Program-made: the position numbers and the translations under genes | DNA from: Escherichia coli | Lineage (GTDB): Bacteria; Pseudomonadota; Gammaproteobacteria; Enterobacterales; Enterobacteriaceae | Assembly (NCBI RefSeq): GCF_009931435.1 | Contig: NZ_CP043414.1 | Direction: 5' to 3' (one strand) | DNA: 64,000 nucleotides | The notes under the pieces: generated by a model | Database searches by the model: none | What the model saw: the letters and a program-made list of their open reading frames with translations, nothing else | Told to the model about the DNA's origin: nothing | Part shown: piece after piece, positions 1 to 64,000 of the stretch | Layout: every line of letters starts with the position of its first letter | Numbering within the stretch: position 1 is the stretch's first letter

Positions 1-332
1 CTCCGCGATTACGTACGGCGATCCAGTTAGCCCGAAATGTATCTTCCGGCACATGCGAGTATGTGATCAACACAACCAAAGGCGGGAAGGTAATAGCCAA
101 GACGCTGAACAACTGGTGGAATCAGGCTAAACGTGCAGCCGAGCAAAAAGCCGGCGTTCCGTTTGGGTGCAACTTCCATGACATAAAAGCCAAAGGGATT
201 TCAGATTACGAAGGCAGCAGTCGCGACAAACAAATTTTCAGTGGACACAAAACAGAAAATCAGGTGTTGATTTACGATCGTAAAACCAAAATAACACCAA
301 CACTGGATTTGCCGCTTGTGGTCAGTAAGTAG
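1..332 (+). CDS. tyrosine recombinase (phage/island integrase), C-terminal part; 5' end lies beyond the window edge
   Basis: Reading frame is open from position 3 to the stop at 330-332. The tail ...FHDIKAKGISDY...GHKTENQVLIYDRKTK resembles the C-terminal catalytic region of tyrosine recombinases. It sits next to a tRNA fragment. Confidence 0.6.
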   Translation, partial: PRLRTAIQLARNVSSGTCEYVINTTKGGKVIAKTLNNWWNQAKRAAEQKAGVPFGCNFHDIKAKGISDYEGSSRDKQIFSGHKTENQVLIYDRKTKITPTLDLPLVVSK

Positions 333-473
333 GCAATACAGAAAATTTTCTGGCAAAAAGACTTGGTATATTAACTCTGAATAACTCCCTAATATATTGA
401 TTTTTCTTGGTGTCAAGTCTGATTAACTTTTCGGCCATTTTCCGTATTATACTGATTTTTCTTTATTTTTCTT

Positions 474-533
474 CGGTCTTGAAAACCGGCGACCCGAAAG
501 GGTTCCAGAGTTCGAATCTCTGCGCTTCCGCCA
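474..533 (+). other. 3' fragment (about 60 nt) of tRNA-Ser, serT-like: anticodon-loop side through CCA, no 5' half; likely att core copy
   Basis: cGGTCTTGAAAACCGGCGACCCGAAAGGGTTCCAGAGTTCGAATCTCTGCGCTTCCGCCA matches the 3' part of E. coli serT as I recall it. The preceding sequence cannot form the acceptor or D arm. Confidence 0.7.
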
Positions 534-543
534 AATAAGATAA

Positions 544-576
544 GGGGTTAGCTAAATGCTAACCCCTTTTTCTTTT
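544..576 (+). terminator. rho-independent terminator (native serT terminator)
   Basis: Hairpin ggggttagc-taaat-gctaacccc followed by a T-run. Confidence 0.75.
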
Positions 577-739
577 GCCTGTCGAAATTCTCAGGGCGTT
601 ATATTTGCTTAATGACCTGATAATCCGCTGTTAAACCTGTTCCAGATCAAATGCGTAAAGATGGGTAAAACTTCTGGGTACCCTTGCGCATTATTATTAT
701 GCTGCTTAATTAATTACATCTGTCATAGAGAGTGACTCA

Positions 740-1399
740 ATGGATCGTATTGTTAGTTCTTCACATGACCGTACATCGCTGCTTAGCACCCATAAGGTGC
801 TGCGTAATACCTATTTTCTGCTGAGCCTGACGCTGGCCTTTTCGGCGATTACCGCAACTGCCAGTACGGTGCTGATGCTGCCATCTCCGGGTCTGATTCT
901 GACGCTGGTGGGTATGTATGGTTTGATGTTCCTGACCTATAAAACGGCGAATAAGCCGACCGGAATTATCTCCGCATTCGCCTTTACCGGTTTTCTGGGT
1001 TATATCCTCGGACCAATTCTGAATACCTATCTGTCTGCCGGAATGGGTGACGTAATCGCTATGGCACTGGGTGGAACGGCGTTAGTGTTCTTCTGCTGCT
1101 CTGCGTATGTGCTGACCACCCGCAAAGATATGTCGTTCCTTGGCGGTATGCTGATGGCGGGTATTGTGGTGGTGCTGATTGGTATGGTTGCTAATATCTT
1201 CCTGCAGCTGCCTGCCCTGCATCTGGCGATCAGCGCGGTCTTCATTCTGATCTCCTCTGGCGCTATCTTGTTTGAAACCAGCAACATCATTCATGGCGGT
1301 GAAACGAACTATATTCGTGCCACGGTTAGCCTGTATGTTTCGCTGTACAACATCTTCGTCAGCCTGCTGAGCATTCTGGGCTTCGCCAGCCGCGATTAA
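740..1399 (+). CDS. yccA: BAX inhibitor-1 family inner membrane protein, modulator of FtsH
   Basis: 219-aa ORF of hydrophobic multi-TM character; sequence recognised as YccA. Confidence 0.93.
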
Positions 1400-1421
1400 T
1401 CTCACCCGCTAACACTTTCAT

Positions 1422-1452
1422 AGCCTCGCTTTATGCGGGGCTTTGTTTTTTG
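1422..1452 (+). terminator. probable rho-independent terminator after yccA
   Basis: Hairpin agcctcgc-tttat-gcggggct followed by ttgttttttg. Confidence 0.5.
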
Positions 1453-1489
1453 TTACACTGCCGCCAGTCTGATTAAGGTAGTAATAATT

Positions 1490-1819
1490 ATGCTGATCTT
1501 CGAAGGTAAAGAGATAGAAACGGATACCGAAGGCTATCTCAAAGAAAGCAGCCAGTGGAGTGAGCCGCTGGCAGTGGTGATTGCAGAGAACGAAGGGATT
1601 ACTCTGTCACCAGAACACTGGGAAGTGGTGCGTTTTGTGCGTGATTTCTATCTGGAATTCAATACTTCTCCGGCGATTCGTATGCTGGTAAAAGCGATGG
1701 CGAATAAATTTGGCGAAGAAAAAGGTAACAGCCGCTATTTATACCGACTGTTTCCGAAAGGTCCGGCTAAGCAAGCCACCAAAATTGCTGGCCTGCCAAA
1801 ACCGGTAAAATGTATTTAA
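1490..1819 (+). CDS. tusE: sulfurtransferase TusE (2-thiouridine synthesis)
   Basis: 109 aa from the ATG at 1490 ([12 protein letters not shown]...), with an aaggtag RBS. The ORF track's 1433 start is an upstream extension. Confidence 0.9.
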
Positions 1820-2094
1820 TGGATACGAAAATCGGTTAATTCCCCCGAGGGATGATGCGGCTCGCTGAGCACCCGTTCTACACGCGCAGAACGCGGGCCG
1901 CCACTCTTTAACCACTGCATTAATTTTTCTACCTGCCCTTCTTCACCGCAGGCAACCACTTCCACGCTGCCATCGTCAAGATTTTTGGCGTACCCGGCTA
2001 ATCCCAGCTTTTTCGCTTCATACTGCGTGGTATAGCGAAATCCAACGCCCTGAACTCGCCCGTAAACCCAGGCAATTATGCAGACTTTCGACAT
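1816..2094 (-). CDS. yccX: acylphosphatase
   Basis: 92 aa from the internal Met ([21 protein letters not shown]...), an acylphosphatase signature. The 163-aa track ORF is a 5' extension. Confidence 0.88.
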
Positions 2095-2188
2095 TGCTGC
2101 TCTCCTTATCCTTAATGGACGCGTTGCAAATCCATGGAAAACTCCGGACAATGACGCCCATTTCTTTGCATCGACAGAAAAGTAAATT

Positions 2189-3379
2189 ATGAGTGTACGT
2201 TTAGTGTTAGCCAAAGGGCGCGAAAAATCATTACTTCGTCGCCATCCGTGGGTCTTTTCCGGGGCCGTTGCCCGCATGGAAGGTAAAGCCAACCTCGGTG
2301 AAACCATCGATATTGTTGATCATCAGGGAAAATGGTTAGCACGCGGCGCTTATTCGCCAGCTTCGCAAATCCGGGCGCGCGTCTGGACGTTTGACCCGAA
2401 TGAATCTATCGACATTGCTTTTTTTACCCGCCGTTTGCAACAAGCACAAAAATGGCGTGACTGGCTGGCGCAAAAAGATGGCCTCGACAGTTATCGTTTA
2501 ATCGCCGGTGAATCTGATGGCCTGCCGGGAATTACTATCGATCGTTTCGGTAATTTTCTGGTGCTGCAGCTGCTAAGCGCTGGCGCGGAATACCAGCGTG
2601 CGGCATTAATTAGTGCCCTGCAAACGCTCTACCCGGAATGTGCAATTTACGATCGCAGCGACGTTGCGGTACGTAAAAAAGAAGGGATGGAACTGACCCA
2701 GGGCCCCGTTACCGGAGAGCTACCGCCTGCCCTGCTGCCGATTGAAGAACACGGCATGAAGCTGCTGGTGGACATACAGCACGGGCACAAAACGGGCTAC
2801 TACCTGGACCAGCGTGACAGCCGCCTGGCTACCCGCCGCTACGTTGAAAATAAACGCGTACTTAACTGTTTCTCCTATACCGGTGGTTTCGCCGTATCGG
2901 CATTGATGGGCGGTTGTAGCCAGGTTGTCAGCGTTGATACCTCCCAGGAAGCGCTGGATATTGCACGGCAGAATGTTGAGCTGAACAAACTGGATCTGAG
3001 CAAGGCTGAGTTTGTCCGTGATGATGTCTTTAAATTGCTGCGTACTTATCGCGATCGCGGTGAAAAATTTGACGTTATCGTGATGGACCCACCGAAGTTT
3101 GTTGAGAATAAAAGCCAGTTGATGGGCGCGTGTCGTGGCTATAAAGACATCAACATGCTGGCGATTCAGTTGCTGAATGAAGGCGGAGTTCTCCTGACTT
3201 TCTCCTGTTCCGGTCTGATGACCAGCGATTTATTTCAGAAAATCATCGCGGATGCCGCAATTGATGCCGGTCGTGATGTACAATTTATAGAGCAGTTCCG
3301 TCAGGCAGCCGATCATCCGGTGATCGCTACCTACCCGGAAGGGCTATATCTGAAAGGGTTTGCCTGTCGCGTCATGTAA
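2189..3379 (+). CDS. rlmI: 23S rRNA m5C1962 methyltransferase
   Basis: 396-aa ORF with PUA and SAM-methyltransferase character; recognised as RlmI (YccW). Confidence 0.92.
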
Positions 3380-3754
<375 letters not shown>

Positions 3755-3767
3755 TCCCTGAACAAAT

Positions 3768-3800
3768 CCCCGGAAGGTTTTGGCCTTCCGGGGATTTTTT
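3768..3800. terminator. bidirectional rho-independent terminator between convergent hspQ and yccU
   Basis: Hairpin ccccggaagg-ttttgg-ccttccgggg followed by a T6 run. Confidence 0.7.
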
Positions 3801-4212
3801 ATTTGGCCAGGCCCAGGCGAGGGATCTCAATAGCCGGGCAGCGATCCATCACCACATTTAACCCGGCATCCCGTGCCAGTACTGCCGCTTGCTCATTAAT
3901 CACCCCCAGTTGCATCCAGAGGGTTTTCGCGCCAATGGCGATCGCTTCCTGCGCCACGCCCCACGCCGCTTCTGAATTACGGAAAACATCGACCATATCG
4001 ACTTTTTCCGGAACTTCTGCCAGCGTGCCATACCCCTGCTGGCCCAGCAGCGTTTTGCCGGCAACTTTTGGTGAAACCGGAATGACGTGATACCCCTGGT
4101 CGAGTAGATATTTCATCACGCGATAGCTGGGACGATCGGGTTTGTCGCTTGCCCCCACCAGCGCAATGGTATGAGTGGACGTTAAAATGCCTGCAATATC
4201 GGTTTCTTTCAT
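3799..4212 (-). CDS. yccU: CoA-binding domain protein
   Basis: 137 aa from [12 protein letters not shown]..., with a ggagga RBS. The longer track ORF is a 5' extension. Confidence 0.88.
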
Positions 4213-4384
4213 TATTTCCTCCAGACTGTTTAACAAAGTGTACGACAAAGCCGACATGCCAACCATGCAGCTAATACGAATGAATGAGAGCAAAAGCGGG
4301 AATTATGTCTATATGTTAGTAAGTATGATTAAAGAAAAATTTTGACACATTATTATTCGGGCGGTCTTTTGACAGGAGCTACCT

Positions 4385-5047
4385 ATGAAAACCGGCATCG
4401 TGACCACCTTGATTGCATTATGTTTGCCGGTATCCGTTTTTGCCACCACGCTGCGGCTTTCAACCGATGTCGATCTTCTGGTACTCGACGGCAAGAAGGT
4501 TTCCAGCTCTCTGCTGCGCGGTGCGGACAGCATTGAACTGGATAATGGACCACATCAGTTAGTGTTTCGCGTTGAGAAGACGATTCATCTTTCCAATAGT
4601 GAAGAACGGCTGTATATCTCCCCACCACTAGTGGTCAGTTTTAATACCCAGCTCATCAACCAGGTCAATTTTCGCCTGCCTCGCCTGGAGAATGAGCGGG
4701 AAGCTAACCATTTTGATGCCGCGCCGCGCCTTGAATTGTTGGATGGCGATGCGACGCCGATTCCGGTAAAGCTGGATATTCTCGCCATTACCTCAACGGC
4801 AAAAACGATTGATTATGAGGTCGAGGTTGAACGCTATAACAAATCCGCGAAACGCGCTTCACTACCGCAATTTGCCACGATGATGGCAGATGACAGTACG
4901 CTGCTTTCGGGTGTTTCCGAGCTGGATGCTATTCCACCGCAGTCTCAGGTGCTCACAGAACAACGGCTGAAGTATTGGTTTAAACTGGCTGACCCACAAA
5001 CGCGAAATACTTTTCTGCAATGGGCGGAAAAACAACCATCTTCCTGA
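4385..5047 (+). CDS. yccT: DUF2057 secreted/periplasmic protein
   Basis: 220-aa ORF with an N-terminal signal peptide ([20 protein letters not shown]). Confidence 0.88.
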
Positions 5048-5056
5048 GATTTTTGT

Positions 5057-5076
5057 GCCTGTGCGCAGGCTTTTTC
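5057..5076 (+). terminator. probable terminator after yccT
   Basis: Short hairpin gcctgtgcgcaggc followed by tttttc. Confidence 0.45.
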
Positions 5077-5142
5077 GGTCTTTCTCTTGCAGCGATAAGT
5101 GCTTACAGTAATCTGTAGGAAAGTTAACTACGGATGTACATT

Positions 5143-5601
5143 ATGGAACTGACGACACGTACTTTACCTGCGCGGAAACATATTGCGCTGGTGGCACACG
5201 ATCACTGCAAACAAATGCTGATGAGCTGGGTGGAACGGCATCAACCGTTACTGGAACAACACGTACTGTATGCAACAGGCACTACCGGTAACTTAATTTC
5301 CCGCGCGACCGGCATGAACGTCAACGCGATGTTGAGTGGCCCAATGGGGGGGGACCAGCAGGTTGGCGCATTGATCTCAGAAGGTAAAATTGATGTATTG
5401 ATTTTCTTCTGGGACCCACTAAATGCCGTGCCGCACGATCCTGACGTGAAAGCCTTGCTGCGTCTGGCGACGGTATGGAACATTCCGGTTGCCACCAACG
5501 TGGCAACGGCAGACTTCATTATCCAGTCACCGCATTTCAACGACGCGGTCGATATTCTGATCCCCGATTATCAGCGTTATCTCGCGGACCGTCTGAAGTA
5601 A
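5143..5601 (+). CDS. mgsA: methylglyoxal synthase
   Basis: 152 aa from [20 protein letters not shown]...; recognised as MgsA. Confidence 0.93.
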
Positions 5602-5607
5602 TATTAC

Positions 5608-5632
5608 ACAGGTGGCAAACGCCACCTGTTTC
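5608..5632. terminator. hairpin between convergent mgsA and helD (weak U-tract)
   Basis: acaggtggc-aaac-gccacctgt lies between the two stop codons. Confidence 0.45.
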
Positions 5633-7687
5633 CTACGGTTTTCTCGCCACCGGCACATCCAGATTTTTCAGTATTTCGACAAAGGGAGAGGGATTCTCTT
5701 TGTTAAACAATGCCCATACCCGATGGCGTGCCCGGGTCAGCGCCACGTACATTAACCGCCGTTCTTCAGCGTCCGGAAAATCCTCAACCGGGGGTAGTAG
5801 CGCCTCTTCCATAATCGACTCCCGCGCCGCAGCCGGAAAACCATCACTCCCCTCCTGCAAGCCAACGATGATGACGTAATCCGCCTGTTGCCCTTTGCTG
5901 GCATGAATGGTCATAAAATCGATTTGCAACTTCGGCCAGCGTGTTGCCGCTTTTTCCAGGCTGGCAGGCCTCATGTGATGGTAACGCGCCAGGATCAGAA
6001 TGCGCTCTTCCGGTTTGGCATAACCAGAGAGCTTATCCAGCAAAGCATCAAGTTGACTCTCATCCAATAACGTGACGGCTTTTTTGTCTCCATTGGTTAA
6101 GCTGTTTAGCGGCTTTTTCAGCTGGCCAGGGTTCTGCTGAATAAAACGGTTTGCCACCTCACCGATACGACTGTTAAAACGGTAAGTCGTGTCTAAATCA
6201 CAGCGATCGCCTTCACCAAAGTTTTCATGGAAAGCGGTGGTGAGCGACATTTGCGCACCGCTGAAACGGTAAATCGCCTGCCAGTCATCGCCAACGGCGA
6301 ACAACGTCGTTTGACTGTTTTGCTTGCGTAATGCCGCTAACAACGCTGCACGCTGCGGCGAGATATCCTGAAATTCATCAACCAGAATATGCTTCCACGG
6401 GCTGATAAAGCGACCTTTCTCCAGAATCACAATCGCCTGGTGAATAAGGCCGGAAAAATCGACAGCGTTTTCTGCCTTCAGCGCACCTTTCCAGGCTTTT
6501 AATAACGGGGCCATCAACTTGATACGTTTACTGAACAAGTCGCGAATCTCTTCAGGTGCATTGGCAATCATTTCTGCCTGTGCACCGCCGTGCATTCGCA
6601 TCAGACTTACCCAGCGATCGAGGCGAGAAGCAAGACGATGCTGTAATTTCTCATCATCCCAGAAGTTACCTTCTGGCACTGACCACTGCATTTCTTCCGT
6701 CAGCCATTGCCGCCAGCCCTTCGCCTGCGCTTTCTTTTCGCTGCATTGCTTACGCCACTCAGCAATAAAGAGTTCATGACGGGCAGCGGTATCATTTTCT
6801 AGTTTGCTGACTGTCGGAACTTTTTTGCTGCCCTGCTGAATAATATGCAGCGCCAGCGCATGAAATGTGCGTGCGGTAATGTCTTCGGTATGTAGTCGTT
6901 CTCGGATACGCTCGTCCATCTCTTCAGCTGCTTTGCGACCAAACGCCAGCAATAAAATTTGCTCAGGGGACGCTTCACCACGCGCCAGCAACCAGCCTGC
7001 ACGGGCCACCAGCACCGACGTTTTTCCGCTTCCTGCACCGGCCAGCACTAACAGAGAATGCTCGCCGTTAACGACTGCCCGGGCCTGCGCCGGATTCAGC
7101 GGTGAAGACTCAACCTGACGGAAAAAATCCACATACTCGGTAAGCATAGCTTCGGTATACGCCTGATTATGCTGCAACCGAGCGCCTTCAATATCTTTTA
7201 ACCAGGCCTGACATTTACGCCACGCCTCACGGCAGTTATCGAATTCTTCCAGTCGGTTGACCGGCAACGGCAACGCCAACAAAGCCTGGCGGATTTGTTG
7301 CTGCACGCCAGAAGTTTGCTCACGCGTCAGCCATTTATTTTCTCCGGTGCGCGTGGCAATCAAATCCAGTTGCTGGCGTAAAACACCAGCCGCAATTTCG
7401 CTCATCTCAGCACTCCACCGCCGCCAGTGAGCATCAAGATGATGGTAAAAACGCTGCGTCTCGCCCCATTCGGTGCCGTGCAGACGCACCACTTTTTCGT
7501 CCGGCAGTACAAATTCCAGCTCGCCCCATACCAGACCGCGCTTACAGTGAATTGCCAGTAATTGATTGAAAGGAATAAGGTATTCGTGGCGATCGCCGGA
7601 GACTTTAATCCCGGCATTGAGGATCACCGCCCGATCGTAAGGGTGCTGTGCCAGACGTTTTCCAAGCGTTGTCGCTTTCAGTTCCAT
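5633..7687 (-). CDS. helD: DNA helicase IV
   Basis: 684 aa from MELKATTLGKRLAQHPYDR...; UvrD-like helicase with GAGSGKT Walker A. The track ORF has a 31-aa 5' extension. Confidence 0.92.
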   Translation of the reverse strand: MELKATTLGKRLAQHPYDRAVILNAGIKVSGDRHEYLIPFNQLLAIHCKRGLVWGELEFVLPDEKVVRLHGTEWGETQRFYHHLDAHWRRWSAEMSEIAAGVLRQQLDLIATRTGENKWLTREQTSGVQQQIRQALLALPLPVNRLEEFDNCREAWRKCQAWLKDIEGARLQHNQAYTEAMLTEYVDFFRQVESSPLNPAQARAVVNGEHSLLVLAGAGSGKTSVLVARAGWLLARGEASPEQILLLAFGRKAAEEMDERIRERLHTEDITARTFHALALHIIQQGSKKVPTVSKLENDTAARHELFIAEWRKQCSEKKAQAKGWRQWLTEEMQWSVPEGNFWDDEKLQHRLASRLDRWVSLMRMHGGAQAEMIANAPEEIRDLFSKRIKLMAPLLKAWKGALKAENAVDFSGLIHQAIVILEKGRFISPWKHILVDEFQDISPQRAALLAALRKQNSQTTLFAVGDDWQAIYRFSGAQMSLTTAFHENFGEGDRCDLDTTYRFNSRIGEVANRFIQQNPGQLKKPLNSLTNGDKKAVTLLDESQLDALLDKLSGYAKPEERILILARYHHMRPASLEKAATRWPKLQIDFMTIHASKGQQADYVIIVGLQEGSDGFPAAARESIMEEALLPPVEDFPDAEERRLMYVALTRARHRVWALFNKENPSPFVEILKNLDVPVARKP

Positions 7688-7809
7688 GACTCTGTAGATC
7701 CACACGAAATGATTTCTTATCAGTGTAACCGTCAGAGAAAACGTGCTCCAGCCCAAAAAAACGTTACAATTGCCGCCCATTACTGAAAACCACAGTAAAG
7801 CGAGGTTTT

Positions 7810-8256
7810 ATGCGTACCGTTTTGAACATTCTGAACTTTGTGCTTGGCGGATTTGCCACCACTCTGGGCTGGCTGTTGGCGACTCTGGTCAGTATTGTGC
7901 TAATTTTTACCTTACCGCTGACACGATCCTGCTGGGAGATCACTAAACTGTCTCTGGTGCCTTATGGCAATGAAGCTATTCATGTCGATGAACTGAACCC
8001 GGCTGGCAAAAATGTGCTGCTGAATACTGGCGGTACGGTATTGAATATTTTCTGGCTGATTTTCTTTGGCTGGTGGTTATGCCTGATGCACATTGCAACG
8101 GGCATCGCACAATGTATTTCCATCATTGGCATTCCTGTCGGCATTGCGAACTTTAAAATTGCCGCTATTGCACTATGGCCGGTCGGTCGTCGCGTGGTAT
8201 CGGTAGAAACAGCGCAAGCTGCGCGTGAAGCCAATGCACGTCGTCGTTTTGAATAA
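7810..8256 (+). CDS. yccF: inner membrane protein YccF (DUF307)
   Basis: 148-aa hydrophobic ORF; recognised as YccF. Confidence 0.9.
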   Translation: MRTVLNILNFVLGGFATTLGWLLATLVSIVLIFTLPLTRSCWEITKLSLVPYGNEAIHVDELNPAGKNVLLNTGGTVLNIFWLIFFGWWLCLMHIATGIAQCISIIGIPVGIANFKIAAIALWPVGRRVVSVETAQAAREANARRRFE

Positions 8257-8274
8257 TCCACTAATATGGCCTTT

Positions 8275-10428
8275 ATGCTAAGTCCTTTGCTCAAACGCTA
8301 TACCTGGAACAGCGCCTGGCTGTATTACGCGCGTATTTTTATTGCGCTTTGTGGAACCACAGCGTTTCCGTGGTGGCTGGGTGATGTAAAACTGACGATT
8401 CCGCTGACGCTGGGGATGGTGGCAGCGGCGCTGACCGATCTCGATGACCGGCTGGCGGGACGTTTGCGTAACCTCATCATTACGCTGTTCTGCTTTTTTA
8501 TCGCCTCGGCCTCAGTAGAATTGCTGTTTCCCTGGCCCTGGCTATTTGCAATTGGTTTAACGCTCTCTACCAGCGGCTTCATTTTGCTCGGCGGTCTGGG
8601 TCAACGCTATGCAACAATTGCCTTCGGTGCGTTACTGATCGCCATTTACACTATGTTGGGGACGTCACTGTATGAGCACTGGTATCAGCAGCCGATGTAT
8701 CTGCTGGCCGGTGCCGTCTGGTACAACGTCCTGACACTTATTGGTCATCTGCTGTTCCCGGTCCGCCCGTTACAGGACAACCTGGCGCGTTGCTATGAAC
8801 AACTGGCGCGTTATCTTGAGCTCAAGTCGCGCATGTTTGATCCTGATATTGAAGATGAAAGCCAGGCACCGCTGTACGATTTGGCTCTCGCCAACGGTCA
8901 GCTGATGGCGACATTGAATCAGACGAAACTCTCGCTGCTGACCCGCTTACGTGGCGATCGTGGTCAACGGGGAACGCGTCGCACGCTGCATTATTACTTT
9001 GTCGCGCAGGATATTCACGAGCGTGCCAGTTCTTCTCATATTCAGTATCAAACATTGCGTGAACATTTTCGCCACAGCGACGTGCTGTTCCGTTTTCAGC
9101 GACTGATGTCGATGCAGGGCCAGGCGTGCCAGCAACTGTCACGTTGTATTTTGCTGCGTCAGCCTTATCAACATGATCCGCATTTTGAGCGCGCTTTTAC
9201 GCATATTGATGCTGCGCTGGAGCGGATGCGCGATAACGGCGCGCCTGCCGATTTACTCAAAACACTGGGATTTTTGCTGAACAATTTACGCGCTATTGAT
9301 GCCCAACTGGCAACAATTGAATCAGAACAGGCCCAGGCACTGCCCCATAATAATGACGAAAATGAGCTCGCTGATGACAGCCCGCACGGATTGAGTGATA
9401 TCTGGCTGCGTCTTAGCCGTCACTTCACACCGGAATCCGCCCTCTTCCGTCATGCGGTAAGAATGTCGCTGGTGTTGTGCTTCGGCTACGCCATCATTCA
9501 GATAACCGGAATGCATCACGGGTATTGGATATTGCTGACAAGTTTGTTTGTCTGCCAGCCAAACTATAACGCCACGCGCCACCGCCTGAAGTTAAGGATT
9601 ATTGGTACGCTGGTAGGTATCGCCATTGGCATTCCTGTGCTGTGGTTTGTGCCGTCACTGGAAGGGCAGCTGGTGCTGCTGGTTATTACCGGCGTGCTCT
9701 TTTTTGCCTTCCGTAACGTGCAATATGCCCATGCAACGATGTTCATCACACTTTTGGTGCTACTTTGTTTTAACTTGCTGGGTGAAGGTTTTGAAGTGGC
9801 GTTACCTCGCGTAATCGATACGCTGATTGGTTGTGCCATTGCGTGGGCGGCGGTGAGCTACATCTGGCCTGACTGGAAGTTTCGCAATCTGCCGCGCATG
9901 CTCGAACGTGCCACCGAGGCCAACTGTCGCTATCTCGATGCCATACTGGAGCAATACCATCAGGGGCGTGATAACCGTCTGGCGTATCGTATTGCCCGCC
10001 GCGATGCACACAACCGTGATGCTGAACTGGCGTCGGTGGTATCAAATATGTCCAGCGAGCCGAACGTTACCCCGCAAATTCGCGAGGCCGCGTTTCGGTT
10101 GCTGTGCCTTAACCATACGTTTACCAGCTATATCTCAGCCCTCGGTGCTCACCGGGAGCAGTTAACTAATCCTGAAATTCTGGCGTTTCTTGATGACGCA
10201 GTTTGCTATGTTGATGACGCGCTACATCATCAACCTGCTGATGAAGAACGCGTCAATCAGGCATTAGCTGACCTGAAACAGCGGATGCAGCAACTTGAAC
10301 CACGGGCAGACAGCAAAGAACCTCTGGTCGTACAACAAGTCGGGTTATTGATTGCATTACTGCCAGAGATTGGTCGTCTGCAACGCCAGATTACTCAAGT
10401 TCCGCAGGAAACTCCTGTTTCGGCGTAA
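8275..10428 (+). CDS. yccS: putative inner-membrane transporter (FUSC-like)
   Basis: 717 aa from MLSPLLKRYTWN.... An alternative ATG lies at 8266 (720 aa); neither start has a clear SD. Confidence 0.85.
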   Translation: MLSPLLKRYTWNSAWLYYARIFIALCGTTAFPWWLGDVKLTIPLTLGMVAAALTDLDDRLAGRLRNLIITLFCFFIASASVELLFPWPWLFAIGLTLSTSGFILLGGLGQRYATIAFGALLIAIYTMLGTSLYEHWYQQPMYLLAGAVWYNVLTLIGHLLFPVRPLQDNLARCYEQLARYLELKSRMFDPDIEDESQAPLYDLALANGQLMATLNQTKLSLLTRLRGDRGQRGTRRTLHYYFVAQDIHERASSSHIQYQTLREHFRHSDVLFRFQRLMSMQGQACQQLSRCILLRQPYQHDPHFERAFTHIDAALERMRDNGAPADLLKTLGFLLNNLRAIDAQLATIESEQAQALPHNNDENELADDSPHGLSDIWLRLSRHFTPESALFRHAVRMSLVLCFGYAIIQITGMHHGYWILLTSLFVCQPNYNATRHRLKLRIIGTLVGIAIGIPVLWFVPSLEGQLVLLVITGVLFFAFRNVQYAHATMFITLLVLLCFNLLGEGFEVALPRVIDTLIGCAIAWAAVSYIWPDWKFRNLPRMLERATEANCRYLDAILEQYHQGRDNRLAYRIARRDAHNRDAELASVVSNMSSEPNVTPQIREAAFRLLCLNHTFTSYISALGAHREQLTNPEILAFLDDAVCYVDDALHHQPADEERVNQALADLKQRMQQLEPRADSKEPLVVQQVGLLIALLPEIGRLQRQITQVPQETPVSA

Positions 10429-11020
10429 GAGAGTCAGCCCATTCTGCAAGCTCCTGGCGGCGTGCCACCGGGAGCGCAGCTTCATGAATGCCGATAATGG
10501 CCCCTTCAAGCATAAACAGAATCTTTTCTGTCACCAGACTGTTTTGCTGCCGCAGTCGCAACCAACACATTTTTGCCCCAAGTATACGTAACGCCCGTAC
10601 ATCCTTAATCCCCACCTCCCCGAGTATCGCTTCCAGATGAAAAGACATATTGGGCAAATCTTTCAGTCTTTCCCGGGTATTGCGCGTGCTTTTCTCTTTC
10701 AGCGCTGCATCGAGAGAATATTTCGACAGACGCACCAGCTTCAGTTGATTTCGCCATAGACTTTCATCAACCCGATAGTAATTGAGGGTAACGGATCGGC
10801 CACACTTTTTATATGTCAGCCAGACAGGCGGATGTTTTACACAGTACTGTGCACTTTGCTCACAAGCCCGAAGATACAACTCACCATCAGAAACCATCGC
10901 AAACACCGTGTCGTCAACGGTCAGGCTGTAACTACCAAACAATGATCGGTATTCAATTGTGCCCAACGTTGCCAGGTATTCTTGTGATTTATAGATCCGC
11001 TTATAGGAGAGGCTTTTCAT
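10391..11020 (-). CDS. sxy: competence regulator Sxy/TfoX
   Basis: 209-aa ORF recognised as Sxy. Its 3' end overlaps the yccS 3' end by 38 nt. Confidence 0.92.
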   Translation of the reverse strand: MKSLSYKRIYKSQEYLATLGTIEYRSLFGSYSLTVDDTVFAMVSDGELYLRACEQSAQYCVKHPPVWLTYKKCGRSVTLNYYRVDESLWRNQLKLVRLSKYSLDAALKEKSTRNTRERLKDLPNMSFHLEAILGEVGIKDVRALRILGAKMCWLRLRQQNSLVTEKILFMLEGAIIGIHEAALPVARRQELAEWADSLTPKQEFPAELE

Positions 11021-11196
11021 AAAATTCCTTTTAAAATCATAACATAAAAGAATTATTCACATTAACGGATCCGTTAACTACGAAAATAGGCAACTTATTC
11101 TTAAGGGGCAAGATTAATTTATGTTTTCCCGTCACTAACGACAAAATTTGCGAGGCTCTTTCCGAAAATAGGGTTGATCTTTGTCGTCACTGGATG

Positions 11197-11216
11197 TACT
11201 GTACATCCATACAGTA
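11197..11216. promoter_or_regulatory. LexA (SOS) box in the sulA promoter
   Basis: tACTGTacatccatACAGta fits the CTGT-N8-ACAG consensus, about 23 nt upstream of the sulA ATG. Confidence 0.9.
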
Positions 11217-11238
11217 ACTCACAGGGGCTGGATTGATT

Positions 11239-11748
11239 ATGTACACTTCAGGCTATGCACATCGTTCTTCGTCGTTCTCATCCGCAGCAAGTAAAATTGC
11301 GCGTGTCTCTACGGAAAACACTACAGCCGGGCTTATCAGTGAAGTTGTCTATCGCGAAGATCAGCCCATGATGACGCAACTTCTACTGTTGCCATTGTTA
11401 CAGCAACTCGGTCAGCAATCGCGCTGGCAACTCTGGTTAACACCGCAACAAAAACTGAGTCGGGAATGGGTTCAGGCATCTGGGCTACCCTTAACGAAAG
11501 TGATGCAGATTAGCCAGCTCTCCCCTTGCCACACTGTGGAGTCAATGGTTCGCGCTTTACGCACGGGCAATTACAGTGTGGTGATCGGTTGGTTGGCAGA
11601 TGATTTGACTGAAGAAGAGCATGCTGAACTTGTTGATGCGGCAAATGAAGGTAACGCTATGGGGTTTATTATGCGTCCGGTAAGCGCATCCTCTCACGCA
11701 ACGAGACAACTTTCCGGGCTAAAAATTCACTCTAATTTGTATCATTAA
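11239..11748 (+). CDS. sulA: SOS cell-division inhibitor SulA
   Basis: 169 aa from [13 protein letters not shown]...; the LexA box lies immediately upstream. Confidence 0.93.
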
Positions 11749-11971
11749 GTAAATTTAGGAGTAATCCTGGAACTTTTTTTGTCGCCCAGCCAATGCTTTC
11801 AGTCGTGACTAATATTCCTTGCGAAGTCTTGTCTGAAGCGGTTTCCGCGATTTTCTTCTGTAAATTGTCGCTGACAAAAAAGATTAAACGTACCTTATAC
11901 AAGACTTTTTTTTCATATGCCTGACGGAGTTCACACTTGTAAGTTTTCAACTACGTTGTAGACTTTACATC

Positions 11972-12104
11972 GCCAGGGGTGCTCGGCATAAGCCGAAGAT
12001 ATCGGTAGAGTTAATATTGAGCAGATCCCCCGGTGAAGGATTTAACCGTGTTATCTCGTTGGAGATATTCATGGCGTATTTTGGATGATAACGAGGCGCA
12101 AAAA
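11972..12104 (+). promoter_or_regulatory. ompA 5' UTR (about 133 nt, structured; Hfq/MicA target near the RBS)
   Basis: Sequence from gccaggggtgctcggcataagccgaag... to ...gaggcgcaaaaaATG matches the ompA leader as I recall it. Confidence 0.8.
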
Positions 12105-13157
12105 ATGAAAAAGACAGCTATCGCGATTGCAGTGGCACTGGCTGGTTTCGCTACCGTAGCGCAGGCCGCTCCGAAAGATAACACCTGGTACACTGGTGCT
12201 AAACTGGGCTGGTCCCAGTACCATGACACTGGTTTCATCAACAACAATGGTCCGACCCACGAAAACCAACTGGGTGCAGGTGCTTTTGGTGGTTACCAGG
12301 TTAACCCGTATGTTGGCTTTGAAATGGGTTACGACTGGTTAGGTCGTATGCCGTACAAAGGCGACAACATCAATGGCGCATATAAAGCTCAGGGCGTTCA
12401 ACTGACCGCCAAACTGGGTTACCCAATCACTGACGATCTGGACATCTACACTCGTCTGGGTGGTATGGTATGGCGTGCAGACACCAAGGCTAACGTACCT
12501 GGTGGCGCATCCTTTAAAGACCACGATACCGGTGTTTCTCCGGTCTTCGCTGGCGGTGTTGAGTACGCGATCACTCCTGAAATCGCTACCCGTCTGGAAT
12601 ACCAGTGGACCAACAACATCGGTGACGCACACACCATCGGTACTCGTCCGGACAACGGCCTGCTGAGCCTGGGTGTTTCCTACCGTTTCGGTCAGGGCGA
12701 AGCAGCTCCAGTAGTTGCTCCGGCACCAGCTCCGGCACCGGAAGTACAGACCAAGCACTTCACTCTGAAGTCTGACGTTCTGTTCAACTTCAACAAAGCA
12801 ACCCTGAAACCGGAAGGTCAGGCTGCTCTGGATCAGCTGTACAGCCAGCTGAGCAACCTGGATCCGAAAGATGGTTCCGTAGTTGTTCTGGGTTACACTG
12901 ACCGCATCGGTTCTGACGCTTACAACCAGGGTCTGTCCGAGCGTCGTGCTCAGTCCGTTGTTGATTACCTGATCTCTAAAGGTATCCCGGCAGACAAAAT
13001 CTCTGCACGTGGTATGGGTGAATCCAACCCGGTTACTGGCAACACCTGTGACAACGTGAAACAGCGTGCTGCGCTGATCGACTGCCTGGCTCCGGATCGT
13101 CGCGTAGAGATCGAAGTTAAAGGCATCAAAGACGTTGTAACTCAGCCGCAGGCTTAA
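12105..13157 (+). CDS. ompA: outer membrane protein A
   Basis: 346 aa from [21 protein letters not shown]..., with the APAPAPAP hinge and OmpA-C domain. The track ORF at 12033 is an in-frame upstream extension across the 5' UTR. Confidence 0.97.
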
Positions 13158-13172
13158 GTTATCGTCTGATAG

Positions 13173-13201
13173 AAAAACCCCGCAGCTGCGGGGTTTTTTT
13201 C
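13173..13201. terminator. rho-independent terminator after ompA (may also serve convergent matP)
   Basis: Hairpin ccccgcagctgcgggg followed by a T8 run. Confidence 0.8.
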
Positions 13202-13232
13202 GCCTTGCGTAAATTGAACTGACTCTCGACAG

Positions 13233-13685
13233 TTATTCCTTACCCAGTAATGCCTGCAGATCCTGCTTTAAAGAAGACATTTTATTCGCGTATTTCTCTT
13301 TGTTTTCCGCATCTTCAATCAGCTGAACAATCGTTTCGGAAAGTGTTTTACCGCGACGCTGCGCCAGACCAGCCAGACGTTGCCAGACAATAAATTCCAG
13401 ATCGATCGATTTTTTGCGCGTATGCTGGTGTTCCGCATTAAAATGGCGCTTTCGTCTGGCCCGAATGGTCTGCTTCATGCGATTGACCAGTTCCGGATTC
13501 ATATGCTTGTCAATCCAGCCATTTACCAGCACGGGTTCATTTTCCAGCGAGAGCAACACATCGACGGCTTCCTGGGCGGCACTGGCTTCTATGTAACGGG
13601 TGATTAACTCCCCTTCGCGGTGCTTCTTCACCAGATACTTCCATTTCCAACCGCTTTCAAGATTTTCAAGTTGTTGATATTTCAT
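13233..13685 (-). CDS. matP: Ter macrodomain organiser MatP
   Basis: 150-aa ORF recognised as MatP (YcbG). Confidence 0.92.
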
Positions 13686-13870
13686 AGCGATCTCAATGTT
13701 ACCGTGTAACTCTTTACAGAATATCAGCTTTTTAGGCCAGTGAAGAAAAGAATCTCCATCCTGTGAGCTTTAACGCCCATGCCAGGAGTATTGTCGGTGC
13801 TTTCTACGTGTGCTGCAGTGCCGGTTACGGTATAATCGCGGCTTTGACAACAGACTAAAAAACATCAACT

Positions 13871-15631
13871 TTGACCATTACGAAACTTGCATGGCGTGAC
13901 CTGGTTCCTGATACCGATAGCTATCAGGAAATATTTGCTCAGCCACATTTGATTGACGAAAACGATCCTTTATTCAGTGATACTCAACCGCGACTGCAAT
14001 TTGCGCTGGAGCAGTTGCTGCATACGCGAGCATCCTCCTCTTTTATGCTGGCGAAGGCCCCGGAAGAGTCTGAGTATCTGAATCTTATTGCCGATGCCGC
14101 GCGTGCGCTACAAAGCGATGCAGGCCAACTGGTGGGCGGTCACTATGAGGTTTCCGGCCACACCATCCGCTTACGTAACGCAGTGAGTGCAGATGATAAT
14201 TTTGCGACTTTAACGCAAGTTGTCGCTGCCGACTGGGTAGAAGCGGAACAACTCTTTGGCTGCCTGCGCCAGTTTAATGGTGACATTACCCTGCAGCCAG
14301 GTCTGGTGCATCAGGCAAATGGCGGTATTCTCATCATCTCTTTGCGTACACTGCTGGCGCAACCTCTGCTGTGGATGCGGCTGAAAAATATCGTTAACCG
14401 CGAGCGTTTTGACTGGGTTGCGTTTGATGAGTCCCGCCCTCTCCCCGTCTCTGTGCCTTCGATGCCATTGAAGCTGAAAGTCATTCTGGTAGGCGAACGC
14501 GAATCATTAGCTGATTTCCAGGAGATGGAACCAGAGCTTTCAGAGCAGGCTATTTATAGCGAATTTGAAGACACTCTGCAGATTGTCGATGCGGAGTCAG
14601 TAAGCCAGTGGTGTCGCTGGGTGACATTGGCCGCCAGACATAATCACTTACCTGCACCGGGAGCGGATGCCTGGCCGGTACTTATCCGCGAAGCAGCACG
14701 CTACACCGGTGAACAAGAAACACTTCCGCTTAGCCCGCAGTGGATCCTCCGCCAGTGTAAAGAGGTCGCCTCCCTGTGCGATGGCGACACCTTCTCCGGC
14801 GAGCAGCTAAACTTAATGCTGCAGCAGCGTGAATGGCGTGAAGGTTTCCTCGCTGAACGCATGCAGGATGAGATCCTTCAGGAGCAAATCCTGATTGAAA
14901 CCGAAGGCGAACGCATCGGGCAAATTAACGCCCTTTCGGTCATTGAATTTCCGGGTCATCCGCGCGCTTTTGGCGAACCTTCTCGCATTAGCTGCGTTGT
15001 ACATATTGGCGATGGTGAATTCACTGACATCGAACGCAAAGCGGAGCTTGGCGGCAATATCCATGCGAAAGGGATGATGATCATGCAGGCGTTCCTGATG
15101 TCGGAACTTCAGCTTGAGCAACAGATCCCCTTCTCAGCATCGCTGACATTTGAGCAGTCATATAGCGAAGTGGATGGCGATAGTGCCTCAATGGCTGAAC
15201 TCTGCGCCCTGATAAGCGCCCTCGCCGATGTGCCGGTGAATCAGAGTATTGCTATCACAGGTTCAGTCGATCAATTCGGTCGCGCCCAGCCAGTCGGTGG
15301 TTTAAATGAGAAAATCGAAGGCTTCTTTGCTATTTGCCAGCAACGTGAGTTAACGGGGAAACAAGGTGTCATTATCCCCACTGCTAACGTTCGCCATTTA
15401 AGTCTTCACAGTGAACTGGTGAAAGCGGTAGAAGAAGGCAAATTCACCATCTGGGCAGTAGACGATGTGACTGACGCACTGCCGTTATTATTAAATCTGG
15501 TGTGGGATGGCGAAGGCCAAACGACGCTGATGCAAACCATCCAGGAACGTATCGCGCAAGCATCGCAACAGGAAGGACGTCACCGTTTTCCATGGCCATT
15601 ACGTTGGCTGAACTGGTTTATTCCGAACTGA
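13871..15631 (+). CDS. ycbZ: Lon-like protease YcbZ
   Basis: 586-aa ORF starting at a TTG codon; recognised as YcbZ. Confidence 0.88.
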
Positions 15632-15661
15632 TCGGACTTGTTCAGCGTACACGTGTTAGCT
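15626..15661. promoter_or_regulatory. fabA operator region: FadR site (aactgatcggacttgtt) and adjacent FabR palindrome (agcgtacacgtgttagct)
   Basis: Sequence matches the fabA FadR site as I recall it. It overlaps the ycbZ stop codon and sits about 40-75 nt upstream of the fabA ATG. Confidence 0.7.
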
Positions 15662-15699
15662 ATCCTGCGTGCTTCAATAAAATAAGGCTTACAGAGAAC

Positions 15700-16218
15700 A
15701 TGGTAGATAAACGCGAATCCTATACAAAAGAAGACCTTCTTGCCTCTGGTCGCGGTGAACTGTTTGGCGCTAAAGGCCCGCAATTGCCAGCACCGAACAT
15801 GCTGATGATGGACCGTGTCGTCAAAATGACCGAAACGGGGGGGAACTTCGACAAAGGGTATGTTGAAGCAGAACTGGATATCAATCCGGATCTGTGGTTC
15901 TTCGGATGCCACTTCATTGGCGATCCGGTTATGCCGGGATGCCTGGGCCTGGACGCAATGTGGCAGCTGGTAGGGTTCTACCTCGGCTGGCTGGGCGGCG
16001 AAGGTAAAGGCCGCGCACTGGGTGTTGGCGAAGTGAAATTCACTGGTCAGGTTCTGCCGACAGCGAAAAAAGTGACCTACCGTATTCACTTTAAACGCAT
16101 TGTTAATCGTCGTCTGATTATGGGTCTGGCAGATGGCGAAGTGCTGGTTGATGGTCGTCTGATCTATACCGCCAGCGACCTGAAAGTCGGTCTGTTCCAG
16201 GATACGTCTGCCTTCTGA
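15700..16218 (+). CDS. fabA: 3-hydroxydecanoyl-ACP dehydratase/isomerase
   Basis: 172 aa from [19 protein letters not shown]...; the track ORF has a 66-aa 5' extension. Confidence 0.95.
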
Positions 16219-16246
16219 TTGAAATCAGACAGAGTATAAAAAGGCG

Positions 16247-16278
16247 AAACCTCCGCATTGCGGAGGTTTCTTTTTAAA
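16247..16278. terminator. bidirectional terminator between fabA and rmf
   Basis: Hairpin cctccgc-att-gcggagg flanked by T/A runs on both strands. Confidence 0.75.
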
Positions 16279-16287
16279 GAGACAGAA

Positions 16288-16455
16288 TCAGGCCATTACT
16301 ACCCTGTCCGCCATGGCTTCTCGCCAGCCTCCCAGCCATTGTGACCTTTGATTCAGCGTCTGATAGGGACACATTTCTTTTGAGCGTCCGGCGATGCCGG
16401 CCTGATAACCACGTTGATGTGCCCGTTCCAGGCGATCTCGTTTTTGTCTCTTCAT
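16288..16455 (-). CDS. rmf: ribosome modulation factor
   Basis: 55-aa ORF read from the reverse complement (MKRQKRDRLERAHQRGYQAGIAGRSKEMCPYQ...). It is missed by the 60-aa ORF track, and the listed 16274..16471 ORF is a different frame. Confidence 0.9.
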   Translation of the reverse strand: MKRQKRDRLERAHQRGYQAGIAGRSKEMCPYQTLNQRSQWLGGWREAMADRVVMA

Positions 16456-16710
16456 GCCTCGTTTCCCTCATACTGGTTTCTGGTGGAAAAGAAAACAGTG
16501 ATTACTAAATGTGCAATCACAGTTAAGCAATACCGCGAATCATAACTGCCGTCAATGCGCAAAATTCACGCCACTGTCATATTTGTGAGCTACACGGGCA
16601 TGTCGGTTGTACAAAAAATGTGAAGAGGAACAACTTTTTCCGCACGTTAGAAACAAAAAAACCGCCTCAGGCTACATACCGGAGACGGTCATATTTACAA
16701 ATCTTTATAA

Positions 16711-17274
16711 TTAAGGTAGACGCTTTATCTCTTGCGCAATAGAAGCGGCTTCCTGACTCCAGACACTGGCCAGCACCTTAACCATCTCATCGTAACCATC
16801 CTGAGTTTGCACCCCTTCCAGACGGAACGGACGTTTGATCAGTTGTCCCTGGTGGTTCAACAGCCACTCACCACTGACAATGACCTTGCCATCATAGCGC
16901 CCGTTAAACTCCGTTACGGTAACATTGAGCGTATCCTGGGCGCTTCCCAGAGGCTGGGAGGCAACCACCCAGCCGGGCAGTTGCGTGCTCAGGTTGGCAA
17001 CCAGAGTGTTGCGCAACTGTTGATCCAACGGGCTGGCCCACAAGTTGTTGTTGGCAATCACATACTTCACATCACTGGTTTGATAAACCACACCATTTCC
17101 GGCCAGATAGTCAGGAACAGCGACCTGCTCTACCCATAACAGGCGATTACCCTGGCTGGCGGTACTTTGTGTACCGCTCTGCACCACAGGTAACTGGTAA
17201 TAGTTTTTATTGATCTCGCCGGAGCTGCATCCGGCCAGCCACAGTGCCGCAATCGTCACTAGCCACTTTTTCAT
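16711..17274 (-). CDS. pqiC: lipoprotein PqiC (MCE-associated intermembrane transport)
   Basis: 187-aa ORF with a lipobox (LAGC); recognised as PqiC (YmbA). Confidence 0.9.
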   Translation of the reverse strand: MKKWLVTIAALWLAGCSSGEINKNYYQLPVVQSGTQSTASQGNRLLWVEQVAVPDYLAGNGVVYQTSDVKYVIANNNLWASPLDQQLRNTLVANLSTQLPGWVVASQPLGSAQDTLNVTVTEFNGRYDGKVIVSGEWLLNHQGQLIKRPFRLEGVQTQDGYDEMVKVLASVWSQEAASIAQEIKRLP

Positions 17275-18911
17275 TGTTTCGCCCTCTTCGGCTCTGGATC
17301 TTTTTTGTCCTTCGCTTCAAATACCAGCGCGTTACTCTTCTCGTTGAGCGTTTTCAGCACCGGCTGCAGTTCACGCAACACCTGATCAAGGCGCTGCATA
17401 TCCGCCACCATCTTGTTGTAGGCTGCGGAGCCAGGCTGGAAGCCCTGCATACTGCGATTCAACTCACGTAATGTAGACTGCATATCGGTCGGCAACTGCT
17501 GCATCGACTGGCTGGCGAGGATCTTGTTCATGCTATCCAGCGTCGTTTGCAGGTTTTTCATGGTGCGCTGACTTTCAGAAAGCGTACTGGTCGCCTGCTC
17601 AATCATCGGATTCAATGGCAGTTTGTTGATCTTATCCAACGCTTCCATCAGACGCTGCTGGATTTGCGCCAGGCCACCGCTAACGGTCGGGATAATCTGA
17701 TAACCATTAAACTCACGAATACCGGTAATAGCAGGGCTATTTGGATAGAAATCGAGATCAACATACAGTGCGCCAGTGACCAGATTTCCGGTCTTCAGCG
17801 ATCCGCGTAAACCACGTTTCAACAATTCGCCAAGGTGCTCAACAACATCCGCATTTTCACCAAGCTGCATTTTCAGCCGCTCTGGTTCGATACGAATCAG
17901 TACCGGAATACGGTAATCATCGTTAAATGTCTGCCGCATATTCGGCGCAAAGAACGGTACTTTGCTTACGGTACCCAGGCGAATACCCCGGAATTCTACC
18001 GGAGCTCCCGGTTGCAGACCGCGTACCGAATCTTTAAAGAACATCAGATAATCAATGTGATCGGTGTACAACGAATCCTGAATGCTCTTCTGATCATCAT
18101 ACAAAACGAAAGCTGTTTTCGGTGCCACTGGCTGCCCTAAATCCAGACCTTCCGGCACATCAAAGCTGACACCGCCACTAAGCAGCGTTGTCAATGAGCC
18201 CATCTCCACACGCATTCCCGCTGACGTCAAATCAACCGCAATGCCACTATCTTTCCAGAAGCGAACATTGCTGGTCACCAGTCGGTCATAAGGTGCATTG
18301 ATGAACAGTTGATAGCTGATATTGCGTTTTTGCGTATCGAAGGTGCTGGTTTCAACCGAACCTACCCGATAGCCACGGAACAGCACCGGATCTCCTGGCG
18401 AGAGCTGCCCGGCTTTTTTACTATCGAGAATCACACGGATACCTTTTGCATCAGGCGGGGCCAACGGTGGAGAATCCAGCAAATCGTATTTATCCATTTT
18501 GCTGCCTTTCGCACCTGGTTGCAGTTCGATATATACCCCAGACAGCAGCGTACCCAGACCGCTAATCCCTTCTCGACCAATCTGCGGTTTTACCACCCAA
18601 AAGACGGTATCTTTATGCAGCAATTTTTCCATACCGGAATTCAGCCGCGCTTTGATTTCAACGTGCGTCAAATCATCAGCCAGTGTGGCGCTTTCAACCA
18701 CGCCGACGTCAACGCTACGGCTTTTAATGGTGGTTTTACCACCTTCTATTCCTTCCGCATTCGCGGTGATCAGGGTCACTTCCGGCCCCTGATGGCTGTA
18801 ATGATAAAAAAGAACCCAGGCCCCAATGAGCGCCGTGACGATAGGAAATATCCACACGGGAGACCAGTTCTTCACTTTCTGGATTTTGGCTTCCCCATTA
18901 TTAGATTCCAT
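17271..18911 (-). CDS. pqiB: MCE-domain intermembrane transport protein PqiB
   Basis: 546 aa from MESNNGEAKIQKVKNWSPVWIF...; 4-nt overlap with pqiC. Confidence 0.92.
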   Translation of the reverse strand: MESNNGEAKIQKVKNWSPVWIFPIVTALIGAWVLFYHYSHQGPEVTLITANAEGIEGGKTTIKSRSVDVGVVESATLADDLTHVEIKARLNSGMEKLLHKDTVFWVVKPQIGREGISGLGTLLSGVYIELQPGAKGSKMDKYDLLDSPPLAPPDAKGIRVILDSKKAGQLSPGDPVLFRGYRVGSVETSTFDTQKRNISYQLFINAPYDRLVTSNVRFWKDSGIAVDLTSAGMRVEMGSLTTLLSGGVSFDVPEGLDLGQPVAPKTAFVLYDDQKSIQDSLYTDHIDYLMFFKDSVRGLQPGAPVEFRGIRLGTVSKVPFFAPNMRQTFNDDYRIPVLIRIEPERLKMQLGENADVVEHLGELLKRGLRGSLKTGNLVTGALYVDLDFYPNSPAITGIREFNGYQIIPTVSGGLAQIQQRLMEALDKINKLPLNPMIEQATSTLSESQRTMKNLQTTLDSMNKILASQSMQQLPTDMQSTLRELNRSMQGFQPGSAAYNKMVADMQRLDQVLRELQPVLKTLNEKSNALVFEAKDKKDPEPKRAKQ

Positions 18912-18915
18912 ACTG

Positions 18916-20169
18916 TCAGGACTCCTCATGCTCTGATTCAGGTTGACGATCCCACGACAAACGCGGGTCAAACGTCATAGCAGAAAACATTGTCATTATG
19001 ACGACTAAAGCAAACATTAATGCACCCATTGCCGGATAAATACTCATTAAACCTCCCATACGCACCAGCGCCGAGAGCACCGCGATGACGAAAACGTCAA
19101 TCATCGACCAGCGGCCTACAAACTCAACAACTTCATAAATCAAATGCATTCTTTCACTGTCGCGCTTGCCATGTCCTTTAGCATCCCAACACAGCCACGC
19201 GATGGCGATCATCTTTAACGTTGGCACCATAATACTGGCCAGAAAGATAACCGCAGCGACGGGATAAGAGCCTTCGCTCCATAACAGAATAACCCCGGCG
19301 AGAATCGTCGACGGCATCTTCGAGCCTAATAAATCCGTCACCATGATGGGCAAAATATTCGCCGGCAGATACAACATGATGGACGTAACAAGCAGTGCGA
19401 GTGTCCACTGCAGGCTGTTTCTACGACGAACATACCCTTTGGTACTACAGCGCGGGCACACAGGTTCATCAGCAGGAAGGATTGCCGTGCAACAGGAGCA
19501 CGAACGCAGCCCCTGGCGTATCCCCGTGACGCCCGGTTTTAGCGGCTGGCGCAGTTCTGGCATTGGGGCGATATCGTCCCATAACCAGCGACGATCAACG
19601 CACTGAAAGGCGCGCAGTTGCAGGACACAAAATAAACACCAGGGGAGAAAGCTACTGCCGACACCAATGCTGCCGTAAGCCATCAGTTTAACGAAACTCA
19701 CCAGCACACCCGCGAGGAAAATCTCCGCCATTCCCCAGGTTTTGAGTTGAAAAAGCACCCGTGCCAGTTGCTCTTTTAAACGGACCGGTAATTCCGCGCG
19801 ATTCACCAGTAACAGAATGGTTATCAGACAAAACGCGGGAACCAGTTGCACAAACAACAGGAAAAAGGTGCCGAGGCTGGCGTAGTCCTCAGAAAAAAGC
19901 ACGCCGGGAATTTCCAGTAATGTAATTTCACTGGTAACTCCTGCAACGTTCATATTCACAAAAGGAAACAAGTTGGACAGCAACAGCATGAACAGTGCAG
20001 CCAACGCATAGGCGGTAGGACGCTGCCGAGGGGCATCCCACGCCACGGTTAACGTTGTGCCACACCGGGGACATGCCGCTTTCTGACCATGCTCAAGGCG
20101 CGGTAACGCCACCAGCATGTCACACTGCGAGCACAGGATGTGCTTCGCGGCATGATGATGTTCGCACAT
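18916..20169 (-). CDS. pqiA: paraquat-inducible inner membrane protein A
   Basis: 417-aa ORF with Cys-rich N-terminal motifs; recognised as PqiA. Confidence 0.92.
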   Translation of the reverse strand: MCEHHHAAKHILCSQCDMLVALPRLEHGQKAACPRCGTTLTVAWDAPRQRPTAYALAALFMLLLSNLFPFVNMNVAGVTSEITLLEIPGVLFSEDYASLGTFFLLFVQLVPAFCLITILLLVNRAELPVRLKEQLARVLFQLKTWGMAEIFLAGVLVSFVKLMAYGSIGVGSSFLPWCLFCVLQLRAFQCVDRRWLWDDIAPMPELRQPLKPGVTGIRQGLRSCSCCTAILPADEPVCPRCSTKGYVRRRNSLQWTLALLVTSIMLYLPANILPIMVTDLLGSKMPSTILAGVILLWSEGSYPVAAVIFLASIMVPTLKMIAIAWLCWDAKGHGKRDSERMHLIYEVVEFVGRWSMIDVFVIAVLSALVRMGGLMSIYPAMGALMFALVVIMTMFSAMTFDPRLSWDRQPESEHEES

Positions 20170-20298
20170 TGGTACTCCTTAATGATGCGCTATTTTACAG
20201 ATGACGAACAAAGTGTTGGTTTTCATGCCTGATAAACCCAGTGCATCAGGCAATTTTACCGTTGTCAGCTGTCTCTGTTTAAATCGACTATTTTGCGA

Positions 20299-22206
20299 TC
20301 AGCCACCATTTTTTAACGCTTCAAGATACTCCCAGCGTTCAAAGGCTTGCTCCAGCTCCTGCTCTGCAGCAGCCATATCGGCGAGCACTTTTTGTGTCTG
20401 CTCATGGGGCTGACTGAAGAAGGAAGCATCCGCCACCTGCGTCTGTAGGGCTTCCAGCTTCGCCTCCAGATCTTCGAGCAATTGCGGTAGCTGCTCCAGT
20501 TCGCGCTGCAATTTATAGCTTAGTTTGCTACTGCTGCGTTTTACAGTTTCTGCTTTTGGCACGGCGGTTTCTTCGGTTTTTTTCACCGCAGGCTGTTTAA
20601 GCGCCACATACTGTTCTTGCTGACCACGGGCATCATGATAACCGCCGACATAACGACCAATTTTACCGCCGCCTTCGAAGATCCAGCATTCTGTAACCGT
20701 GTTATCGACAAACTGACGATCGTGGCTCACCAGCAATACCGTGCCCTGGTAGCTGTCGATCAGTTCTTCCAGCAATTCCAGCGTTTCGACATCAAGGTCG
20801 TTGGTCGGTTCGTCAAGAATCAATAAATTGCTTGGTTTGAGGAACAAACGCGCCAGCAGCAAGCGGTTACGCTCACCGCCAGATAGCGCACGTACCGGCG
20901 TCATCGCCCGTTTCGGATGGAACAGGAAGTCCTGCAAATAACCCAGTACATGGCGTGGTTTGCCGTTAACCATCACTTCTTGTTTGCCTTCGGCCAGGTT
21001 ATCCATCACCGTTTTATCGGGATCCAGTTCCGCGCGGTGCTGATCGAAATAAGCCACTTCCAGTTTGGTGCCAACGTGAATACGCCCGCTGTCCGCCTGA
21101 AGCTGACCGAGCATCAGTTTCAGCAGCGTGGTTTTGCCGCACCCATTCGGGCCAATCAGGGCAATTTTGTCGCCACGTAGAACCTGGGCAGAAAAATCTT
21201 TTACCAGTTGCTTACCGTCAACCTGGTAGCAAACGTCTTCCATTTCGAAAACGATCTTTCCGGAGCGGCTGGCTTCTTCCACCTGCATCTTTGCGGTACC
21301 CATCACTTCGCGACGCTCGCCACGCTCGCGACGCATTGCTTTCAGGGCGCGTACGCGGCCTTCATTACGGGTACGGCGTGCTTTGATCCCCTGGCGGATC
21401 CACACCTCTTCCTGCGCCAGTTTGCGATCGAACTCGGCATTTTGTAGTTCTTCCACGCGCAGGGCTTCTTCTTTTTCCAGCAGGTACTGGTCGTAATTCC
21501 CAGGATAGGTCACCAACTTGCCGCGATCGAGATCAACAATGCGCGTCGCCATATTGCGGATAAACGAACGGTCGTGGGAGATGAAAATTATCGTCCCATT
21601 GAAGGTTTTAAGGAATCCTTCCAGCCAGTCGATGGTTTCGATATCCAGGTGGTTAGTCGGTTCGTCGAGCAGCAATACGCGCGGATTGCTCACCAGCGCG
21701 CGTCCTAATGCCGCTTTACGCAACCAGCCGCCGGAAAGCGACGACAGCGCAACGTTAGGATCTAACCCCAGTTGCGCCAGCACTTCGTTAATGCGGTTTT
21801 CCAGCTGCCACAGGTTGTGGTGATCCAACTGTTCCTGAACCTTCGCCAGTTCGTTGAGATTTTTCTCGCTCGGGTCGTTCATCACCAGGCGCGAAATATC
21901 GTGATAGCGTTTCAGGTATTCCGCTTGTTCTTCAATGCCTTCGGCAACGAAATCATAAACGCTACCCTCAACGTTACGCGGCGGATCCTGTTGCAGACGA
22001 GCGACAATCAAATCTTGCTCGTAAATAATGCGACCGTCATCCAGCCCTTGTTCACGGTTGAGGATTTTCATTAACGTCGATTTGCCTGCGCCGTTACGGC
22101 CTACCAGACAAACACGTTCGTTATCTTCGATATGCAGTTCTGCGTTATCGAGAAGCGGCGCGTCGCTGAACGACAGCCATGCGCCATGCATACTGATTAA
22201 TGACAT
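20299..22206 (-). CDS. uup: ABC-F family ATPase Uup
   Basis: 635-aa ORF with two ABC ATPase cassettes and a C-terminal coiled coil. Confidence 0.93.
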   Translation of the reverse strand: MSLISMHGAWLSFSDAPLLDNAELHIEDNERVCLVGRNGAGKSTLMKILNREQGLDDGRIIYEQDLIVARLQQDPPRNVEGSVYDFVAEGIEEQAEYLKRYHDISRLVMNDPSEKNLNELAKVQEQLDHHNLWQLENRINEVLAQLGLDPNVALSSLSGGWLRKAALGRALVSNPRVLLLDEPTNHLDIETIDWLEGFLKTFNGTIIFISHDRSFIRNMATRIVDLDRGKLVTYPGNYDQYLLEKEEALRVEELQNAEFDRKLAQEEVWIRQGIKARRTRNEGRVRALKAMRRERGERREVMGTAKMQVEEASRSGKIVFEMEDVCYQVDGKQLVKDFSAQVLRGDKIALIGPNGCGKTTLLKLMLGQLQADSGRIHVGTKLEVAYFDQHRAELDPDKTVMDNLAEGKQEVMVNGKPRHVLGYLQDFLFHPKRAMTPVRALSGGERNRLLLARLFLKPSNLLILDEPTNDLDVETLELLEELIDSYQGTVLLVSHDRQFVDNTVTECWIFEGGGKIGRYVGGYHDARGQQEQYVALKQPAVKKTEETAVPKAETVKRSSSKLSYKLQRELEQLPQLLEDLEAKLEALQTQVADASFFSQPHEQTQKVLADMAAAEQELEQAFERWEYLEALKNGG

Positions 22207-22217
22207 TACTATTCCTT

Positions 22218-24326
22218 TCAGGCTGCGGTAATCAGCCAGCAGTTGTGGATCTGGCGGTTACGGGCGAAATCCTGGGAGAGCGTTTTTTGCGTAATTTCTT
22301 GTGCTTTCAGTCCCAGTTTTGCCAGTCCGTCAAGATCCATACGGAAGCCACGTTTGTTGTTCGAGAACATGATCGTCCCACCAGCACGCAGCAGACGTTT
22401 CAAATCTTTCATCAGCGCCAGATGATCGCGCTGAACATCAAACGCATCTTCCATTCGTTTTGAGTTAGAGAAGGTTGGCGGATCGATAAAGATCAGATCG
22501 AACTGTTCATTTGCCTCACGCAGCCACGCCAGGCAATCGGCCTGAATCAGGCGATGCGCACGCCCGGTTAGGCCATTCAGACGCAGGTTGCGTTCTGCCC
22601 ACTCCAGATAAGTACGCGACATATCCACGGTGGTAGTGCTGCGTGCACCGCCTAATCCCGCGTGCACGGTGGCGCTGCCGGTATAAGAGAACAGGTTGAG
22701 GAAATCTTTGCCTTTGCTCATCTGACCGAGCATACGACGGGCGATACGGTGATCGAGGAACAGACCGGTATCGAGGTAATCCGTCAGGTTCACCCACAAG
22801 TGAGCGTTATATTCGGTGACTTCGAGAAACTCGCCCTTCTCGCCCAGTTTCTGGTACTGATTTTTGCCCTTCTGGCGTTCACGGGTTTTCAGCACCAGTT
22901 TGTTTGGCGCAATCCCCAGTACCGAAATGGTTGCAGCGATAATATCGAACAGACGCTGACGCGCTTTGTGCGCATCAATAGTTTTTGGCGGCGCATACTC
23001 CTGCACCACCACCCAGTCGGCATAACGATCAACGGCAACGTTATATTCCGGCAGATCGGCGTCATACAGGCGGTAACATTCAATCCCTTCCTGGCGAGCC
23101 CACTTCTCGAATTTTTTGAGGTTCTTACGCAGGCGGTTAGCGTAGTCTTCCGCTACCATCGCCGGTTTGCTGTCTGGAGTGCTTTCGGCAACGTGGTAAT
23201 TTTTCTGTACGCAGTCCAGCGGGCCGTTTTTTGCCTTGTACTGTTTGTCTGCACGCAGCTGCAAGCAGCTGAGTAGATCCGGCGAGGCACTAAACAAAGA
23301 GAGATTCCAGCCACCGAACTGGTTTTTCATGATTCGGCCCAGCAGACTATGCAGCGCAATCAGCGCCGGTTCGCTGTCCAGACGTTCACCGTATGGCGGG
23401 TTGCTCAACACTGTACCGTACGGCCCTTTCGGCAGCGGATTGGTCAGTTGCGCAACATCTTTCACCTCAAAGGTAATCAGTTCACCAATCCCCGCAAGAC
23501 GTGCGTTAGTGCGCGCACGTTGAATCACCCGGGCGTCGCTGTCCGAACCGTAAAAATGAGAGCTATACTCAGCCAGGCCTTTACGGGCGCGAGTTTGCGC
23601 TTCCGCTTTCACTTCCTGCCAGATAGCTTCATCATGCTGCGCCCAGCCGCTAAAGCCCCAACGCCCACGGTGCAAACCTGGTGCGCGATCGGTCGCCAGC
23701 ATCGCAGCTTCAATCAGCAACGTACCAGAACCACACATTGGATCGAGCAGCGGTGTTCCCGGCTGCCAGCCGGATCGCATCACAATCGCGGCTGCCAGGG
23801 TTTCTTTGATCGGCGCAATACCAGCACGATCGCGATAGCCACGCAGATGTAAACCATCACCACTGAGATCAAGGGCGATACTGGCAGTTTCTTTATGCAG
23901 CCAGACGTTAACGCGGATATCCGGCGCATCGCGATCAACATTTGGACGCGGCAAATTTTTCCGCGTGAAAGCATCGACGATCGCGTCTTTCACTTTCATC
24001 GCGCCGTACTGGCTGTTGCGAATGGTGTCATTTAAACCACTGAAATGGACAGCGAAGGTCGCGCCAGGATTAAACATCTCTGTCCAGTTGATCGCCTGAA
24101 CGCCGAGATAGAGGTCTAAATCACTGTAAACCTTACACTCGCCCAGCGGCAACATAATACGCGAGGCCAGGCGGCTCCACATCAGGCTCTGGTAAACAAG
24201 CCGTGTGTCGCCCTTAAAATGGACCCCACCCTGAACCACCTGGCATTCAACGGCCCCCAGGTTTTCCAGTTCAGTTTTTAACAGCTCTTCCAGCCCACGG
24301 GCCGTACTGGCAAACAGAGAATTCAT
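22218..24326 (-). CDS. rlmL: bifunctional 23S rRNA m2G2445/m7G2069 methyltransferase
   Basis: 702-aa ORF recognised as RlmKL (YcbY). Confidence 0.92.
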
Positions 24327-24423
24327 ATCGTCACTTTTACTCTAAGAAAATTGTTGCGCATTATAGCTAATAAGCGCGTCATGTCATAAAGTTGAGGGCT
24401 TATTTTCATTTGAGGACCGCACC

Positions 24424-25533
24424 GTGGCGACATTAACCCGGCTTTTTATTCATCCTGTTAAATCGATGCGCGGCATTGGTCTTACACATGCTCTGGCAGA
24501 TGTCAGTGGTCTGGCCTTCGATCGCATCTTTATGATCACGGAACCTGACGGTACGTTTATTACCGCTCGCCAGTTTCCCCAGATGGTACGGTTTACTCCT
24601 TCACCTGTGCATGATGGCTTGCATCTCACCGCACCAGATGGCAGTAGCGCATATGTTCGTTTTGCTGATTTCGCAACACAAGACGCACCAACCGAAGTTT
24701 GGGGCACACATTTTACCGCGCGAATTGCGCCAGACGCGATCAACAAATGGTTAAGTGGATTTTTCTCCCGCGAAGTGCAATTGCGCTGGGTGGGGCCACA
24801 AATGACCCGGCGCGTGAAACGCCACAACACTGTACCTCTGTCATTTGCTGATGGCTATCCTTACCTTCTTGCTAACGAAGCCTCGTTACGTGATCTCCAA
24901 CACCGTTGTCCGGCCAGTGTAAAAATGGAGCAATTCCGCCCCAATCTGGTGGTTTCCGGCGCGTCAGCCTGGGAAGAAGATAGCTGGAAAGTGCTTCGTA
25001 TTGGTGATGTGGTGTTTGATGTGGTTAAACCTTGTAGCCGCTGTATTTTCACCACCGTCAGCCCAGAAAAAGGGCAAAAACATCCGGCAGGCGAACCATT
25101 AAAAACATTGCAATCTTTCCGAACAGCCCAGGATAACGGCGATGTCGATTTTGGTCAGAATTTAATTGCCCGTAATAGTGGCGTGATTCGCGTTGGCGAC
25201 GAGGTGGAAATTCTTGCAACGGCTCCGGCGAAAGTTTACGGCGCAGCTGCCGTGGACGATACCGTCGACGCCGCGCAGCAACCGGACGCAAATGTAGATA
25301 TTGACTGGCAAGGGCAGGCATTTCGTGGAAATAACCAACAGGTTCTGCTGGAGCAATTAGAAAATCGGGGAATTCGTATCCCTTATTCTTGCCGCGCGGG
25401 CATTTGTGGAAGCTGCCGTGTTCAGCTTTTAGAAGGCGAAGTCACCCCGCTCAAAAAATCAGCAATCAGCAATGATGGCACCATTCTTTGCTGTAGTTGT
25501 GTGCCGAAGACTGCGCTTAAACTAGCGCGTTAA
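24424..25533 (+). CDS. ycbX: MOSC-domain protein with C-terminal 2Fe-2S ferredoxin domain
   Basis: 369-aa ORF with a GTG start; C-terminal CxxxxCxxC...C motif; recognised as YcbX. Confidence 0.9.
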
Positions 25534-26072
25534 ACTGCCTGTTCGAGGCTGAAACTGTCAACATTAACCTGCGGTTTCAGCCTGTCATTCATGATTTTGA
25601 TGGCGTCCCCCAACTGCATCGCGCGACCCGCAATAACAACGCAGGGTTGTGCCAGCAGGCACAGTGCGGCATTTTCGCCAGATTCAACGACCAGCAAATT
25701 GACCTGCTCGTAAGTGTCGCTCAACCAAACGCAGGCCGCATCGCCCGGCATGGGCACCCACATTTCACCATGGGAAACAAAATGCCAGCTTTTCGGCATT
25801 TGCGGTTTGAGATAACGAATTGCTACCAGCGCATTAAGCACCAGTTCGGCTTTTTGTTCTTTAGATAAATTAAAATCGCGGCATTTTTCTTCAAATGAGA
25901 AATAGAGCGCGGCGTCGTCAACGCAAAAGCCTGCGGGAGAAAAGGCATCTGGAGTCAACATTTTGCGCGCAAAACGTGAGCGAAATAGCATACCATTGGC
26001 TAAATCGAGCATCATTCGATCGTGCTCTTCATCGTAATACCAACGCCAGTTATCGTCTGGTTTAATTCGCAT
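25530..26072 (-). CDS. zapC: cell-division protein ZapC
   Basis: 180 aa from [19 protein letters not shown]...; convergent 4-nt overlap with ycbX. Confidence 0.9.
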
Positions 26073-26245
26073 TTGCCTCTCCCCTACCCTATAAAACCGC
26101 AGCAACACAATCCATTGTCGCTTCGCTTAATAACCTCAACAATAAAAGTACAAAATGTCTAAATAAGCAACAGCGATGAATATAAAACAACCAGGGCTTA
26201 AAATAAAGCCCTGATTATCTTATAAAGAGGAATTCGAAGAAATAA

Positions 26246-27256
26246 TTAGATATGGGTAACGATTTCTTTAATCAGCGGCGGTCCTTTAAAAATAAAACCA
26301 GAATAAATTTGCACCAGTGAGGCCCCCGCAGCAATCTTTTCACGCGCAGCGATAACCGAGTCAATGCCGCCAACACCGATGATCGGTAAGCGACCGTTTA
26401 ATTCCTGAGACAAACGGCGAATAATTTCGGTGCTTTTTAACTGTAGCGGACGACCACTTAAGCCACCGGTTTGATCACAATTTTTCATTCCCTGAACCAG
26501 AGAACGATCGAGCGTGGTATTGGTTGCAATAACGCCATCAATATTATGGCGAACTAAACTATCGGCAACCTGGATCAATTCTTCTTCAGAAAGATCCGGC
26601 GCGATCTTCACGGCGATCGGCACATATTTATGGTGCATCGCTTGCAAATCATTTTGCTTATTTTTAATCGCGGTTAAGAGATCATCCAGCGCTTCGCCAT
26701 ATTGCAGTGTGCGTAATCCTGGGGTATTCGGCGATGAAATATTGATGGCGATATATCCCGCATAGGCATAGATTTTTTCCATACAAATCAGATAGTCATC
26801 TTTACCCTGCTCCACCGGCGTATCTTTATTTTTGCCGATATTAATCCCCAGAACACCATCGTAATGAGCTTTTTTTACGTTCTCAACGAGGTTATCAACG
26901 CCGAGATTATTAAAGCCCATACGGTTGATCAAACCTTCGGCATCTACCAGACGAAAGAGACGCGGCTTGTCATTACCTGGCTGTGGACGTGGCGTGACGG
27001 TACCGATCTCGATAGATCCAAACCCCATCGCGCCTAACGCGTCAATGCACTCCCCGTCTTTATCAAGACCGGCTGCCAGACCAAGCGGATTTTTAAACGT
27101 CAGGCCCATGCAGTTAACAGGTTTCGCAGGCACTTTCTGCCGCACCAGTGCTTCAAACGGTGTTCCTGTAATACGGCGTAATTGCTGAAAAGTAAACTCA
27201 TGAGCGCGCTCTGGATCGAGCTGGAAAAGGGCTTTACGAACGAAGGGGTAGTACAT
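26246..27256 (-). CDS. pyrD: dihydroorotate dehydrogenase (quinone)
   Basis: 336 aa from [21 protein letters not shown]...; the track ORF has a 9-aa extension. Confidence 0.95.
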
Positions 27257-27492
27257 GAACTCTCCTGGATTCCCGGTGTGCAAACCGGGGGCGTATTATG
27301 TGCGAGTTCGGACCAAAAGGGAATTGACCTACGGCAATAAATAGCAAACGTTTTCTTATTGCGCTTTTTTTATGCTTTTTTTGGCTTTGCTTCGTCAGAT
27401 AAATCATTTCGACTCGCGGACGCCCTCTGTCAGACTGACCAAATTGTTATCAATTTTAACAAAACAAGAACAATTGGTTATAAGGAGAGAGT

Positions 27493-28068
27493 ATGCGTGT
27501 CATCACCCTGGCGGGGAGTCCTCGCTTTCCTTCTCGCTCCAGCTCCTTGCTGGAATATGCGCGGGAAAAACTGAATGGCCTGGATGTAGAGGTTTATCAC
27601 TGGAATCTGCAAAACTTCGCCCCGGAAGATCTGCTTTATGCTCGTTTCGATAGTCCGGCACTCAAGACCTTCACCGAACAGCTGCAACAGGCTGATGGAC
27701 TGATAGTCGCTACACCTGTGTATAAAGCCGCCTATTCCGGTGCGCTGAAAACCCTGCTCGACCTGCTGCCAGAGCGCGCTTTGCAAGGCAAAGTGGTGCT
27801 GCCGCTGGCGACGGGCGGCACGGTGGCTCACCTTTTGGCGGTCGATTACGCCCTTAAACCGGTTTTAAGCGCACTGAAAGCCCAGGAGATCCTGCACGGC
27901 GTGTATGCCGATGACTCACAGGTGATTGATTACCACCACAAACCCCAATTCACGCCAAATCTGCAAACCCGTCTTGATACCGCGCTAGAAACTTTCTGGC
28001 AGGCACTTCACCGCCGTGATGTTCAGGTTCCTGACCTTCTGTCTCTGCGAGGTAATGCCCATGCGTAA
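27493..28068 (+). CDS. ssuE: NADPH-dependent FMN reductase
   Basis: 191-aa ORF with an aaggag RBS; first gene of ssuEADCB. Confidence 0.93.
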   Translation: MRVITLAGSPRFPSRSSSLLEYAREKLNGLDVEVYHWNLQNFAPEDLLYARFDSPALKTFTEQLQQADGLIVATPVYKAAYSGALKTLLDLLPERALQGKVVLPLATGGTVAHLLAVDYALKPVLSALKAQEILHGVYADDSQVIDYHHKPQFTPNLQTRLDTALETFWQALHRRDVQVPDLLSLRGNAHA

Positions 28069-29020
28069 GATCATTAAACTGGCGCTGGCGGGATTGCTTA
28101 GCGTCTCTACACTCGCGATTGCCGCAGAGTCGTCTCCAGATGCGTTACGTATTGGCTATCAGAAAGGCAGTATTGGTATGGTGCTGGCAAAAAGCCACCA
28201 ATTATTGGAAAAACGCTATCCGCAAACAAAAATCTCGTGGGTGGAGTTCCCCGCTGGCCCACAGATGCTGGAGGCGTTAAACGTTGGCAGTATCGATCTC
28301 GGCAGTACCGGGGATATTCCACCAATCTTTGCCCAGGCTGCCGGGGCTGATTTGGTGTACGTGGGCGTCGAGCCGCCGAAGCCCAAAGCCGAAGTGATTC
28401 TGGTGGCAGATAACAGTCCGATCAAAACCGTAGCCGATCTTAAAGGTCACAAAGTTGCCTTTCAGAAAGGTTCCAGCTCGCACAATCTTTTACTACGCGC
28501 ACTACGCCAGGCCGGGCTTAAATTCACGGATATCCAGCCCACTTACCTGACGCCTGCCGATGCCCGCGCCGCGTTCCAGCAAGGTAACGTCGACGCATGG
28601 GCTATCTGGGATCCCTACTACTCCGCTGCGTTATTACAGGGCGGCGTGCGGGTGCTGAAAGACGGCACCGATCTTAATCAAACCGGCTCGTTTTACCTGG
28701 CAGCTCGTCCCTATGCAGAAAAAAACGGCGCATTTATTCAGGGTGTACTGGCAACCTTTAGTGAGGCCGATGCGTTAACCCGCAGCCAGCGCGAGCAAAG
28801 CATCGCTTTACTGGCAAAAACGATGGGCTTACCAACGCCGGTGATTGCCTCTTATTTAGATCATCGCCCCCCTACCACCATCAAACCGGTTAACGCCGAG
28901 GTTGCCGCCTTACAGCAGCAAACGGCAGATCTGTTTTATGAAAACCGTCTGGTACCGAAAAAAGTCGATATCCGCCAGCGCATCTGGCAGCCCACTCAAC
29001 TGGAAGGAAAACAATTATGA
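28061..29020 (+). CDS. ssuA: aliphatic sulfonate ABC transporter periplasmic binding protein
   Basis: 319 aa from [15 protein letters not shown]... with a signal peptide; 8-nt overlap with ssuE. Confidence 0.92.
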
Positions 29021-30162
29021 GTCTGTATATGTTCTGGTTTTTACCGACCCACGGAGACGGACATTACCTGGGAACGGAAGAAGGTTCACGCCCGGTTGAT
29101 CACGGTTATCTGCAACAAATTGCGCAAGCGGCGGATCGTCTGGGCTATACCGGTGTGCTAATTCCCACAGGGCGCTCGTGTGAAGATGCGTGGCTGGTGG
29201 CAGCGTCGATGATCCCTGTGACGCAACGGTTGAAGTTTCTTGTTGCCCTGCGCCCCAGCGTAACCTCACCTACCGTTGCTGCCCGCCAGGCCGCCACGCT
29301 GGATCGTCTCTCTAACGGACGCGCGTTGTTTAATCTGGTCACAGGCAGCGATCCGCAAGAGCTGGCAGGCGACGGCGTATTCCTCGATCATTGCGAGCGT
29401 TACGAAGCCTCGTCTGAATTTACACAGGTCTGGCGGCGCTTATTGCAGGGCGAAACCGTCGATTTTAACGGTAAACATATACATGTACGCGGAGCAAAAC
29501 TGCTCTTCCCGCCAATTCAACAGCCCTATCCTCCGCTTTACTTTGGCGGCTCGTCAGACGTCGCCCAGGATCTGGCCGCTGAACAGGTTGATCTCTACCT
29601 CACCTGGGGCGAACCACCGGAGCTGGTAAAAGAGAAGATCGCGCAAGTGCGGGCGAAAGCTGCCGCGCATGGACGCAAAATTCGTTTCGGTATTCGTCTG
29701 CATGTGATTGTTCGTGAAACTAACGACGAAGCGTGGCAGGCCGCCGAGCGGTTAATCTCGCATCTTGATGATGAGACCATCGCCAAAGCACAAGCCGCGT
29801 TTGCCCGCACCGATTCCGTGGGGCAACAGCGAATGGCGGCGCTACATAACGGCAAGCGCGACAATCTGGAAATCAGCCCCAATTTATGGGCGGGCGTTGG
29901 CTTAGTGCGCGGCGGTGCCGGGACGGCGTTGGTGGGCGATGGTCCGACGGTCGCCGCGCGAATCAACGAATACGCTGCGCTTGGCATCGACAGCTTTGTG
30001 CTTTCTGGTTATCCGCATCTGGAAGAAGCGTATCGGGTCGGCGAGTTGTTGTTCCCACATCTGGATATTGCCATTCCGGAAATTCCCCAGCCACAACCGC
30101 TGAATCCGCAAGGCGAAGCGGTGGCGAATGATTTTATCCCCCGTAACGTCGCGCAAAGCTAA
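29017..30162 (+). CDS. ssuD: FMNH2-dependent alkanesulfonate monooxygenase
   Basis: 381-aa ORF; 4-nt overlap with ssuA. Confidence 0.94.
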
Positions 30163-30172
30163 GGAAGAAATA

Positions 30173-30964
30173 ATGGCAACGCCAGTGAAGAAGTGGTTAT
30201 TGCGCGTTGCCCCCTGGTTTTTACCGGTGGGCATCGTGGCGGTGTGGCAACTGGCCTCCTCGGTTGGCTGGCTGTCGACGCGTATTTTGCCCTCTCCGGA
30301 AGGGGTGGTAATGGCGTTCTGGTCGCTCTCAGCCAGCGGCGAATTGTGGCAGCATCTGGCGATCAGCTCCTGGCGGGCGTTGATTGGTTTTTCAATTGGC
30401 GGATCGCTGGGGTTGATTCTGGGACTGATAAGCGGACTGTCGCGCTGGGGAGAAAGGCTGCTGGATACCTCAATTCAGATGTTGCGCAACGTGCCGCATC
30501 TGGCGCTGATCCCGCTGGTGATTTTGTGGTTTGGTATTGATGAATCCGCAAAAATCTTTCTGGTGGCGCTCGGCACGCTATTCCCCATTTATATCAACAC
30601 CTGGCACGGCATCCGTAATATCGATCGCGGTCTGGTGGAAATGGCGCGTAGCTATGGATTATCCGGCATACCGCTGTTTATCCATGTGATCCTGCCTGGT
30701 GCCCTGCCCTCAATTATGGTCGGCGTACGTTTTGCGTTGGGCCTGATGTGGCTGACGCTGATTGTTGCCGAAACCATTTCTGCCAATTCCGGCATTGGTT
30801 ATCTGGCGATGAATGCGCGGGAGTTTTTGCAAACGGATGTGGTGGTAGTCGCCATTATTCTCTACGCCCTGCTCGGCAAACTTGCTGACGTCAGCGCGCA
30901 GCTGTTAGAGCACCTCTGGCTGCGCTGGAATCCGGCTTATCATTTGAAGGAGGCCACGGTATGA
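30173..30964 (+). CDS. ssuC: aliphatic sulfonate ABC transporter permease
   Basis: 263 aa from [15 protein letters not shown]..., with an aaggaag RBS. Confidence 0.92.
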
Positions 30965-31728
30965 ATACTGCTCGTCTGAACCAGGGCACACCCTTGTTAC
31001 TCAATGCAGTAAGCAAACATTACGCAGAAAATATCGTTCTGAACCAACTGGATTTACATATTCCGGCAGGTCAGTTTGTGGCGGTGGTGGGCCGCAGCGG
31101 TGGTGGCAAAAGTACCCTGCTGCGCCTGCTGGCAGGTCTGGAAACGCCAACCGCAGGCGATGTGTTAGCGGGTACCACGCCGCTAGCTGAGATTCAGGAA
31201 GACACGCGAATGATGTTTCAGGATGCGCGTCTGCTACCGTGGAAATCGGTGATTGATAACGTTGGGCTGGGCCTTAAAGGCCAGTGGCGCGATGCCGCGC
31301 GTCGGGCGCTGGCTGCGGTAGGGCTGGAGAATCGCGCGCGGGAATGGCCTGCCGCACTTTCTGGCGGGCAGAAACAGCGTGTGGCGCTGGCAAGAGCGTT
31401 GATTCATCGACCGGGTTTATTATTGCTTGATGAACCGCTCGGGGCGCTGGACGCCCTGACTCGGCTCGAGATGCAGGATTTGATTGTGTCACTTTGGCAG
31501 GAGCACGGCTTTACCGTACTGTTGGTGACGCATGATGTGAGCGAAGCGGTAGCAATGGCGGACCGGGTGTTGTTAATTGAAGAGGGAAAAATTGGTCTGG
31601 ATTTGACGGTGGATATCCCCCGTCCGCGCCGGTTAGGGTCGGTGAGATTAGCAGAGCTGGAAGCGGAAGTGTTGCAACGGGTGATGCAGCGTGGGCACTC
31701 TGAACAACCGATTCGGCGTCATGGTTAA
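30961..31728 (+). CDS. ssuB: aliphatic sulfonate ABC transporter ATPase
   Basis: 255-aa ORF with Walker [10 protein letters not shown] and an ABC signature; 4-nt overlap with ssuC. Confidence 0.94.
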
Positions 31729-31729
31729 T

Positions 31730-31925
31730 ATGCCGGATGTGGCGCACAAAAACAGCGGTTTCAACGGATTGTAGGCCTGATAAGACGCGTCAAGCGTCGC
31801 ATCAGGCATTTGGGCACGGCTGCCGGATGCGGCGTGAACGCCTTATCCAGCCTACAAAACCAGCATTTTCAACGGACTTGTAGGCCTGATAAGACGCGTC
31901 AAGCGTCGCATCCGGCATTTGGGCT
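31730..31925. repeat. REP/BIME cluster: three REP palindromes in alternating orientation, with an about 55-bp imperfect direct repeat
   Basis: taggcctgataagacgcgtcaagcgtcgcatcaggca (31771-31807), gccggatgcggcgtgaacgccttatccagcctac (31821-31854), and a second gcctgataagacgcgtcaagcgtcgcatccggc copy (31879-31914). Confidence 0.85.
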
Positions 31926-31933
31926 CAAAAGTA

Positions 31934-34546
31934 TCAAGCCAGTGCTTTAGTTATCTTCTCGTACAGATCGCCAGAGAGATTTTCCAGCCCTTTCAACTGC
32001 TCCAGCGCCGCGCGCATTTTCTCCTGACGTTTGGCATCGTAACGCTTCAGGCGAATCAGCGGTTCAATCAGACGTGAAGCCACCTGCGGGTTACGGCTGT
32101 TGAGGTCGGTAAGCATTTCCACCAGGAACTGGTAACCGCTGCCATCTTCGGCATGGAACGCTGCCGGGTTGCTGCCCGCAAACGCGCCAATCAACGAACG
32201 AATGCGGTTCGGGTTGCTCATGGTAAATGAGCGATGCTGCAACAGACCACGCACCGTCTCCAGCACATTCGCCGCCGGGCTGGTGGCTTGCAGGATAAAC
32301 CATTTATCCATCACCAGACCATCCTGATGCCACTTGTCGTCGTACTCCTGCATCAGCGCGTCACGGCATGGCAGCTGTGCAGCAACCGCCGCAGAAAGCG
32401 CGGCCAGCGCATCGGTCATATTGTTTGCTTCATGGAACTGCTTGCTTACCAGCACGTCAGCCAGATGCGTTTCACCAAAAGCGAGGAAGCGCAGGCAGGC
32501 ATTTCGCAGAGTGCGTTTTGCAATATCTTCATGCTCAACGCGATACTCGCTCTGGTAATTCGCGTTGTAAATAGCCAGCAGCTCATCCGCCAGTTCAGTC
32601 GCCAGAGTACGGGTGAGTGCTTCACGCACTTCGGCAATAGCAATCGGATCGATGATATCGAACAGTTCTGCCATTTCATTGACGGAAGGCAGCGTCAGAA
32701 TTTCTGCCGCCAGCGCCGGATCAATCCTCTCATCGAGCAGCACCGCGCGGAAAGCGTCAGCCACATGCACCGGCAGAGACAGCGGCTGCCCTTGCTGATG
32801 ACGGGCGACGTTGAGCTTGATGTAGGTTGCCAGCAGGCTTTGCGCCGCATCCCAGCGGGAGAAATCATTACGCGCATGACGCATCAGGAAGGTCAGTTGC
32901 TGATCGCTCCACTTATATTCCAGTTTCACTGGCGCAGAGAATTCGCACAGCAGTGCGGGCACCGGCTGGAAGTAGACATTATCAAAGACAAAGGTCTGTT
33001 CCGCCTGGGTGACGTTCAGCACCGAATTCACCGGGTGACCGCCTTTCTGCAACGGGATCACTTTGCCTTCGTTGTCATACAGTTCGATGGCAAACGGAAT
33101 ATGCAGCGGCTGTTTTTCTGCCTGATCCGGCGTAGCAGGCGTGCGCTGGCTGATGGTCAGGGTGTACTGCTCGGTTTCCGGATTATAGTCGTCTTTGACG
33201 GTCACAACCGGCGTACCGGACTGGCTGTACCAACGGCGGAAATGGGAGAGATCGACATTTGACGCATCTTCCATCGCCTGAACAAAGTCGTCGCAGGTTG
33301 CCGCACTGCCATCATGGCGCTCGAAATAGAGCTGCATCCCTTTCTGGAAGTTTTCTTCGCCCAGCAGAGTGTGGATCATGCGAATCACTTCCGCGCCCTT
33401 CTCATAAACGGTCAGGGTGTAGAAGTTGTTCATTTCAATAACCATATCCGGGCGGATCGGGTGCGCCATCGGGCTGGCATCTTCCGCAAACTGCAACCCG
33501 CGCATGGTGCGCACGTTGTTGATACGGTTTACTGCGCGGGAACCAAGATCAGAGCTGAACTCCTGATCGCGGAACACGGTTAAGCCTTCTTTCAGGCTGA
33601 GCTGGAACCAGTCGCGGCAGGTCACACGGTTACCGGTCCAGTTATGGAAATATTCATGACCAATAACGCGCTCAATATCGAGATAATCTTTATCGGTCGC
33701 GGTATCGGTGCGCGCCAGTACATACTTAGAGTTAAAGATGTTAAGACCTTTATTCTCCATTGCGCCCATATTGAAGAAATCCACCGCGACGATCATATAG
33801 ATGTCGAGGTCATACTCCAGGCCGAAGCGTTCTTCATCCCATTTCATGGAGTTTTTCAGCGAGGTCATCGCCCATGGCGCACGATCAAGATTGCCGCGAT
33901 CGACGTACAGCTCCAGCGCTACTTCGCGACCAGAACGCGTGGTGAAGGTGTCGCGCAGTACATCAAAGTCACCTGCCACCAGCGCAAACAGGTAGCACGG
34001 TTTCGGGAACGGGTCCTGCCATTGTACCCAGTGGCGTCCATTTTCCAGTTCGCCTTGCGCAACGCGGTTACCGTTGGAAAGCAGGAACGGGTATTTGGTT
34101 TTATCGGCAATAATTTTGGTGGTAAAACGCGCCAGCACGTCCGGGCGGTCGAGATAATACGTAATATGGCGGAAACCTTCGGCTTCACACTGGGTGCAAA
34201 GCGCATCGCCTGACTGATAAAGCCCTTCCAGCGCAGTATTCGCCGCTGGGCTAATTTCATTAACGATCTTGAGCGTAAAACGCTCCGGCAAATTACTGAT
34301 GACCAGTGCGCCCTCTTCTTCTTTCCAGGCGGTCCACGTCTCATCATTAATATGAACAGAAACCAGTTTAAGATCTTCGCCATCAAGACGAAGCGGAGCA
34401 TCTGATGCACCATGACGGACAGCCTGGCTGACCGCGGTAACGACCGTCTTTTGCGCGTCCAGGTCAAAGGTCAAGTCAATATCAGTAATCTGGTAATCCG
34501 GCGCACGATAATCGTGACGGTATTTGGCTTGTGGCTGTTGAGTCAT
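31934..34546 (-). CDS. pepN: aminopeptidase N
   Basis: 870-aa ORF with an M1 zinc-metallopeptidase HEYFHNWTGN motif. Confidence 0.96.
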   Translation of the reverse strand: MTQQPQAKYRHDYRAPDYQITDIDLTFDLDAQKTVVTAVSQAVRHGASDAPLRLDGEDLKLVSVHINDETWTAWKEEEGALVISNLPERFTLKIVNEISPAANTALEGLYQSGDALCTQCEAEGFRHITYYLDRPDVLARFTTKIIADKTKYPFLLSNGNRVAQGELENGRHWVQWQDPFPKPCYLFALVAGDFDVLRDTFTTRSGREVALELYVDRGNLDRAPWAMTSLKNSMKWDEERFGLEYDLDIYMIVAVDFFNMGAMENKGLNIFNSKYVLARTDTATDKDYLDIERVIGHEYFHNWTGNRVTCRDWFQLSLKEGLTVFRDQEFSSDLGSRAVNRINNVRTMRGLQFAEDASPMAHPIRPDMVIEMNNFYTLTVYEKGAEVIRMIHTLLGEENFQKGMQLYFERHDGSAATCDDFVQAMEDASNVDLSHFRRWYSQSGTPVVTVKDDYNPETEQYTLTISQRTPATPDQAEKQPLHIPFAIELYDNEGKVIPLQKGGHPVNSVLNVTQAEQTFVFDNVYFQPVPALLCEFSAPVKLEYKWSDQQLTFLMRHARNDFSRWDAAQSLLATYIKLNVARHQQGQPLSLPVHVADAFRAVLLDERIDPALAAEILTLPSVNEMAELFDIIDPIAIAEVREALTRTLATELADELLAIYNANYQSEYRVEHEDIAKRTLRNACLRFLAFGETHLADVLVSKQFHEANNMTDALAALSAAVAAQLPCRDALMQEYDDKWHQDGLVMDKWFILQATSPAANVLETVRGLLQHRSFTMSNPNRIRSLIGAFAGSNPAAFHAEDGSGYQFLVEMLTDLNSRNPQVASRLIEPLIRLKRYDAKRQEKMRAALEQLKGLENLSGDLYEKITKALA

Positions 34547-34811
34547 AAATAACCTTTAGCATCTTTTATAGAGTCTGGTGTTCAGTCTATTCCTGTTGCG
34601 TAAATCGCGCTATGCAGAATCTTCATCTTTTCAGGTACAAACGCCTTTATTGCTACATTTTTATAACATACACCGCGTAATGCCATCGACCAGAAAGGTG
34701 GCATATGGTGTGATCGGGGTTCAATAAATTGCGAAACAAGGTATACTCCAGCAGTTCCTGAAGATGTTTATTGTACTAAACGCTCCTGTACGAGGACGCT
34801 ACTGCGCACCT

Positions 34812-36014
34812 ATGACACAATTCGCTTCTCCTGTTCTGCACTCGTTGCTGGATACAGATGCTTATAAGTTGCATATGCAGCAAGCCGTGTTTCATCACTA
34901 TTACGATGTGCATGTCGCGGCGGAGTTTCGTTGCCGAGGTGACGATCTGCTGGGTATTTATGCCGATGCTATTCGTGAACAGGTTCAGGCGATGCAGCAC
35001 CTGCGCCTGCAGGATGATGAATATCAATGGCTCTCAGCCCTGCCTTTCTTTAAAGCCGACTATCTTAACTGGCTACGCGAGTTCCGCTTTAACCCGGAAC
35101 AAGTCACCGTGTCCAACGATAATGGCAAGCTGGATATTCGTTTAAGCGGCCCGTGGCGTGAAGTCATCCTCTGGGAAGTTCCTTTGCTGGCGGTTATCAG
35201 TGAAATGGTGCATCGCTATCGCTCACCGCAGGCCGACGTTGCGCAAGCCCTCGACACGCTGGAAAGCAAATTAGCCGACTTCTCGGCATTAACCGCCGGT
35301 CTTGATATGTCGCGCTTCCATCTGATGGATTTTGGCACCCGCCGACGTTTTTCTCGTGAAGTACAAGAAACCATCGTGAAACGTCTGCAACAGGAATCCT
35401 GGTTCGTAGGCACCAGCAACTACGATCTGGCGCGTCGGCTTTCCCTTACGCCAATGGGAACACAAGCACACGAATGGTTCCAGGCGCATCAGCAAATCAG
35501 TCCGGATCTTGCCAACAGCCAGCGAGCTGCACTCGCTGCCTGGCTGGAAGAATATCCCGACCAACTTGGCATTGCGTTAACCGACTGTATTACCATGGAT
35601 GCTTTCCTGCGAGATTTCGGCGTAGAATTTGCCAGCCGCTATCAGGGCTTGCGTCATGACTCCGGCGACCCGGTTGAATGGGGTGAAAAAGCCATTGCAC
35701 ATTATGAGAAGCTGGGAATTGATCCACAGAGTAAAACGCTGGTTTTCTCTGACAATCTGGATTTACGCAAAGCGGTTGAGCTATACCGCCATTTCTCTTC
35801 CCGCGTGCAATTAAGTTTTGGTATTGGGACTCGCCTGACCTGCGATATCCCCCAGGTAAAACCCCTGAATATTGTCATTAAGTTGGTTGAGTGTAACGGT
35901 AAACCGGTGGCGAAACTTTCTGACAGCCCTGGCAAAACTATCTGCCACGATAAAGCGTTTGTTCGGGCGCTGCGCAAAGCGTTCGACCTTCCGCATATTA
36001 AAAAAGCCAGTTAA
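34812..36014 (+). CDS. pncB: nicotinate phosphoribosyltransferase
   Basis: 400 aa from [23 protein letters not shown]...; the track ORF has a 16-aa extension. Confidence 0.94.
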
Positions 36015-36022
36015 TATCATCA

Positions 36023-36048
36023 GGGAGCTAATCGGCTCCCTTTTTTTA
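36023..36048 (+). terminator. rho-independent terminator after pncB
   Basis: Hairpin gggagc-taatcg-gctccc followed by a T7 run. Confidence 0.75.
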
Positions 36049-36182
36049 CCTTTAATTCCGAAATCTTTCGCTGCATTTGCGAATTCTGCTTGTCTGATTG
36101 CAGATGCCAGGTAACATAGGTATCCCCCCATTTACGGGTGGACAAGTGTTTATTTTTTCCGACTATTAACAGAGAGAATATT

Positions 36183-37583
36183 ATGAGCGTTGTGCCTGTA
36201 GCCGACGTACTCCAGGGCCGCGTAGCCGTTGACAGCGAAGTCACCGTGCGCGGATGGGTACGTACCCGCCGAGATTCAAAAGCTGGCATCTCCTTCCTCG
36301 CCGTTTATGACGGTTCCTGCTTTGATCCTGTACAGGCTGTCATCAATAATTCTCTGCCCAATTACAATGAAGACGTTCTGCGTCTGACCACCGGTTGCTC
36401 GGTCATTGTGACGGGTAAAGTCGTGGCGTCGCCAGGACAGGGGCAACAATTTGAAATTCAGGCCAGCAAGGTTGAAGTTGCTGGTTGGGTTGAAGATCCA
36501 GACACTTACCCGATGGCGGCAAAACGCCACAGCATTGAGTATCTGCGTGAAGTCGCTCACCTGCGTCCGCGCACAAACCTGATTGGTGCCGTCGCGCGCG
36601 TTCGCCATACGCTGGCGCAGGCGCTGCATCGCTTCTTTAACGAGCAGGGATTCTTCTGGGTTTCAACGCCACTGATTACTGCGTCTGATACCGAAGGGGC
36701 TGGCGAAATGTTCCGCGTTTCTACGCTGGATCTGGAAAACCTGCCGCGTAACGATCAGGGCAAAGTGGATTTCGACAAAGACTTCTTTGGTAAAGAGTCT
36801 TTCCTGACCGTATCTGGCCAGTTGAATGGCGAAACCTACGCTTGCGCATTGTCCAAAATTTATACCTTCGGCCCGACTTTCCGTGCTGAAAACTCCAACA
36901 CCAGCCGTCACCTGGCGGAATTCTGGATGCTGGAGCCGGAAGTGGCGTTTGCTAACCTGAACGATATCGCGGGTCTGGCTGAAGCCATGCTGAAATATGT
37001 CTTCAAAGCGGTTCTCGAAGAACGCGCTGACGACATGAAATTCTTCGCTGAACGCGTAGATAAAGATGCCGTTTCACGTCTGGAACGCTTTATTGAGGCC
37101 GATTTCGCGCAGGTGGATTACACCGACGCAGTGACCATTCTCGAAAACTGCGGCAGGAAGTTTGAAAACCCGGTTTACTGGGGCGTCGATCTCTCTTCTG
37201 AGCATGAGCGTTATCTGGCAGAAGAACACTTTAAAGCACCGGTAGTGGTTAAAAACTATCCGAAAGATATTAAAGCGTTCTATATGCGCCTTAACGAAGA
37301 CGGTAAAACCGTTGCGGCTATGGATGTTCTGGCTCCGGGCATCGGTGAAATCATTGGTGGTTCTCAGCGTGAAGAGCGTCTGGACGTGCTGGACGAGCGT
37401 ATGCTGGAAATGGGCCTGAATAAAGAAGATTACTGGTGGTATCGCGATCTGCGTCGCTACGGTACTGTTCCGCATTCCGGTTTCGGTCTTGGTTTTGAAC
37501 GCCTGATTGCTTACGTAACTGGCGTGCAAAACGTGCGTGATGTGATTCCGTTCCCACGTACTCCGCGTAACGCCAGCTTCTAA
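36183..37583 (+). CDS. asnS: asparaginyl-tRNA synthetase
   Basis: 466 aa from [25 protein letters not shown].... Confidence 0.96.
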
Positions 37584-37596
37584 TTTAGCGTCTTCA

Positions 37597-37626
37597 AGAG
37601 CCAGCACCCGCTGGCTCTTTTTTTAT
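37597..37626 (+). terminator. rho-independent terminator after asnS
   Basis: Hairpin agagccagc-accc-gctggctct followed by a T7 run. Confidence 0.8.
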
Positions 37627-37974
37627 CCTTTCTGTCAAGTTATCTGTTTGTTAAGTCAAGCAATCTATTTGCAACCCCGCCATAACGATCATCCTGTTAC
37701 GGAATATTACACTGCAACATTTGCGCACAAAAAATAATCCGCATTCTTATTGCGGATTAGTTTTTTCTTAGCTGATAGCACAATTTTCATACTATTTTTT
37801 GGCGTTCTGGATGTCTGAACGAGGATTTAATGCCAGGTCGATAAAGTTTCCATCAGAAACAAAATTTCCTTTTAGTTAATTTAAATATAAGGAAATCATA
37901 TAAATAGATAAAAATTGCTGTAAATATCATCACGCTTCTATGGAAATATGACGGTGTTCACAAAGTTCCTTAAA

Positions 37975-38075
37975 TTTTACTTTTAGTTACATATTTTTTC
38001 TTTTTGAAACCAAATCTTTATCTTTGTAGCACTTTCACGGTAGCGAAACGTTAGTTTGAATGGAAAGATGCCTGC
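37975..38075 (+). promoter_or_regulatory. ompF promoter with tandem OmpR-binding sites (F1-F3 region); transcription start near 38070
   Basis: ttttacttttagttacatattttttctttttgaaaccaaatctttatctttgtagcactttcacgg matches the ompF OmpR-site region as I recall it, at the expected distance from the ATG. A long AT-rich upstream region spans 37626-38184. Confidence 0.65.
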
Positions 38076-38184
38076 AGACACATAAAGACACCAAACTCTC
38101 ATCAATAGTTCCGTAAATTTTTTTTGACAGAACTTATTGACGGCAGTGGCAGGTGTCATAAAAAAACCATGAGGGTAATAAATA

Positions 38185-39273
38185 ATGATGAAGCGCAATA
38201 TTCTGGCAGTGATCGTCCCTGCTCTGTTAGTAGCAGGTACTGCAAACGCTGCAGAAATTTATAACAAAGATGGCAACAAAGTAGATCTGTACGGTAAAGC
38301 TGTCGGTCTGCATTATTTCTCCAAGGGTAACGGTGAAAACAGTTACGGTGGCAATGGCGACATGACCTATGCCCGTCTTGGTTTTAAAGGGGAAACTCAA
38401 ATCAATTCCGATCTGACCGGTTATGGTCAGTGGGAATATAACTTCCAGGGTAACAACTCTGAAGGCACTGACGCTCAAACTGGTAACAAAACCCGTCTGG
38501 CATTCGCGGGTCTTAAATACGCTGACGTTGGTTCTTTCGATTACGGCCGTAACTACGGTGTGGTTTATGATGCACTGGGTTACACCGATATGCTGCCAGA
38601 ATTTGGTGGTGATACTGCATACAGCGATGACTTCTTCGTTGGTCGTGTTGGCGGCGTTGCTACCTATCGTAACTCCAACTTCTTTGGTCTGGTTGATGGC
38701 CTGAACTTCGCTGTTCAGTACCTGGGTAAAAACGAGCGTGACACTGCACGCCGCTCTAACGGCGACGGTGTTGGCGGTTCTATCAGCTACGAATACGAAG
38801 GCTTTGGTATCGTTGGTGCTTATGGCGCCGCTGACCGTACCAACCTGCAAGAAGCTCAACCTCTTGGCAACGGTAAAAAAGCTGAACAGTGGGCTACTGG
38901 TCTGAAGTATGACGCGAACAACATCTACCTGGCAGCGAACTACGGTGAAACCCGTAACGCTACGCCGATCACTAATAAATTTACAAACATCAGCGGCTTC
39001 GCCAACAAAACGCAAGATGTTCTGTTAGTTGCGCAATACCAGTTCGATTTCGGTCTGCGTCCGTCCATCGCTTACACCAAATCTAAAGCGAAAGACGTAG
39101 AAGGTATCGGTGATGTTGATCTGGTGAACTACTTTGAAGTGGGCGCAACCTACTACTTCAACAAAAACATGTCCACCTATGTTGACTACATCATCAACCA
39201 GATCGATTCTGACAACAAACTGGGCGTAGGTTCAGACGACACCGTTGCTGTGGGTATCGTTTACCAGTTCTAA
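38185..39273 (+). CDS. ompF: outer membrane porin F
   Basis: 362-aa ORF ([22 protein letters not shown] | [10 protein letters not shown]...) ending in the porin C-terminal ...VGIVYQF. Confidence 0.97.
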
Positions 39274-39300
39274 TAGCACACCTCTTTGTTAAATGCCGAA

Positions 39301-39329
39301 AAAACAGGACTTTGGTCCTGTTTTTTTTA
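39301..39329 (+). terminator. rho-independent terminator after ompF
   Basis: Hairpin aacaggac-tttg-gtcctgtt followed by a T-run. Confidence 0.8.
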
Positions 39330-39457
39330 TGCCTTCCAGAGCAATCTCACGTCTTGCAAAAACAGCCTGCGTTTTCATCAGTAATAGTTGGAATTTTGTA
39401 AATCTCCCGTTACCCTGATAGCGGACTTCCCTTCTGTAACCATAATGGAACCTCGTC

Positions 39458-40648
39458 ATGTTTGAGAACATTACCGCCGCTCCTGCCGACCCGATTCTGG
39501 GCCTGGCCGATCTGTTTCGTGCCGATGAACGTCCCGGCAAAATTAACCTCGGGATTGGTGTCTATAAAGATGAGACGGGCAAAACCCCGGTACTGACCAG
39601 CGTGAAAAAGGCTGAACAGTATCTGCTCGAAAATGAAACCACCAAAAATTACCTCGGCATTGACGGCATCCCTGAATTTGGTCGCTGCACTCAGGAACTG
39701 CTGTTTGGTAAAGGTAGCGCCCTGATCAATGACAAACGTGCTCGCACGGCACAGACTCCGGGTGGCACTGGCGCACTACGCGTGGCTGCCGATTTCCTGG
39801 CAAAAAATACCAGCGTTAAGCGTGTGTGGGTGAGCAACCCAAGCTGGCCGAACCATAAGAGCGTCTTTAACTCTGCAGGTCTGGAAGTTCGTGAATACGC
39901 TTATTATGATGCGGAAAATCACACCCTTGACTTCGATGCACTGATTAACAGCCTGAACGAAGCTCAGGCTGGCGACGTAGTGCTGTTCCATGGCTGCTGC
40001 CATAACCCAACCGGTATCGACCCTACGCTGGAACAATGGCAGACACTGGCACAACTTTCCGTTGAGAAAGGCTGGTTACCGCTGTTTGACTTCGCTTACC
40101 AGGGGTTTGCCCGTGGTCTGGAAGAAGATGCTGAAGGACTGCGCGCTTTCGCGGCTATGCATAAAGAGCTGATTGTTGCCAGTTCCTACTCTAAAAACTT
40201 TGGCCTGTACAACGAGCGTGTTGGCGCTTGTACTCTGGTTGCTGCTGACAGTGAAACCGTTGATCGCGCATTCAGCCAAATGAAAGCGGCGATTCGCGCT
40301 AACTACTCTAACCCACCAGCACACGGCGCTTCTGTTGTTGCCACCATCCTGAGCAACGATGCGTTACGTGCGATTTGGGAACAAGAGCTGACTGATATGC
40401 GCCAGCGTATTCAGCGTATGCGTCAGTTGTTCGTCAATACGCTGCAGGAAAAAGGCGCAAACCGCGACTTCAGCTTTATCATCAAACAGAACGGCATGTT
40501 CTCCTTCAGTGGCCTGACAAAAGAACAAGTGCTGCGTCTGCGCGAAGAGTTTGGCGTGTATGCTGTTGCTTCTGGTCGCGTAAACGTGGCCGGGATGACA
40601 CCAGATAATATGGCTCCGCTGTGCGAAGCGATTGTGGCAGTGCTGTAA
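39458..40648 (+). CDS. aspC: aspartate aminotransferase
   Basis: 396-aa ORF with the PLP-lysine motif SYSKNFGLY. Confidence 0.97.
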
Positions 40649-40663
40649 GCGTTAAAAACAATG

Positions 40664-40690
40664 AAGCCCGCTGAAAAGCGGGCTTTTTTA
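40664..40690. terminator. terminator between convergent aspC and gloC
   Basis: Hairpin aagcccgc-tgaaaa-gcgggctt followed by ttttta. Confidence 0.75.
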
Positions 40691-40697
40691 TACGTCT

Positions 40698-41345
40698 TTA
40701 CCAGACGGGCATTTCGTCTTGCAGGAAGGGATTATGCAGGCGTTCGTAACCAAGAGTAGATAATGGTCCGTGACCCGGAATAAATGTCACGTCATCCCCC
40801 AGGGGCAGCAATTTATCTTTGATTGAAGAAATCAGTTGATTATGATCGCCACGCGGGAAGTCACTGCGCCCTACTCCGCCTTTGAAAATAACATCGCCAG
40901 AAATCAGCAGTTTTGCCCGATCATCAAAAAACACCACATGACCCGGCGTATGACCAGGGCAATGCAACACCTGTAAAGTCACATTCCCTATGCTGATGGT
41001 GTCTCCTTCGTTCAGCCAACGATCTGGCGTCAGCGGCTGGCACTCTTCCAGACCAAACATACGACTTTGCGCAGGCAAGCCTTGTAGCCAGAACTCATCT
41101 TCTTTTTCCGGGCCAAAAACCGGCACGCCGTAATGTTGCGCCAGTTCCGCCGCTGCGCCAACGTGGTCCAGATGACCATGAGTCAGCAGGATCTGCATCA
41201 GTGTCAGGCCGCTGGCATCAACTTCCTGTTTGATTTTTTCCGCATCGCCGCCAGGATCGACCAGTGCGGCCAGACGGGTTTGTTCACACCAGATCAATGA
41301 ACAGTTCTGGGAGAATGCGGTGACCGGAATAATACGATAGTTCAT
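40698..41345 (-). CDS. gloC: metallo-beta-lactamase-fold hydroxyacylglutathione hydrolase (glyoxalase II paralog)
   Basis: 215-aa ORF with an HxHxDH motif (THGHLDHVG); recognised as YcbL/GloC. Confidence 0.9.
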
Positions 41346-41371
41346 ACTGCCCCTGTTTCGTTAAGCGATTG

Positions 41372-41920
41372 CTACCAGTGCCGTGCTGGCCCGGTATCAA
41401 TATGCACAAAGTTACTACGTGGGTAATATCCTACACCACCTGCGCGCATAGATAACGCGGCTTTGCGAATATTGCTTAACGCGATACCTTCAATATGGAA
41501 ATCCATCGCCTGCCCTTTCGTGTGATAGCTTTTCTTCGCTACTCCACGGCTGCGGGCACGTAGTTCATTGTTGGTATCAATGGAGCGATAACCGGAAATG
41601 AGTTGCACCGGTTTGCGGGTGCCTAACAACCCTTGCAGGCGATACAACTGATCGAATAATCCTGGGTCGATGGACTTTATTTTGTTCGCGCGGTAATCGC
41701 GGAAAAAATGGTTAAGTTTTGCCAATTCTTCCTGAATATAGCCTCTGCCATCGAAAAACTCCGCTTTGATTGACTCTCCGGTATGGAGATTATTGAGTGT
41801 CAAAATACGCGGGCGTGGGGTAGAGAGTGTTGCAAACGCCGGGGTCGGCAGGATGGCGGCACCGAGTGCAACGCCACCAAGCGCCAGCAGTTTGCGGCGA
41901 TTAGCGTCGAATTTGTCCAT
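41372..41920 (-). CDS. mepK: peptidoglycan L,D-endopeptidase (M15 family), Tat-exported
   Basis: 182 aa from MDKFDANRRKLLALGGVALGAAI... with a twin-arginine signal; recognised as YcbK/MepK. Confidence 0.9.
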   Translation of the reverse strand: MDKFDANRRKLLALGGVALGAAILPTPAFATLSTPRPRILTLNNLHTGESIKAEFFDGRGYIQEELAKLNHFFRDYRANKIKSIDPGLFDQLYRLQGLLGTRKPVQLISGYRSIDTNNELRARSRGVAKKSYHTKGQAMDFHIEGIALSNIRKAALSMRAGGVGYYPRSNFVHIDTGPARHW

Positions 41921-42100
41921 GATAATCAAGTCTACAGGTCAATGTTATCGTTTATATGCACTTCTGGCGCACAAGAGGCACCTTAACCGCCCGTAAAGCA
42001 GACGTCAAGATGACTCAACCCCAGCAGTGACGGGGGCTGCAGAGAAGCGCCCCCGATCATGCTAATTATTACGACAACTGATTTCCCCGAACTGCTTCAT

Positions 42101-43948
42101 TTACCTGATTAATTGTTCCGCTTTCGATACGATTTGCGAGCTGGATCGCGCAGGCAGATCATAATTGTAAATATCTGTACGATACTGGGTACGACCATCT
42201 GCACCAACAAAGGCCGTCAGATAGAAGAGATTCACCGGAATCGACTGCCGAATATTGACGTAACGCGTATCGCCCTGCTTCAGCGCATCAGAAATACGTT
42301 TGTCATTCCAGCCTGCATCCTGCAACAGCATATTCGCCAGATCGGAAGCTTTATTCACTCGTACACAGCCTGAGCTCAATGCGCGTGTATCACGCTTGAA
42401 CAGATTATGGTTCGGCGTGTCATGCAAATAAATGGCCTCTGAACTCGGCATATTGAATTTATAGCGCCCCAGCGAGTTCCGTGGGCCTGGAGCCTGCTGG
42501 AAGCGGAACGGTAAATTCGAGGCCGTGATTGTAGACCAGTCAACCTGCCATGGGTCAATCGCTTCTCTGCTGTTCCAGCCGCGCATCACCGTATAGCCAT
42601 GGCTTTCGAGATACCCAGGATCATTGCGCACTTTCGGCAGAATATCTTTGCGTGCCAGAGTTGGTGGTACGTTCCACGGCGGGTTTACCACCACGTTGTT
42701 AAGGGCACTACTCATCATCGGCGTTTTGCGATCGGGGCGACCGACAATGACTCGCGAATCCAGCACCTGATTGCCGTTCTGATAGTAGACCAGCGAATAG
42801 GCCGGAATGTTAACCATGATCCCGGTAGAAAGCTCTGTTGGCAGCAAGCGCAATCGCTGGATGTTGAGTGCCAACACGCCAGCACGCTGGGCGGGCGTTA
42901 CGTTTAACCAGTCACGCGTTGCCGGGCCAATAGCACCATCTGCCCCCAATCCTTGCCATGCCTGAAAACGTTTAACGGCTTCCACCAGTTCATTATCGTA
43001 GGCGGCACGAACGACAGGCGCAGGTTTACTACGAGACGTAGTTTGCTGGTCCATCGGCTTAGTTTCTGCTGTTTCAACAGTAACAGCGGATGGGCTGACT
43101 ACCGCGTCAGTTGGCGTGTCATCGCCAGGTAGAGTAATTTTCGGCCCCCCGTCCAGCATGCCTGTACGCTGCAATATTTCGCGCAACGCCGGTACGTCGT
43201 TACTCCACTGCCCTGGGCGCAACGTTGCTTTGCCGGTCAGTTGGGGCCACGGTTTGGTGTCACTGAGTAAGGCCAGTAACGATTCATGCATCGCCGCATA
43301 TTGCGGATGCTGCGGTGCCAGTCCTGCAACAAACGTCGGCAATTGACCTTTATCCAGCGCCAGCTGCCATTGGTTAATCACCGAGAGCGGCGGCGTGGAA
43401 AGCGCATAAGGTTTACTGCTGTATAGCCAGCGAGTGCCTTTGACCGGAATATTTGCAATGAAATGGAGATAGCCCATCATCGCATCAGAGAGCACCACAT
43501 CGCGTGCCATCCCGTTAATACCAGGATCGGTCAGCAACTCTACCCATTTATTAAACTGCGGCTGGAAACCGGCAATCGCCACCTCTGCCAGCTGTTGCTG
43601 GAAGGCTTTAACAGCATCACGGTTTTCCCACATGGGTTGCATATCGCGTGCGGCATACAACAGTTGAAGCTGGTTAAGATAAACCGGCTTATAGCCTGCA
43701 GGTAATTGAGATTCGATTTGCGTGCGGGCTTTTTCTGCCGCACCTTCAGGCAATGGCTGGATCCCCGCCATTATTGCCGTGACCTGCGCCTGCGGCAGTG
43801 CCTCGCCCTGTTCGCTGACAGCCACCGGGCTGTCGCCAGGGATTACTTCAGGCTCATCGGCCTGAGCATTGAACAGTGGAGCGAATGTTACGGCCACGCA
43901 CAAACTGATTGCCGACAGCCGACGACCACACATCATATTAAGCAACAT
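42101..43948 (-). CDS. ldtD: L,D-transpeptidase LdtD
   Basis: 615-aa ORF with a signal peptide and a YkuD domain with catalytic Cys (LSSGCVRV); recognised as YcbB/LdtD. Confidence 0.93.
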
Positions 43949-44167
43949 CCCTTGCCCCCTGTTTTTATCATACTCTGAATAGCCAGGCTGTTATTTTACG
44001 ACTTGCCTGTACAACGCCAATACTCACGAAAGTATGACGAGCAAGCCTGTTACTCATCAGGCTTATCTTCAGTATATAAACGCCGATACGTTTTTACATA
44101 ACCTAATGTAAAGAAGTTTAAAGAAAAGCGCGCCAGAATGTGGCACTTTTTTAGTGCAGAAACGGAG

Positions 44168-44203
44168 TTTTCAGAAACAGGAAAGGCGGCATCGCTGCCG
44201 CCT
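44168..44203 (-). terminator. probable terminator after mukB
   Basis: Hairpin aggcggc-atcgct-gccgcct just 3' of the mukB stop, with a T-rich tract on the minus strand. Confidence 0.5.
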
Positions 44204-44208
44204 CAATC

Positions 44209-47200
44209 TTAACTCGCCTGGGAAGGCGCTTCGTCAGTTCCTGGAAGCGTTTCAGGGAGTTGCGGTGCAAAACCACGCAGACCGACTACGTGAACGTGTT
44301 CGGTATTCTGGAAGACTTTACGCACCAGTTTATAGGTGGTGCCTTTTTCCGGGCTGATATTTTCCGGCGCTGCGATGATGAGCTGCATTTGCAAACGCTC
44401 ACACAATTCAAACAGCGTGGCGATGGAACGGGCATCCAGTCGCGCTGCTTCATCAAGGAACAGCAGACGGCAAGGAGAGATATCTTTACCGCGCAAGCGG
44501 CGAGATTCATCTTCCCAACTCTGTACCACCATCACCAGAATCGACATACCGGTACCAATAGCCTCACCGGTCGACAATGCACCAGATTCCGCGCGCAACC
44601 AGCCATCGGAACCACGGTTAACCTCAACTTCCATTTCAAGATAGTTACGGTAATCCAGCAGTTCTTCACCGATGGTCTGCGGCGTGCGCTGCCCCATATC
44701 AATCTGCGGATTAAGGCGCTGATACAGTTTCGCCAGCGCTTCCGAGAAGGTCAGACGGTTGCTGTTAAACAGATCCTGATGTTGTTCGTGCTGTTCAGAG
44801 AGCACATCCAGCAGCATGGCGTGCGTTTCACGCACGTTCACGTTGAGGCGCACGCTGTTCACCTGGCCAAACGATACGCTCTGCAAGCCCTGGTTGAGCA
44901 TACGGATACGGTTCTGCTCGCGCTGAATGGTTTTGCGAATAATGTTCGCCACGCTGCGGGAACTGATCGCCAGTTTCTGTTCGCGGGAGGTTAACTCTTC
45001 AGTCAGACGGCTAAGTTCGATCTCCATCTGCTCGATAGCTTCAACCGGATCATCGGTACGAATAATATCCTGACGAATACGCTCGCGCAGATGCTGATAA
45101 ACCGCCACGAAGAACTGAATTTTACGTTCCGGACGTTTTGGATCTTCCGACATACGCAGCACGTCGCGCAGATGTTCGTTATCCGCTACCGCGAGACGCA
45201 ACGCACCCAACGCCTTATCCGACATGGAACGCAAATCATCAGCGGAGAGATAAGCCAGCTCACGACGGTGTAAGCGGCGCTCAACACCGTTATCTTTCAC
45301 CATGCGCATCACTGCACACCAGCCCGCTTTCGCGGTCACTACCTGCTCGCGCATCTCAAAGTAATCACGCTCCAGCTTGCGCAGTTTGCGGGTCAGGTTG
45401 TCCATCTCCGCTTCGCAGAAGGTAAGCGCTTTTTCCAGTTGGTTGCGGCGTGAACGGTTATTGCTCAGTTGCGCGTGCAACTCGTCACGGCGAATACGCG
45501 CCCGCTCTTCTGCCCCGCTATCAGCACGCACGCCGATATCCTGCAATTCACGTTGCAGATCGTTGAGTAGCTCTTTTTTGGTGTCGTAAGAACTTTTCAG
45601 CGAAGCCAGCACCTGGTTGTACTGACTCAACTGCGCTGCGTGTCCGCGCAACGCTTCACGAGCGCGGGTACGCTCCGCTTCCGCCTGTTCCAGACGTTCA
45701 CGCAGTTTTTCGTTGAGATCGCTGTTACCGCTAAGCATTTCTGCCGAGTCAGAGTAGCTAAAGTGCGCACGACGCTGCACCACTTCCGTCAGGGCAAACG
45801 CCTGCTGACGGGCATCGCGCTGCATCTGCTGAGAGTACGCGTAATCTTCTTTTAACTGTTCGAACTGTTCCGGGTCGCTCTGCAATACCGAAACGATCGG
45901 TTCCAGTTTCGCCAGTTGATTGCCAAACTGCTGAACAAAACGCGCGGCTTCCTGGGCTTCATCCAGACGTTCGCGGATTTCATCGACGCGATCTGCCAGG
46001 CTGTCATCAGCCAGCAGGTTAAGACGCGGCAGAATGCGGTTCAGGGCCGTAACGCCCTCTTTCGCCTGCTCAAACTGAATACGCTGCTGCTGGTTATCAT
46101 TTTCATGATTACTCAACGCCCGCTCCAGTTCGACGCGACGGCTGTTCAGTTGACGGATTTCTGCTTCCGGGTCAGACTCAAACGCCACCGCCAGATGACT
46201 ACCTATAAAGCGGCTGAACGCCTGATGCAGACGCTGGGTTTTCTGTACATCAAAAGAGAGTGTGGCGAAGCGTTCGGAAAGCACTTCACGTTCGGCATGG
46301 AGGCTTTCGATGCGGCTTTCGCGAGCAGCACGACCAAACAGCGGCACTTCCGGGAAACGTGAATAACGCCACTGACGATCGGCGATTTTCACCACTACCG
46401 CTTTTTCCAGCTCATCAACGCTGAACACGCTGTCATCGAATGACTGCGGATCCCCTTCGATCAGATAGAGATCTTCCGGGCAATCGGTCAAGCCTTCCAG
46501 GTGTTCGGTTACCTGTGACAGATCTGACACCACGATGGCGTGGCGTGACGGGCCATACAGTGCTGAGAAGTACGGCGCATCTTCCAGGCTAACGTCGTCA
46601 TAAATTTCTGACAGCAACACGCCGCCAAAACGCTCCGCCAGCGCATTCAGACGCTGGTCTTCAGAGCCGCCTGGCTGGCTTAAACGTTCGATCTCTTCAT
46701 CGACGGCGTTTTTGCGTGCGCCAACTTCGTCACGTTCAACAATGGCTTCGCGCTCACGCTCCAGCAACTGTTGCAGATATTCGGTGACGTCCTGGCTTGA
46801 GGAGAATTCTTCGCCGCACTGTTCGCTCAACTGGTTGAGACTGTTTTGCGCTGCCAGCCAAACCGGCGCACGCTGCATCAAACTCTGAATGCGAGACTGC
46901 AGCTGTTCCTGCTCCTGGCGCAGTGCCATCCGCTCTTCTCGGGCGTTAGAGACGCTATCGGAAAGAGAGGCAATGCGTGCTTCCAGCTCCTGATGCAGAG
47001 CTTCCAGTTCATCAATATCAAAATTCTTGCCCTGACGTTTGCAGAAATCTGCCAGCAGACGCTCAGCTTCTTGCTGTTCACGCAGACGCTGTTCCAGTTC
47101 GCTTAAGCGCATCCGCAACGGCTGAACCTGCTCTGCCAGGTGACGCTGATCGACCCCTTCGCGCAATAGTTCGCGAGCGACATCCCACGCCTCGTTACGC

Positions 47201-48669
47201 GCCAGCGGGCCGTTGATTGCCACCACCAGCTGATAAGCCTGCTCAAACTGGCTGTGCGCGGTTTGCGCCATGCTCATTTTCTGCTCAAGAGAGAGCATTT
47301 TTTCGGTCGCTTCCAGCTCTTTCGCCTGGAAGGTTTCCAGCCATTCGGCGGCGCTGTCGGCGGTTAAGTCCGGCAGATGGCACAGTTCTTTGGCACGATT
47401 AAGCGCAGCAATCGCCTGGTTGTACTGGATCGCGCGCGTTTGCTGGACGTCCAGCGCCTGCTGGTAGTCAGCAAGCTGGCTTTTCAGCTCGTCCACTTCC
47501 AGCTCGGCAGCTTCCGCACGAGCCTCGTTCTCTTCCTGGCGTTCGATGGCTTCTGCCACCACTTCGTTTTGCTCTTCCAGACGGATCTGCAGCTCATCGA
47601 GATCCGCTTCGTAGCGTTCGATCTTCTCCTGCTGACGTAGTGCGGTTTGCACCAGGTTCAGGTGATCGCTGGCCGCCTGATAATCCGCTTCCAGATCGCC
47701 TTCGGCACCATTGTGCTCAGCCAGCTCACGCGCCATATCGACATGCTTGTACTGCTCTGCCGCCAGTTGCTGACGCGAAGTGTGAAGCTCACGACGAAAC
47801 TCCAGCGCTTTATCCAGGTGAACACGGCGCTCGTTGGCGTGGCGCATGTAGTCCGCCGCCACGTAGTTAGTCGCTTCGCTGATCAGATGCTTGAACAAGT
47901 CACGGTCAGACTGGGTAACACGAATCGCTTCCAGCGTCATACGGTTTTCACGCAGCGCCGCTTCCATGTCCTGAAACGCTTTACGCACGCCGCTATTTTC
48001 TGGCAACAGGTAGTCGCGCAGAGAACGGGTGATGGCGCTGGAAATCCCGCCGTACAGCGAAGCTTCAATCAGACGATAGAATTTACTACGATCAGACGCT
48101 GAGCGCAGACGACGTGCGATGATGCCCAGATCGAACATCAGCGAGTGGTAATCGGTAATAGAGTTGAACTGCTTAAACTGCACGCCTTCCATCGCTTCGA
48201 GCTTGTCTTTCAGCTCGTTAAGCGGCAGCACGCGCGCCTGACGTTCATTCAGAGTTTCGGTCACCAGTTGTGTCGGCTGCACCGACATCGGCAAGCCCTG
48301 AATGGCAAATGGTTTGATATCAACTTTACGATCGCGCCCGGCAACCTGTTGCAGACGCACACCGACCACTACACGCTGGTGGCGCGAGTTAATGGTGTCG
48401 AGCATCGAATAACAGACACCCGCTTTCAGCTTACCGTGCAGACCTTTATCGCGCGAACCGCTGGTGGCCCCGGCTTCCGTAGTGTTACGGAAATGCAGCA
48501 GGGTCAGGTCGGGGATAAGCGCCGTAACGAACGCCGCCATGGTGGTGGATTTACCCGCCCCGTTACCGCCAGAAAGCGTCGTGACCAGCTCGTCAAGGTC
48601 AAAAGTTCGGGCAAAAAAGCCGTTCCAGTTAATCAGCGTCAGTGAGCGAAATTTACCGCGTTCAATCAT
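44209..48669 (-). CDS. mukB: chromosome partition (condensin) protein MukB
   Basis: 1486-aa ORF with an N-terminal Walker A (GGNGAGKST), long coiled coils and a C-terminal ABC-like head. Confidence 0.97.
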
Positions 48670-49373
48670 TATTCTTCCTCTCCGCTATCTGGCTGATTCT
48701 CTTCGGTTTCATCGTTGAGTTGCAGATGATTTTCAATCGGCATTGCTTCGCCATCACGAATCAGGCGACGCTGTGCTTCACGGGGATCGTCGCCAGCACG
48801 CACATCGGCTCCGAAGCGGAACACCGATTCGGTAATGCGGAACTTGCTGCTGTCGTGGCCCATAAACCACACCATGCCTAAACGACGCAGACGGTTGAGC
48901 GAAGAACGTACTTTCTCCTGCAACTTCTGCCGGTCAACGTCTGAACCGGTTGAACGGTTGTTCACCAGTTTCAGCAGTTTCGCTTCATCGGCCAGGGTGA
49001 GCAGTTCATCGTACAGTTCCTGCTGGGTGAAAATCCCCTCATTCGCCAGCCGTTCCGGGCTGAGATAAAGATAACAGAGGATTTTCCCGACCATCATATC
49101 CAGTTCCGACAAGACGGAACGAGGGATAATAGTGGTGGAACGTGGGCGTAAATAGAAGAACCCCTCCGGTGCGCGAATAAGCTCAACGTTATAACGCGCG
49201 TAAAATTCTTCCAGATATTCCTGAAAATCCATCAGGAATGCATGATTATCCAGTTCGTCAAGGCCAATATGGCGGCCTGAACGTAAGGCGCTATCCAGCG
49301 CCGGAAATAACGGATTCGCCAGCGCCTGCGCCAGCTTAACCGGCATCACTTGTTCAATATTTGTCGATGACAT
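48669..49373 (-). CDS. mukE: condensin subunit MukE
   Basis: 234 aa from [13 protein letters not shown].... Its stop overlaps the mukB start (TAATG), and its 5' end overlaps the mukF 3' end by 20 nt. Confidence 0.9.
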
Positions 49374-50676
49374 GCGCCTGTACCTTGGCTCCGTAATCAT
49401 TAATCGGCTGCCATTTCGCTGGCAGTCCGGTGAAATCTGCTTGCGCTACGCCAAGACGTACCGCCTGATCAATAACAATGCGCGCAACGTCAAAGTGACG
49501 TGCACGCGGATACTGTGACAGATATTCGCGTACCACCAGACCAAGATCCAACGGCACTTGTCTGGTTTTGTACACGGCAAGTTGTTCTTCGATGATCGCC
49601 GCCAGCTGTTCGCGGATCTCGTTAAACTCTTCGTACTCCAGATCCTCAGGAAGTTCCCCAGTCACTTCTTCATCGCGCAGTGCCATCTCTTCGTCACGCA
49701 TATCCAGCAGACGATCGGCATTGGCATAAGTTAGCGCCCACGGTTCATCAAAATAGGTTTGTACCGACTGACGTAACCGCTGAGCAAAGACGCGGTTTTT
49801 ATCCATATCGATAGCGGTACGAATAAATTTGTGTACGTGGCGGTCGTAGCCAATCCATAAGTCGATGGATTGCTGGCCCCAGCTGATAATACGGTCAAGT
49901 TTGCTTTGCAGATCGAACACCAGACGATCGACGAAATGCAGATCATCATGAGTCATCGTCGCATCCTGAATGCGTAACAGATTAGCCTGCAATTTATCAC
50001 CTGCCGCTTCCAACGTATCCTGCAATTCACGCAGCGTTCCGGAAGTTTCCGAAAGCAACAATTCACAGCTGGAAATCGCCGCCCGCCAGTCTTTGTTCAA
50101 CAACTGGGCGATATCATCCTTCACCTGCTGCTGCTGTTCATCCATCAGACGTTGAGTCAGGTCGATACTGTCGAAAATTTCTGCTACCGAATATTTCAGT
50201 GGCGCATAGACATTACGGTGCCAGTGAAACTCATCACCGCCCTCTTCGGCGGCATCTGCCGCGCGTTTCAGTTCGCCCGCCACAATCGACAACTGCATAG
50301 AAAGGCGCAGCGTCGAAAACTCGCGCTGACGGATGTAGTAATCGGTAATACCGATGCCAAGCGGCGTCAGACGGTAAATTGCGTTCCCTTCAGCCTGCTC
50401 GCTGGTAAAGCGGTTCAGCAGACGTTGACGAACCATGTCGTTGATCGCGTTGTTGGCGCGTACGCCGATGGTTTCGCTGGTTTGCTCAAACGCATCACTC
50501 ACATGGCGGAATGCATCCACCAGCTCGCCTTCACTCATCTCACCATCCAGACGCTCGCCGTTCAGCGTGGCAACCGCCAGCAGAAAAGAGAGTCGGTCTA
50601 CCGGCAGCGAGATGGAGAAGTCATTTTTTCTGGCCCAGGCAACCAGTTCGGGGACTGTCTGGGAAAATTCACTCAT
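49354..50676 (-). CDS. mukF: condensin kleisin subunit MukF
   Basis: 440-aa ORF recognised as MukF. Confidence 0.96.
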
Positions 50677-51458
50677 ACTTTATCCTTGCTCTGCGGTTTG
50701 CGCGCGGTGACATGAATATAACGCCCCAGGGTAATATACGGTTCCTGACGGCAATAACGCGTTTCTAATTCAAGTAATGCTTCATAGCAGTCGCGCTGCT
50801 GGTGCTTCTCGCGCAGGTAATCATGAAACACGCGAACGCCGGTCTTACCCATAATTTGCCAACCAGCTTCTTCCAGCCACAGATAAACCTGCGCCGGGTC
50901 GCGTGGATAATCTGGCGAAAGCGTCCGTTTTTTCTTTTTCGGCATTCCCGCCTGCACGTAATCAAAATTCCCTGCAACCATGTTATGCATCAGCAAGCCG
51001 TGCGCATTGTAGAACATTAACGACAACACACCGCCTGGACGCAACACTGACCACAGGGTCTGCAATACGCTGCGGGGATCGGCCACCCACTCGAGCACCG
51101 CATGGAACAATATCAGATCAACGGGCGTTTCCAAATGCGAAGCAACATCCTGAGCGGCGCAATGTATAAATTGCATGTTGTCGCTCACACCTTTTGCTTC
51201 TGCCGCCTGTTTTGCGCGGTCGATCATCTGCGCTGAAAGATCGCATAAAATGACCTGATGCCCACGCTCGGCCATTTTGATTGCGGTCTGCCCTTCTCCA
51301 CCGCCAGCATCCAGCACACGCAGTTTTTGCGAGCCCATTTCCGCCAGCACGCGATCGAGATCCTGCCACAGAATAGCCTGTCGAAGCTGCCCTTTGGTGG
51401 TGCCGTAAATGTTACGGGAAAACTTTTCCGCAATATCATCAAAATTGCGATCCTGCAT
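50673..51458 (-). CDS. cmoM: tRNA cmo5U34 methyltransferase (SAM-dependent)
   Basis: 261 aa from [16 protein letters not shown]... with a SAM-binding motif (VLDAGGGEG); 4-nt overlap with mukF. Confidence 0.9.
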
Positions 51459-51593
51459 TGCTTTCTCCACCGGTTGGCTAAGACGTTTTCTGATAAAGAC
51501 GCTATTTTGTCACAGCCACGGCGAGAATGAACCCGTCTGGTGTAATATCGCTGGCGATCCCTTGCTATATGGTCAAAAAAGGAACCAGAAAGG

Positions 51594-52373
51594 ATGCTTT
51601 TTACACTGAAAAAAGTGATTGGCGGTATGCTGCTGCCACTTCCGCTGATGTTGTTGATTATTGGCGCTGGCCTGGCGCTGCTGTGGTTTAGCCGTTTTCA
51701 AAAAACCGGGAAGATTTTTATTAGCCTTGGGTGGCTGGCGCTCTTGTTATTGAGTTTGCAACCGATAGCCGACCGCCTGCTGCGTCCCATCGAAAGCACC
51801 TATCCGACATGGAATAATTCGCAAAAAGTGGACTATATCGTGGTGCTCGGAGGTGGTTATACCTGGAACCCGCAGTGGGCACCGAGCTCGAATTTAATCA
51901 ATAACAGTCTGCCACGTCTGAATGAGGGTATTCGCTTATGGCGCGAAAATCCGGGATCAAAACTGATCTTCACGGGAGGCGTAGCAAAAACCAATACGGT
52001 GAGTACAGCCGAAGTAGGTGCAAGAGTTGCGCAATCGCTGGGTGTCCCTCGCGAGCAAATTATCACCCTGGATTTGCCAAAAGATACCGAAGAAGAAGCT
52101 GCGGCAGTGAAACAGGCGATTGGTGACGCCCCTTTCCTGCTGGTAACCTCCGCATCACATCTGCCGCGGGCGATGATCTTTTTTCAGCAGGAAGGGTTAA
52201 ATCCGCTGCCAGCCCCGGCGAACCAGTTGGCCATCGACTCGCCGCTTAATCCGTGGGAACGAGCAATCCCTTCTCCAGTCTGGTTAATGCATAGCGATCG
52301 TGTTGGCTATGAAACGCTTGGCCGCATCTGGCAGTGGCTGAAAGGTTCGTCAGGCGAGCCACGGCAAGAGTGA
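51594..52373 (+). CDS. elyC: envelope biogenesis factor ElyC (DUF218)
   Basis: 259-aa ORF with an N-terminal TM segment; recognised as ElyC (YcbC). Confidence 0.9.
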   Translation: MLFTLKKVIGGMLLPLPLMLLIIGAGLALLWFSRFQKTGKIFISLGWLALLLLSLQPIADRLLRPIESTYPTWNNSQKVDYIVVLGGGYTWNPQWAPSSNLINNSLPRLNEGIRLWRENPGSKLIFTGGVAKTNTVSTAEVGARVAQSLGVPREQIITLDLPKDTEEEAAAVKQAIGDAPFLLVTSASHLPRAMIFFQQEGLNPLPAPANQLAIDSPLNPWERAIPSPVWLMHSDRVGYETLGRIWQWLKGSSGEPRQE

Positions 52374-53243
52374 TTTTGATGCCAGATCGAAGTTGCGCCG
52401 ACTAAATCGTCCGGTGTTGACCAGTTGCGCAACTTCATCCCATAACACATACAACCAACGCCGCCAGATGAACGACTCCGCCACTGGCGCGCGTTGCAGA
52501 TAACTCCAGAGCAAATCTTCCGCCAGAGAATTATCCATTAGTCGGAACAGTTCGTATTCTCGCGGTGCCCAAAGCATTAGTCCCGGTCCGACCATCGCCA
52601 GTAACTGATCGCTGCGCGAATCTTTCAGCATGCTGCGTAAACAGAAGTTACCGTGAATCAGCACACAATTGTCGTTAAAGCCTTCAAATAATGCCGGGAG
52701 ACATTCACGGGTGCGAAACAGGATCCGCTTATCCTGCATCGTTAGACCGGTGTTATTGAACTGATTGAGCGTAGTCCATAGCACTTCAACATGTTGCCGG
52801 TACCATGAGGGCCAGAAATTTTCCTGAGTATTGTCGACCGCGCCGACGCAACCACGACTGTCCTGACGGTGCCAGGCCAGTAAGGCTTCAACGATTTGGT
52901 CTTTGAGTTGTTCCCAGCGTTCTGGTGTTCGGGCTGGTGCCTCCACCGAAACACCACGCATTCGCTCCAGTAGCAGGACATCGGGGCCGGGGTGTTCTTC
53001 ATGCGTCATCACACCATAAATAGTCGGCATACGGACAGTCCCACTTCTTGCCAGCATGGTGGTTTTCCATGCCAGTTGTCGGGCTTTTCCGGGCGCACTA
53101 AAGCTTCTTGCCATTAACGGCATTGGGTTTCCCTGGCTGTCATACAAAGCCCACAACGCCGTATCCGCTTTTTCATTGACGCACTCAATACGACTGAGTT
53201 TTTCGCCCAGTAAATGGCTTAATTCGGCACGCAGCTGTTCCAT
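52350..53243 (-). CDS. ycbJ: phosphotransferase (APH-like kinase fold) family protein
   Basis: 297-aa ORF recognised as YcbJ; convergent 24-nt overlap with elyC. Confidence 0.88.
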   Translation of the reverse strand: MEQLRAELSHLLGEKLSRIECVNEKADTALWALYDSQGNPMPLMARSFSAPGKARQLAWKTTMLARSGTVRMPTIYGVMTHEEHPGPDVLLLERMRGVSVEAPARTPERWEQLKDQIVEALLAWHRQDSRGCVGAVDNTQENFWPSWYRQHVEVLWTTLNQFNNTGLTMQDKRILFRTRECLPALFEGFNDNCVLIHGNFCLRSMLKDSRSDQLLAMVGPGLMLWAPREYELFRLMDNSLAEDLLWSYLQRAPVAESFIWRRWLYVLWDEVAQLVNTGRFSRRNFDLASKSLLPWLA

Positions 53244-53396
53244 TCAGATTACCCTCATAAAAGCTACTGCTTTCATAATGAGCGCCAATATAAAAGATGT
53301 CACCTGAATGAGATCAATTGTTGAAAAGAAAAATTGAGGAAAATCGTAACGGTACGACACTCCTCCCAAAATTGGCTGGAGTGTCGTGAAGTGAAA

Positions 53397-54322
<926 letters not shown>

Positions 54323-54373
54323 AGTTCCTCCAGATGGATCGGGTTATGAATGCATAAATCTTATCATAATCAT

Positions 54374-55606
54374 TTATGCGACGGGGTCTATTTCCCAGCC
54401 GGCGCGGCAATCAGTAAAGAGGCCTTGCGGGCAGCGTCCTAATGTCACCCGCGTTGCCTGCTGCCAGTTAGCGAAATCAGTAATCGCCTGACGTAACCCT
54501 TTTTGCAGCGTTGTCGTTGGTTTAATGCCTTCCTGTAACCACAGAGAGATAACTTCAAGGATGCCTGTCTGGCGATGCATTTTGGCATCCATTCGCCCAA
54601 CTAATTGCCCACGATGTAATAACGGCAGAACAAAATAGCCATACTGGCGTTTCGGCGCTGGGGTATAGCACTCCAGCCGGTAGCTAAAATCAAAAAGCTG
54701 CTCCGCGCGTTTGCGATCCCAGACAACAGGATCAAAAGGCGAAAGTACCGCGCTGTGCGTTGCAGTGAGCTTTCCGGCGAGCGCGCGTTCGAGTAGCGGC
54801 AGCAAATCAGCATGCAACCAAAGATTGCCCAATTTTTCAACATGCACAGCAATGATTTGCTGCTGTTCAGCCCTCGCTTCGCGCCAAGCCGCCAGTGCCG
54901 GACGTTTCAGCCGATAGTAATCTGCCAGCCACTGTTCGCGGAATATGCCCAGGCTACGCGCACTGTTATCCAGCATGATGATTTCTGCTTCTGTTTGCGA
55001 AACGAGATCGCGCTCATCATCACAGTCAGGCATGACACGGTGGGTTAAATCATAAACGCGCTGGAAGTTGCGCCGTTCAATCACCATCACCTTTCCAGCA
55101 GTAAATAAACCTTCCAGATGCCGTTTATGCGGCTTCCATTCCCACCAGCCGCTTGCACCTTTACGAGAATGCTCGAAATCGGCTGAACGTACCGGCCCCT
55201 TATCATGAATATGTTGAATTAACTGTGCAATTTCTGCCGCATGTTCCTGCATCCAGGCGTCTTTGTATTTCCAGCCCATTTTTTCAGGTGCCAGCATGCG
55301 GTGGCGAATAAGACGAAAATCGCTACGTGGCATAAAGCAGGCTTCATGCGCCCAGTATTCCATTAATTCGCCACGCGCCAGAGACTCATCCAACCACTGC
55401 GCAGGATAATTTCCCAGACGACTGAAAAGCACCAGATATGGGCTACGGGCAACAATATTGATGGTATCAATTTGCAGCAAGGACATGCGGGAAATCGTTG
55501 CCAGAATATCTTCCAACGACGCTCGACGGCGGGGTTTGTTTAACAGGCCTTGCGCAGCAAGGTGAAGATTACGCGCATCAGCAAGGGAGAGGTGCGGCAG
55601 CGACAT
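54374..55606 (-). CDS. ycaQ: winged-helix DNA glycosylase family protein (interstrand crosslink repair)
   Basis: 410-aa ORF recognised as YcaQ. Confidence 0.88.
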   Translation of the reverse strand: MSLPHLSLADARNLHLAAQGLLNKPRRRASLEDILATISRMSLLQIDTINIVARSPYLVLFSRLGNYPAQWLDESLARGELMEYWAHEACFMPRSDFRLIRHRMLAPEKMGWKYKDAWMQEHAAEIAQLIQHIHDKGPVRSADFEHSRKGASGWWEWKPHKRHLEGLFTAGKVMVIERRNFQRVYDLTHRVMPDCDDERDLVSQTEAEIIMLDNSARSLGIFREQWLADYYRLKRPALAAWREARAEQQQIIAVHVEKLGNLWLHADLLPLLERALAGKLTATHSAVLSPFDPVVWDRKRAEQLFDFSYRLECYTPAPKRQYGYFVLPLLHRGQLVGRMDAKMHRQTGILEVISLWLQEGIKPTTTLQKGLRQAITDFANWQQATRVTLGRCPQGLFTDCRAGWEIDPVA

Positions 55607-55642
55607 TCATGACTCCATCAATCGAACGCTGCCGCGGCGTAA

Positions 55643-56629
55643 CTAGTTGCCAGAAGCCAGCGAGGTTAGTTGCGCAAGCAGTTTCGCTGGTTCATCGCCT
55701 GAAAGCTGTGCGTCAACAGGCAAATACCACCAATTTTCATCTGCAAAGGCCCGGCATTTCACCGCATCTTTTTCAGTCATTACTAGCGTTTGCCCGTCGC
55801 TTACCAACGCGCTGACATCCGTATAATTCAAAGACTGATGATCGGCCAGTGGTACACATTTTTCCGGTTGTACGCCGCACATCTTCAGCGTGGCAAAAAA
55901 GCGCGGCGGATGCCCAATCCCCGCCATCGCCACCACATGTTCAAGTTGAGCAACGTCACAACGCGTACCGGTACGTAAATTCACCGCCTGCCCCGGCAGC
56001 AGATGCATGGGGATTTCACCGCTGCGGGGGACACCGCCGTTGACGATTACCGCATCAACCGACTTTAAGCGCCCCGCTCGCTCACGCATTGGCCCCGCCG
56101 GCAACCACCAGCCATTGCCAAAGCGACGCACGCCATCAATAACGACGATTTCCACATCACGCGCCAGACGATAATGCTGTAAACCGTCGTCGGTTACGAT
56201 GATCTGCACATCAGGGTGTTGCGCCAGAATGGCTTTTACCGCATCAGAACGCACGGGAGAAACCGCAACAGGCGCGCCAGTGCGTTGATAAATCAACACT
56301 GGTTCATCACCCGCCTGTGCTGTGGTGGTATCTACCGACAATAACAGCGGATAAGATTCAGCCTTACCGCCATATCCCCGGGACACGACTCCCACGCGAA
56401 TACCGCGCTGTTGCAACTGTTCCACCAGCCAGACAACGACCGGAGTTTTTCCGTTGCCGCCAGCGGTGAGATTACCAACCACGACAACCGGTACGGGGGC
56501 ACGCCAGGCGCGCTTCAATTTTAGTTTATAGCAAAGACGGATCGCGCCACTTATCAGGCCATACAACCAGGAGAGTGGCAGCAATAGCCGCCACAAAGGG
56601 GATTCACCAGACCAGATTTTTTCGATCAT
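55643..56629 (-). CDS. lpxK: tetraacyldisaccharide 4'-kinase
   Basis: 328-aa ORF with a P-loop ([12 protein letters not shown]). Confidence 0.95.
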
Positions 56630-58374
56630 TGGCCAAACTGCATTTTGTGAAGTTGCGCGTAAACGCCACGGTGCTCAAGCAAATCGTTATGCGTACCGCG
56701 TTCCACAATGACACCATCCTCGACGACCACGATTTCGTCTGCTTTTTCAATAGTAGACAAACGGTGGGCAATCACCAGAGAGGTACGGTTTTTCTGCAAC
56801 TCATCCAGTGCCGCCTGAATCGCACGTTCAGATTCGGTATCCAGCGCCGAGGTAGCTTCGTCCAGAATCAGAATCGGGCTATCACGCAACAAGGCTCGAG
56901 CGATGGCAATACGCTGACGCTGACCGCCAGAGAGCAGCACGCCGTTTTCACCAATCACTGTATCGAGACCGTTATCCATCTTATTGATGAAGTCCATGGC
57001 GTAGGCCATACGCGCCGCTTCTTCAATTTGCTCACGGCTGTACTGTTCTGTCCGTGCGTAAGCAATGTTGTTGGCAACCGTATCGTTAAACAGATGGACA
57101 TTCTGCGACACCAGAGCAACCTGGTTACGTAAAGACGCCAGGGTATACTCGCGCAGATCGTGACCATCCATCAGGATTTCGCCTTCATCAATATCGTAAA
57201 AACGTGTGATTAGGCTGGCGATGGTTGATTTACCTGAACCAGAGCGTCCAACCAGAGCGACCGTTTTTCCTGCCGGAATTTTCAGGTTGATGTTACGCAA
57301 TGCGGGTACATCACGTCCCGGATAAGTAAAGGTGACATTGCGGAATTCTACGTCACCAGTCGCACGTTCGAGCACACGCTTACCTTCGTCTTTCTCCTGC
57401 TCACTGTCCAGAATGGTAAACAGCGTCTGACAAGCCGCCATACCGCGCTGGAACTGGGCGTTAACGTTGGTCAGCGATTTCAGCGGACGCATCAGTGCAA
57501 TCATTGAAGAGAAAACAACGGTAATCGTACCGGCAGTCAGGTTATCCATAACACTTGGGAAGCTCGCCGCATACAGAACAAACGCCAGCGCCAAAGAGGC
57601 GATCAGCTGAATGATCGGATCAGAGATGGAAGAGGCTGAAACCATTTTCATCCCCTGAAGACGCATTCGGTTACTGACTTTATCGAAGCGTTTCGTTTCC
57701 ACTTCCTGACCACCGAAAATCAATACTTCTTTGTGGCCCTTCAGCATTTGTTCTGCGCTGGTGGTCACCTGACCCATGGTGTTCTGCATGTTTTTACTGA
57801 TGTTGCGAAAACGCTTCGATACGACACGAATCGCAATCGAAACAATCGGTGCCAGCACAATTAAAATGATCGACAGTTGCCAGCTGTAATAGAACATCAT
57901 GATGAACAGGCCGATGATCGACGCACCTTCACGCACAACAGTAATCAGTGCGCCGGAAGAAGAAGAAGCAACCTGTTCGGAATCGTAGGTGATACGTGAC
58001 AACAGCGTACCCGTTGACTGTTTGTCAAAGAATGAAACTGGCATTCCCATCATGTGACCAAACAGGCGGCGACGCATGGTCATTACCACCTTTCCTGATA
58101 CCCAGGAGATACAGTAGCTGGAGACATAGCTGGTGATACCACGTAAAATCATTAGCCCGATCACCACCAGCGGCATCCACACCAGCACGGAGCGATCTGT
58201 TTTACCAAAGCCATCATCAAGAAGTGGCTTAAGGAGCGATAACATGAAGGTATCGCTGGCTGCGTTGAGGATTAACGCTACGCCCGCCACGATCAGACCC
58301 GCTTTAAAAGGCGCAATGGTTGGCCACAGTCGGCGGAACGTCTGCCACGTAGAGAGATCTTTGTCGTTATGCAT
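56626..58374 (-). CDS. msbA: lipid A/LPS flippase ABC transporter MsbA
   Basis: 582-aa ORF with an N-terminal 6-TM domain and a C-terminal ABC ATPase ([17 protein letters not shown]); 4-nt overlap with lpxK. Confidence 0.97.
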
Positions 58375-58410
58375 TCAAAAAACCAGCATTTGTTGAAATA
58401 GCCGCATATT

Positions 58411-60675
58411 CTACCCGTTATCCACTGGCACGCCAAACCACTGATGATACCAACGAGGTAAAATTTGCTCTCTGAGGCTGCTAATCCGCCAGCCTTGCGC
58501 TGAAAAATTGACCGTTATTTGACCCTGATGTGGAGTATCAAGCCACTTATAACCCTGTTGTTGATAGCGATGTTTAACTTTGCTTGAGGGCAGTCGCCAT
58601 GCGTTATAGCGCGATGCCGATGCGAGTGCCACTTTTCCATTCACTCGCTGAATTAATGGCAACGATGATGAGGTATTACTGCCATGGTGAGGTACCTGAA
58701 GTAATGTTGCCTGCATTTGCTGCCAGTAACGGCTTAGCATCTTTTGTTCAGCGGGGGCTTCAATATCACCGGTTAGGAGAATGCTATTCGTCCCGTCATC
58801 AACCTTAACCACACAGGAATGGTTATTTCCTTTATCGTTGCTACCTTGTAAAGGCCAGTGCACGCTGAAACGCAATCCTTGCCATTGCCACGCTTCGCCA
58901 CGCACACAGGGCTGATGATGTTCCCAGCTTAAAGGGCTTCTGACCCATAACGTCGGCCAGGCTCGTAATATCGAGTCCAGCCCTCCCCGATGATCCAGAT
59001 GTTCATGACTAAGAATGACGCCTTCTGGTTCAAGATTATGCCAGCGTAGCCAGGGGATAATCAGTTGTTGCCCACTATCCCCCTCCGGCCAGGCCAGTCC
59101 GGTGTCATAGAGAATCGCTTTACCGTTTCTGGCTATCACCATTGCCAGCCCTTGCCCGACATCAAGCATGTACACCTGCCACGCGTCAGGCCGAGGTTTT
59201 TGCCACAGCGGCCAGCACATCAGCAAGCCTCCAGCCACACACATTGCCGGCAACGCTCGCCAGGCGTTTAATCGCCATACCACCAGTAAGAACCATGGGG
59301 AAAATGTTAGCCATTGCCAACGTTCAGCAATGTTGATCCACCCTTCCGGCAAACTCTTTAACCCCCAGAAAAGTAAAGCCAAAGACCGGTCGGCAAGAAA
59401 CCATAACCCTTGTTCCAGAATAAACGGCCCGCTTAAATGCACAACCATCGCGGCGAGAATCAACGGAACCGTGATAAATGTCACCAGGGGAATTGCAAAA
59501 AGATTTGCAATAAACGAGGTCAGACTAATGCCATGAAATATGACAATTTGCACGGGCATAAGCAGGAGGGTGATTCCCAGTTGCAGATGGATGAGGGAAA
59601 CAACCGCGCGCAATGCTGGCGGCAGCTGCCACTCCGGACAGGGAAACCACTGATACCAAAAAATCAGCGCCGCTACCGCAGCGGCAGAGAGCCATAAACT
59701 TTGCGAAAGAATGGCAACAGGATCCATCAGCAAAATTGCCGCCAGACAACATATCCATACATCCCAGCCACTCCATTGTCGTCCACTTAACTTAAGCATT
59801 CCCCAAATGGCAAGCGCCACCACGGTACGCAATGCAGGAGGCTGCATTCCCGTTAGCCAGGCGTAAAAAGCAGCACAGCAGATTCCACCAATTAATGGCA
59901 TTTGCCAGTGGATCCAGCACCCAGGCAGAAAAACTTGCCCACCGCGAATGAGTCCTGCAGCCAGCAACGCCGCAAAAGCGATGTGCAATCCTGATATCGC
60001 CATTAAATGCGCCGTTCCAGTATCACGCATGATATTTTTGATTTCTTTGGGGACGGATAACCGTTCCCCCATACCTAATCCAAGAATAACCGCGTTCCAC
60101 ATATAGGGTTGCAGCGTTGTTTGTAGTGACGCCAGATACTGTGCACGCAGGCTACAATTCGGTTCAATGACACTTGCCTGCAGAAAACGGCCGGTGAGCG
60201 GTTGATGCTGGGCAATGGCATAACGCTGGCTATCAAAGCCGCCATCATTAAGTTGGCCATGAACTGCACGAACTTTGAGTTTCATTGACCATACTTGTCC
60301 GGCACAAACCGCTTGCGGAAGATATTCGCCATACAGTACGAGGCCTGGCGCAGGGAATATACGTCGACCTTGTAGATGAGTAATTTGACCGTAATGAGTG
60401 GTCATGCCGTCAGTAGCAGTGATCTCAACTATTGCATCCTGCGTCGCGCCAGTTAAGGTTTCTCCTGCCCACAAAATTTGCTTTGCCGCTAATATGCCCC
60501 AAAGAAAAAACAGCAGCGTCAGCGCGATATAACGGACGGCTTTAACAGGAATAAATGCCAGTACGCAGGCGAAGACTGTCAGAAACGCAAGGGTTAATGT
60601 CCCAGGCAATTGGGGCAAAATCAACAACGGAAAAATTCCGCAAATTATGCTTACGCCGACTGTCGTTATTTTCAT
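58411..60675 (-). CDS. ycaI: ComEC/Rec2-family DNA internalisation channel homolog
   Basis: 754-aa ORF with a polytopic membrane domain plus a C-terminal metallo-beta-lactamase-like domain (HEHLDHRGG). Confidence 0.9.
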   Translation of the reverse strand: MKITTVGVSIICGIFPLLILPQLPGTLTLAFLTVFACVLAFIPVKAVRYIALTLLFFLWGILAAKQILWAGETLTGATQDAIVEITATDGMTTHYGQITHLQGRRIFPAPGLVLYGEYLPQAVCAGQVWSMKLKVRAVHGQLNDGGFDSQRYAIAQHQPLTGRFLQASVIEPNCSLRAQYLASLQTTLQPYMWNAVILGLGMGERLSVPKEIKNIMRDTGTAHLMAISGLHIAFAALLAAGLIRGGQVFLPGCWIHWQMPLIGGICCAAFYAWLTGMQPPALRTVVALAIWGMLKLSGRQWSGWDVWICCLAAILLMDPVAILSQSLWLSAAAVAALIFWYQWFPCPEWQLPPALRAVVSLIHLQLGITLLLMPVQIVIFHGISLTSFIANLFAIPLVTFITVPLILAAMVVHLSGPFILEQGLWFLADRSLALLFWGLKSLPEGWINIAERWQWLTFSPWFLLVVWRLNAWRALPAMCVAGGLLMCWPLWQKPRPDAWQVYMLDVGQGLAMVIARNGKAILYDTGLAWPEGDSGQQLIIPWLRWHNLEPEGVILSHEHLDHRGGLDSILRAWPTLWVRSPLSWEHHQPCVRGEAWQWQGLRFSVHWPLQGSNDKGNNHSCVVKVDDGTNSILLTGDIEAPAEQKMLSRYWQQMQATLLQVPHHGSNTSSSLPLIQRVNGKVALASASRYNAWRLPSSKVKHRYQQQGYKWLDTPHQGQITVNFSAQGWRISSLREQILPRWYHQWFGVPVDNG

Positions 60676-60830
60676 GCACCTCTCCCTGTTTATGGAAAGT
60701 GTGCAACTTATTTGAACGGCTGTCTGGTGGTAGTTTTATGTTCCCCGAGGTGCGTTCAGAAGAATTTAACGAGAAAGTGAAAACTGCTCAAAACTCTGCG
60801 AGGCAGCTTCCAGTTTCAGATTAGAGAAAT

Positions 60831-60857
60831 GAAAAAAGCACCCGACAGGTGCTTTTC
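60831..60857 (-). terminator. rho-independent terminator after ihfB
   Basis: Hairpin agcacc-cgaca-ggtgct, with a T6 run following on the minus strand. Confidence 0.7.
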
Positions 60858-60881
60858 TCGCGTTCAAGTTTGGGTAAAAAC

Positions 60882-61166
60882 TTAACCGTAAATATTGGCG
60901 CGATCGCGCAGTTCTTTACCTGGTTTAAAGTGAGGAACGTATTTTCCTTCCAGTTCTACTTTATCGCCAGTCTTCGGATTACGTCCGGTACGTGGTGCGC
61001 GGTAGTGCAAAGAGAAACTGCCGAAACCGCGGATTTCAATACGCTCGCCCTGCGCAAGAGTCGAGGCCATATGCTCCAGCATCTCTTTTACTGCATCTTC
61101 AACCGTCTTGGCGGGAATGTGCGATTGCTGGGTGGCAAGTCTTTCTATCAATTCTGACTTGGTCAT
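60882..61166 (-). CDS. ihfB: integration host factor beta subunit
   Basis: 94-aa ORF ([30 protein letters not shown]...). Confidence 0.97.
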
Positions 61167-61325
61167 GATTCCTCCGGTTCCTTAAAGGCAAATTAAGCGG
61201 CTGCTGTTGCTGCATTGATTAAGGGCGGCCGTAGCCGCCCTTAGTGCTTGATTACAGGACGAAACCTGCAATCTGTCAAGTAAACTCAACAAACTTCGGA
61301 ATAAAAATCCCGAAGAGTCAGAGAA

Positions 61326-62999
61326 TTACTCGCCTTTAGCTGCTTTGAAAGCTTCAGCCATTGCGTTGTTGGAGAAGTTTGCATCTTCCTGTTTGTTAAC
61401 AGTTGCGATTGCATCTTTCTCGTCAGCTTCGTCTTTCGCACGAACAGACAGGCTGATTGCGCGGTTTTTACGATCAACGCCGGTGAATTTAGCTTCAACT
61501 TCGTCGCCAACGCTCAGAACCAGGGTAGCGTCTTCAACGCGGTCACGGGATGCTTCAGAAGCACGCAGGTAACCTTCAACGCCGTCAGCCAGTTCTACGG
61601 TTGCGCCTTTAGCGTCAACTGCAGTTACTTTACCGGTTACGATAGCGCCTTTCTTGTTCAGAGCAACCCAGTTGTTGAACGGATCTTCTGCGAGCTGTTT
61701 AACGCCCAGGGAGATACGTTCACGTTCTGCGTCAACCTGCAGAACAACTGCAGCGATTTCGTCGCCTTTTTTGTATTCACGAACTGCTTCTTCGCCTGCA
61801 ACGTTCCAGGAGATGTCAGACAGGTGAACCAGGCCGTCGATGCCGCCGTCCAGGCCGATGAAGATACCGAAGTCAGTGATAGACTTGATTTTACCTTCAA
61901 CACGGTCACCCTTGTTGTGGGTTTCCGCGAACTGCTGCCACGGGTTAGCTTTGCACTGTTTCAGACCCAGGGAGATACGACGACGTTCTTCGTCGATATC
62001 CAGAACCATAACTTCCACTACATCGCCAACGTTAACAACTTTGGACGGGTGGATGTTTTTGTTGGTCCAATCCATTTCGGAAACGTGTACCAGGCCTTCA
62101 ACGCCTTCTTCGATTTCAACGAAGCAGCCGTAGTCGGTCAGGTTGGTCACGCGACCAGTCAGTTTGGTACCTTCCGGATAACGTTTAGCGATAGCTACCC
62201 ACGGATCTTCGCCCAGCTGTTTCAGGCCCAGGGATACACGGGTACGTTCGCGGTCGAACTTCAGCACTTTAACAGTGATTTCGTCGCCCACGTTGACGAT
62301 TTCGCTTGGATGCTTAACGCGTTTCCAGGCCATATCAGTGATGTGCAGCAGGCCGTCAACGCCGCCCAGATCAACGAATGCACCGTAGTCAGTGAGGTTC
62401 TTAACGATACCTTTAACTTCCATGCCTTCCTGCAGGTTTTCCAGCAGCTGATCGCGCTCTGCGCTGTTTTCGGATTCGATAACGGCACGACGAGAAACAA
62501 CAACGTTGTTGCGCTTCTGATCCAGCTTGATTACTTTGAATTCAAGCTCTTTGCCTTCCAGGTGCAGAGTGTCACGCACCGGACGAACGTCTACCAGAGA
62601 ACCTGGCAGGAACGCACGAATACCGTTCAGCTCAACAGTGAAGCCGCCCTTAACTTTGCCGTTGATAACACCGGTAACAGTTTCAGCATCTTCGTAAGCT
62701 TTTTCCAGCGTGATCCAGGCTTCGTGACGTTTAGCTTTCTCACGGGACAGCAGAGTTTCACCGAAGCCGTCTTCTACTGCGTCCAGAGCAACGTCAACTT
62801 CGTCACCTACCTGGATTTCCAGCTCGCCCTGGGCGTTTTTGAACTGCTCAGCCGGGATGGCGGACTCAGATTTCAGACCAGCGTCAACCAGTACTACGTC
62901 TTTGTCGATAGCAACAACAACGCCACGAACGATAGAACCCGGGCGGGTTTCGATTTCTTTTAAGGACTCTTCAAAGAGTTGAGCAAAAGATTCAGTCAT
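61326..62999 (-). CDS. rpsA: 30S ribosomal protein S1
   Basis: 557-aa ORF with six S1 repeats. Confidence 0.98.
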
Positions 63000-63109
63000 G
63001 TTTAATCTTCAGGTTTATATTTAACGTCCACCTGGCTCCATGCCGGATGGGGTTGTTTAACATACCCGCTGTCATTCCATTGCAACGGGGGTACTGCAAA
63101 TTCGGTCGC
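63000..63109 (-). promoter_or_regulatory. rpsA leader / translational operator region (autoregulated by S1)
   Basis: 110-nt cmk-rpsA intergenic leader with no strong SD before the rpsA ATG; assignment rests on established rpsA biology. Confidence 0.5.
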
Positions 63110-63793
63110 TTATGCGAGAGCCAATTTCTGGCGCGCGTATTGTAGCGCTTTTTCAATCACTTGCTCAATGCTTAAGGTGGTGGAATCCAACACTAAAGCA
63201 TCGGCTGCCGGAACCAGTGGCGCTACCGCTCGGTTACGATCGCGGTCGTCGCGTTCTTTGATCTCGGCCAAAAGGCGCTCAAAGTTAACACTAAAGCCCT
63301 TCTCCTGCAACTGTAGCATGCGGCGATGCGCACGTTCTTCCGAGGAGGCGTCAAGGAAAATTTTCACTGGCGCATCAGGGAATACCACCGTTCCCATATC
63401 GCGGCCATCGGCAATCAAGCCTGGTAATTCGCGAAACGCGCGTTGGCGACGCAATAATGCTTCACGAACGCGTGGGAATGCCGCGACTTGTGAAGCAGCA
63501 TTCGCCACTTCCTGAGTACGAATTTCGCCGCTGACATCTTCCCCTTCGAGGATCACTTCCAGATTGCCATTGGTCGACACAAAACGGACATCCAGATGGG
63601 ATGCCAGCGGCACGAGCGCATCTTCCGATGCAACATCAACATGGTGATGTAATGCCGCCAGTGCCAGTACGCGATAAATTGCACCCGAGTCCAGCAGATG
63701 CCATTGCAACGCTTCCGCCATAGCCTTACACAAGGTGCCTTTCCCTGCACCGCTTGGGCCATCAATGGTAATAACCGGGGCAATTGCCGTCAT
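63110..63793 (-). CDS. cmk: cytidylate kinase
   Basis: 227-aa ORF with a P-loop (GPSGAGKGT) and an aaggag RBS. Confidence 0.96.
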
Positions 63794-63965
63794 CTTTATC
63801 TCCTTAAAACAGGCGTACCGTTAACATAACCGCGCGCATTATACGCGCCGACGCCACAAATCGTTAACGTTGTGTGCAAAAACCAGTTTTGTCTGTATTC
63901 AGATGGGGATTTATTGCGCAATTATAGCGGGCTGGCAGAAGACCAGCCCGAAAGATGACAATGAT

Positions 63966-64000
63966 TTACTTACCAGAGGCGATACGATCACGGATGTGTT
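63966..64000 (-). CDS. possible 3' end of the upstream gene (ycaL-like), truncated by the window edge
   Basis: Only 11 codons (...HIRDRIASGK*) are visible. The frame is chosen because a hairpin and a TATAAT element follow it; this is very weak. Confidence 0.3.
   Translation of the reverse strand, partial: HIRDRIASGK

Follow-up and report, generated by a model that had tools for sequence, protein, structure and literature searches.

Escherichia coli DNA that very probably holds the int-proximal end of a lambdoid prophage in serT

Prophages at serT and integration into tRNA genes

Prophage insertion at serT is an already known, ordinary feature of E. coli that uses a standard mechanism; it has been known since the genome of O157:H7 Sakai, in which the prophage is Sp4. 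The att layout of phage lambda is P1-H1-P2 ... H'-P'1-P'2-P'3. An anticodon-loop class of integration into tRNA genes was reportedly described by Williams in 2002. Anticodon centered attP sites (site A) define the larger class in Islander, class A, with 2,083 of 3,919 islands, and a 3' tDNA fragment was present in 3,760 of the 3,919 (PMC4383910). In a Klebsiella survey (preprint), the attB sites of one integrase group span the region from the anticodon loop to CCA. Sp4 has been located at yccA (PMC10925052), and serT is among the prophage integration sites in STEC lineages, including O165/O172 and O121 STEC, sometimes with tandem prophages (PMC10132054; PMC8767318).

We analyzed 64,000 nt of E. 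coli DNA from contig NZ_CP043414.1 (this whole stretch is called the window). We concluded with high confidence that positions 1-576 are the int-proximal junction of a lambdoid prophage of the Sp4/CP-933M type, site-specifically integrated into serT. In the Sakai genome, the annotation "prophage Sp4, lambda-like phage" starts at the base that matches window position 538, the last base of the att core. The int-fragment-yccA junction was found in 744 of 5,426 complete E. coli genomes (a junction was counted as present at 80% or more of positions 1-740). The features of the region are listed in Table 1.

Table 1. Positions of the prophage-chromosome junction features in the window.
Feature	Position	Strand	Remarks
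int 3' end	1..332	+	residues 231-339 of 339; frame open from position 3; TAG stop at 330-332
Phage-derived att arm beside int	333..473	+	141 nt, AT-rich; K-12 lacks the arm; 136/141 identical to the phage Evi attP arm
Candidate arm-type integrase site ACTTGGTATA	361..370	+	putative
IHF-consensus-like site AATCAATATATTA	390..402	-	putative; between both arm-type candidates
Second, weaker candidate arm-type site TCTTGGTGTC	405..414	+	putative
att core, 65-nt identity block	474..538	+	474-533, displaced serT 3' 60 nt; 534-538, AATAA
Anticodon stem-loop CGGT / CTTGAAA / ACCG	474..488	+	anticodon TGA at 480-482; probable strand-exchange site
Native serT terminator	539..579	+	stem-loop 542-568 and T run; identical in K-12 and the empty-site sister genome
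yccA	740..1399	+	first chromosomal gene past the junction; in the ORF list and annotated in W12-1 and K-12

Integrase, phage arm and tRNA-Ser fragment

Translation of frame 3 (positions 3-332) gave 109 residues without a stop or frameshift before the terminal TAG. All 109 recur unchanged at residues 231-339 of the annotated tyrosine recombinase (339 aa) of E. coli W12-1, and 107 of the 109 are identical to the Sp4 integrase of Sakai (ECs_1055); over the full length, the Sp4 integrase and the integrase of the window's lineage are 97% identical. The full-length integrase matches Pfam PF00589 (Phage_integrase, E = 4.4e-8) and PHROG integrase families. It aligns with lambda Int over residues 1-318 (E = 2e-17), and the alignment includes the arm-binding N-terminus, which pairs with lambda Int residues 1-60. 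The gene upstream of int encodes an 83-aa DUF4224 protein that matches a PHROG excisionase family.

The part of the integrase encoded in the window contains His289 (177-179), Lys292 (186-188), His312 and the catalytic Tyr321. In the alignment with lambda Int, Tyr321 (codon at 273-275) corresponds to the nucleophile Tyr342, and the canonical Arg-His-Arg-Tyr tetrad is absent, the position of lambda R311 being taken by Lys292. The motif around this residue is FHDIKAKG (positions 177-188 encode His289 to Lys292), and its counterpart in lambda Int is FHELRS. Lys292 is invariant in six aligned clade members at 43-97% identity, namely the window's lineage, Sakai Sp4, Citrobacter phage Chris1, BUCT708, Salmonella phage ST64B and coliphage mEp390, which indicates that it is a trait of this integrase clade and not a sign of decay. 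In the ST64B record, the integrase is noted as similar to that of CP-933M, the EDL933 counterpart of Sp4. A related module was seen in the Stenotrophomonas phages BUCT708 and BUCT709 (OM816834.1, 27502-28660; OM816835.1, 14818-15973): a segment of 79-82 nt, ~94-95% identical to the 3' part of E. coli serT plus its terminator, adjoins a DUF4224 gene and an integrase 54% identical to that of the window's lineage. The att module looks enterobacterial, and the phages that carry it are recorded under another host.

The 141-nt arm beside int holds two copies of the motif TTGGT(A/G)T (at 361-370 and 405-414). A degenerate form of the arm motif was found at only four places when both strands of the whole window were scanned, and two of the four are inside the arm. 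IHF-like sites were found by a pattern scan for WATCARNNNNTTR; the one at 390-402 is kept at the same position in phage Evi. Of the 10-mer family of ACTTGGTATA, this arm has one member and the opposite arm has three in tandem, as seen in Evi and in the lysogen junctions. In the int-distal attP arm, the three tandem copies are accompanied by an IHF-like site at the core edge. Repeats of the TTGGTATA type are present in both attP arms as candidate binding sites. We infer the arm-type and IHF sites from such sequence patterns. Promoter-like hexamers on the + strand of the arm (371-398 and 423-450) could in principle transcribe the orphan tRNA fragment; they were given no weight because three sites were found vs. 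2.1 ± 1.5 expected in shuffled sequences.

Past the arm, positions 474-533 are the exact last 60 nt of K-12 serT, the gene for tRNA-Ser(UGA), beginning at base 2 of the anticodon stem and ending with CCA. Because the 60-nt match is exact, a chance origin is impossible. The 5' 28 nt of serT gave no match in the whole 64-kb window with up to three mismatches, and ARAGORN called no tRNA anywhere in it (in intact serT, it places the anticodon at position 35). The hairpin at 542-568 forms 11 pairs followed by a T run in the terminator scan, with a predicted folding energy of -21.6 kcal/mol (z = -5.7). When the whole window was compared by megablast with the K-12 region from cmk to hyaA, the homology started exactly at 474 and was collinear to 64000; the sequence left of 474 was absent from that region. 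The gene order in K-12 is hyaA-serT-yccA. This is the arrangement described in the earlier note, which had read an integrase frame open at the left edge, about 140 nt to a tRNA-Ser 3' part lacking its 5' half, the native serT terminator and then yccA, with hya beyond serT in K-12; the frame, the spacer (333-473), the hairpin and the gene order all bear it out. A search of positions 1-3000 for Rfam families gave only two sub-threshold chance matches at permissive thresholds, one of them between the terminator hairpin and ctRNA_p42d (20 bits vs. a gathering score of 50), so that the region was assigned to no RNA family.

Three differences from K-12 were observed elsewhere in the window. The fimbrial operon elfADCG-ycbUVF (~7.1 kb in K-12) is missing between pyrD and ssuE, at 27355-27431; since 1,352 of 5,426 complete genomes, Nissle 1917 and ATCC 11775 among them, have the same elf-less junction, it is ordinary. 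The adjacent ssuEADCB stretch (27431-31704) is only 94.3% identical to K-12 vs. about 97-97.7% in the flanks; it may have been acquired by recombination long ago or be a divergent allele. Upstream of rlmL, ~140 bp of K-12 sequence is missing at 24342-24347; it may be a REP-type intergenic element.

Near-identical genomes and the four att sites

Position 1 of the window already falls within int, and the content on the left side was read from near-identical genomes rather than from the source genome. These were located among GenBank assemblies by an exact-protein look-up with the RlmI of the window. Over its first 13.4 kb, the window has 99.98-100% identity with three assemblies (GCA_009899175.1, GCA_013900085.1 and GCA_016664965.1). 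Contig VTMS01000003.1 shows 100% identity across 13,379 nt, and leftward it contains the full-length int (339 aa), the DUF4224 excisionase gene and the 3' end of an exonuclease gene; its sequence stops inside this last gene, 1.25 kb beyond the left edge of the window.

The complete genome CP057959.1 differs from the window by three mismatches in 13,379 nt (99.978% identity). ARAGORN detected an intact tRNA-Ser(UGA) gene 426 nt from hyaA in this genome, and the two copies of the 65-nt block are 46,702 bp apart. We mapped the genes of the element inward from both ends, up to a gap of ~9.5 kb (record positions 3120570-3130067). From the serT side, tail genes (L, K, I, J, fibre and fibre assembly) are followed, past the 9.5-kb gap, by portal, large terminase, an IS21-family insertion, holins, endolysin and a DNA methyltransferase. 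Q, RusA, ParDE, replication genes and an immunity region of the ydaS/ydaT-racR type come next, and dicB, exonuclease, the DUF4224 gene and int form the other end. The terminase protein of this prophage is widespread (12,158 index blocks). The IS21-family element (istA/istB) lies between the lysis and terminase genes (L027, 13733-15534); it may affect inducibility, and the prophage may not be inducible. An IS21-family element is present in CM135133.1 at a different insertion point.

Two other genomes also carry an intact serT and a second copy of the block with phage genes between them. The element is 44 kb in W12-1 and 41 kb in E200086, the latter with a contractile-tail module. Both share the int-att module of the window's lineage joined to different structural modules, which is the mosaicism usual for lambdoid phages. 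At the intact-serT junction of E200086 (L005, 8144-8208), a C-to-T change was observed in the variable arm of the serT 3' half supplied by the phage (GACTCGAAAGGG), so that the tRNA-Ser(UGA) made by this lysogen has a G-U pair that sets it apart from the native one.

The sister genome GCA_016664965.1 has two mismatches to the window from 474 on and an empty hyaA-serT-yccA site. K-12 is likewise unoccupied at serT. Since near-identical genomes are either occupied or empty, the lineage of the window is polymorphic for the prophage, and this natural polymorphism is what bears on integration and excision activity. From these relatives, we infer the activity of the element and the leftward content of the window's own genome. 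Over window positions 1-25000, no complete E. coli genome in RefSeq exceeded 98.9% identity; coverage of the lineage in the annotated collection is poor. We regard two readings, taken jointly, as very doubtful: that the unexamined part of the prophage in this poorly sampled lineage might hold unusual cargo, and that the integrase clade with Lys in place of Arg II (Sp4, ST64B, mEp390) might be catalytically non-canonical.

To compare the att sites, we aligned K-12 serT with its flanks (attB), the window, the intact-serT junction of W12-1 and phage Evi (attP). Evi (LR597642.1) provides the free phage genome, in which both inner arms are joined at one core copy. All four sequences share a single 65-nt block, window 474-538. 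On the left side of this block, the window agrees with Evi, and W12-1 with K-12; on its right side, the pairing is exchanged, the window agreeing with K-12, and W12-1 with Evi. Such swapped arm matches are the pattern expected of reciprocal site-specific recombination between attP and attB. The bacterial arms agree fully with the empty-site genome, at 120/120 for the B arm (serT junction of CP057959.1) and 200/200 for the B' arm (window from 539). Compared with Evi, the int-proximal phage (P) arm of the window has 136 of 141 identities and the int-distal (P') arm at the serT junction of CP057959.1 has 59 of 60. In exact-match searches, the block was found in two copies, at the prophage ends, in CP057959.1 and W12-1, and in one copy each in K-12, the empty-site sister genome and Evi. 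The int-distal phage arm contains its own hairpin and T run (-22.8 kcal/mol by RNA folding); a serT rebuilt in front of this arm thus keeps a terminator.

Origin of the junction and comparison with known systems

In the mechanism that we propose, the phage attP holds a 65-nt copy of the serT 3' part, which starts at the anticodon stem and extends 5 nt beyond CCA; behind this copy lies a terminator hairpin of the phage. The lambda-Int-like integrase with its N-terminal arm-binding domain would exchange strands inside this block, probably at the 7-nt anticodon loop (478-484), which has the inverted stem halves on either side. The anticodon loop is the most likely crossover position, given that the block starts at the anticodon stem and by analogy with the Islander classes and the Klebsiella attB sites. 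The 5' part of the bacterial serT would then be joined to the phage 3' copy, giving a complete serT with a phage terminator beside hyaA, off the window on the left. Behind int, the 60 nt from the 3' end of the bacterial gene would be stranded as an orphan together with the native terminator, and this orphan is what the window shows. For excision, the DUF4224 excisionase encoded next to int would be needed along with the integrase, and probably IHF as well. The remainder of the 65-nt block would serve to rebuild the tRNA, which would account for the length of the core. The earlier note had considered a duplicated core of 60 nt to be fairly long; the duplication is real, the block extends over 65 nt, and this length is normal for anticodon-loop elements.

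The most serious alternative is that the window's own genome keeps only a degraded remnant as a fixed scar, consisting of int, the arm and the orphan fragment after deletion of most phage genes. The window has no view of the left side, the 100%-identical contig stops within the exonuclease gene, and defective prophages are common at serT: Sakai Sp4 has IS629 and ISEc8 insertions, and the CP057959.1 prophage has the IS21 insertion. We still consider a remnant improbable, because the same 100%-identical contig has an intact int (339 aa), xis and the 3' end of exo, the genome with three mismatches has a 46.7-kb element in which every phage functional class is present in the parts that were read, and the int part in the window is free of stops and frameshifts and 100% identical to full-length relatives. 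In the near-identical genomes, the arrangements that would have spoken against the proposal of the earlier note are not seen: int does not lie directly beside an intact serT with no second att site, nor is it a short degenerate frame without cargo. The leftward extension that it had called for, when carried out on these genomes, led to an intact serT and the second block at the far end of the CP057959.1 element, past phage genes, and the comparison with known integrases led to W12-1 and Sp4.

Since tRNA genes host genomic islands and integrative conjugative elements as well, a non-phage element at serT might also be considered, a possibility that the earlier note had left open when it spoke of a serT-integrated island. 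Integration into serT is supported by the four att sites, but "island" is too unspecific for the element, which is a lambdoid prophage. Lambdoid phage genes were found beside the int-att module in all six genomes examined (most or all of the element in W12-1, E200086, Sakai, CP057959.1 and Evi; xis and exo only in the 100%-identical contig), the 40-kb phage record Evi has a matching attP, and conjugation genes were seen in none of the genomes examined. The P4-type island pattern consists of a P4-like integrase beside an intact tRNA gene with non-phage cargo or conjugation genes; here a lambda-like integrase of 339 aa is located at the end with the tRNA fragment, and the element has the content of a phage. 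A non-phage island or conjugative element is thus extremely unlikely. Nothing more than the bare presence of a partial tRNA speaks for a pseudogene formed by local duplication or decay and unrelated to the integrase. The break at 474 is the exact end of the K-12 homology and, from the other side, of the Evi homology, and in the empty-site sister genome one intact serT occupies the same spot; the comparison of attB, attP, attL and attR refutes a tRNA pseudogene.

Integration of an Sp4/CP-933M-type prophage, our preferred explanation, accounts for the partial tRNA-Ser upstream of yccA and places the right end of a ~45-kb lambdoid prophage at window position 538. The fragment at 474-533 should not be annotated as a tRNA gene or as an independently arisen pseudogene. 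Beyond correct annotation, the significance of the junction is small.

Among the described elements, Sp4 of Sakai (equivalent to CP-933M of EDL933) occupies the same site between yccA and serT/hyaA in the same orientation, with int beside yccA and the same xis-exo neighbours of int as in the window's lineage. The DNA identity to the window is 92.7% across positions 3-740, and the Sakai core has one mismatch (AGATAA vs. AAATAA). Sp4 carries IS629/ISEc8 insertions and pchA, none of which was seen in the relatives of the window's lineage, and the structural modules vary by strain, as in mosaic phages. Phage Evi, with lambdoid gene content in its 40-kb record, has an Int that is 99.4% identical and an identical 65-nt core. 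Past the core, Evi continues into a phage arm with a terminator-like hairpin and three tandem copies of TTGGTATA, whereas the window continues into the serT terminator and yccA.

With respect to the anticodon-loop integration class, we found no difference: here too, the block starts at the anticodon stem and reaches the 3' end of the gene, with a displaced 3' fragment. Compared with lambda, int is transcribed toward att with xis just upstream in the element of the window's lineage as well. The candidate att layout is also lambda-like, with two putative arm sites flanking an IHF-like site on one side of the core and an IHF-like site plus three tandem putative arm sites on the other. The target here is a tRNA gene with a 65-nt identity block, whereas lambda uses a 15-bp core between gal and bio, and the position of lambda Arg311 is Lys in this integrase. 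The three-site arm is int-distal here, whereas the P' arm of lambda is int-proximal.

Follow-up and report, generated by a model that had tools for sequence, protein, structure and literature searches.

Neighbouring genes on opposite strands whose transcripts are complementary at their 3' ends have been described in Escherichia coli as convergent excludons (Conway 2014, mBio; ExcludonFinder, Sanmartin et al. 2025, NAR), and the pair formed by yccS and the competence regulator gene sxy is named in both works. Conway 2014 (PMC4161252, Fig. 2) includes sxy-yccS among overlapping convergent transcripts, and ExcludonFinder (PMC12288877, Table 1) gives it as one of 165 convergent excludons, a listing given to pairs whose transcripts overlap in 50% or more of 58 MG1655 RNA-seq samples. 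According to the literature, the 3' ends overlap in 276 of the 370 convergent operons of E. coli, with a mean overlap of 286 nt, and 58 convergent overlaps involve the coding sequences (CDSs) themselves, with predicted intrinsic terminators for just 20% of the genes concerned (PMC2174442). The excludon concept implies reciprocal repression, whereas for yccS and sxy only the overlap of the transcripts is documented; moreover, their overlap goes beyond the 3' UTRs to include coding sequence. The pair is also like the tail-to-tail overlapping genes of prokaryotes (Rogozin 2002; Lillo and Krakauer 2007; Palleja 2008), in which 3' ends are extended into the neighbour and no room is left for an intergenic terminator, so that any terminator must lie in the coding sequence of the partner. 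Most convergent overlaps are of 4 nt, whereas that of yccS and sxy is of 38 nt in E. coli and ranges from 4 to 80 nt at the same junction across species. The convergent transcripts of dnaQ-rnh and ilvA-ilvY (Nomura 1985; Sameshima 1989, as cited by Conway 2014) likewise overlap and terminate within each other, their ends having been mapped by experiment, whereas those of yccS and sxy are deduced here from sequence. Finally, Dar and Sorek 2018 (PMC6061677) describe Rho-dependent 3' ends as stable stem-loops that lack a following U-rich stretch and have rut sites directly downstream.

The DNA analysed here (the window) is a stretch of 64 kb from E. coli, in which yccS lies on the + strand and sxy on the - strand. 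The features considered are the following.

7810..8256, + strand: yccF CDS, first gene of the yccF-yccS operon (ORF list; RefSeq of K-12 and of the closest strain).
8275..10428, + strand: yccS CDS, 717 aa with the K-12 start, a FUSC-like putative transporter (ORF list, RefSeq).
11020..10391, - strand: sxy (tfoX) CDS, 209 aa, CRP-S coactivator (ORF list, RefSeq, PF04993/PF04994).
10391..10428, both strands: tail-to-tail CDS overlap, 38 nt (ORF list, sequence, RefSeq).
10375..10438, both strands: junction between the last conserved codons (YccS G700, Sxy W194), 64 nt, kept in length and not in sequence.
10444..10479, + strand: conserved stem-loop, rich in GC and lacking a U-tract, proposed to protect the 3' end of the yccFS mRNA (folding and comparative evidence).
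10500..10660, + strand: candidate Rho-utilisation region, rich in C and poor in G on the yccS-sense RNA and antisense to sxy codons ~121-174.
10315..10367, - strand: weak candidate sxy 3' hairpin and U-rich run within the yccS coding sequence, Escherichia only, low confidence.
11021..11135, - strand: sxy 5' UTR, derived from the ATG at 11020 and the transcription start given 115 nt upstream of it in the discussion of PMC3330819.

Control of sxy is known to act in this 5' UTR; the overlap is at the other end of the gene. The yccFS genes were treated as a single operon by Conway 2014 (PMC4161252).

A preliminary description of this DNA had proposed a convergent overlap of 38 nt between yccS and sxy, and this is borne out by the ORF list, by the sequence, by the RefSeq annotation of K-12 MG1655 (sxy, 1021138..1021767, +; yccS, 1021730..1023883, -; an overlap of 38 nt likewise) and by the PGAP annotation of the closest strain, which has the same overlap. 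The shared nucleotides, 10391-10428, contain the last 12 codons and the stop of each gene, with the TAA of yccS at 10426-10428 (+) and that of sxy at 10393..10391 (-). An annotation artefact could be ruled out, since the stops are fixed by the frames and the overlap is identical in the K-12 and PGAP annotations and invariant in E. coli. Stop positions, unlike start codons, are not open to mis-annotation; the start of yccS is set by PGAP at the ATG at 8266, which gives 720 aa. As read off the sequence, codon position 1 faces position 1, 2 faces 3 and 3 faces 2, so that no site of the overlap is synonymous in both genes. Both are genuine conserved genes that share 3' coding nucleotides from opposite strands, and the YccS orthologues (Pfam PF12805/PF13515) carry FUSC-like domains at all 80 loci compared, with 78-99% identity. 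The overlap itself is already known, since the reference annotation carries it and the pair figures in published lists of overlapping transcripts; the only new detail at this junction is a conserved RNA hairpin within sxy.

The yccS-sxy locus was found in 5425 of 5426 complete E. coli genomes, and within the species the junction is unusually invariant: a stretch of 100 nt is at least 99% identical in 5414 of the 5425 genomes, as against 1480 for the surrounding 1.3 kb. Overlap lengths beyond E. coli were computed from conserved protein anchors in 80 Enterobacteriaceae species. The YccS G700 codon (10372-10374 in the window) and the Sxy W194 codon (10439-10441) leave 64 nt between them, and this gap between the conserved cores is also of 64 nt in 47 of the 80 loci and of 54-65 nt in 78 of them. 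Within these limits the CDSs range from 11 nt apart to 80 nt of overlap (-11 to +80 nt in 78 of the 80 species; 38-41 nt in Escherichia), the overlap being present in 76 of the 80 with a length that varies between 4 and 80 nt. In the other two loci, inserts of 249 nt and 2.3 kb separate the genes, and in the Yersiniaceae yccS and sxy are kept apart by spacers of 36-44 nt. The tail of YccS beyond RLQxQ is not conserved, that of Sxy beyond W194 varies in length and sequence in the alignment, and almost no conserved columns were found in the aligned junction DNA of the Enterobacteriaceae loci. A conserved element within the overlap itself could thus be discarded, given the variability of both tails and of the junction columns.

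Both stop codons drift within the junction of 64 nt. When the spacer was shuffled 20,000 times, an overlap arose in 76% of the trials, and one of at least 38 nt in 65-66%, so the overlap is no more than is expected by chance of a tight junction. The variable length, the unconserved sequence, the insertions and the result of the shuffling argue that the 38 nt are the default outcome of such a junction and not a selected element. It has to be considered, nevertheless, that the two genes could form a functional excludon, in which transcription of yccFS into sxy, or of sxy into yccS, would lower expression of the partner in cis, making expression mutually exclusive and helping to keep sxy silent in laboratory E. 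coli. The tail-to-tail arrangement is maintained from Erwiniaceae and Yersiniaceae to Escherichia, and both this synteny and the constant junction length would also be predicted by a functional excludon; such pairs in general show higher synteny (ExcludonFinder) and less single-cell co-expression. However, the synteny embraces the entire matP-ompA-sulA-sxy-yccS-yccF-helD block, beyond the yccS/sxy pair alone, the length and sequence of the overlap are not conserved, and two lineages tolerate inserts between the genes, so that we regard a functional excludon as unlikely.

The hairpin lies just outside the overlap and begins 21 nt past the yccS stop, with a core stem in which 10450-10460 pair with 10465-10475 (+ strand). 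It is antisense to sxy codons 182-191, 48-85 nt upstream of the sxy stop and hence in the translated region; its location inside sxy follows from the lack of intergenic space at this junction. The minimum free energy (MFE) fold has a z of -3.1, a consensus hairpin was recovered by RNAalifold across 27 genera, and 90.9% of the stem cells are paired, as compared with 38-52% at slid positions. Compensatory changes affect five pairs, and none of 500 shuffles reached the observed score. Synonymous variation is strongly suppressed at the hairpin, both in comparison with the rest of sxy and in comparison with 145 C-terminal codons plus the whole of yccS, with frozen sites in sxy codons 182-190; the codon entropies of A182, L183, P184, R188 and E190 are each the lowest in their amino-acid class. 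The hairpin is absent outside the Enterobacteriaceae.

As to the strand on which the hairpin acts, folding energies are uninformative, since they are about equal (means of -20.5 kcal/mol for the sxy-sense and -21.2 kcal/mol for the yccS-sense strand), the yccS-sense form being the more stable in 38 of 76 sequences. It is conceivable therefore that the hairpin works in the sxy mRNA and not in the yccFS transcript, either as a translational pause near the C-terminal helix-hairpin-helix domain or as an RNase barrier or entry site that sets the half-life of the message, and in related species sxy is indeed controlled by mRNA structure, at the 5' end, according to the literature. Nonetheless, a hairpin in a translated region would be melted by ribosomes, and a block to exonucleases there would produce non-stop mRNA. 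Wobble pairing also favours the + strand, with 80 G.U pairs against 23, a modest strand signal that is owed largely to one column fixed by a Gln/Arg codon (38 against 23 without it). Since, in addition, the site 21 nt past the yccS stop and the C-rich tract that comes next fit a 3'-end module of yccFS, there is little likelihood that the hairpin serves sxy mRNA.

Being a GC-rich stem of 8-13 bp placed right behind the yccS stop, the hairpin could also be a weak factor-independent terminator of yccFS, possibly bidirectional and embedded in the convergent neighbour. Terminators predicted by TransTermHP overlap the transcription unit of the partner in 146 of the 165 convergent excludons (ExcludonFinder, PMC12288877), and Chimaeribacter (Yersiniaceae) has a GC-rich hairpin in its spacer of 44 nt. 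Yet on neither strand is the stem followed by a U-tract, the sequences past it being GCAGCUUCAUGAAU (+) and UUGCAGAAUGG (-), with at most 3-4 U in the next 11 nt in the alignment, which is not the make-up of an intrinsic terminator. A consensus scan rendered no canonical intrinsic terminator at the junction on either strand, a lenient scan rendered only weak, non-conserved candidates there, and neither scan called the hairpin a terminator. On the sxy strand, moreover, the hairpin would stop transcription ahead of the stop codon. Termination of the intrinsic type appears quite improbable on these grounds. A search of Rfam 15 over positions 7500-13000 gave no match at E <= 1; the sole weak, sub-threshold Rfam matches fall on the terminator hairpin downstream of ompA.

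Directly 3' of the stem-loop, the yccS-sense RNA is C-rich and G-poor in E. coli. The C/G ratio of this tract peaks at 3.3, its C-minus-G excess over 78 nt (0.269) is higher than in any of the 2271 antisense-of-gene windows of the 64 kb, and the tract of 160 nt at 10500-10660 is at the 99th percentile of such windows. Stem-loop without a U-tract after the stop codon and C-rich, G-poor tract thus match the architecture presented by Dar and Sorek 2018, and together they probably constitute a 3'-end module of yccFS; in comparison with the terminators described there, the putative module would be antisense within the CDS of another gene, whose synonymous sites it would constrain. The skew varies among other genera and is less pronounced there (mean 0.074; above 0.10 in 25 of 89 loci), and since the tract is strong in Escherichia and weak in many genera that conserve the hairpin, tract and hairpin may not belong to a single module. 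In the literature searched, no mapped 3' end of yccS or sxy and no data on Rho at this locus came up, and sxy, yccS and yccF are not mentioned in the supplements searched of the Term-seq paper of Adams 2021.

Taken as a whole, the explanation that we favour, with a probability of about 0.6, is that the overlap is a passive feature of an old, compact junction and not a dedicated element, and that a Rho-dependent 3'-end module of yccFS is embedded in sxy. Throughout the Enterobacteriaceae the conserved cores of YccS and Sxy end some 64 nt apart, and beyond them each frame continues, by way of a C-terminal tail free of constraint, up to its first stop, so that drift of the stops yields an overlap of variable length, 38 nt in E. 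coli. RNA polymerase would pass the yccS stop, Rho would load on the untranslated C-rich RNA and terminate transcription in the 3' third of sxy, and exonucleases would trim the yccFS RNA back to the hairpin, which probably marks the end of the message. Once matured in this way, the yccFS mRNA would be complementary to the final ~88 nt of the sxy mRNA. Transcripts of sxy, without a comparable conserved 3' signal, would probably extend some way antisense into yccS. On this strand, the lenient scan rendered a candidate at 10315..10367 (dG of -12.3 kcal/mol, tail GGTTCTTT) that belongs to an MFE fold with a z of -3.2. A conserved 3' structure of sxy within yccS could be discarded, however, since the RNAalifold consensus reaches just -3.5 kcal/mol and does not recover the candidate; no synonymous dip was seen near the junction in yccS codons 560-705.

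The preliminary description had also held that the mRNAs of the two genes are necessarily complementary at their 3' ends and that read-through from yccS could act on sxy as an antisense or interference input. The first of these statements holds, for at least 38 nt and trivially so, because both CDSs are transcribed through their stops; transcripts that end before the overlap are impossible for the same reason. The second is possible and unsupported, and nothing singles out this pair. A literature search found no paper on regulation of sxy by read-through, antisense or interference from yccS, and a search that combined sxy, Rho-dependent and antisense gave no match. The effect of the complementary ends on Sxy is probably small, as both genes are weakly expressed and sxy is known to be controlled through its 5' end and through the Sxy protein. 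In addition, the hairpin followed by the rut-like tract suggests that transcription of yccFS is halted soon after it enters sxy, so that any interference would be confined to the 3' third of the gene.

This early curtailment of read-through counts as well against the functional excludon, for which polymerase collision and RNase III cutting of a duplex of 38 bp or more, singly or combined, could be the mechanism. A duplex of 38-88 bp suffices for RNase III. The transcript overlap required is obligatory and documented in the literature, but overlaps of this kind occur in 276 of the 370 convergent operons regardless, and p19 capture of dsRNA did not validate convergent excludons. No natural inducer of sxy is known in E. 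coli (PMC3330819), and an unrecognised negative input is therefore conceivable. In an extended form of this idea, which we consider very unlikely, transcription of yccFS, ended by the hairpin/Rho module inside sxy, would be a cis brake on sxy: relaxed Rho termination or induction of yccFS would let invading polymerases and antisense RNA silence sxy, and sxy driven by CRP-S would in turn shut off yccS.

The coordinates imply that neither gene can be deleted or replaced without a change to the other. Removal of sxy would take away the hairpin and the C-rich tract, and possibly the last codons of YccS, and removal of yccS can clip the C-terminal tail of Sxy, so that phenotypes of sxy and yccS knockouts need to be checked for effects on the neighbour. 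The frozen synonymous sites are likewise relevant to any recoding or mutagenesis of sxy.

As it stands, the overlap matters little in itself, being one of 165 convergent excludons and of about 58 convergent CDS overlaps. The series of species represents a clean natural case of stop-codon drift, with the junction fixed in length and the overlap moving from -11 to +80 nt, and it argues against reading function into the length of an overlap. The embedded hairpin, for its part, would show how the 3'-end signal of a neighbour freezes synonymous sites in a regulator gene. Were the genes a functional excludon, this would bear on what induces the competence genes of E. coli; and a cis brake exerted by yccFS, if true, would add to the control of competence a layer located at the 3' end and dependent on chromosomal context, which could help to explain why sxy works when it is borne on a plasmid, whereas the chromosomal gene is never induced in laboratory E. 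coli.

The 38 nt shared by the yccS and sxy coding sequences, set out in the preliminary description, are borne out alike by the ORFs of the window, by the RefSeq annotation of K-12 MG1655 (sxy 1021138..1021767, yccS 1021730..1023883) and by the PGAP annotation of the closest strain. The genes lie in the E. coli chromosomal order helD, yccF-yccS (+ strand), sxy (- strand), sulA and ompA, with the following features at the junction:

10426-10428, + strand, stop codon TAA of yccS (ORF list and sequence)
11020..10391, - strand, sxy coding sequence, stop codon TAA at 10393..10391 (ORF list and sequence)
10391-10428, stretch common to both coding sequences
10450-10460 paired with 10465-10475, + strand, stem of a conserved hairpin (RNAalifold, 27 genera)
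10367-10315, - strand, weak hairpin and U-rich run on the sxy 3' side, limited to Escherichia

The yccS start is ATG at 8275 in K-12 RefSeq (717 aa) and ATG at 8266 in the PGAP annotation (720 aa), a discrepancy irrelevant to the 3' overlap.

In 80 species-level Enterobacteriaceae genomes, with both stops placed from the conserved anchors Sxy W194 and YccS G700, the tail-to-tail arrangement held at every one of the 80 loci, and the anchor gap was 54-65 nt at 78, with exactly 64 nt at 47. The overlap itself varied.

Length of the sxy/yccS overlap
Escherichia: 38-41 nt
Salmonella: 14-23 nt
Citrobacter: 11-47 nt
Enterobacter, Lelliottia: 44 nt
Leclercia, Silvania: 16-20 nt
Kosakonia: 7 nt
Buttiauxella, Phytobacter: 4 nt
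Trabulsiella: 80 nt
Kluyvera: -11 to 11 nt

Neither length nor sequence of the overlapped protein tails is conserved, and conserved columns are almost absent from the aligned junction DNA. When the 64-nt spacer was shuffled, 76% of trials gave an overlap and ca. 65% gave one of 38 nt or more; the overlaps seen in the genomes tend, if anything, towards shorter lengths than chance gives. On these grounds the overlap was rejected as a conserved element; given the tight anchor gap, the drifting stops and the shuffling result, it is the default product of a very tight junction. Two lineages have moved the genes apart. A 2.3-kb insert in Superficieibacter electus (locus L051:4115-6402), with ORFs for a 425-aa PTS EIIC-like permease and for 200 aa, both on the yccS strand, implies that tail-to-tail contact is dispensable in at least one lineage. 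Enterobacteriaceae bacterium UBA5654 (locus L049:4125-4373) has a 249-nt non-coding structured spacer with strong inverted repeats (e.g. CCCCTGTATCCC...GGGATACAGGGG), which could be an inserted REP-like element or terminator. Further away, Erwiniaceae (Tatumella, Rosenbergiella) show a 26-nt overlap, Yersiniaceae keep the genes convergent with a 36-44-nt spacer (loci L087:4628-4671 and L089:4631-4666), and in Plesiomonas yccS does not adjoin sxy.

Within the species, all but one of 5426 complete E. coli genomes carry the locus. Identity reached 99% or more over the 100 nt spanning the junction in 5414 of these 5425, and over the surrounding 1.3 kb in just 1480. Codon positions 1, 2 and 3 of one gene face positions 1, 3 and 2 of the other, so that no site is synonymous in both, which probably adds to this invariance. 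Of the 5427 matches to 10000-11300, four belong to records described as plasmids, and the locus occurs twice in a few genomes; mis-assignment of replicons or duplication could account for these cases.

The 160-nt 3' regions of the two strands each fold more stably than shuffled sequence (z ca. -3.1 and -3.2), and on the yccS-sense strand a conserved hairpin, GCTCC(T/C)GGCG-loop-CGCCGGGAGC, starts 21 nt past the yccS stop, antisense to sxy codons 182-191. Among 71 distinct Enterobacteriaceae sequences 90.9% of cells were paired, against 38-52% when partner columns were slid; 5 of 11 pairs showed compensatory changes, and 0 of 500 shuffles matched the covariation. The stem is not imposed by the Sxy peptide motif, and relatives outside the Enterobacteriaceae retain much of that motif without the hairpin. 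Codon entropy at the stem-forming positions is the lowest in sxy for the respective amino-acid class and does not exceed the 5th percentile of the larger yccS background.

Codons of sxy that form the stem
L183: CTC, non-preferred (75/88), 0.88 bits vs 1.77-2.42 at 20 other Leu sites
P184: CCG (84/87), 0.25 bits vs 1.76
R188: CGC, 0.82 bits, class minimum
A182: GCG, 1.05 bits, class minimum
E190: GAG, 0.62 bits, class minimum

The count of wobble pairs speaks for the yccS-sense strand (80 G.U vs 23, or 38 vs 23 without the Gln/Arg column); folding energies do not discriminate between strands. It is rather unlikely that the hairpin acts in the sxy mRNA itself. In Chimaeribacter (Yersiniaceae) the spacer contains a GC-rich hairpin of 10 perfectly paired bp, GGGTAGCCGG-N7-CCGGCTACCC, which may be the intergenic counterpart of the one within sxy of Enterobacteriaceae.

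Terminator scans found no canonical hairpin-plus-U-tract terminator near the junction on either strand, and an Rfam search there gave no match. (Just past ompA, at 13090-13228, sub-threshold matches to istR, Leu_leader and RsmY on both strands, with 19-30 bits where the gathering scores are 45-57, most likely only reflect a strong bidirectional terminator hairpin.) That the conserved stem is a weak intrinsic terminator seems improbable, the U-tract being absent from its 3' side. It is followed in E. coli by ca. 160 nt of exceptionally C-rich, G-poor yccS-sense RNA (99th percentile), with a 78-nt C-minus-G excess of 0.269 that surpasses all 2271 antisense-of-gene control windows in the 64 kb; other genera show this skew less strongly. 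Dar and Sorek (2018, PMC6061677) describe Rho-dependent 3' ends as stable stem-loops without following U-rich sequence, protecting against PNPase and RNase II and with rut sites directly downstream, a description that the stem-loop and C-rich tract fit. Published data yielded no mapped 3' end for the locus, and hence it is by inference that we assign a Rho-dependent end. The yccFS polymerase would go beyond the yccS stop, Rho would load on the untranslated C-rich RNA and terminate within the 3' third of sxy, and exonucleases would trim the RNA back to the hairpin, leaving a yccFS mRNA complementary to roughly the final 88 nt of the sxy mRNA. For the 3' end of sxy, nothing comparably conserved was found inside yccS, into which sxy transcripts may extend an undefined distance. 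We give this account, from tight junction and drifting stops to frozen-site hairpin and Rho termination inside sxy, a probability of about 0.6.

The complementarity of the mRNA 3' ends that had been deduced from the overlap is real and published. The pair is named by Conway et al. (2014), and ExcludonFinder (NAR 2025, PMC12288877) lists sxy-yccS as one of 165 convergent excludons in MG1655, a call made when the transcripts overlap in 50% or more of 58 RNA-seq samples. A genuine excludon, acting through interference in cis or RNase III cleavage, is doubtful. Nothing indicates that the complementary ends regulate sxy beyond what holds for hundreds of other convergent pairs. Convergent E. coli operons overlap in 276 of 370 cases, by 286 nt on average (Conway et al. 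2014, PMC4161252), and of the genes in the ca. 58 convergent coding overlaps only 20% have a predicted intrinsic terminator (PMC2174442). Known control of sxy involves its promoter, 5' UTR and autoregulation, its natural inducing condition in E. coli is not known, and our literature search found no paper testing an effect of yccFS transcription on it. In the same neighbourhood, Conway et al. reported a sulA-ompA co-transcript and an antisense transcription unit over sulA (ca. 11240-11750), switched on in stationary phase. The yccS/sxy overlap is unremarkable and had been described before; what is added is only the conserved hairpin within sxy, one more example of a familiar type of 3'-end signal, which is of practical relevance when sxy or yccS is recoded or deleted.

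Follow-up and report, generated by a model that had tools for sequence, protein, structure and literature searches.

The junction of ycbZ and fabA in Escherichia coli raises the question of how the end of one gene and the control region of the next can share the same nucleotides, and which of the two determines the sequence of the other. The window analyzed in this study, i.e., the whole stretch of 64,000 nucleotides, contains the following features at this junction:

13871–15631, plus strand: ycbZ coding sequence including the stop codon, from the open reading frame and E. coli annotation; putative Lon-like protease of 586 aa
~15413–15497, plus strand: CpxR footprint and acid-induced start S3 of fabA, converted from the PMC7083825 numbering; both within ycbZ
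15626–15642, plus strand: FadR activator box, AACTGATCGGACTTGTT; single exact match, identity to a gel-shift probe, conservation
15629–15631, plus strand: ycbZ stop codon TGA, from the open reading frame; shared by 45 of 56 species with an intact box
15638–15643, plus strand: putative −35 element TTGTTC in the right half of the FadR box; TTG kept in 65 of 68 species
15644–15661, plus strand: FabR repressor palindrome, AGCGTACACGTGTTAGCT; palindrome search, 17 of 18 FabR motif positions, conservation
15661–15666, plus strand: putative −10 element TATCCT; TA at positions 1–2 in 68 of 68 species, T at position 6 in 66 of 68
15700–16218, plus strand: fabA coding sequence including the stop codon, from the open reading frame and annotation; 3-hydroxydecanoyl-ACP dehydratase/isomerase
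16246–16270, both strands: bidirectional terminator hairpin separating fabA and rmf, from a terminator scan; 11-bp perfect stem with T-runs on both strands

Pfam matches to a LonB-like AAA domain and a Lon_C domain were obtained for YcbZ, and a FabA-like domain was detected in the fabA product (E = 4.8e-53).

A preliminary description of this DNA had placed a FadR-type site 3 nt ahead of the ycbZ stop codon and a FabR-type palindrome directly behind that site, and both placements were confirmed. The sequence AACTGATCGGACTTGTT starts at 15626, so that the TGA at 15629–15631, as read from the open reading frame, represents positions 4–6 of the box. The 18-nt imperfect palindrome AGCGTACACGTGTTAGCT, featuring 11-nt arms that are 82% complementary, follows after a linker consisting of a single C (15643). 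Compared to the 17-bp FadR consensus aaCTGGTCnGACC(T/A)Gtt (PMC9329746), the box contains two mismatches, located at positions 6 and 13, and two mismatches were also counted against the degenerate consensus ANCTGGTCCGAYNTGTT. The palindrome agrees with the 18-bp FabR motif of the AGCGTACACGTGTTCGCT type (PMC4273635) at 17 of the 18 positions, and its location directly 3' of the FadR box, with a 1-nt linker, corresponds to the layout in the fabB probe.

Taken by themselves, such matches might represent a chance resemblance that is non-functional in the present strain. This reading draws on the finding that, at up to three mismatches, the degenerate FadR consensus was matched three times in the 64-kb window, as compared to 2.4 matches expected, which is the chance level. 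The significance of the box, therefore, is based on its identity to an experimentally bound sequence and on its conservation, and not on the consensus match within the window. Positions 15617–15671 are letter-identical to fabA_ec-BD, the E. coli fabA probe used in FadR gel-shift experiments, on which its authors marked the site for FadR and a predicted palindrome for FabR (PMC4537474). Since the sequence is also that of K-12 MG1655, the operators do not map elsewhere on the characterized fabA promoters, which had been named beforehand as the outcome that would overturn the description. Furthermore, the site was nearly invariant over 26 Enterobacteriaceae species, with variable flanks, and a chance resemblance, refuted by the identity to the bound probe and to K-12, was regarded as extremely unlikely. 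The stretch was thus interpreted, with a probability of roughly 90%, as the characterized E. coli fabA FadR/FabR control module, with ycbZ ending on the TGA of the FadR box.

The fabA FadR/FabR module is already known, and its operators are textbook examples. Compared to the K-12 fabA promoter, no difference was found: the element is the same, the sequence is identical over 15383–15818, and the fabA ATG (at 15700 in the window) follows the ycbZ stop codon after the same gap of 68 nt. That ycbZ ends inside the FadR box can be read from the K-12 annotation coordinates, and no discussion of it was found in the literature searched on fabA control. The region is also uniform within the species, as a 501-nt query (15300–15800) was 100% identical to O145 strains, and of the 5425 complete genomes in which it had a match, 5423 were at least 99% identical. 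In the same comparison, 4 out of 5428 matching places were located on plasmid-labelled records and 1 out of 5426 genomes was without a match, which is unusual for an essential chromosomal region and may be due to wrongly labelled replicons or faulty assemblies.

[quoted passage not shown] FadR was described as an activator and not as a repressor of this gene (PMC4537474, PMC3462791). Three start sites have been reported, namely the FadR-activated S1, the FabR-repressed S2 and the acid- and CpxR-dependent S3, the latter being located 203 nt upstream of the ATG, with a CpxR footprint extending from −287 to −255 relative to the ATG (PMC7083825). Transferred to the window by means of the published numbering only, the footprint was placed at approximately 15413–15445 and S3 at approximately 15497.

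No match to the consensus sigma-70 promoter was obtained at fabA in a scan of 15200–16500. Such a match is not expected for a weak, activator-dependent promoter, and the scan does not represent positive evidence. After the consensus scan had drawn a blank, the core promoter was placed by comparing −10 and −35 conservation among 68 species. The middle positions of the −10 hexamer were variable, and the pattern TAnnnT was present in 66 of the 68 species. Together with the TTG at −35, this conserved pattern suggests that the FadR box overlaps a weak −35 element, with its centre (15634) probably at about −39 or −40, and that transcription of fabA probably starts near 15673. The FabR palindrome fills the 17-bp spacer between the two putative elements, its last base being the first base of the putative −10. 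The geometry obtained agrees with previous reports that FadR overlaps the −40 region and FabR the −10 region of the fabA promoter (PMC3462791); the exact positions of the −35, the −10 and the start site are inferred, and the geometry rests on secondary statements in the literature.

According to the resulting model, ligand-free FadR would bind the 17-bp box at 15626–15642, about 40 bp upstream of the start, and thereby activate fabA, while long-chain acyl-CoA would release FadR from the box. FabR would bind at 15644–15661, in the spacer and touching the −10, and repress fabA. Within this model, sequence identity, conservation and the absence of a terminator originate from the present analysis, and binding, activation, repression and co-transcription were taken from the literature.

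Comparison with K-12 MG1655 from ycbZ through the fabA terminator revealed differences at 49 out of 2400 positions, distributed over the preceding 1512 nt of ycbZ (35 differences) and the region after 15818 (14 differences), with none in the 436-nt block 15383–15818. Among the 26 Enterobacteriaceae, conservation of third codon positions in the last 250 nt of ycbZ was not elevated (0.50–0.78 bits) and resembled that of the rest of the gene. Since no added synonymous-site constraint was observed at the family level, local shared ancestry or recombination within E. coli is a likelier explanation for the identical block than selection. For the same reason, an additional constraint imposed by the CpxR box and S3 on the whole 3' end of ycbZ was rejected.

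To evaluate the conservation of the operators against that of the YcbZ C-terminus, as proposed in the preliminary description, a profile was calculated for the 26 Enterobacteriaceae species, which were picked by taxonomy and not by site. Values of 1.98 bits per position for the FadR box and 1.96 bits for the FabR palindrome were obtained, versus 1.04 bits for the four ycbZ codons before the last one; the last 20 ycbZ codons reached 1.30 bits and the 35 nt 3' of the palindrome 1.38 bits. The final ycbZ codon, corresponding to box positions 1–3, was AAC in all 26 species. The four codons ahead of it were among the most variable in the region, as the conserved YcbZ tail ...RWLNWF is followed by IPN, TPN, SAN, NSN, QSN, NHN and others. 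The proposal that the 3' end of ycbZ is constrained by fabA control therefore holds for the stop codon and the NNC codon preceding it, but does not extend to the four highly variable codons further upstream.

A broader sample was compiled by means of a search for relatives of FabA, comprising 80 species of the Enterobacterales, Pasteurellales and Vibrionales; all counts given are raw counts in which phylogeny was not factored in. An intact box, defined as the CTGATCGGACTTGTT core with at most two mismatches, was present in 56 species, and in 45 of these the TGA of the box serves as the ycbZ stop codon. These 45 include every sampled member of the Enterobacteriaceae, Yersiniaceae, Hafniaceae and Budviciaceae, the rest being two Pantoea species, one Enterobacterales MAG and Vibrio penaeicida. 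Their last ycbZ codon was AAC, GGC or AGC and, thus, always NNC. Two Haemophilus species also stop on the box TGA; with four mismatches in the box, they fall outside both the 56 and the 45. In the remaining 11 intact-box species, the ycbZ stop codon (TAA in eight, TAG in two and TGA in one) lies 5–55 nt upstream. TAA at the homologous position was detected only in eight Erwiniaceae species, whose boxes are degenerate at several other positions, too, and a box being intact except for CTAATC was never found in the 80-species comparison. The operator thus appeared to be the conserved object, from which the last codon and the stop type of ycbZ follow. The location of the ycbZ end inside the FadR box is real, evolutionarily old and widespread, but ordinary.

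The constraint might also act in the reverse direction, i.e., the need of ycbZ for a stop codon might prevent the box from changing from CTGATC to the consensus CTGGTC and leave fabA with a weak site. In the window, an A-to-G exchange at 15631 would indeed produce the consensus CTGGTC at the cost of the stop codon, extending YcbZ by 18 codons up to a TAA at 15683–15685. However, the identical CTGATCGGACTTGTT core is carried by the E. coli fabB operator, which represents the same composite module (GGCTGATCGGACTTGTT, C, GGCGTACAAGTGTACGCT). In the fabA operator of Shewanella, where CTGATCGGAGTTGTT precedes a palindrome, the core differs from CTGATCGGACTTGTT by a single C-to-G change. The form shared by these two operators is CTGATCGGA(C/G)TTGTT plus palindrome. 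E. coli fabB resembles fabA in this arrangement of FadR box, C and palindrome, differing in the first two bases of the box and in a few palindrome positions. As the upstream neighbour of fabB is presumably divergent, no coding sequence should enter the fabB box.

Members of the Morganellaceae mostly keep CTGATC with the ycbZ stop codon located 13–25 nt upstream (13–15 nt in Photorhabdus and Morganella). Both Vibrio fluminensis and V. gelatinilyticus end ycbZ 5 nt before the box, the former keeping CTGATC and the latter featuring GTGGTC at the half-site. The module shared by fabB and Shewanella fabA, together with the CTGATC kept by Morganellaceae having an upstream stop codon, indicates that the A creating the TGA belongs to the operator. 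Given the fabB operator and the loci of Morganellaceae and Vibrio, shaping of the box by the stop codon was rejected; it is largely refuted and was considered very unlikely.

With the operator being the conserved element, the sequence also discloses what happens to a reading frame running into it. An open reading frame entering the module in frame 1 is stopped at the TGA of the box, and one entering in frame 2 at the TAG within the palindrome sequence GTTAGCT, while frame 3 runs into fabA. Since frames 1 and 2 are both stopped, the module represents a natural backstop for any abutting coding sequence. Selection would, in this model, act on the operator, and ycbZ would run into the module and terminate on the TGA intrinsic to the FadR half-site CTGATC, its last codon and stop codon being passengers.

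Detailed inspection of the 80 loci also revealed a second FadR-type palindrome. In many Enterobacterales outside the Enterobacteriaceae, the ycbZ codons for N-W-F-N-Q spell a perfect canonical CTGGT-N3-ACCAG palindrome (loci L028, L030, L032, L033, L039, L041, L043, L045, L050, L053, L054, L055, L058 and L061), located approximately 83–127 nt upstream of the fabA ATG and centred 15 bp upstream of the midpoint of the fabA box. The counterpart in the window, at 15613–15625, features the left half only. The distal palindrome CTGGTTYAACCAG is present in Yersinia, Pectobacterium and Pasteurella bettyae, directly adjoining the FabR palindrome in the latter. Brenneria and Pectobacterium, whose proximal box lacks its left half, retain CTGGT-N3-ACCAG in non-coding DNA behind a premature ycbZ stop codon. 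The Asn codons in the distal motif were AAC in 41 out of 42 cases versus 43% AAC elsewhere in the same genes, these being raw counts with phylogeny not factored in. Judging from its sequence, CTGGT-N3-ACCAG may represent a second or alternative FadR operator.

The proximal FadR box has lost its left half in the Pectobacteriaceae (L028, L030, L031, L033 and L047) and the Erwiniaceae (L032, L038, L040, L050, L053, L055, L057 and L065). Brenneria carries ACGTAACAGACTTGC at the homologous place, with near variants in other Pectobacteriaceae, and in the Erwiniaceae this stretch contains TAA and further changes. The FabR palindrome was retained in most members of both families possessing a degraded FadR box. 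These patterns suggest that FadR activation of fabA was lost or relocated in the Pectobacteriaceae and Erwiniaceae.

The order of the two genes was found to be highly stable. Out of the 80 loci (L001–L080), one had too little upstream DNA and one was without a ycbZ homologue, so that fabA is immediately preceded by a co-oriented ycbZ homologue in 78 out of 79 informative species. The distance between the ycbZ stop codon and the fabA ATG amounted to 68 or 69 nt in 26 of 26 Enterobacteriaceae, 67 or 68 nt in the sampled Hafniaceae and Yersiniaceae, and 64–71 nt in Vibrio. The ycbZ–fabA gene order may be locked by the promoter that lies within the ycbZ end.

The remaining question is whether proteins bound to the operators influence the expression of ycbZ itself. 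A terminator scan of 15200–16500 detected no plus-strand terminator between ycbZ and fabA, nor anywhere in 15200–16245, and the first one downstream of ycbZ is the hairpin at 16246–16270. This hairpin separates fabA from the convergent gene rmf (16288–16455, minus strand) and is seemingly a bidirectional terminator. RNA-seq data define a ycbZ–fabA operon (PMC4161252), and, in addition to this published transcript evidence, both genes are located on the plus strand with a 68-nt gap and no terminator before 16246. Owing to the missing intergenic terminator and the published operon, read-through is the default, leaving no ycbZ termination at the operators to be modulated. According to this model, weak ycbZ transcripts would cross the operators, extend over fabA and terminate at the hairpin between fabA and rmf.

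The preliminary description had suggested that repressor occupancy could affect termination of ycbZ or read-through into fabA. No support was obtained for this suggestion, given that FadR is an activator, that a terminator is missing and that the operon had already been published. Translational termination at a stop codon is, to our knowledge, beyond the reach of DNA-bound proteins. RNA folding of 15590–15730 yielded no structure beyond that of shuffled controls (z = −0.44), and a coupling of ycbZ and fabA at the RNA level was dropped for this reason.

A different effect of the bound proteins was also considered. FadR and/or FabR on 15626–15661 could block polymerases arriving from the ycbZ promoters, giving rise to stop-less mRNA, SsrA-tagged YcbZ and less read-through into fabA. 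The geometry is suitable, as the final 6 nt of ycbZ, a co-directional gene without a terminator, lie within the operator, and many lineages have retained the stop-in-box layout. With the box starting 3 nt ahead of the stop codon, blocked ycbZ messages would be non-stop; stalling of polymerases about 10–20 nt before the stop codon, giving a fraction of such messages, was nonetheless judged improbable. A precedent is LacI bound to O3, where the lacI mRNA is truncated and its product acquires an SsrA tag (PMC3711431), and coupled transcription–translation can be blocked by endogenous DNA-binding proteins, GalR being an example (bioRxiv 10.64898/2026.05.06.723219). In both ycbZ/fabA and lacI/O3, a co-directional gene without a terminator has its 3' end overlapped by an operator that serves the promoter downstream. 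However, the protein bound at O3 is the product of the blocked gene, whereas FadR and FabR are unrelated to ycbZ. Moreover, the lacI/O3 block depends on LacI looping between operators, with truncation and tagging having been demonstrated, whereas nothing comparable to the looping is known at fabA, where FadR is an activator.

Further observations argue against such a block. The RNA-seq data describe a continuous ycbZ–fabA operon (PMC4161252), and the CpxR-driven induction of S3, which starts upstream of the operators, persists in a fadR fabR double mutant with no sign of gating (PMC7083825), this being an induction assay and not a measurement of roadblocking. Eleven intact-box species place the ycbZ stop codon 5–55 nt upstream, and conservation of the operator explains the layout more simply. 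Blocking of ycbZ transcription by FadR or FabR was, therefore, considered unlikely. If it occurred, it would tie the YcbZ level and the read-through share of fabA to the acyl-CoA and acyl-ACP pools, connect lipid sensing with a Lon-like protease whose function is unknown, and represent a second natural case of the lacI/O3 type, conserved across the Enterobacterales.

With respect to other RNA features of the window, only two Rfam matches reached the gathering score, namely a PyrD leader at 27251–27324 (minus strand, 97.9 bits) and naRNA4/CssrE at 31774–31852 (minus strand, 82.2 bits), and no tRNA genes were found in the 64 kb.

Returning to the reading preferred here, in which ycbZ ends on the TGA of the fabA FadR box, the overlap touches six nucleotides, determining one codon and the choice of the stop codon, and matters little for the biology of E. 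coli. The comparative result represents an example of a conserved promoter that, acting as a backstop, sets where the upstream gene ends.

Follow-up and report, generated by a model that had tools for sequence, protein, structure and literature searches.

UUG and GUG are canonical alternative start codons that are read by the initiator tRNA and are generally weaker than AUG, with the UUG of cya and the GUG of lacI as examples. The infC gene, which encodes IF3, is autoregulated through an unusual AUU start, a non-canonical codon that is discriminated against by IF3. Bases adjacent to the start codon can be considered within the extended codon-anticodon model, according to which a U at -1 and an A at +4 could add pairing to the initiator tRNA through its A37 and U33. 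Finally, leadered mRNAs without a Shine-Dalgarno sequence are reportedly translated through an unstructured, A/U-rich initiation region, as is said to have been described by Scharff et al. in 2011 and likewise by Saito et al. in eLife in 2020.

The window analysed here, a stretch of 64,000 nucleotides of Escherichia coli DNA (contig NZ_CP043414.1), encompasses the genes ycbZ and ycbX, which start with TTG (13871-13873, + strand) and GTG (24424-24426, + strand), respectively. Both codons had been pointed out in an initial annotation of the window, together with the statement that the lengths of the two ORFs match the expected proteins only with these starts. Both are indeed present, and the resulting ORFs are identical to the RefSeq coding sequences of ycbZ (13871-15631, + strand; 586 aa), specifying a LonC-like protein that combines a LonB-like AAA with a Lon_C domain, and of ycbX (24424-25533, + strand; 369 aa), specifying a protein with MOSC_N, MOSC and 2Fe-2S ferredoxin domains. 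The RefSeq chromosome of E. coli strain 2020CK-00188, which is 100 % identical to the window over positions 13600-15700, served as the annotation reference; across this same segment, the identity to almost every other complete E. coli genome is 95-99 %. In K-12 MG1655, ycbZ (b0955, 1016539-1018299) and ycbX (b0947, 1006491-1007600) were shown to have the same start region sequences, the same first codons and the same lengths. The TTG and GTG starts are thus part of the standard K-12 annotation and already known, and their identification as such is not new. We consider it probable that both codons represent true starts, that the start of ycbX is an ordinary one, and that ycbZ starts with a low-rate, Shine-Dalgarno-less UUG that is under purifying selection.

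YcbZ has been described as an uncharacterised Lon-like protein connected with translation (PMC8848927, PMC7686311). Cells in which ycbZ is inactivated are resistant to several agents, including erythromycin (PMC7686311), and ribosome stalling has been reported at the last two codons of the gene, Pro585-Asn586, a numbering that agrees with the TTG start (PMC8848927). Residues 140-547 of YcbZ matched LonC of Meiothermus taiwanensis (PDB 4fw9/4fwd; E = 2e-57), and the Pfam domains AAA_32 and Lon_C were identified; for the first 139 residues, no relative with a solved structure or a Pfam description was found. YcbX was shown to contain the Pfam domains MOSC_N, MOSC and Fer2 and to match mARC1 (PDB 6fw2). 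The functions of these two proteins have no bearing on the start-codon question. At the 3' end of ycbZ (15602-15631, + strand), the last five codons displayed a high synonymous-codon identity of 0.77, a value based on a small sample. The fabA gene (15700-16218, + strand) is located directly 3' of ycbZ, and this adjacency was also observed in distant loci (L083, L085-L087, L089, L091 and L092), which fits the reported ycbZ-fabA operon; among the distant loci with enough flanking sequence, the exception was L090, which is derived from a small-genome record (CP145875.1).

Both codons represent the first possible start following an in-frame stop, and the conserved protein sequence begins directly after them, with N-termini that are conserved from residue 1-2 onwards. 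Moreover, the aligned position in ycbZ and ycbX orthologs was found to be occupied by start codons only, save for a single ycbX locus with a 1-nt indel, indicating that the start at this position is not a chance feature. For ycbZ, the comparison encompassed 80 Enterobacteriaceae species (70-96 % protein identity) and ten more distant orthologs. The nearest upstream in-frame stop is a TAA (13856-13858, + strand) located five codons 5' of the ycbZ start, and in 60 of the 80 species the upstream stop was found within four to six codons of the start. Between this stop and codon 27, the TTG is the sole ATG, GTG or TTG codon in frame. The first in-frame ATG is situated far downstream, as had been noted previously, at a distance of 58 codons rather than the approximately 57 given at the time (codon 59; 14045-14047, + strand).

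If the ycbZ start were mis-annotated, translation would commence at this ATG or at one of two internal TTG codons (27 or 49), with everything before it constituting an untranslated leader. The lack of a Shine-Dalgarno sequence before the TTG would fit such an arrangement, as would the absence of a peak at the annotated start among those in vivo Ribo-RET values that are tabulated alongside INRI-seq. However, the downstream candidates are also devoid of a Shine-Dalgarno sequence, just 77 % of species possess Met59, with 23 % lacking it, and the position of the first ATG varies from codon 45 to codon 170 across the 80 species. Residues 2-25 are conserved at the protein level with a pattern of synonymous substitution, and orthologs with 45-56 % identity, obtained by searching a 1.8-billion-protein library, could be aligned from query residue 1-8 onwards. 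An AlphaFold2 model of YcbZ based on 28 orthologs (mean pLDDT of 88) predicted four helices within residues 1-60 at a pLDDT of 79-95, with Met59 placed after these confidently modelled helices and inside a predicted beta-strand (residues 58-62). In addition, INRI-seq, performed in vitro for K-12, detected initiation at the annotated TTG in all five replicates (PMC9825163, Table S2), and the study does not list any in-frame internal ycbZ site. Based on conservation, the structural model and INRI-seq, a downstream start for ycbZ was rejected, and we regard it as extremely improbable.

The same INRI-seq data set provides an indication of initiation strength. Expressed as RPF units on transcript CPM, the signal amounted to ~9 on 154 for ycbZ, compared with ~130 on 58 for fabA, ~2000 on 68 for ompA and ~41 on 653 for uup. 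The ycbZ signal is therefore low relative to fabA and ompA and similar to that of uup, indicative of a weak, though not extreme, initiator. For ycbX, the signal at the annotated start was very low and exceeded the threshold in only two of five replicates (PMC9825163, Table S2). The in vivo Ribo-RET data (Meydan 2019), as tabulated in Table S2 of the INRI-seq study, contain no peak at the start of either ycbZ or ycbX, for which low expression alone may account. N-terminal peptides of YcbZ and YcbX were not found in the N-terminomics supplements of PMC13245402 and PMC11005335. Two additional in vitro signals are given in INRI-seq Table S3, namely an out-of-frame GTG at +106 within ycbZ (13977-13979, + strand; three of five replicates) and a TTG located 14 nt 5' of the ycbX start and overlapping its Shine-Dalgarno sequence (24410-24412, + strand; four of five replicates); both are absent from the Ribo-RET data in their tabulated form.

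The aligned start codon of ycbZ was shown to be TTG in all 80 Enterobacteriaceae species. Among the ten distant orthologs, TTG was found in six (L082, L083, L085, L086, L088 and L089), ATG in L087 and L090, and GTG in L091 and L092. In L082, L083 and L085, a TTG followed by A is present at the aligned position despite N-terminal extensions introduced by the gene callers, and the triplet in front of it is ACC in L082 and ACT in the two others; in L086, L088 and L089, the gene callers themselves had placed the start at ACT TTG A. The TTG and the next two bases (AC) were invariant in alignment A1. The flanking U(-1) is shared by 90 % of species or more. A(+4) is invariant and is retained even though distant orthologs differ in their second residue (Thr, Ser, Asn or Ile). 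An A at +4 is enriched across bacterial genes in general (PMC5850271), and this base does not, for that reason, represent specific evidence for ycbZ.

The significance of the invariant TTG was assessed against silent sites of the same gene in an alignment of 81 sequences. None of the 62 invariant fourfold-degenerate codons retained a single third base, none of the 26 invariant Leu positions retained a single codon, and the internal TTG codons of ycbZ in the window were TTG in just 12 % of species. Silent sites are thus saturated, yet the start codon is fixed at its first base, where A or G would also allow initiation, indicating that this base is held by selection. Among the other neighbouring genes, 19 could be checked, and 18 of these have an ATG that is constant, or nearly so, across the loci; the GTG of ycbX is exchanged for other start codons. 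For the remaining gene, yccS (~8278, + strand), the majority of the 72 related loci have no start codon aligned with the annotated ATG, and no Shine-Dalgarno sequence precedes it (+0.4 kcal/mol); this may reflect a variable N-terminus or a misplaced start. Comparison within E. coli was uninformative, as 4990 of 5425 genomes share the 80-nt ycbZ start region at an identity of 99 % or more.

Upstream of ycbZ, a TATAAT (13831-13836, + strand) that is conserved in the 81 aligned sequences represents the presumed -10 of a ycbZ(-fabA) promoter. It ends 34 nt 5' of the TTG, and at 33-35 nt in the distant orthologs L082, L083 and L088. The conserved -10 places the presumed transcript start near 13843, which implies a leader of ~28 nt (13843-13870, + strand) that is A-rich, unstructured and without a Shine-Dalgarno sequence. 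A simple sigma-70 consensus scan did not return a full -35/-10 pair for ycbZ. The sequence CGTGTG (13807-13812, + strand) is conserved at the location where the -35 of this promoter would fall, amid poorly conserved surroundings, and may represent an activator site. Given the position of the TATAAT, which sets the putative transcript start, and the UUG codon, ycbZ would not be a leaderless mRNA, a class that usually starts with AUG, and this option was discarded.

No Shine-Dalgarno sequence was found for ycbZ, the best duplex with the anti-Shine-Dalgarno sequence in the 20 upstream bases being +0.4 kcal/mol, which is tied for the weakest among 21 neighbouring genes. This state extends to all 80 species (mean of +0.27 kcal/mol, range -1.5 to +1.8 kcal/mol), none of which carries a Shine-Dalgarno sequence at this position. 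The start region is furthermore unstructured, with an MFE of 0.0 over 13851-13891 and a cross-species mean of -1.3 kcal/mol for positions -25 to +25. From the putative transcript start onwards, the leader nucleotides are strongly conserved; the intergenic sequence between the TATAAT and a conserved stretch close to matP is mostly not conserved. Codons 2-25 (13874-13945, + strand) were shown to be under the strongest synonymous constraint within the gene, with a synonymous-codon pair identity of 0.68 compared with 0.48 on average over the gene (sd 0.048), ranking first among 561 windows of 24 codons.

Further elements were observed within the leader and the early codons. An in-frame mini-ORF, TTG ACA ACA GAC TAA (13844-13858, + strand), is present in the leader of Escherichia. 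Coupling through this mini-ORF was rejected, as other genera possess TTTACA at this site and ~68 of the 80 species lack a TTG at the position; it is probably not functional. A 9-bp hairpin is located in codons 12-21 (13905-13930, + strand), where the synonymous constraint is at its highest; it is followed by ATATTTGC and was flagged as terminator-like. Two of its nine pairs are broken in ~40 % of 76 species, and covariation was detected at the terminal pair only. RNAalifold analysis of the leader and early coding region of 76 sequences did not return any conserved pairs, an Rfam search gave no match below E = 2, and MFE z-scores for the leader and early coding region were unremarkable. A structured cis-regulatory RNA leader for ycbZ was accordingly rejected, given the lack of conserved pairs and of an Rfam family and the disruption of the E. 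coli hairpin in other species.

The invariance of the TTG region might alternatively be due to an overlapping element, rather than to selection on initiation strength. Such an element could be an mRNA site bound by a regulatory RNA or protein, a transcription factor site in the DNA, or a promoter that drives the divergent matP gene. The conserved region indeed forms a single block from ~13844 to 13945, which includes leader bases and synonymous positions without an obvious bearing on start strength. A secondary promoter is known to be located somewhere 5' of matP (PMC4161252), and ycbZ mRNA is listed among MazF-processed transcripts in a 'MazF-regulon' table, with cleavage reported at a leader ACA situated 9 nt 5' of the TTG (PMC5001579). 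This ACA corresponds to 13862-13864 (+ strand) and is present in many, though not all, related species. The consensus scan, however, did not detect a promoter-like site overlapping the start on either strand of 13650-13950, and the searches for an Rfam family and for conserved secondary structure in this region were negative. ACT-TTG-A is also retained in L085 and L086, which lack matP upstream (in L086, no upstream gene was called), and the block begins at the putative transcript start, consistent with a role in initiation at the mRNA level. An overlapping element is therefore considered an unlikely cause of the observed conservation.

Another reading goes beyond a fixed weak start and considers the UUG, the Shine-Dalgarno-less leader and codons 2-25 as a dedicated translational control element. 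We deem this doubtful, to much the same degree as the overlapping element. Such a control element could tie synthesis of the translation-linked, Lon-like YcbZ to the state of the initiation machinery, or could alternatively be bound by a trans-acting RNA or protein.

Under the preferred explanation, in which the UUG of ycbZ is a low-rate start that is held by purifying selection, ribosomes would load onto the leader without Shine-Dalgarno pairing, presumably owing to the single-stranded state of this region. The bases on either side of the UUG, U(-1) and A(+4), could lengthen the pairing with the anticodon loop of the initiator tRNA, and the outcome would be inefficient initiation at a low rate. 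Purifying selection would fix the UUG, the absence of a Shine-Dalgarno sequence, the leader and the first 25 codons throughout the Enterobacteriaceae and in most of the distant orthologs. The likeliest reason for this fixation would be that synthesis of YcbZ must stay low or tightly set, a selected trait that we infer from the sequence comparisons. The earlier proposal that weak initiation codons may limit expression of both proteins is thus plausible for ycbZ, for which the conserved TTG, the conserved lack of a Shine-Dalgarno sequence and the small in vitro peak would be consistent with a weak start that is selected for; it is unsupported for ycbX.

The GTG of ycbX is the first start following an in-frame TAG at 24364, and the first ATG corresponds to codon 15. 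A Shine-Dalgarno sequence, GAGGA (24412-24416, + strand), is located 7 nt 5' of the start, and its duplex energy of -5.9 kcal/mol is typical among the 21 neighbouring genes; a purine-rich GAGG, GGAG or AGGG is retained at this position in relatives. The Pfam profile MOSC_N matched residues 1-116 of YcbX with profile positions 1-118 of 119, implying that a start at Met15 would truncate the domain. The GTG start (24424-24426, + strand) is supported by RefSeq, by the aligned codons and by MOSC_N, with an in vitro INRI-seq signal in two of five replicates. Across 70 related species in which no more than 10 kb separate ycbX from ycbZ, GTG occupies the aligned position in 47, ATG in 21 and TTG in one, with a 1-nt offset in the remaining locus. 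This codon consequently appears to drift freely among the allowed starts, as expected for an ordinary true start, without a sign of selection for weakness.

Selection of the GTG to hold the MOSC protein at a low level, in line with the limited expression suggested in the initial annotation, could draw on the generally lower strength of GTG relative to ATG and on the very low INRI-seq signal of ycbX. Such selection is nevertheless difficult to reconcile with the free turnover of the codon, as ATG is found in 30 % of the related species, and with a normal Shine-Dalgarno sequence. We consider it quite improbable, less so than a downstream start for ycbZ and more so than an overlapping element, and a weak start that limits expression of ycbX is unsupported by these comparisons.

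The ycbZ gene represents a clean natural case of a UUG that appears to be kept by selection without a Shine-Dalgarno sequence, with the GUG of ycbX, which has drifted to AUG, situated 9 kb away. It may serve as a handy test case for Shine-Dalgarno-independent initiation at a weak codon, and for the question of why a low level of the poorly understood YcbZ might matter. As a finding, the conserved Shine-Dalgarno-less UUG is a small by-product of the comparison and a modest curiosity.

Similar to leadered mRNAs without a Shine-Dalgarno sequence, ycbZ possesses an A-rich leader that does not pair with the anti-Shine-Dalgarno sequence and is almost devoid of predicted structure. Unlike these mRNAs, which usually start with AUG, ycbZ starts with UUG, and in its case the sequence itself, rather than the composition alone, is conserved. 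The gene may also be likened to infC, in that its non-AUG start seems to be kept by selection, as would befit a weak codon that serves a purpose; in contrast to the AUU of infC, however, the UUG of ycbZ is a canonical start codon. Compared with the annotated UUG and GUG genes of E. coli, ycbX exhibits no difference, whereas the UUG of ycbZ adds the conserved absence of a Shine-Dalgarno sequence and invariance across 80 species.

Follow-up and report, generated by a model that had tools for sequence, protein, structure and literature searches.

The pyrD–ssuE locus of Escherichia coli raises the question of how a chromosome comes to be without a fimbrial operon that K-12 carries at the same site: was the operon lost, or was it never there? 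The locus is considered here in a stretch of E. coli DNA of 64 kb, referred to in its entirety as the window. A preliminary description of this DNA noted that pyrD and ssuE adjoin each other at a distance of 236 bp, stated that the seven genes of elfADCG-ycbUVF lie between them in K-12, and proposed that the strain had either never acquired or cleanly lost these genes. The stated order matches the annotation of K-12 MG1655, which reads ssuE, elfA, elfD, elfC, elfG, ycbU, ycbV, ycbF, pyrD. In K-12 and O157:H7, the operon (ycbQRST...) belongs to the gamma-1 chaperone-usher type and is that of the ELF laminin-binding fimbriae; the chromosomal site and the flanking genes are the same as in the window.

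The pyrD–ssuE junction

Within the window, pyrD and ssuE are divergent, immediate neighbors. The pyrD gene occupies positions 26246–27256 on the minus strand, reading from an ATG at 27256 to a stop at 26246, and encodes a quinone-dependent dihydroorotate dehydrogenase of 336 amino acids. The protein matches NCBIfam NF003644 along its full length (residues 1–336, 655.6 bits) and is 100% identical to K-12 PyrD at the amino acid level by tblastn. The ssuE gene (27493–28068, plus strand) encodes an NADPH-dependent FMN reductase of 191 amino acids, also with a full-length NCBIfam match (NF007859, residues 1–191, 357.9 bits). The rest of the aliphatic sulfonate operon follows on the plus strand at 28061–31728 in the order ssuA (28061–29020, NCBIfam NF008588), ssuD (29017–30162), ssuC (30173–30964) and ssuB (30961–31728). 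These four genes were located by tblastn comparison with K-12, and their products have 97–99% amino acid identity to the K-12 proteins. The spacer between the start codons of pyrD and ssuE spans 27257–27492 and measures exactly 236 bp, and the adjacency given in the preliminary description is therefore borne out by the coordinates together with the full-length family matches.

That description had also regarded the spacer as free of open reading frames, which holds only loosely. Mechanical ORFs of 52–93 amino acids do cross it, all of them overlapping pyrD or ssuE, and none is supported. The impression of a clean junction was correct, as a repeat search of 27257–27492 returned neither IS-like ends nor flanking direct repeats, and the sole repeat was a 14-bp palindrome resembling a PurR box. 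The absence of the elf operon at the junction was likewise upheld: the seven K-12 Elf proteins gave nothing better than E = 0.2 when compared to the whole 64-kb window by tblastn, and the 7,087-bp K-12 segment that holds the operon gave no blastn match to the window at E ≤ 1.

Elf and a small number of short intergenic indels are the only departures of the window from collinearity with K-12. K-12 has about 141 bp extra between rlmL and ycbX (window about 24342–24347) and about 160 bp extra between gloC and aspC (window about 40674–40684), and both extra segments are probably REP/BIME elements. The ssuB–pepN spacer (31705–31931) is 227 bp long in the window versus 64 bp in K-12, and includes a REP-derived naRNA4 element (RF02564, 82.2 bits) at 31774–31852 on the minus strand; an O169:H41 strain has IS1397 inserted in this same spacer. 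At the left end of the window, positions 1 to about 330 contain the 3' end of a tyrosine integrase gene, and only the 3' 60 nt of the tRNA-Ser gene serT are present at 474–533, with no intact tRNA detected by ARAGORN. The same sequence in E. coli E200086 forms the end of a lambdoid prophage (exonuclease, dicB, integrase) beside yccA. Since the integrase end and the partial serT match this prophage end, a prophage is integrated at serT in the window.

Comparison with the K-12 arrangement

An alignment to K-12, which the preliminary description had suggested as a means of locating the junction and any microhomology, gave edges at 27355 and 27425 with no microhomology. On the pyrD side, the blastn alignment starts inside pyrD and stops at 27355, where homology closes in GCAAACGTTTTC; in K-12, this sequence lies 10 bp from the ycbF stop codon. 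On the ssuE side, the alignment resumes at 27425, which precedes the ssuE ATG by 68 bp, and extends into ssuE with 161 of 168 positions identical. Between the two edges, the window has a core of 69 bp (27356–27424, unstranded, as bounded by blastn) where K-12 has 7,087 bp composed of the seven genes and their upstream region. Both have the pyrD leader, the PurR box and the 68 bp nearest to ssuE. The two arrangements are thus alternative alleles, and neither can be obtained by removing a piece from the other.

The GC content of the K-12 elf segment is 46.5% and that of its upstream spacer is 27%, as compared to 50.6–55.1% in the flanks. Low GC is the sole island-like trait of the segment. Only fimbrial genes are annotated within it, with no integrase or tRNA, and no terminal direct or inverted repeats were found at its boundaries. 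The only long repeats inside the segment are the paralogous chaperone genes elfD and ycbF.

Retention of the core in a diverged form, together with a second PurR-like box, on the ssuE side of elf-positive alleles would imply a pure insertion with target duplication. Local alignments of the core to four such alleles (K-12, Escherichia sp. E1V33 and two Pseudocitrobacter loci) were not significant, the observed score being reached in 98, 734, 786 and 960 of 2000 shuffles, respectively. Nor did the diagonal at the same offset clearly exceed the others. An ungapped comparison with K-12 at the same offset gave 20 matches out of 41, a result reached by a fraction of 0.0008 of the shuffles in a comparison that was picked post hoc. 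Since the alignments and diagonal tests were not significant, the ssuE-side breakpoint is known only to about 30 bp, and a weak similarity to K-12, itself not significant, may continue past 27425.

Distribution of the two alleles in E. coli

The frequency of each allele was obtained from a sample of 5,426 complete E. coli genomes. A pyrD–ssuE query produced one continuous match in 1,354 genomes, and the 236-bp spacer alone matched over its full length in 1,352 with up to 97.9% identity. With a sensitive blastn search, the 69-bp core was found as a single copy in each of these 1,352 genomes and in no other. The 7,087-bp K-12 segment was found in 4,073 genomes, from all of which the core is absent; the window, with its 236-bp spacer, contains this core. 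Since the two counts sum to 5,425, which is every genome having the locus, the two states partition the species, and the co-occurrence of elf and the empty core in one genome is essentially excluded.

Among the elf-less genomes are those of Nissle 1917, UTI89 and O25b:H4-ST131, all of phylogroup B2; pig ETEC O139:H1 and one O169:H41 strain are elf-less too. The B2 strains have the same gene order, 236-bp spacer and 69-bp core as the window, and the spacers of the window and Nissle differ at only 5 of 236 positions. The window does not appear to come from a B2 strain. Its flanks have only approximately 97% identity to Nissle, and E. coli 2020CK-00188 is its nearest relative. Where the elf operon is present, it is diverse within the species: identity to K-12 is at least 99% in 1,656 genomes, 95–99% in 2,101 and 90–95% in 316. 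A few of the copies are interrupted by IS1.

These frequencies agree with the study of Wurpel et al. 2013 (PMC3559732), in which Ycb was described as a chaperone-usher type that is clade-specific, being associated with phylogroups A, B1, D and E and missing from B2. Ycb was also mutually exclusive with the related Auf type, which is found in its place in B2 (PMC3559732). At 1,352 of 5,426 genomes, the elf-less state is common and has already been described (PMC3559732). The finding in the window is real but ordinary.

Conservation in other genera

A PyrD scan limited to one genome per species produced 80 loci with 10-kb flanks, onto which the K-12 proteins were mapped. Across the Enterobacteriaceae, ssuE adjoins pyrD in about 60 of these 80 species-representative loci. 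Direct adjacency is usual in Citrobacter, Enterobacter, Kosakonia, Klebsiella, Cedecea, Leclercia, Trabulsiella, Buttiauxella and others, and is also observed in E. whittamii, Escherichia sp. MOD1-EC7003 and the divergent 'E. coli' SCPM-O-B-8794. All elf-less Escherichia lineages examined have a spacer of exactly 236 bp; across Citrobacter, Enterobacter, Klebsiella, Kosakonia, Cedecea, Buttiauxella and E. whittamii, where the two genes are also divergent, the spacer length is about 236–260 bp. When 14 spacers from eight genera were aligned, conserved blocks were found along the whole interval, with the core motifs kept as far as Buttiauxella. The blocks held in common with the window are the ssuE-proximal TTAACATTGATAACAAT, GAAATGATTTAT, GCATAA, the PurR box and the pyrD leader. 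In contrast, the sequence between the blocks has diverged, and some genera have 12–13 extra bp beside the PurR box. Because other genera have both the ssuE–pyrD adjacency and the conserved core motifs, and because the GC content of elf is low, the empty site represents the family's ancestral arrangement and elf an insertion acquired horizontally.

Among the 80 loci, elf-like operons were found only in Escherichia sp. E1V33 (73–86% amino acid identity to K-12) and in Pseudocitrobacter (faecalis and vendiensis; 55–76%). In each case, the operon is situated at the same ssuE–pyrD site, whereas the window has none. As in K-12, the last chaperone gene of these operons ends about 10 bp from the PurR box, and this shared pyrD-side boundary suggests one old insertion that may have been spread by flanking homology.

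The elf-like operons at this site have seven genes (Pseudocitrobacter loci L022, 2128–10001; L025, 2267–10001; and L035, 14–520; E1V33 locus L003, 2186–10001), and the Pseudocitrobacter genomes that carry them are missing ssuADCB. More generally, the pepN–pyrD interval is variable across the Enterobacteriaceae (loci L006, L014 and L077; L047, 4940–10000; L048, 6440–10000). Most genera have the full ssuEADCB operon, and ssuE alone is found in Kluyvera and Phytobacter. In E. albertii and Salmonella enterica subsp. arizonae, pepN adjoins pyrD with neither ssu nor elf, and the interval is empty in Klebsiella indica as well. Other gene content is found in Superficieibacter (a sodium:solute symporter, a NagB-like gene, an amidohydrolase and a ROK regulator) and in Enterobacter sp. 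BIGb0383 (a LysR regulator, a nucleoside symporter and a phosphorylase).

Control elements of the spacer

Expression of pyrD is controlled by PurR, and both pyrC and pyrD are subject to translational control via leader hairpins. On the other side of the junction, the ssuEADCB promoter is dependent on Cbl and CysB. With respect to the elements that it contains, the spacer is best read as a compact bidirectional control region with a PyrD leader, a PurR-box-like palindrome and a putative ssuE promoter.

The PyrD leader, a cis-regulatory 5' leader, was identified immediately 5' of pyrD at 27251–27324 on the minus strand, where it covers model positions 1–74 of 74 of Rfam RF02373 with 97.9 bits, above the gathering score of 47. 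Its hairpin is located at 27270–27291, and a scan for terminator-like structures picked the same stem. The leader sequence, including the hairpin, is invariant in the 14 Enterobacteriaceae sequences of the spacer alignment. Further from pyrD, the PurR-box-like sequence TAGCAAACGTTTTCTT at 27341–27356 (unstranded) includes the palindrome that the repeat search placed at 27343–27356. It fits 12 of 16 positions of the palindromic 16-bp PurR operator consensus ACGCAAACGTTTGCGT and is a candidate operator. The AAACG.TTGC core of the palindrome is invariant in the same 14 sequences.

The remainder of the spacer faces ssuE. Within the 69-bp core, the alignment identified GAAATGATTTAT, which is nearly invariant across the eight genera, and GCATAA. 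The ssuE-proximal segment (27425–27492, plus strand), which blastn finds in common with K-12, includes the Shine-Dalgarno sequence, and its TTAACATTGATAACAAT block is conserved across genera. From its position, this segment may also hold the ssuE promoter. A simple scan of the spacer found no sigma-70 consensus promoter, a result that fits activator-dependent or non-consensus promoters and is uninformative. If the elements act as predicted, the pyrD half of the spacer would consist of the PurR-box-like palindrome, a promoter and the PyrD leader with its hairpin beside the ribosome-binding site, and the other half would drive ssuEADCB, a sulfur-starvation operon.

A divergent tract at ssuE and ssuA

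The nearest complete genome to the window is that of E. coli 2020CK-00188, with 99–100% identity in most 500-bp bins. A mismatch profile against this genome revealed a divergent tract at about 27300–29400 (ends approximate, unstranded) that takes in the spacer core, ssuE, ssuA and the 5' end of ssuD. Over the tract there are 5–20 mismatches per 100 bp, as opposed to 0–2 per 100 bp on either side, giving a difference of about 6% from an otherwise near-identical relative. The encoded proteins remain 97–99% identical to those of K-12. In none of 5,417 E. coli genomes does identity to this tract of approximately 2 kb exceed 94.9%, and the other Escherichia lineages compared are 88.8–92.1% identical to it. 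The tract appears to have been imported by recombination from an Escherichia lineage not yet sampled, and to be an old, functional allele. Neither 2020CK-00188 nor E200086, the close relatives of the window, carries elf.

A 5-kb neighbor-joining tree placed the window with Nissle, but this grouping is unreliable as the identity measure scored gap columns as differences and indels may explain it. With gap columns left out, comparisons in 500-bp bins find the window to be about equally distant (approximately 97% identity) from K-12 and Nissle. For these reasons, no phylogroup was assigned.

Origin of the elf-less spacer

The favored explanation is that the 236-bp interval is an intact ancestral divergent control region between pyrD and ssuEADCB and not the remnant of a deletion. 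In the ancestry of K-12, O157 and most strains from phylogroups A, B1, D and E, the 7.1-kb low-GC elfADCG-ycbUVF operon together with its AT-rich upstream region has taken the place of the central 69 bp. The strain that provided the window, having the uninterrupted allele, cannot produce ELF (YcbQ) fimbriae from this locus. Taken as a whole, from the anatomy of the spacer, which no observation contradicts, and its allele frequencies to the proposed roles of its elements and a lineage that most likely never carried elf, this explanation is given a probability of about 0.9. Two histories are compatible with it: either elf was never present in the lineage, or homologous recombination brought the ancestral allele back. 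Of these, primary absence is the more parsimonious, since the closest relatives are without the divergent tract yet are also elf-less.

The second of these histories may be stated as an allelic replacement, in which an elf-positive ancestor received an empty allele from another Escherichia by homologous recombination in the flanks, leaving no scar. The tract of approximately 2.1 kb starts inside the spacer and is about 6% removed from the nearest relative and from all 5,417 E. coli genomes. Moreover, the ssu–pepN region is unusually diverse (94–96% identity between K-12 and Nissle), and empty alleles are also found where the flanks resemble those of K-12, as in O169:H41 and pig ETEC, showing that alleles pass from one background to another. 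Nevertheless, replacement is considered unlikely as the route by which this strain came to be without elf: an import is not needed to account for an absence that the nearest relatives share without having the tract, and the empty site is the ancestral condition in the genus as well as in the family.

Simple deletion, by which the operon would have been excised from a K-12-like allele by illegitimate recombination, microhomology or an IS element, can be excluded with very little doubt because the spacer has 69 bp carried by no elf-positive E. coli genome (none of 4,073) and conserved in other genera. While the gene-free interval between pyrD and ssuE is the one observation that speaks for a deletion, an identical 236-bp spacer length is found in E. 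whittamii and other Escherichia lineages, and pyrD, ssuE and their control elements are all intact. A search for a deletion scar identified no microhomology, IS ends, or direct or inverted repeats in the spacer or at the boundaries of the K-12 island, and the junction is neither composed solely of operon-allele sequence nor marked by operon remnants. Thus, of the two histories offered in the preliminary description, clean loss by simple deletion of a K-12-like operon does not agree with the presence of the core, and what stays is an allele that never carried elf or was regained by recombination. It is just as improbable that the operon was relocated intact to another place in the same genome. 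There are no Elf homologs within the 64-kb window, the partition of the 5,425 genomes leaves essentially no room for both states, and only four elf matches were on plasmids. Least credible of all is an assembly artifact that collapsed the region, considering that 1,352 complete genomes and several other species have an identical junction.

A broader proposal extends the ancestral-spacer explanation across species. Elf and the empty spacer might constitute an old presence/absence polymorphism with one fixed boundary pair, spread among Escherichia lineages and to Pseudocitrobacter by homologous recombination via the pyrD and ssu flanks, and the tract in the window, being more than 5% divergent and without a match in any of 5,417 E. 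coli genomes, might be the footprint of an exchange with an unsampled Escherichia lineage. This proposal is speculative, and the odds are judged to be against it. If it were true, elf-positive and elf-less strains would differ in the control elements upstream of ssuEADCB, because the conserved GAAATGATTTAT is found only in the empty allele.

Implications

At this locus, K-12 represents the derived state, and the absence of a K-12 gene should not be taken to mean that it was lost. The 69-bp core may serve as a clean single-copy marker for the elf-less allele. Finally, the two alleles provide ssuEADCB with different upstream sequence, a difference that could affect how the operon is regulated under sulfur starvation.

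Follow-up and report, generated by a model that had tools for sequence, protein, structure and literature searches.

REP/BIME elements have been known since the 1980s, and both the polymorphism of REPs between strains and their association with IS1397 were published in 1997-2001. The family to which the locus considered here belongs is BIME-2, in which z2 and y REPs face in opposite directions across a short linker S and are flanked by motifs of type s, l or r. Tandem copies of BIME-2 are well conserved within a locus, and their number differs between strains (PMC3333891). IS1397 is specific for palindromic units, according to Bachellier (1997), Clement (1999) and Wilde (2001/2003) as cited in PMC1525189 and PMC3333891. 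At the RNA level, REPs stabilise upstream mRNA and attenuate transcription, and hairpins in 3' UTRs block exonucleolytic decay (reviewed in PMC12306157). REP325 acts as a partly Rho-dependent terminator and as a stabiliser of upstream mRNA. About 30% of convergent spacers contain a REP, and where one is present, expression of the two convergent genes tends to be higher; of the REPs between convergent E. coli genes (78), about 40% lie within predicted bidirectional terminators (bioRxiv 10.64898/2026.03.23.713779). REP325 is also the source from which naRNA4, an HU-associated RNA, was described (PMC4550694).

The locus studied here is a BIME-2 array, with alternating Y and Z2 REPs, that fills the gap between ssuB and pepN on an E. 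coli chromosome. The upstream gene, ssuB (30961-31728, + strand; NCBIfam NF008420, 497 bits, cut-off 395), is the final gene of the ssuEADCB operon, with ssuD and ssuC upstream of it, and carries the ssuB annotation in matching E. coli genomes; its stop codon is TAA (31726-31728). The gene for aminopeptidase N, pepN (31934-34546, - strand; TIGR02414, 1256 bits), converges on it and ends in TGA on the - strand (31934-31936), 17 nt from the foot of the last REP. An earlier note on this DNA had placed a REP cluster at the convergent junction of the ssu operon and pepN, and the profile matches to the two genes on opposite strands bear this out. The spacer, 31729-31933, is 205 nt long, and the array is wholly extragenic, lying between the two stop codons. 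Cells express the ssu operon only when starved of sulfate.

The window (the whole stretch of DNA analysed, 64 kb) covers the ompA to kdsB region. It is rather divergent from the complete genomes searched, with a best match of 99.0% identity over 20 kb and most matches at about 97.5%. For a 3.2-kb piece from ssuC to pepN, identity is 98.9% to the best match and 95.7% to K-12. All canonical Y/Z REPs of the window are in the ssuB-pepN spacer. REP half-motifs were found nowhere else in the 64 kb, two other matches being chance near-matches within coding sequence. Besides naRNA4, discussed below, the sole Rfam family above threshold in the window is the PyrD leader (RF02373; 97.9 bits, gathering score 47), upstream of pyrD at 27251-27324 (- strand). 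A match to mir-3130 was dismissed as chance (22.9 bits against a gathering score of 95), and no tRNA genes were found in the window. Two ORFs that cross the array (31737-31883 and 31810-31950) are REP sequence read as codons.

From the ssuB stop, the order of the array is a deleted Z2, a linker of 23 nt, Y, an S linker of 14 nt, Z2, a linker of 24 nt, Y, and 17 nt to the pepN stop. The truncated Z2 (31732-31747, + strand) was recognised from a head-motif match with one mismatch and from the alignment of unit to unit. Its 5' arm, GCCGGATGTGGCG (31732-31744), lies 3 nt past the ssuB stop and its terminal C-AC is also kept, while about 18 nt of loop and 3' arm are deleted; the local fold reaches -5.5 kcal/mol only, and hairpin formation is not possible. 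It is followed by the first copy of the tail-to-tail linker, AAAAACAGCGGTTTCAACGGATT (31748-31770, 23 nt), and by REP1 (31771-31807, - strand), a Y-type REP with a GTAG/CTAC tail that matches the Y consensus without mismatch. The short head-to-head linker, ATTTGGGCACGGCT (31808-31821, 14 nt), is S-like and aligns to the 12-nt linker of the REP325 consensus unit. REP2 (31822-31855, + strand) is Z2-type with one mismatch to the consensus, which falls in the stem (CCAGCC for CCGGCC). The second tail-to-tail linker, AAAACCAGCATTTTCAACGGACTT (31856-31879, 24 nt), to which the first copy aligns, is a version specific to the ssuB-pepN locus. REP3 (31880-31916, - strand) is again Y-type, matching a degenerate Y consensus without mismatch, and its loop is the site of IS1397 insertion in other strains. 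REP1, REP2 and REP3 each end in CTAC, as is usual for REPs, which are imperfect palindromes of about 35-40 nt with a conserved GTAG/CTAC at one foot.

The consensus strings used for Y and Z2 were compared with the REP325 unit of K-12 as a check. Neither string found a match in 100 dinucleotide-preserving shuffles. The palindromes thus do align with the REP consensus, the point on which the earlier note had staked its reading, and its observation is confirmed as real and far beyond chance. Its three REPs in alternating orientation were recovered as -, + and - by the Y/Z2 matches; three is the number of intact REPs, the fourth, internally deleted Z2 having been overlooked. The direct repeat of about 55 bp that it described was also found, both strings being exact at 55 nt (31760-31814) and 56 nt (31868-31923), but these are parts of a longer repeat whose copies span 70 nt (31746-31815, + strand) and 71 nt (31854-31924, + strand), with 66 of 71 aligned columns identical and one indel. 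REP1 and REP3 are embedded in the repeat copies as had been stated, but REP2 lies between them.

A repeat search returned a gap-free 47-nt pair at 98% identity. When 31729-31819 is aligned with 31820-31933, 81 of 87 positions are identical and a single gap of about 18 nt falls inside the first Z2. This alignment, together with the internal deletion of the first Z2, indicates that the region comprises two tandem BIME-2 units of about 109 nt. Tandem Repeats Finder reported no array in 31600-32050, a silence explained by the presence of fewer than two copies and the 18-nt deletion, which put the score below its threshold.

The identity of the array was also examined against REP325 and the Rfam family curated from it. 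The Y-S-Z2 core of the window (31773-31855) is identical to the K-12 REP325 consensus unit at 74 of 83 positions. The REP1-S-REP2 pair matches naRNA4 (RF02564) at 31774-31852 on the - strand over the full length of the model (positions 1-77 of 77), with 82.2 bits against a gathering score of 59.5 and E = 4e-13 for the whole window; on the + strand the match reaches 52 bits. The Y/Z2 matches, the likeness to REP325 and this score above the gathering threshold agree in supporting the REP/BIME identity first proposed for the cluster. The Rfam model, curated from REP325 units, recognises in effect any Y-S-Z2 REP pair, so the match shows REP identity and not function. The high copy number typical of REPs was also seen, a 351-nt query matching at a median of at least 35 places per E. 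coli genome.

RNA folding of 31715-31945 gave an MFE of -103.1 kcal/mol (z = -6.46) for the + strand and -97.9 kcal/mol (z = -6.27) for the - strand, and none of 200 shuffles was as stable as the native spacer. The fold check suggested in the earlier note therefore predicts strong hairpins on both transcripts (z about -6.4). In both MFE structures REP1 forms its own hairpin, and REP2 and REP3 pair in a long REPIN-like hairpin. Taken singly, the intact REP hairpins are predicted at -15 to -22 kcal/mol on either strand, with REP1 at -20 to -22 kcal/mol on either strand and REP2 at -15 to -19 kcal/mol. A consensus scan of 31000-32600 for intrinsic terminators (a GC hairpin plus a U-tract) found no terminator-like site and no promoter-like site; none of the REP hairpins is followed by a T run. 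The same scan detects the hairpin of the K-12 spacer, CCGAATGGCGGC...GCCGCCATTCGG followed by TTATTTAT: the 42-nt K-12 spacer, a 12-bp GC hairpin and then that T run, was scored as a terminator. Without U-tracts after the hairpins, any termination by the array would be indirect.

The positions of the hairpins also bear on translation. REPs that regulate translation, as described by Liang, Rudd and Deutscher (2015; cited in PMC12306157), have their hairpin no more than 15 nt past the upstream stop codon. In the array the first intact hairpin begins 46 nt past the stop of ssuB and REP3 begins 17 nt past that of pepN, both beyond this distance, and the half REP at 3 nt cannot fold. Ribosome stalling by stop-proximal REPs therefore probably does not apply here.

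Variation among strains was studied with a 3.2-kb junction query against 5,426 complete E. coli genomes, from which 60 rows were sampled at even steps down the ranking; one was an irrelevant plasmid match, leaving 59 usable. The spacer is 41-42 nt long in 34 of the 59 rows (including K-12 and O157:H7), 205-206 nt in 19, 193-194 nt in four (including CFT073) and 85 nt in one, and in one it is interrupted by IS1397. In K-12 MG1655 just 42 nt separate pepN and ssuB, and another E. coli genome has a spacer of 307 nt with three units. From this sample and the query searches, the array is carried by about 40% of E. coli and the 42-nt hairpin-terminator cassette by about 58%. Among the 5,426 complete genomes, 2,060 cover at least 80% of a BIME-centred query, and a 45-nt probe across the second linker copy matched in 2,249, at a median of two places per genome. 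These lengths of 42, 85, 193-206 and 307 nt uphold the strain variability that the earlier note had claimed for such elements and had proposed to check by comparing spacer lengths.

The array alleles differ in what they keep of the units. The 193/194-nt allele (CFT073/MS8345 type) lacks 12 nt of the 3' arm of REP3, and the 85-nt allele (strain AH21I008) is this form with both direct repeats collapsed to one. The number of units ranges from one to three, and substitutions that weaken REP stems are common among the alleles. In AST240 (L006 1660-1710), an extra degenerate REP (GCCGGATGCGCGTAAACGCCTTATCAGG) and a duplicated S-like linker lie between REP1 and Z2, which shows that the array can grow one palindromic unit at a time, and not in whole units alone. 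In 2013C-4225 (L003 about 390-450), REP1 carries G-to-A changes in both arms of the inner stem on the + strand (GACAC...GCATC); by inspection of this single sequence, these would give C-A mismatches in the ssuB-sense RNA and G-U wobbles in the pepN-sense RNA.

IS1397 has entered the array in some of these strains. Strains NMBU-W13E19 and CB8671 carry an annotated IS1397 within the REP3 loop (...GATAAGACGCGTCA | IS | GTCAAGCGTCGC...), and AST240, whose array has the extra REP, carries one there too, facing the other way. The junctions at REP3 read ...GACGCGTCA|IS|(G)TCAAGCGTCGC, with a duplication of 3-4 nt, TCA or GTCA. Junction probes that include the locus-specific linker are covered to at least 80% in 152 genomes for the orientation of NMBU-W13E19 and CB8671 and in 50 for that of AST240. 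As IS1397 is present in the REP3 loop in both orientations, there have been at least two independent insertions into REP3. That such elements are targets of IS insertion had been pointed out from the sequence of the window, whose own array is free of an IS; the claim holds at ssuB-pepN itself, where about 200 genomes have IS1397, facing either way, within the loop of the third REP. A literature search found nothing on the ssuB-pepN repeat or on IS1397 at pepN.

The difference between the array and the K-12 form extends into the coding sequence of ssuB. Compared with K-12, the final 30-nt bin of ssuB in the window is 53% identical and all upstream bins are 86-100% identical; pepN is 100% identical up to its stop. 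The last 33 nt or so of ssuB (31696-31728, + strand) are specific to the allele and belong to the same polymorphic cassette as the spacer. The K-12 cassette consists of its ssuB tail plus CCGAATGGCGGCGCTATTGCCGCCATTCGG, and also replaces these last ~33 nt. The SsuB tail ends ...GESETRLRKQG* in K-12, and the BIME allele has another 11-letter tail, equal in length and recognisably homologous, that is common to E. whittamii and E. albertii. The boundaries of the cassettes are sharp.

The opposite situation was seen at another convergent junction, aspC-gloC. Here the window (40649-40700) has only a terminator hairpin, AAGCCCGCTGAAAAGCGGGCTTTTTT, and a K-12-like genome (g62; L053 4651-4871) has about 172 nt extra, in which a Y REP is joined through a long linker to a Z1-like REP in a BIME-1-like arrangement. 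The insert sits in the 3' arm of the aspC-gloC hairpin and is flanked by repeated AAAAGCGGGCT; its linker matches Rfam ES036 (RF02751) with 53 bits.

Species-representative genomes were scanned once with a degenerate pattern for the 3' end of pepN, which returned 42 loci. Convergent adjacency of ssuB and pepN is widespread in Enterobacterales. Two further E. coli representatives, with spacers of 193 nt and of 307 nt (the latter with three units), and E. whittamii, with one of 198 nt, have the same array, truncated first Z2 included, and E. albertii has a decayed single Z2-linker-Y unit of 115 nt together with the BIME-type SsuB tail. The presence of the array in E. whittamii and of its decayed form in E. 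albertii indicates that, as judged from this distribution, it is at least as old as the genus and predates the divergence of these two species from E. coli. Pantoea and Serratia have GC hairpins of 32-33 nt plus T runs at the junction, and Enterobacter and Citrobacter have other inserts there, some of them REP-like; by such comparison, the ssuB-pepN site is a repeated host of elements of this sort.

Two of the outgroup loci have further peculiarities. In E. albertii NBRC 107761 (L010 about 8520-8900), the locus lacks ssuEADC and the greater part of ssuB: the region of the pyrD leader adjoins a short 3' remnant of ssuB, for which tblastn recovers SsuB residues 225-254 only, and then come the decayed BIME and pepN. 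In Enterobacter cancerogenus (L031), (TCGAAG)x6 and then (TCGAGG)x6 directly follow the ssuB stop, with a hairpin and a T run next.

The explanation that we favour, with a probability of roughly 0.85, combines the BIME-2 identity of the array with a role at the ends of the two converging transcripts. The array is probably a two-way transcript-end structure, serving as a barrier to RNA decay and as a partial terminator. Transcription of ssuB or pepN into the spacer would let the REP hairpins form in the RNA, where they may block 3'-to-5' exonucleases and so stabilise the upstream message, and may also attenuate read-through, partly through Rho. The array would in this way stand in for the single GC hairpin and T run of the K-12 allele. 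Recombination between the 70-nt direct repeats, or slippage there, could change the copy number, as might a REP-associated transposase. Selection on the structure is likely to be weak, in view of the REP arms lost or weakened in common alleles and of the decayed copy in E. albertii. The array is dispensable, about 58% of genomes having a plain terminator and about 200 having the array split by IS1397.

The same variability fits a reading of the array as repeat DNA, selfish or neutral, without a local role: a REPIN/BIME copy deposited and amplified by the REP-associated tyrosine transposase or by recombination, tolerated for its place between the ends of two genes, and drifting. We regard this as the less likely reading, but a largely neutral status with incidental effects on its surroundings is a serious alternative. 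The absence of the array from about 58% of genomes, the range of one to three units, the common alleles with REP arms deleted or mutated, the decay in E. albertii and the disruption by IS1397 in about 200 genomes are all as expected if the array drifts, TnpA-REP cleaves and recombines BIMEs in vitro (PMC3333891), and the reverse polymorphism at aspC-gloC shows that gain and loss of REPs is routine. However, the array allele has no other terminator, so that its hairpins would unavoidably affect both transcript ends, and the array is older than the three Escherichia species that have it and has persisted in them; REPs have also been shown in published work to affect the transcripts next to them. 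Nor does a selfish origin conflict with the transcript-end role, as a selfish origin and a local effect can coexist. A primary role at the DNA level, with the array acting as a BIME-2 site for gyrase binding and cleavage that would relieve positive supercoils between the convergent ssu and pepN units, is unlikely, given that ssu is expressed only under sulfate starvation and that the K-12 allele manages without the array. Such a role would nevertheless suit the Y/Z2 architecture of the array and its convergent position, where positive supercoiling would be expected to accumulate, and in-vivo gyrase cleavage of BIME-2 is credited to Espeli and Boccard (1997) in PMC3333891 and PMC12306157.

The full-length match to RF02564 above the gathering score raises the question of whether the array could encode a small RNA like naRNA4, acting in trans by binding HU and helping to condense the nucleoid. 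This is very unlikely: the consensus scan of 31000-32600 gave no promoter-like site, most E. coli genomes are without the array, and a preprint found no measurable nucleoid compaction by REP325/naRNA4 (bioRxiv 10.64898/2026.03.23.713779). It is also distinctly improbable, if slightly less so, that the junction is to be understood as a long-standing 3'-end cassette polymorphism of two alleles, BIME-2 and the 42-nt terminator, each with its own SsuB tail, even though the cassette boundaries are sharp and both alleles are common (about 40% and 58%). Chance or an artefact of assembly can practically be dismissed as the source of the palindromes and the repeat, the REP consensus matches being absent from shuffles and the same array recurring across more than 2,000 independent complete genomes, as well as in other species of Escherichia.

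The transcript-end role thus remains the preferred reading, and it concerns an element of an already known kind, BIME polymorphism and the association with IS1397 having both been published before. The ssuB-pepN array matters little beyond correct annotation, and the sole mildly interesting residue is the sharp polymorphism between two cassettes, which takes in the final ten codons of ssuB. If it is true that both forms persist for different ssu/pepN expression or read-through, they would be a natural instance of REP-based tuning with promoters unchanged. The natural pair of BIME and terminator could be used to test the proposal that REPs are two-way terminator-stabilisers. The spacer is, besides, a convenient length-polymorphic marker, at 42, 85, 193-206 or 307 nt or bearing IS1397.

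Compared with the bidirectional terminator of K-12, the array occupies the same position and presumably does the same job of ending two converging transcripts, but no U-tract follows any of its REP hairpins. With respect to the known target sites of IS1397, the locus shows the expected behaviour and no difference, the insertions being in the loop of a Y REP and in both orientations. In K-12, REP325 (yjdM-yjdN) consists of 5.8 units of 100 nt and is flanked by tandem genes of one operon, whereas the array has about two units of 109 nt, another tail-to-tail linker and convergent flanking genes. The first Z2 is internally deleted and the tail-to-tail linker is a locus-specific version, unlike in a typical BIME-2. 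In all other respects compared, the array follows the BIME-2 plan (Gilson, Bachellier and Hofnung, as summarised in Ton-Hoang et al., 2012, PMC3333891): it alternates Y and Z2 units, has a short head-to-head and a longer tail-to-tail linker, consists of units that are near-identical within the locus and strain-variable in count, and is extragenic at the 3' ends of genes.

Follow-up and report, generated by a model that had tools for sequence, protein, structure and literature searches.

A canonical OmpR-controlled ompF regulatory region in Escherichia coli with a common variant base in OmpR site F1

The K-12 model and the identity of the locus

In the established K-12 model of ompF control, applied here to the present locus by homology (PMC3050692, PMC543474, PMC3264566), OmpR recognises 20-bp sites that consist of paired half-sites of 10 bp, whose conserved core is (G/T)NNAC (PMC3050692, PMC3264566). 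By this model, OmpR-P would load as tandem dimers, occupying F1 first and then F2 and F3 (-100 to -41), and from F1-F3 it would recruit RNA polymerase to a promoter whose -35 region is weak. The distal site F4, published as lying 260 bp upstream of F1 (PMC3050692), is the low-affinity site for repression at high osmolarity (PMC3050692, PMC543474); at high OmpR-P it would be filled too, and looping of the AT-rich DNA in between would repress ompF. Additionally, the MicF RNA would pair with the segment that holds the SD and the AUG, blocking translation. The OmpR motif obtained in K-12 by ChIP-exo, KWWGTTACAT, is in line with the older tTTGTTACAT repeat (PMC5438342). A natural single-base change within this system is also on record: in the ST410 OXA-181 subclade, a C>T substitution at a conserved F3 cytosine cuts ompF mRNA 15- to 30-fold (Patino-Navarrete et al. 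2020, PMC6970295).

The region analysed here, part of a 64-kb stretch of DNA that we call the window, is the well-known, canonical OmpR-controlled promoter and regulatory region of E. coli ompF, and as such already known. According to NCBIfam equivalog models, the spacer is flanked on its 5' side by asnS (ORF end at 37583; 710 bits, above the cut-off) and on its 3' side by ompF (38185-39273; 793 bits against a cut-off of 583). Both genes lie on the same strand, with the spacer between them in the position of the ompF promoter, and the gene order pncB-asnS-ompF-aspC is that of K-12, which reads on the opposite strand. The spacer is present as a single copy in 5,424 of 5,426 complete E. coli genomes. 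The spacer and the terminator within it are placed as follows:

37584-38184: asnS-ompF spacer, 601 bp
37596..37626, plus strand: asnS intrinsic terminator, with a 10-bp G+C-rich stem, a 4-nt loop and a T7 run

A first-pass annotation, made from the sequence alone, had read this DNA as the ompF regulatory region, and the flanking genes, the synteny with K-12 and the 96.8% identity over the spacer bear that reading out. Its length of about 560 bp falls short of the full 601 bp; the 559 bp counted from 37626 correspond to the part beyond the asnS terminator. The terminator hairpin, picked up by a terminator scan, has a dG of -17.8 kcal/mol (z -6.6), and its loop base 37606 is polymorphic, being A here and G in K-12. 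An Rfam search of the spacer returned no family at the gathering score or at E<=1, save one chance-level match of 16.6 bits. Elsewhere, two families score above the gathering threshold on the minus strand, the PyrD leader at 27251-27324 (97.9 bits) and naRNA4/CssrE at 31774-31852 (82.2 bits).

Taken together, we consider it very probable that this is a canonical OmpR-controlled ompF promoter with an IAI39-like spacer, and that the A at 37985, inside F1, is a neutral or near-neutral polymorphism.

The OmpR sites and the variant base of F1

The ompF transcription start, which we take to lie 110 nt upstream of the ATG in K-12, falls at 38076 here, and the boundaries of the F sites are likewise taken to be those of the K-12 literature. 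The placement at 38076 is supported by the exact 10-bp register of F1-F4 and by the 260-bp gap between F4 and F1. The sites are as follows:

37696..37715, plus strand: OmpR site F4 (distal), -380 to -361, GTTACGGAATATTACACTGC, 19 of 20 bases as in K-12
37976..37995, plus strand: OmpR site F1, -100 to -81, TTTACTTTTA followed by GTTACATATT, 19 of 20 bases as in K-12
37996..38015, plus strand: OmpR site F2, -80 to -61, TTTTCTTTTTGAAACCAAAT, identical to K-12
38016..38035, plus strand: OmpR site F3, -60 to -41, CTTTATCTTTGTAGCACTTT, identical to K-12

F1, F2 and F3 are contiguous at 20 bp each, with the half-site cores TTTAC/GTTAC, TTTTC/GAAAC and GTAGC intact, and the distance from F4 to F1 is exactly the published 260 bp. 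In comparison with K-12, the core cytosines of the F1-F4 half-sites are all intact. The array recognised in the first-pass annotation is therefore present, with F2 and F3 identical to K-12 and one base off in each of F1 and F4. Full agreement with K-12 over the OmpR sites, which would have spoken against that annotation, is thus absent. The single OmpR-site difference that it had flagged is real and lies in F1, at 37985, but a second exists in F4: position 37712 (F4 position 17, F4b position 7) is C here and T in K-12. This C/T position is polymorphic in E. coli, and the C is also found in IAI39, IHE3034 and SCU-109. Across the 64-kb window, KWWGTTACAT with at most one mismatch is not enriched (16 matches, 19.7 expected). 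Since both this motif scan and the IHF scan given below are at chance level, the array is identified by homology to the mapped K-12 sites.

Other positions in or beside the OmpR sites vary among strains as well, namely 37974, 37988, 38011 and 38016, at all four of which the window has the K-12 state. B2 strains have GTCACA for GTTACA in F1b (37988 T>C) and GAAACT for GAAACC in F2b (38011), and in one E. coli strain F3 begins with T (38016).

In the alignment, the window reads ACTTTTAGTTACAT, with A at 37985, where K-12 MG1655 reads ACTTTTGGTTACAT, with G, so the K-12 base given in the first-pass annotation was the right one. This position (-91) is the last base of half-site F1a and stands directly 5' of the GTTACA core of F1b; by its place in the sequence, it is the variable F1a/F1b junction base, outside the conserved core bases. 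Three alleles occur in the nine E. coli spacers aligned: the window shares its A with IAI39 and strain 106, K-12 and four further strains have G, and the B2 strain IHE3034 alone has T. An exact-haplotype search of complete genomes found the A haplotype of the window in 228 genomes and a second A haplotype, of the O157:H7 type, in 345, together with 1,864 genomes carrying the K-12 G haplotype and 236 with an exact T haplotype. Together, at least 573 of the 5,426 complete E. coli genomes (about 11%), O157:H7 among them, have the A. Among 11 genomes sampled evenly from the remaining classes, four have T, four G and three A; all these allele frequencies are lower bounds or small-sample estimates, as the BLAST low-complexity filter blocks some short queries. 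Megablast with short 41-mers gave counts for the A and G alleles, but not for the T allele or the T8 run discussed below. Even the 41-mer of IHE3034 itself went unmatched because of the filter, which makes the lack of a match to a short query uninformative, and an 81-mer and, in blastn mode, 61-mers were used instead. A census with a 59-mer query (2,207 genomes) was rejected, given that the common SNPs at 37974 and 38011 break both of its 28-base seed words.

For comparison with other genera, a 23-mer from F3 and the -35 region was scanned on species-representative genomes, yielding seven loci: E. albertii, a divergent representative labelled E. coli, S. enterica subsp. arizonae and four Citrobacter. 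At the position corresponding to 37985, E. albertii and one C. amalonaticus have G and the other five of the seven have A, S. arizonae, C. koseri and two Citrobacter being among the A carriers. Directly 3' of it, the core reads GTTACA in all seven loci except S. arizonae, where it is TTTACA. The presence of three common alleles in E. coli, along with the alternation of A and G between genera, indicates a weakly constrained position. With regard to the OmpR motif, an A before GTTACAT fits the W, while the G of K-12 (TTGGTTACAT) is a mismatch, and TTAGTTACAT at 37983-37992 is the only exact KWWGTTACAT match in the 64 kb. Thus, the A is no lesion of F1 and, if anything, brings the site nearer to the consensus. 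Base 37985 A is a common lineage polymorphism, probably neutral or near-neutral and not damage to an OmpR contact.

In an alternative scenario, which we judge unlikely, the A at -91 is functional: the change from TTGGTTACAT to the consensus TTAGTTACAT would raise the affinity of the nucleating site F1 for OmpR-P and shift the set-point of ompF, giving more OmpF at low OmpR-P in the lineages that carry it. The base does lie inside the 20-bp F1, adjoining the F1b core, the ChIP-exo motif favours A or T at this position (PMC5438342), with the A version as the only exact match in the window, and a single-base change in an OmpR box can, as in ST410, shift ompF expression 15- to 30-fold (PMC6970295). 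However, all three alleles are widespread among the lineages of E. coli, the base switches between A and G from genus to genus, and the F1 of K-12, with its G, is already the high-affinity site. Moreover, the functional mutation documented in ST410 affects a conserved core cytosine and not a junction base (PMC6970295). The two cases are alike in being single-base natural changes within an OmpR box of the ompF promoter (PMC6970295), but the ST410 change hits a conserved F3 cytosine, which we take to be the one in the GTAGC half-site core retained here, whereas the window differs at a non-conserved F1 junction base and keeps its core cytosines intact. We therefore return to the reading of 37985 A as a neutral or near-neutral polymorphism; since the sole F1 difference from K-12 is a common natural variant, the finding is an ordinary one.

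Promoter, leader and other elements of the spacer

Downstream of F3, the elements are as follows:

38040..38076, plus strand: ompF core promoter, with a weak -35 (GTAGCG), the -10 AAAGAT at 38064-38069 and the inferred TSS at 38076
38076..38184, plus strand: ompF 5' UTR, 109 nt here against 110 nt in K-12
38168..38195, plus strand: MicF-complementary segment (SD and start codon), CATGAGGGTAATAAATAATGATGAAGC, identical to K-12

The core promoter (38040..38076) is identical to that of K-12 and invariant in Escherichia, Salmonella and Citrobacter. Conservation across the seven loci, in part amounting to invariance, extends over the T-rich stretch of F2, F3, the core promoter and the initial 21 nt of the transcript, although the invariance of F3 and the -35 region across species is partly built in, the search 23-mer having been taken from there. 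The UTR is 109 nt long owing to an A7 run at 38160-38166, upstream of the SD, which is A8 in K-12 and polymorphic in E. coli. At 38123 (+48), the window has T and K-12 has A, so that TTTTTATT becomes T8 (T5AT2 to T8); the aligned E. albertii and Citrobacter sequences have A at this position and S. arizonae has G. The T8 run stands directly 5' of a TTGACA. The block 38169-38188 is invariant across the species compared, and the duplex energy with K-12 micF is the same for the UTRs of the window and K-12 (-39.5 and -39.4 kcal/mol), in a crude calculation that ignores the hairpins of micF, over-extends the duplex and is of use solely for comparing the window with K-12. Nothing in these features suggests that any regulatory step is disabled, while A in place of G at -91, the F4 C/T position or the +48 A>T change might conceivably alter regulation to a modest, quantitative degree.

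The AT-richness noted at first reading is pronounced. G+C amounts to 33.3% in the spacer region and 51.2% in the 64-kb window, and the lowest-GC 559-bp stretch in all 64 kb starts at 37631. This composition (33% against 51% G+C, the lowest of any stretch of such length in the window) is what might speak for horizontally acquired foreign DNA silenced by H-NS, a reading that we regard as improbable in the extreme. The spacer sits between asnS and ompF in 5,424 of 5,426 E. coli genomes, and it also precedes ompF in E. albertii, S. arizonae and Citrobacter, where long blocks of it are invariant. Given this conservation of synteny and sequence in sister genera, a foreign origin of the low-GC block was rejected in favour of a native ompF regulatory region.

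The extensive A/T tracts of the first-pass annotation are present: homopolymer tracts of at least 4 bases are 2.4-fold denser than in the window (23.3 against 9.7 per kb), but they are not in excess of the composition of the spacer, as 102 of 1000 shuffles reach their number. The tracts are weakly phased at 10.5 bp (resultant R=0.53, n=13). On base composition and this weak phasing, curvature of the DNA in the ompF spacer is plausible, and the same two features would be consistent with nucleoid-protein binding. The IHF consensus WATCAANNNNTTR has one match in the spacer, with one mismatch, at 38008-38020 inside F2/F3, and over the whole window it matches no more often than chance predicts (51 found, 51.9 expected). 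The interspecies alignment yields a further block:

37893..37910, no strand assigned: block GAAATCATATAAATAGAT, at about -183 to -166

It is largely kept between species, with single substitutions in some, and lies outside the fully invariant blocks. The block lies at the position of a putative IHF site upstream of ompF, at which the IHF consensus scan gave no match.

Two additional elements lie between F4 and F1:

37729..37766, no strand assigned: inverted repeat TAATCCGCA-N7-TGCGGATTA, -347 to -310
37947..37966, no strand assigned: candidate CRP-like palindrome TATGA-N6-TCACA, centred at about -121.5, read from the sequence

The inverted repeat, with perfect 9-bp arms and A6 and T6 flanks, forms a bidirectional terminator-like hairpin (dG -14 kcal/mol; z -5.0 on the plus and -3.5 on the minus strand). 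Only E. coli proper has the hairpin in a strong form (-20 kcal/mol in K-12, -15 in the window). E. albertii, Salmonella and Citrobacter have lost it, and yet the right arm, TTGCGGATTAG, does not vary among the seven species compared. The TATGA-N6-TCACA palindrome itself (37947-37962) would be a near-consensus candidate of the CRP type, and it overlaps the block GTTCACAAAG, which is invariant across species. Of the sigma-70-like matches in the spacer, the best (TTTACA-18-TATGAT, 10 of 12 bases, 37924..37895 on the minus strand) points away from ompF, and a divergent transcript of about 150 nt, running from it toward the hairpin at 37759-37735, would be possible. Finally, a direct repeat joins AAAATTTCCTTTTAGTTA (37861-37878) and AAATTTTACTTTTAGTTA (37972-37989), which agree in 16 of 18 bases at a distance of 111 bp. 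The first of them looks like the F1a/F1b junction, and the two copies are more alike here (37870 T, 37985 A) than in K-12; the repeat may be due to chance.

Mosaic ancestry of the strain and significance

Over about 601 bp, the K-12 and window spacers differ by 18 substitutions and one single-base indel (96.8% identity). Both have the same genes on their flanks and a spacing of 260 bp between F4 and F1, and F2, F3, the -35 and -10, the surroundings of the TSS and the SD/AUG segment targeted by micF are identical; the differences include A for G at 37985 in F1, C for T at 37712 in F4, T for A at 38123 and A7 in place of A8. The spacers of IAI39, AR_0077, SCU-172, CE10 and SMS-3-5 are far closer (99.2-99.5% identical) and agree with the window at 37985 (A) as well as at 37712 (C). 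The IAI39 spacer is 99.5% identical, with three substitutions (37606, 37830 and 38123), yet the IAI39 ompF coding sequence is only 90% identical to that of the window. The latter is instead 99.0-99.6% identical to those of K-12 and strain 2020CK-00188, and asnS is 100% identical to that of 2020CK-00188. OmpF itself differs from the K-12 protein at two residues, A95T and T269I. The locus 36183-39273 is thus a mosaic: with an IAI39-like spacer and a K-12/2020CK-00188-like coding sequence, the promoter and the ompF gene have had different recombination histories, which implies a recombination junction near the start of ompF.

This patchiness extends beyond ompF. The best complete genome over 25 kb is 98.3% identical, with 99.4-100% in the surroundings of ompF and 93-95% in the ssu operon and mukB. 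These two segments, 27000-29999 (ssu operon) and 46000-48999 (part of mukB), are at 93-96% identity while neighbouring kilobases are at 99-100%, and they look like recombination tracts from a lineage that may be poorly represented among complete genomes.

The same comparisons bear on whether the differences from K-12 could be sequencing or assembly errors, which we hold to be very improbable. Two of them are private to the strain: the 81-mer context of 38123 A>T has no exact match in 5,416 complete E. coli genomes, and neither has the context of 37830 G>A in about 5,416. Both being absent from all of these genomes would be expected of errors, and the change at 38123 lengthens a homopolymer (T5AT2 to T8), an error-prone context. 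On the other hand, the base flagged at 37985, A, has exact counterparts in 573 or more independent genomes, and the F4 base 37712 C recurs in IAI39, IHE3034 and SCU-109. Furthermore, both private changes are substitutions and not the indels typical of homopolymer errors, and a divergence from the best match of 0-0.6% near ompF and up to 6.6% elsewhere leads one to expect a few private SNPs. In view of this patchy divergence and of the mosaic locus, a few such SNPs are unremarkable, and we treat the differences as genuine natural variation.

Few bacterial promoters have been studied as closely as that of ompF, and the base in question is a common polymorphism, so the finding matters little in itself. 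We think it improbable, though worth stating, that the natural alleles of the spacer (A/G/T at -91, C/T in F4 and the private +48 A>T) tune the amount of OmpF between lineages. If they did, they would affect the permeability of the outer membrane to beta-lactams, and K-12 would be an atypical reference for ompF osmoregulation. The OmpR-box bases with a known influence on ompF expression, and through it on beta-lactam permeability, are the conserved core cytosines, which are intact here. At F1 position 10, two other alleles are frequent beside the G of K-12, which fits the OmpR motif worst of the three, and models of OmpR site strength built on K-12 should therefore not treat F1 position 10 as informative.
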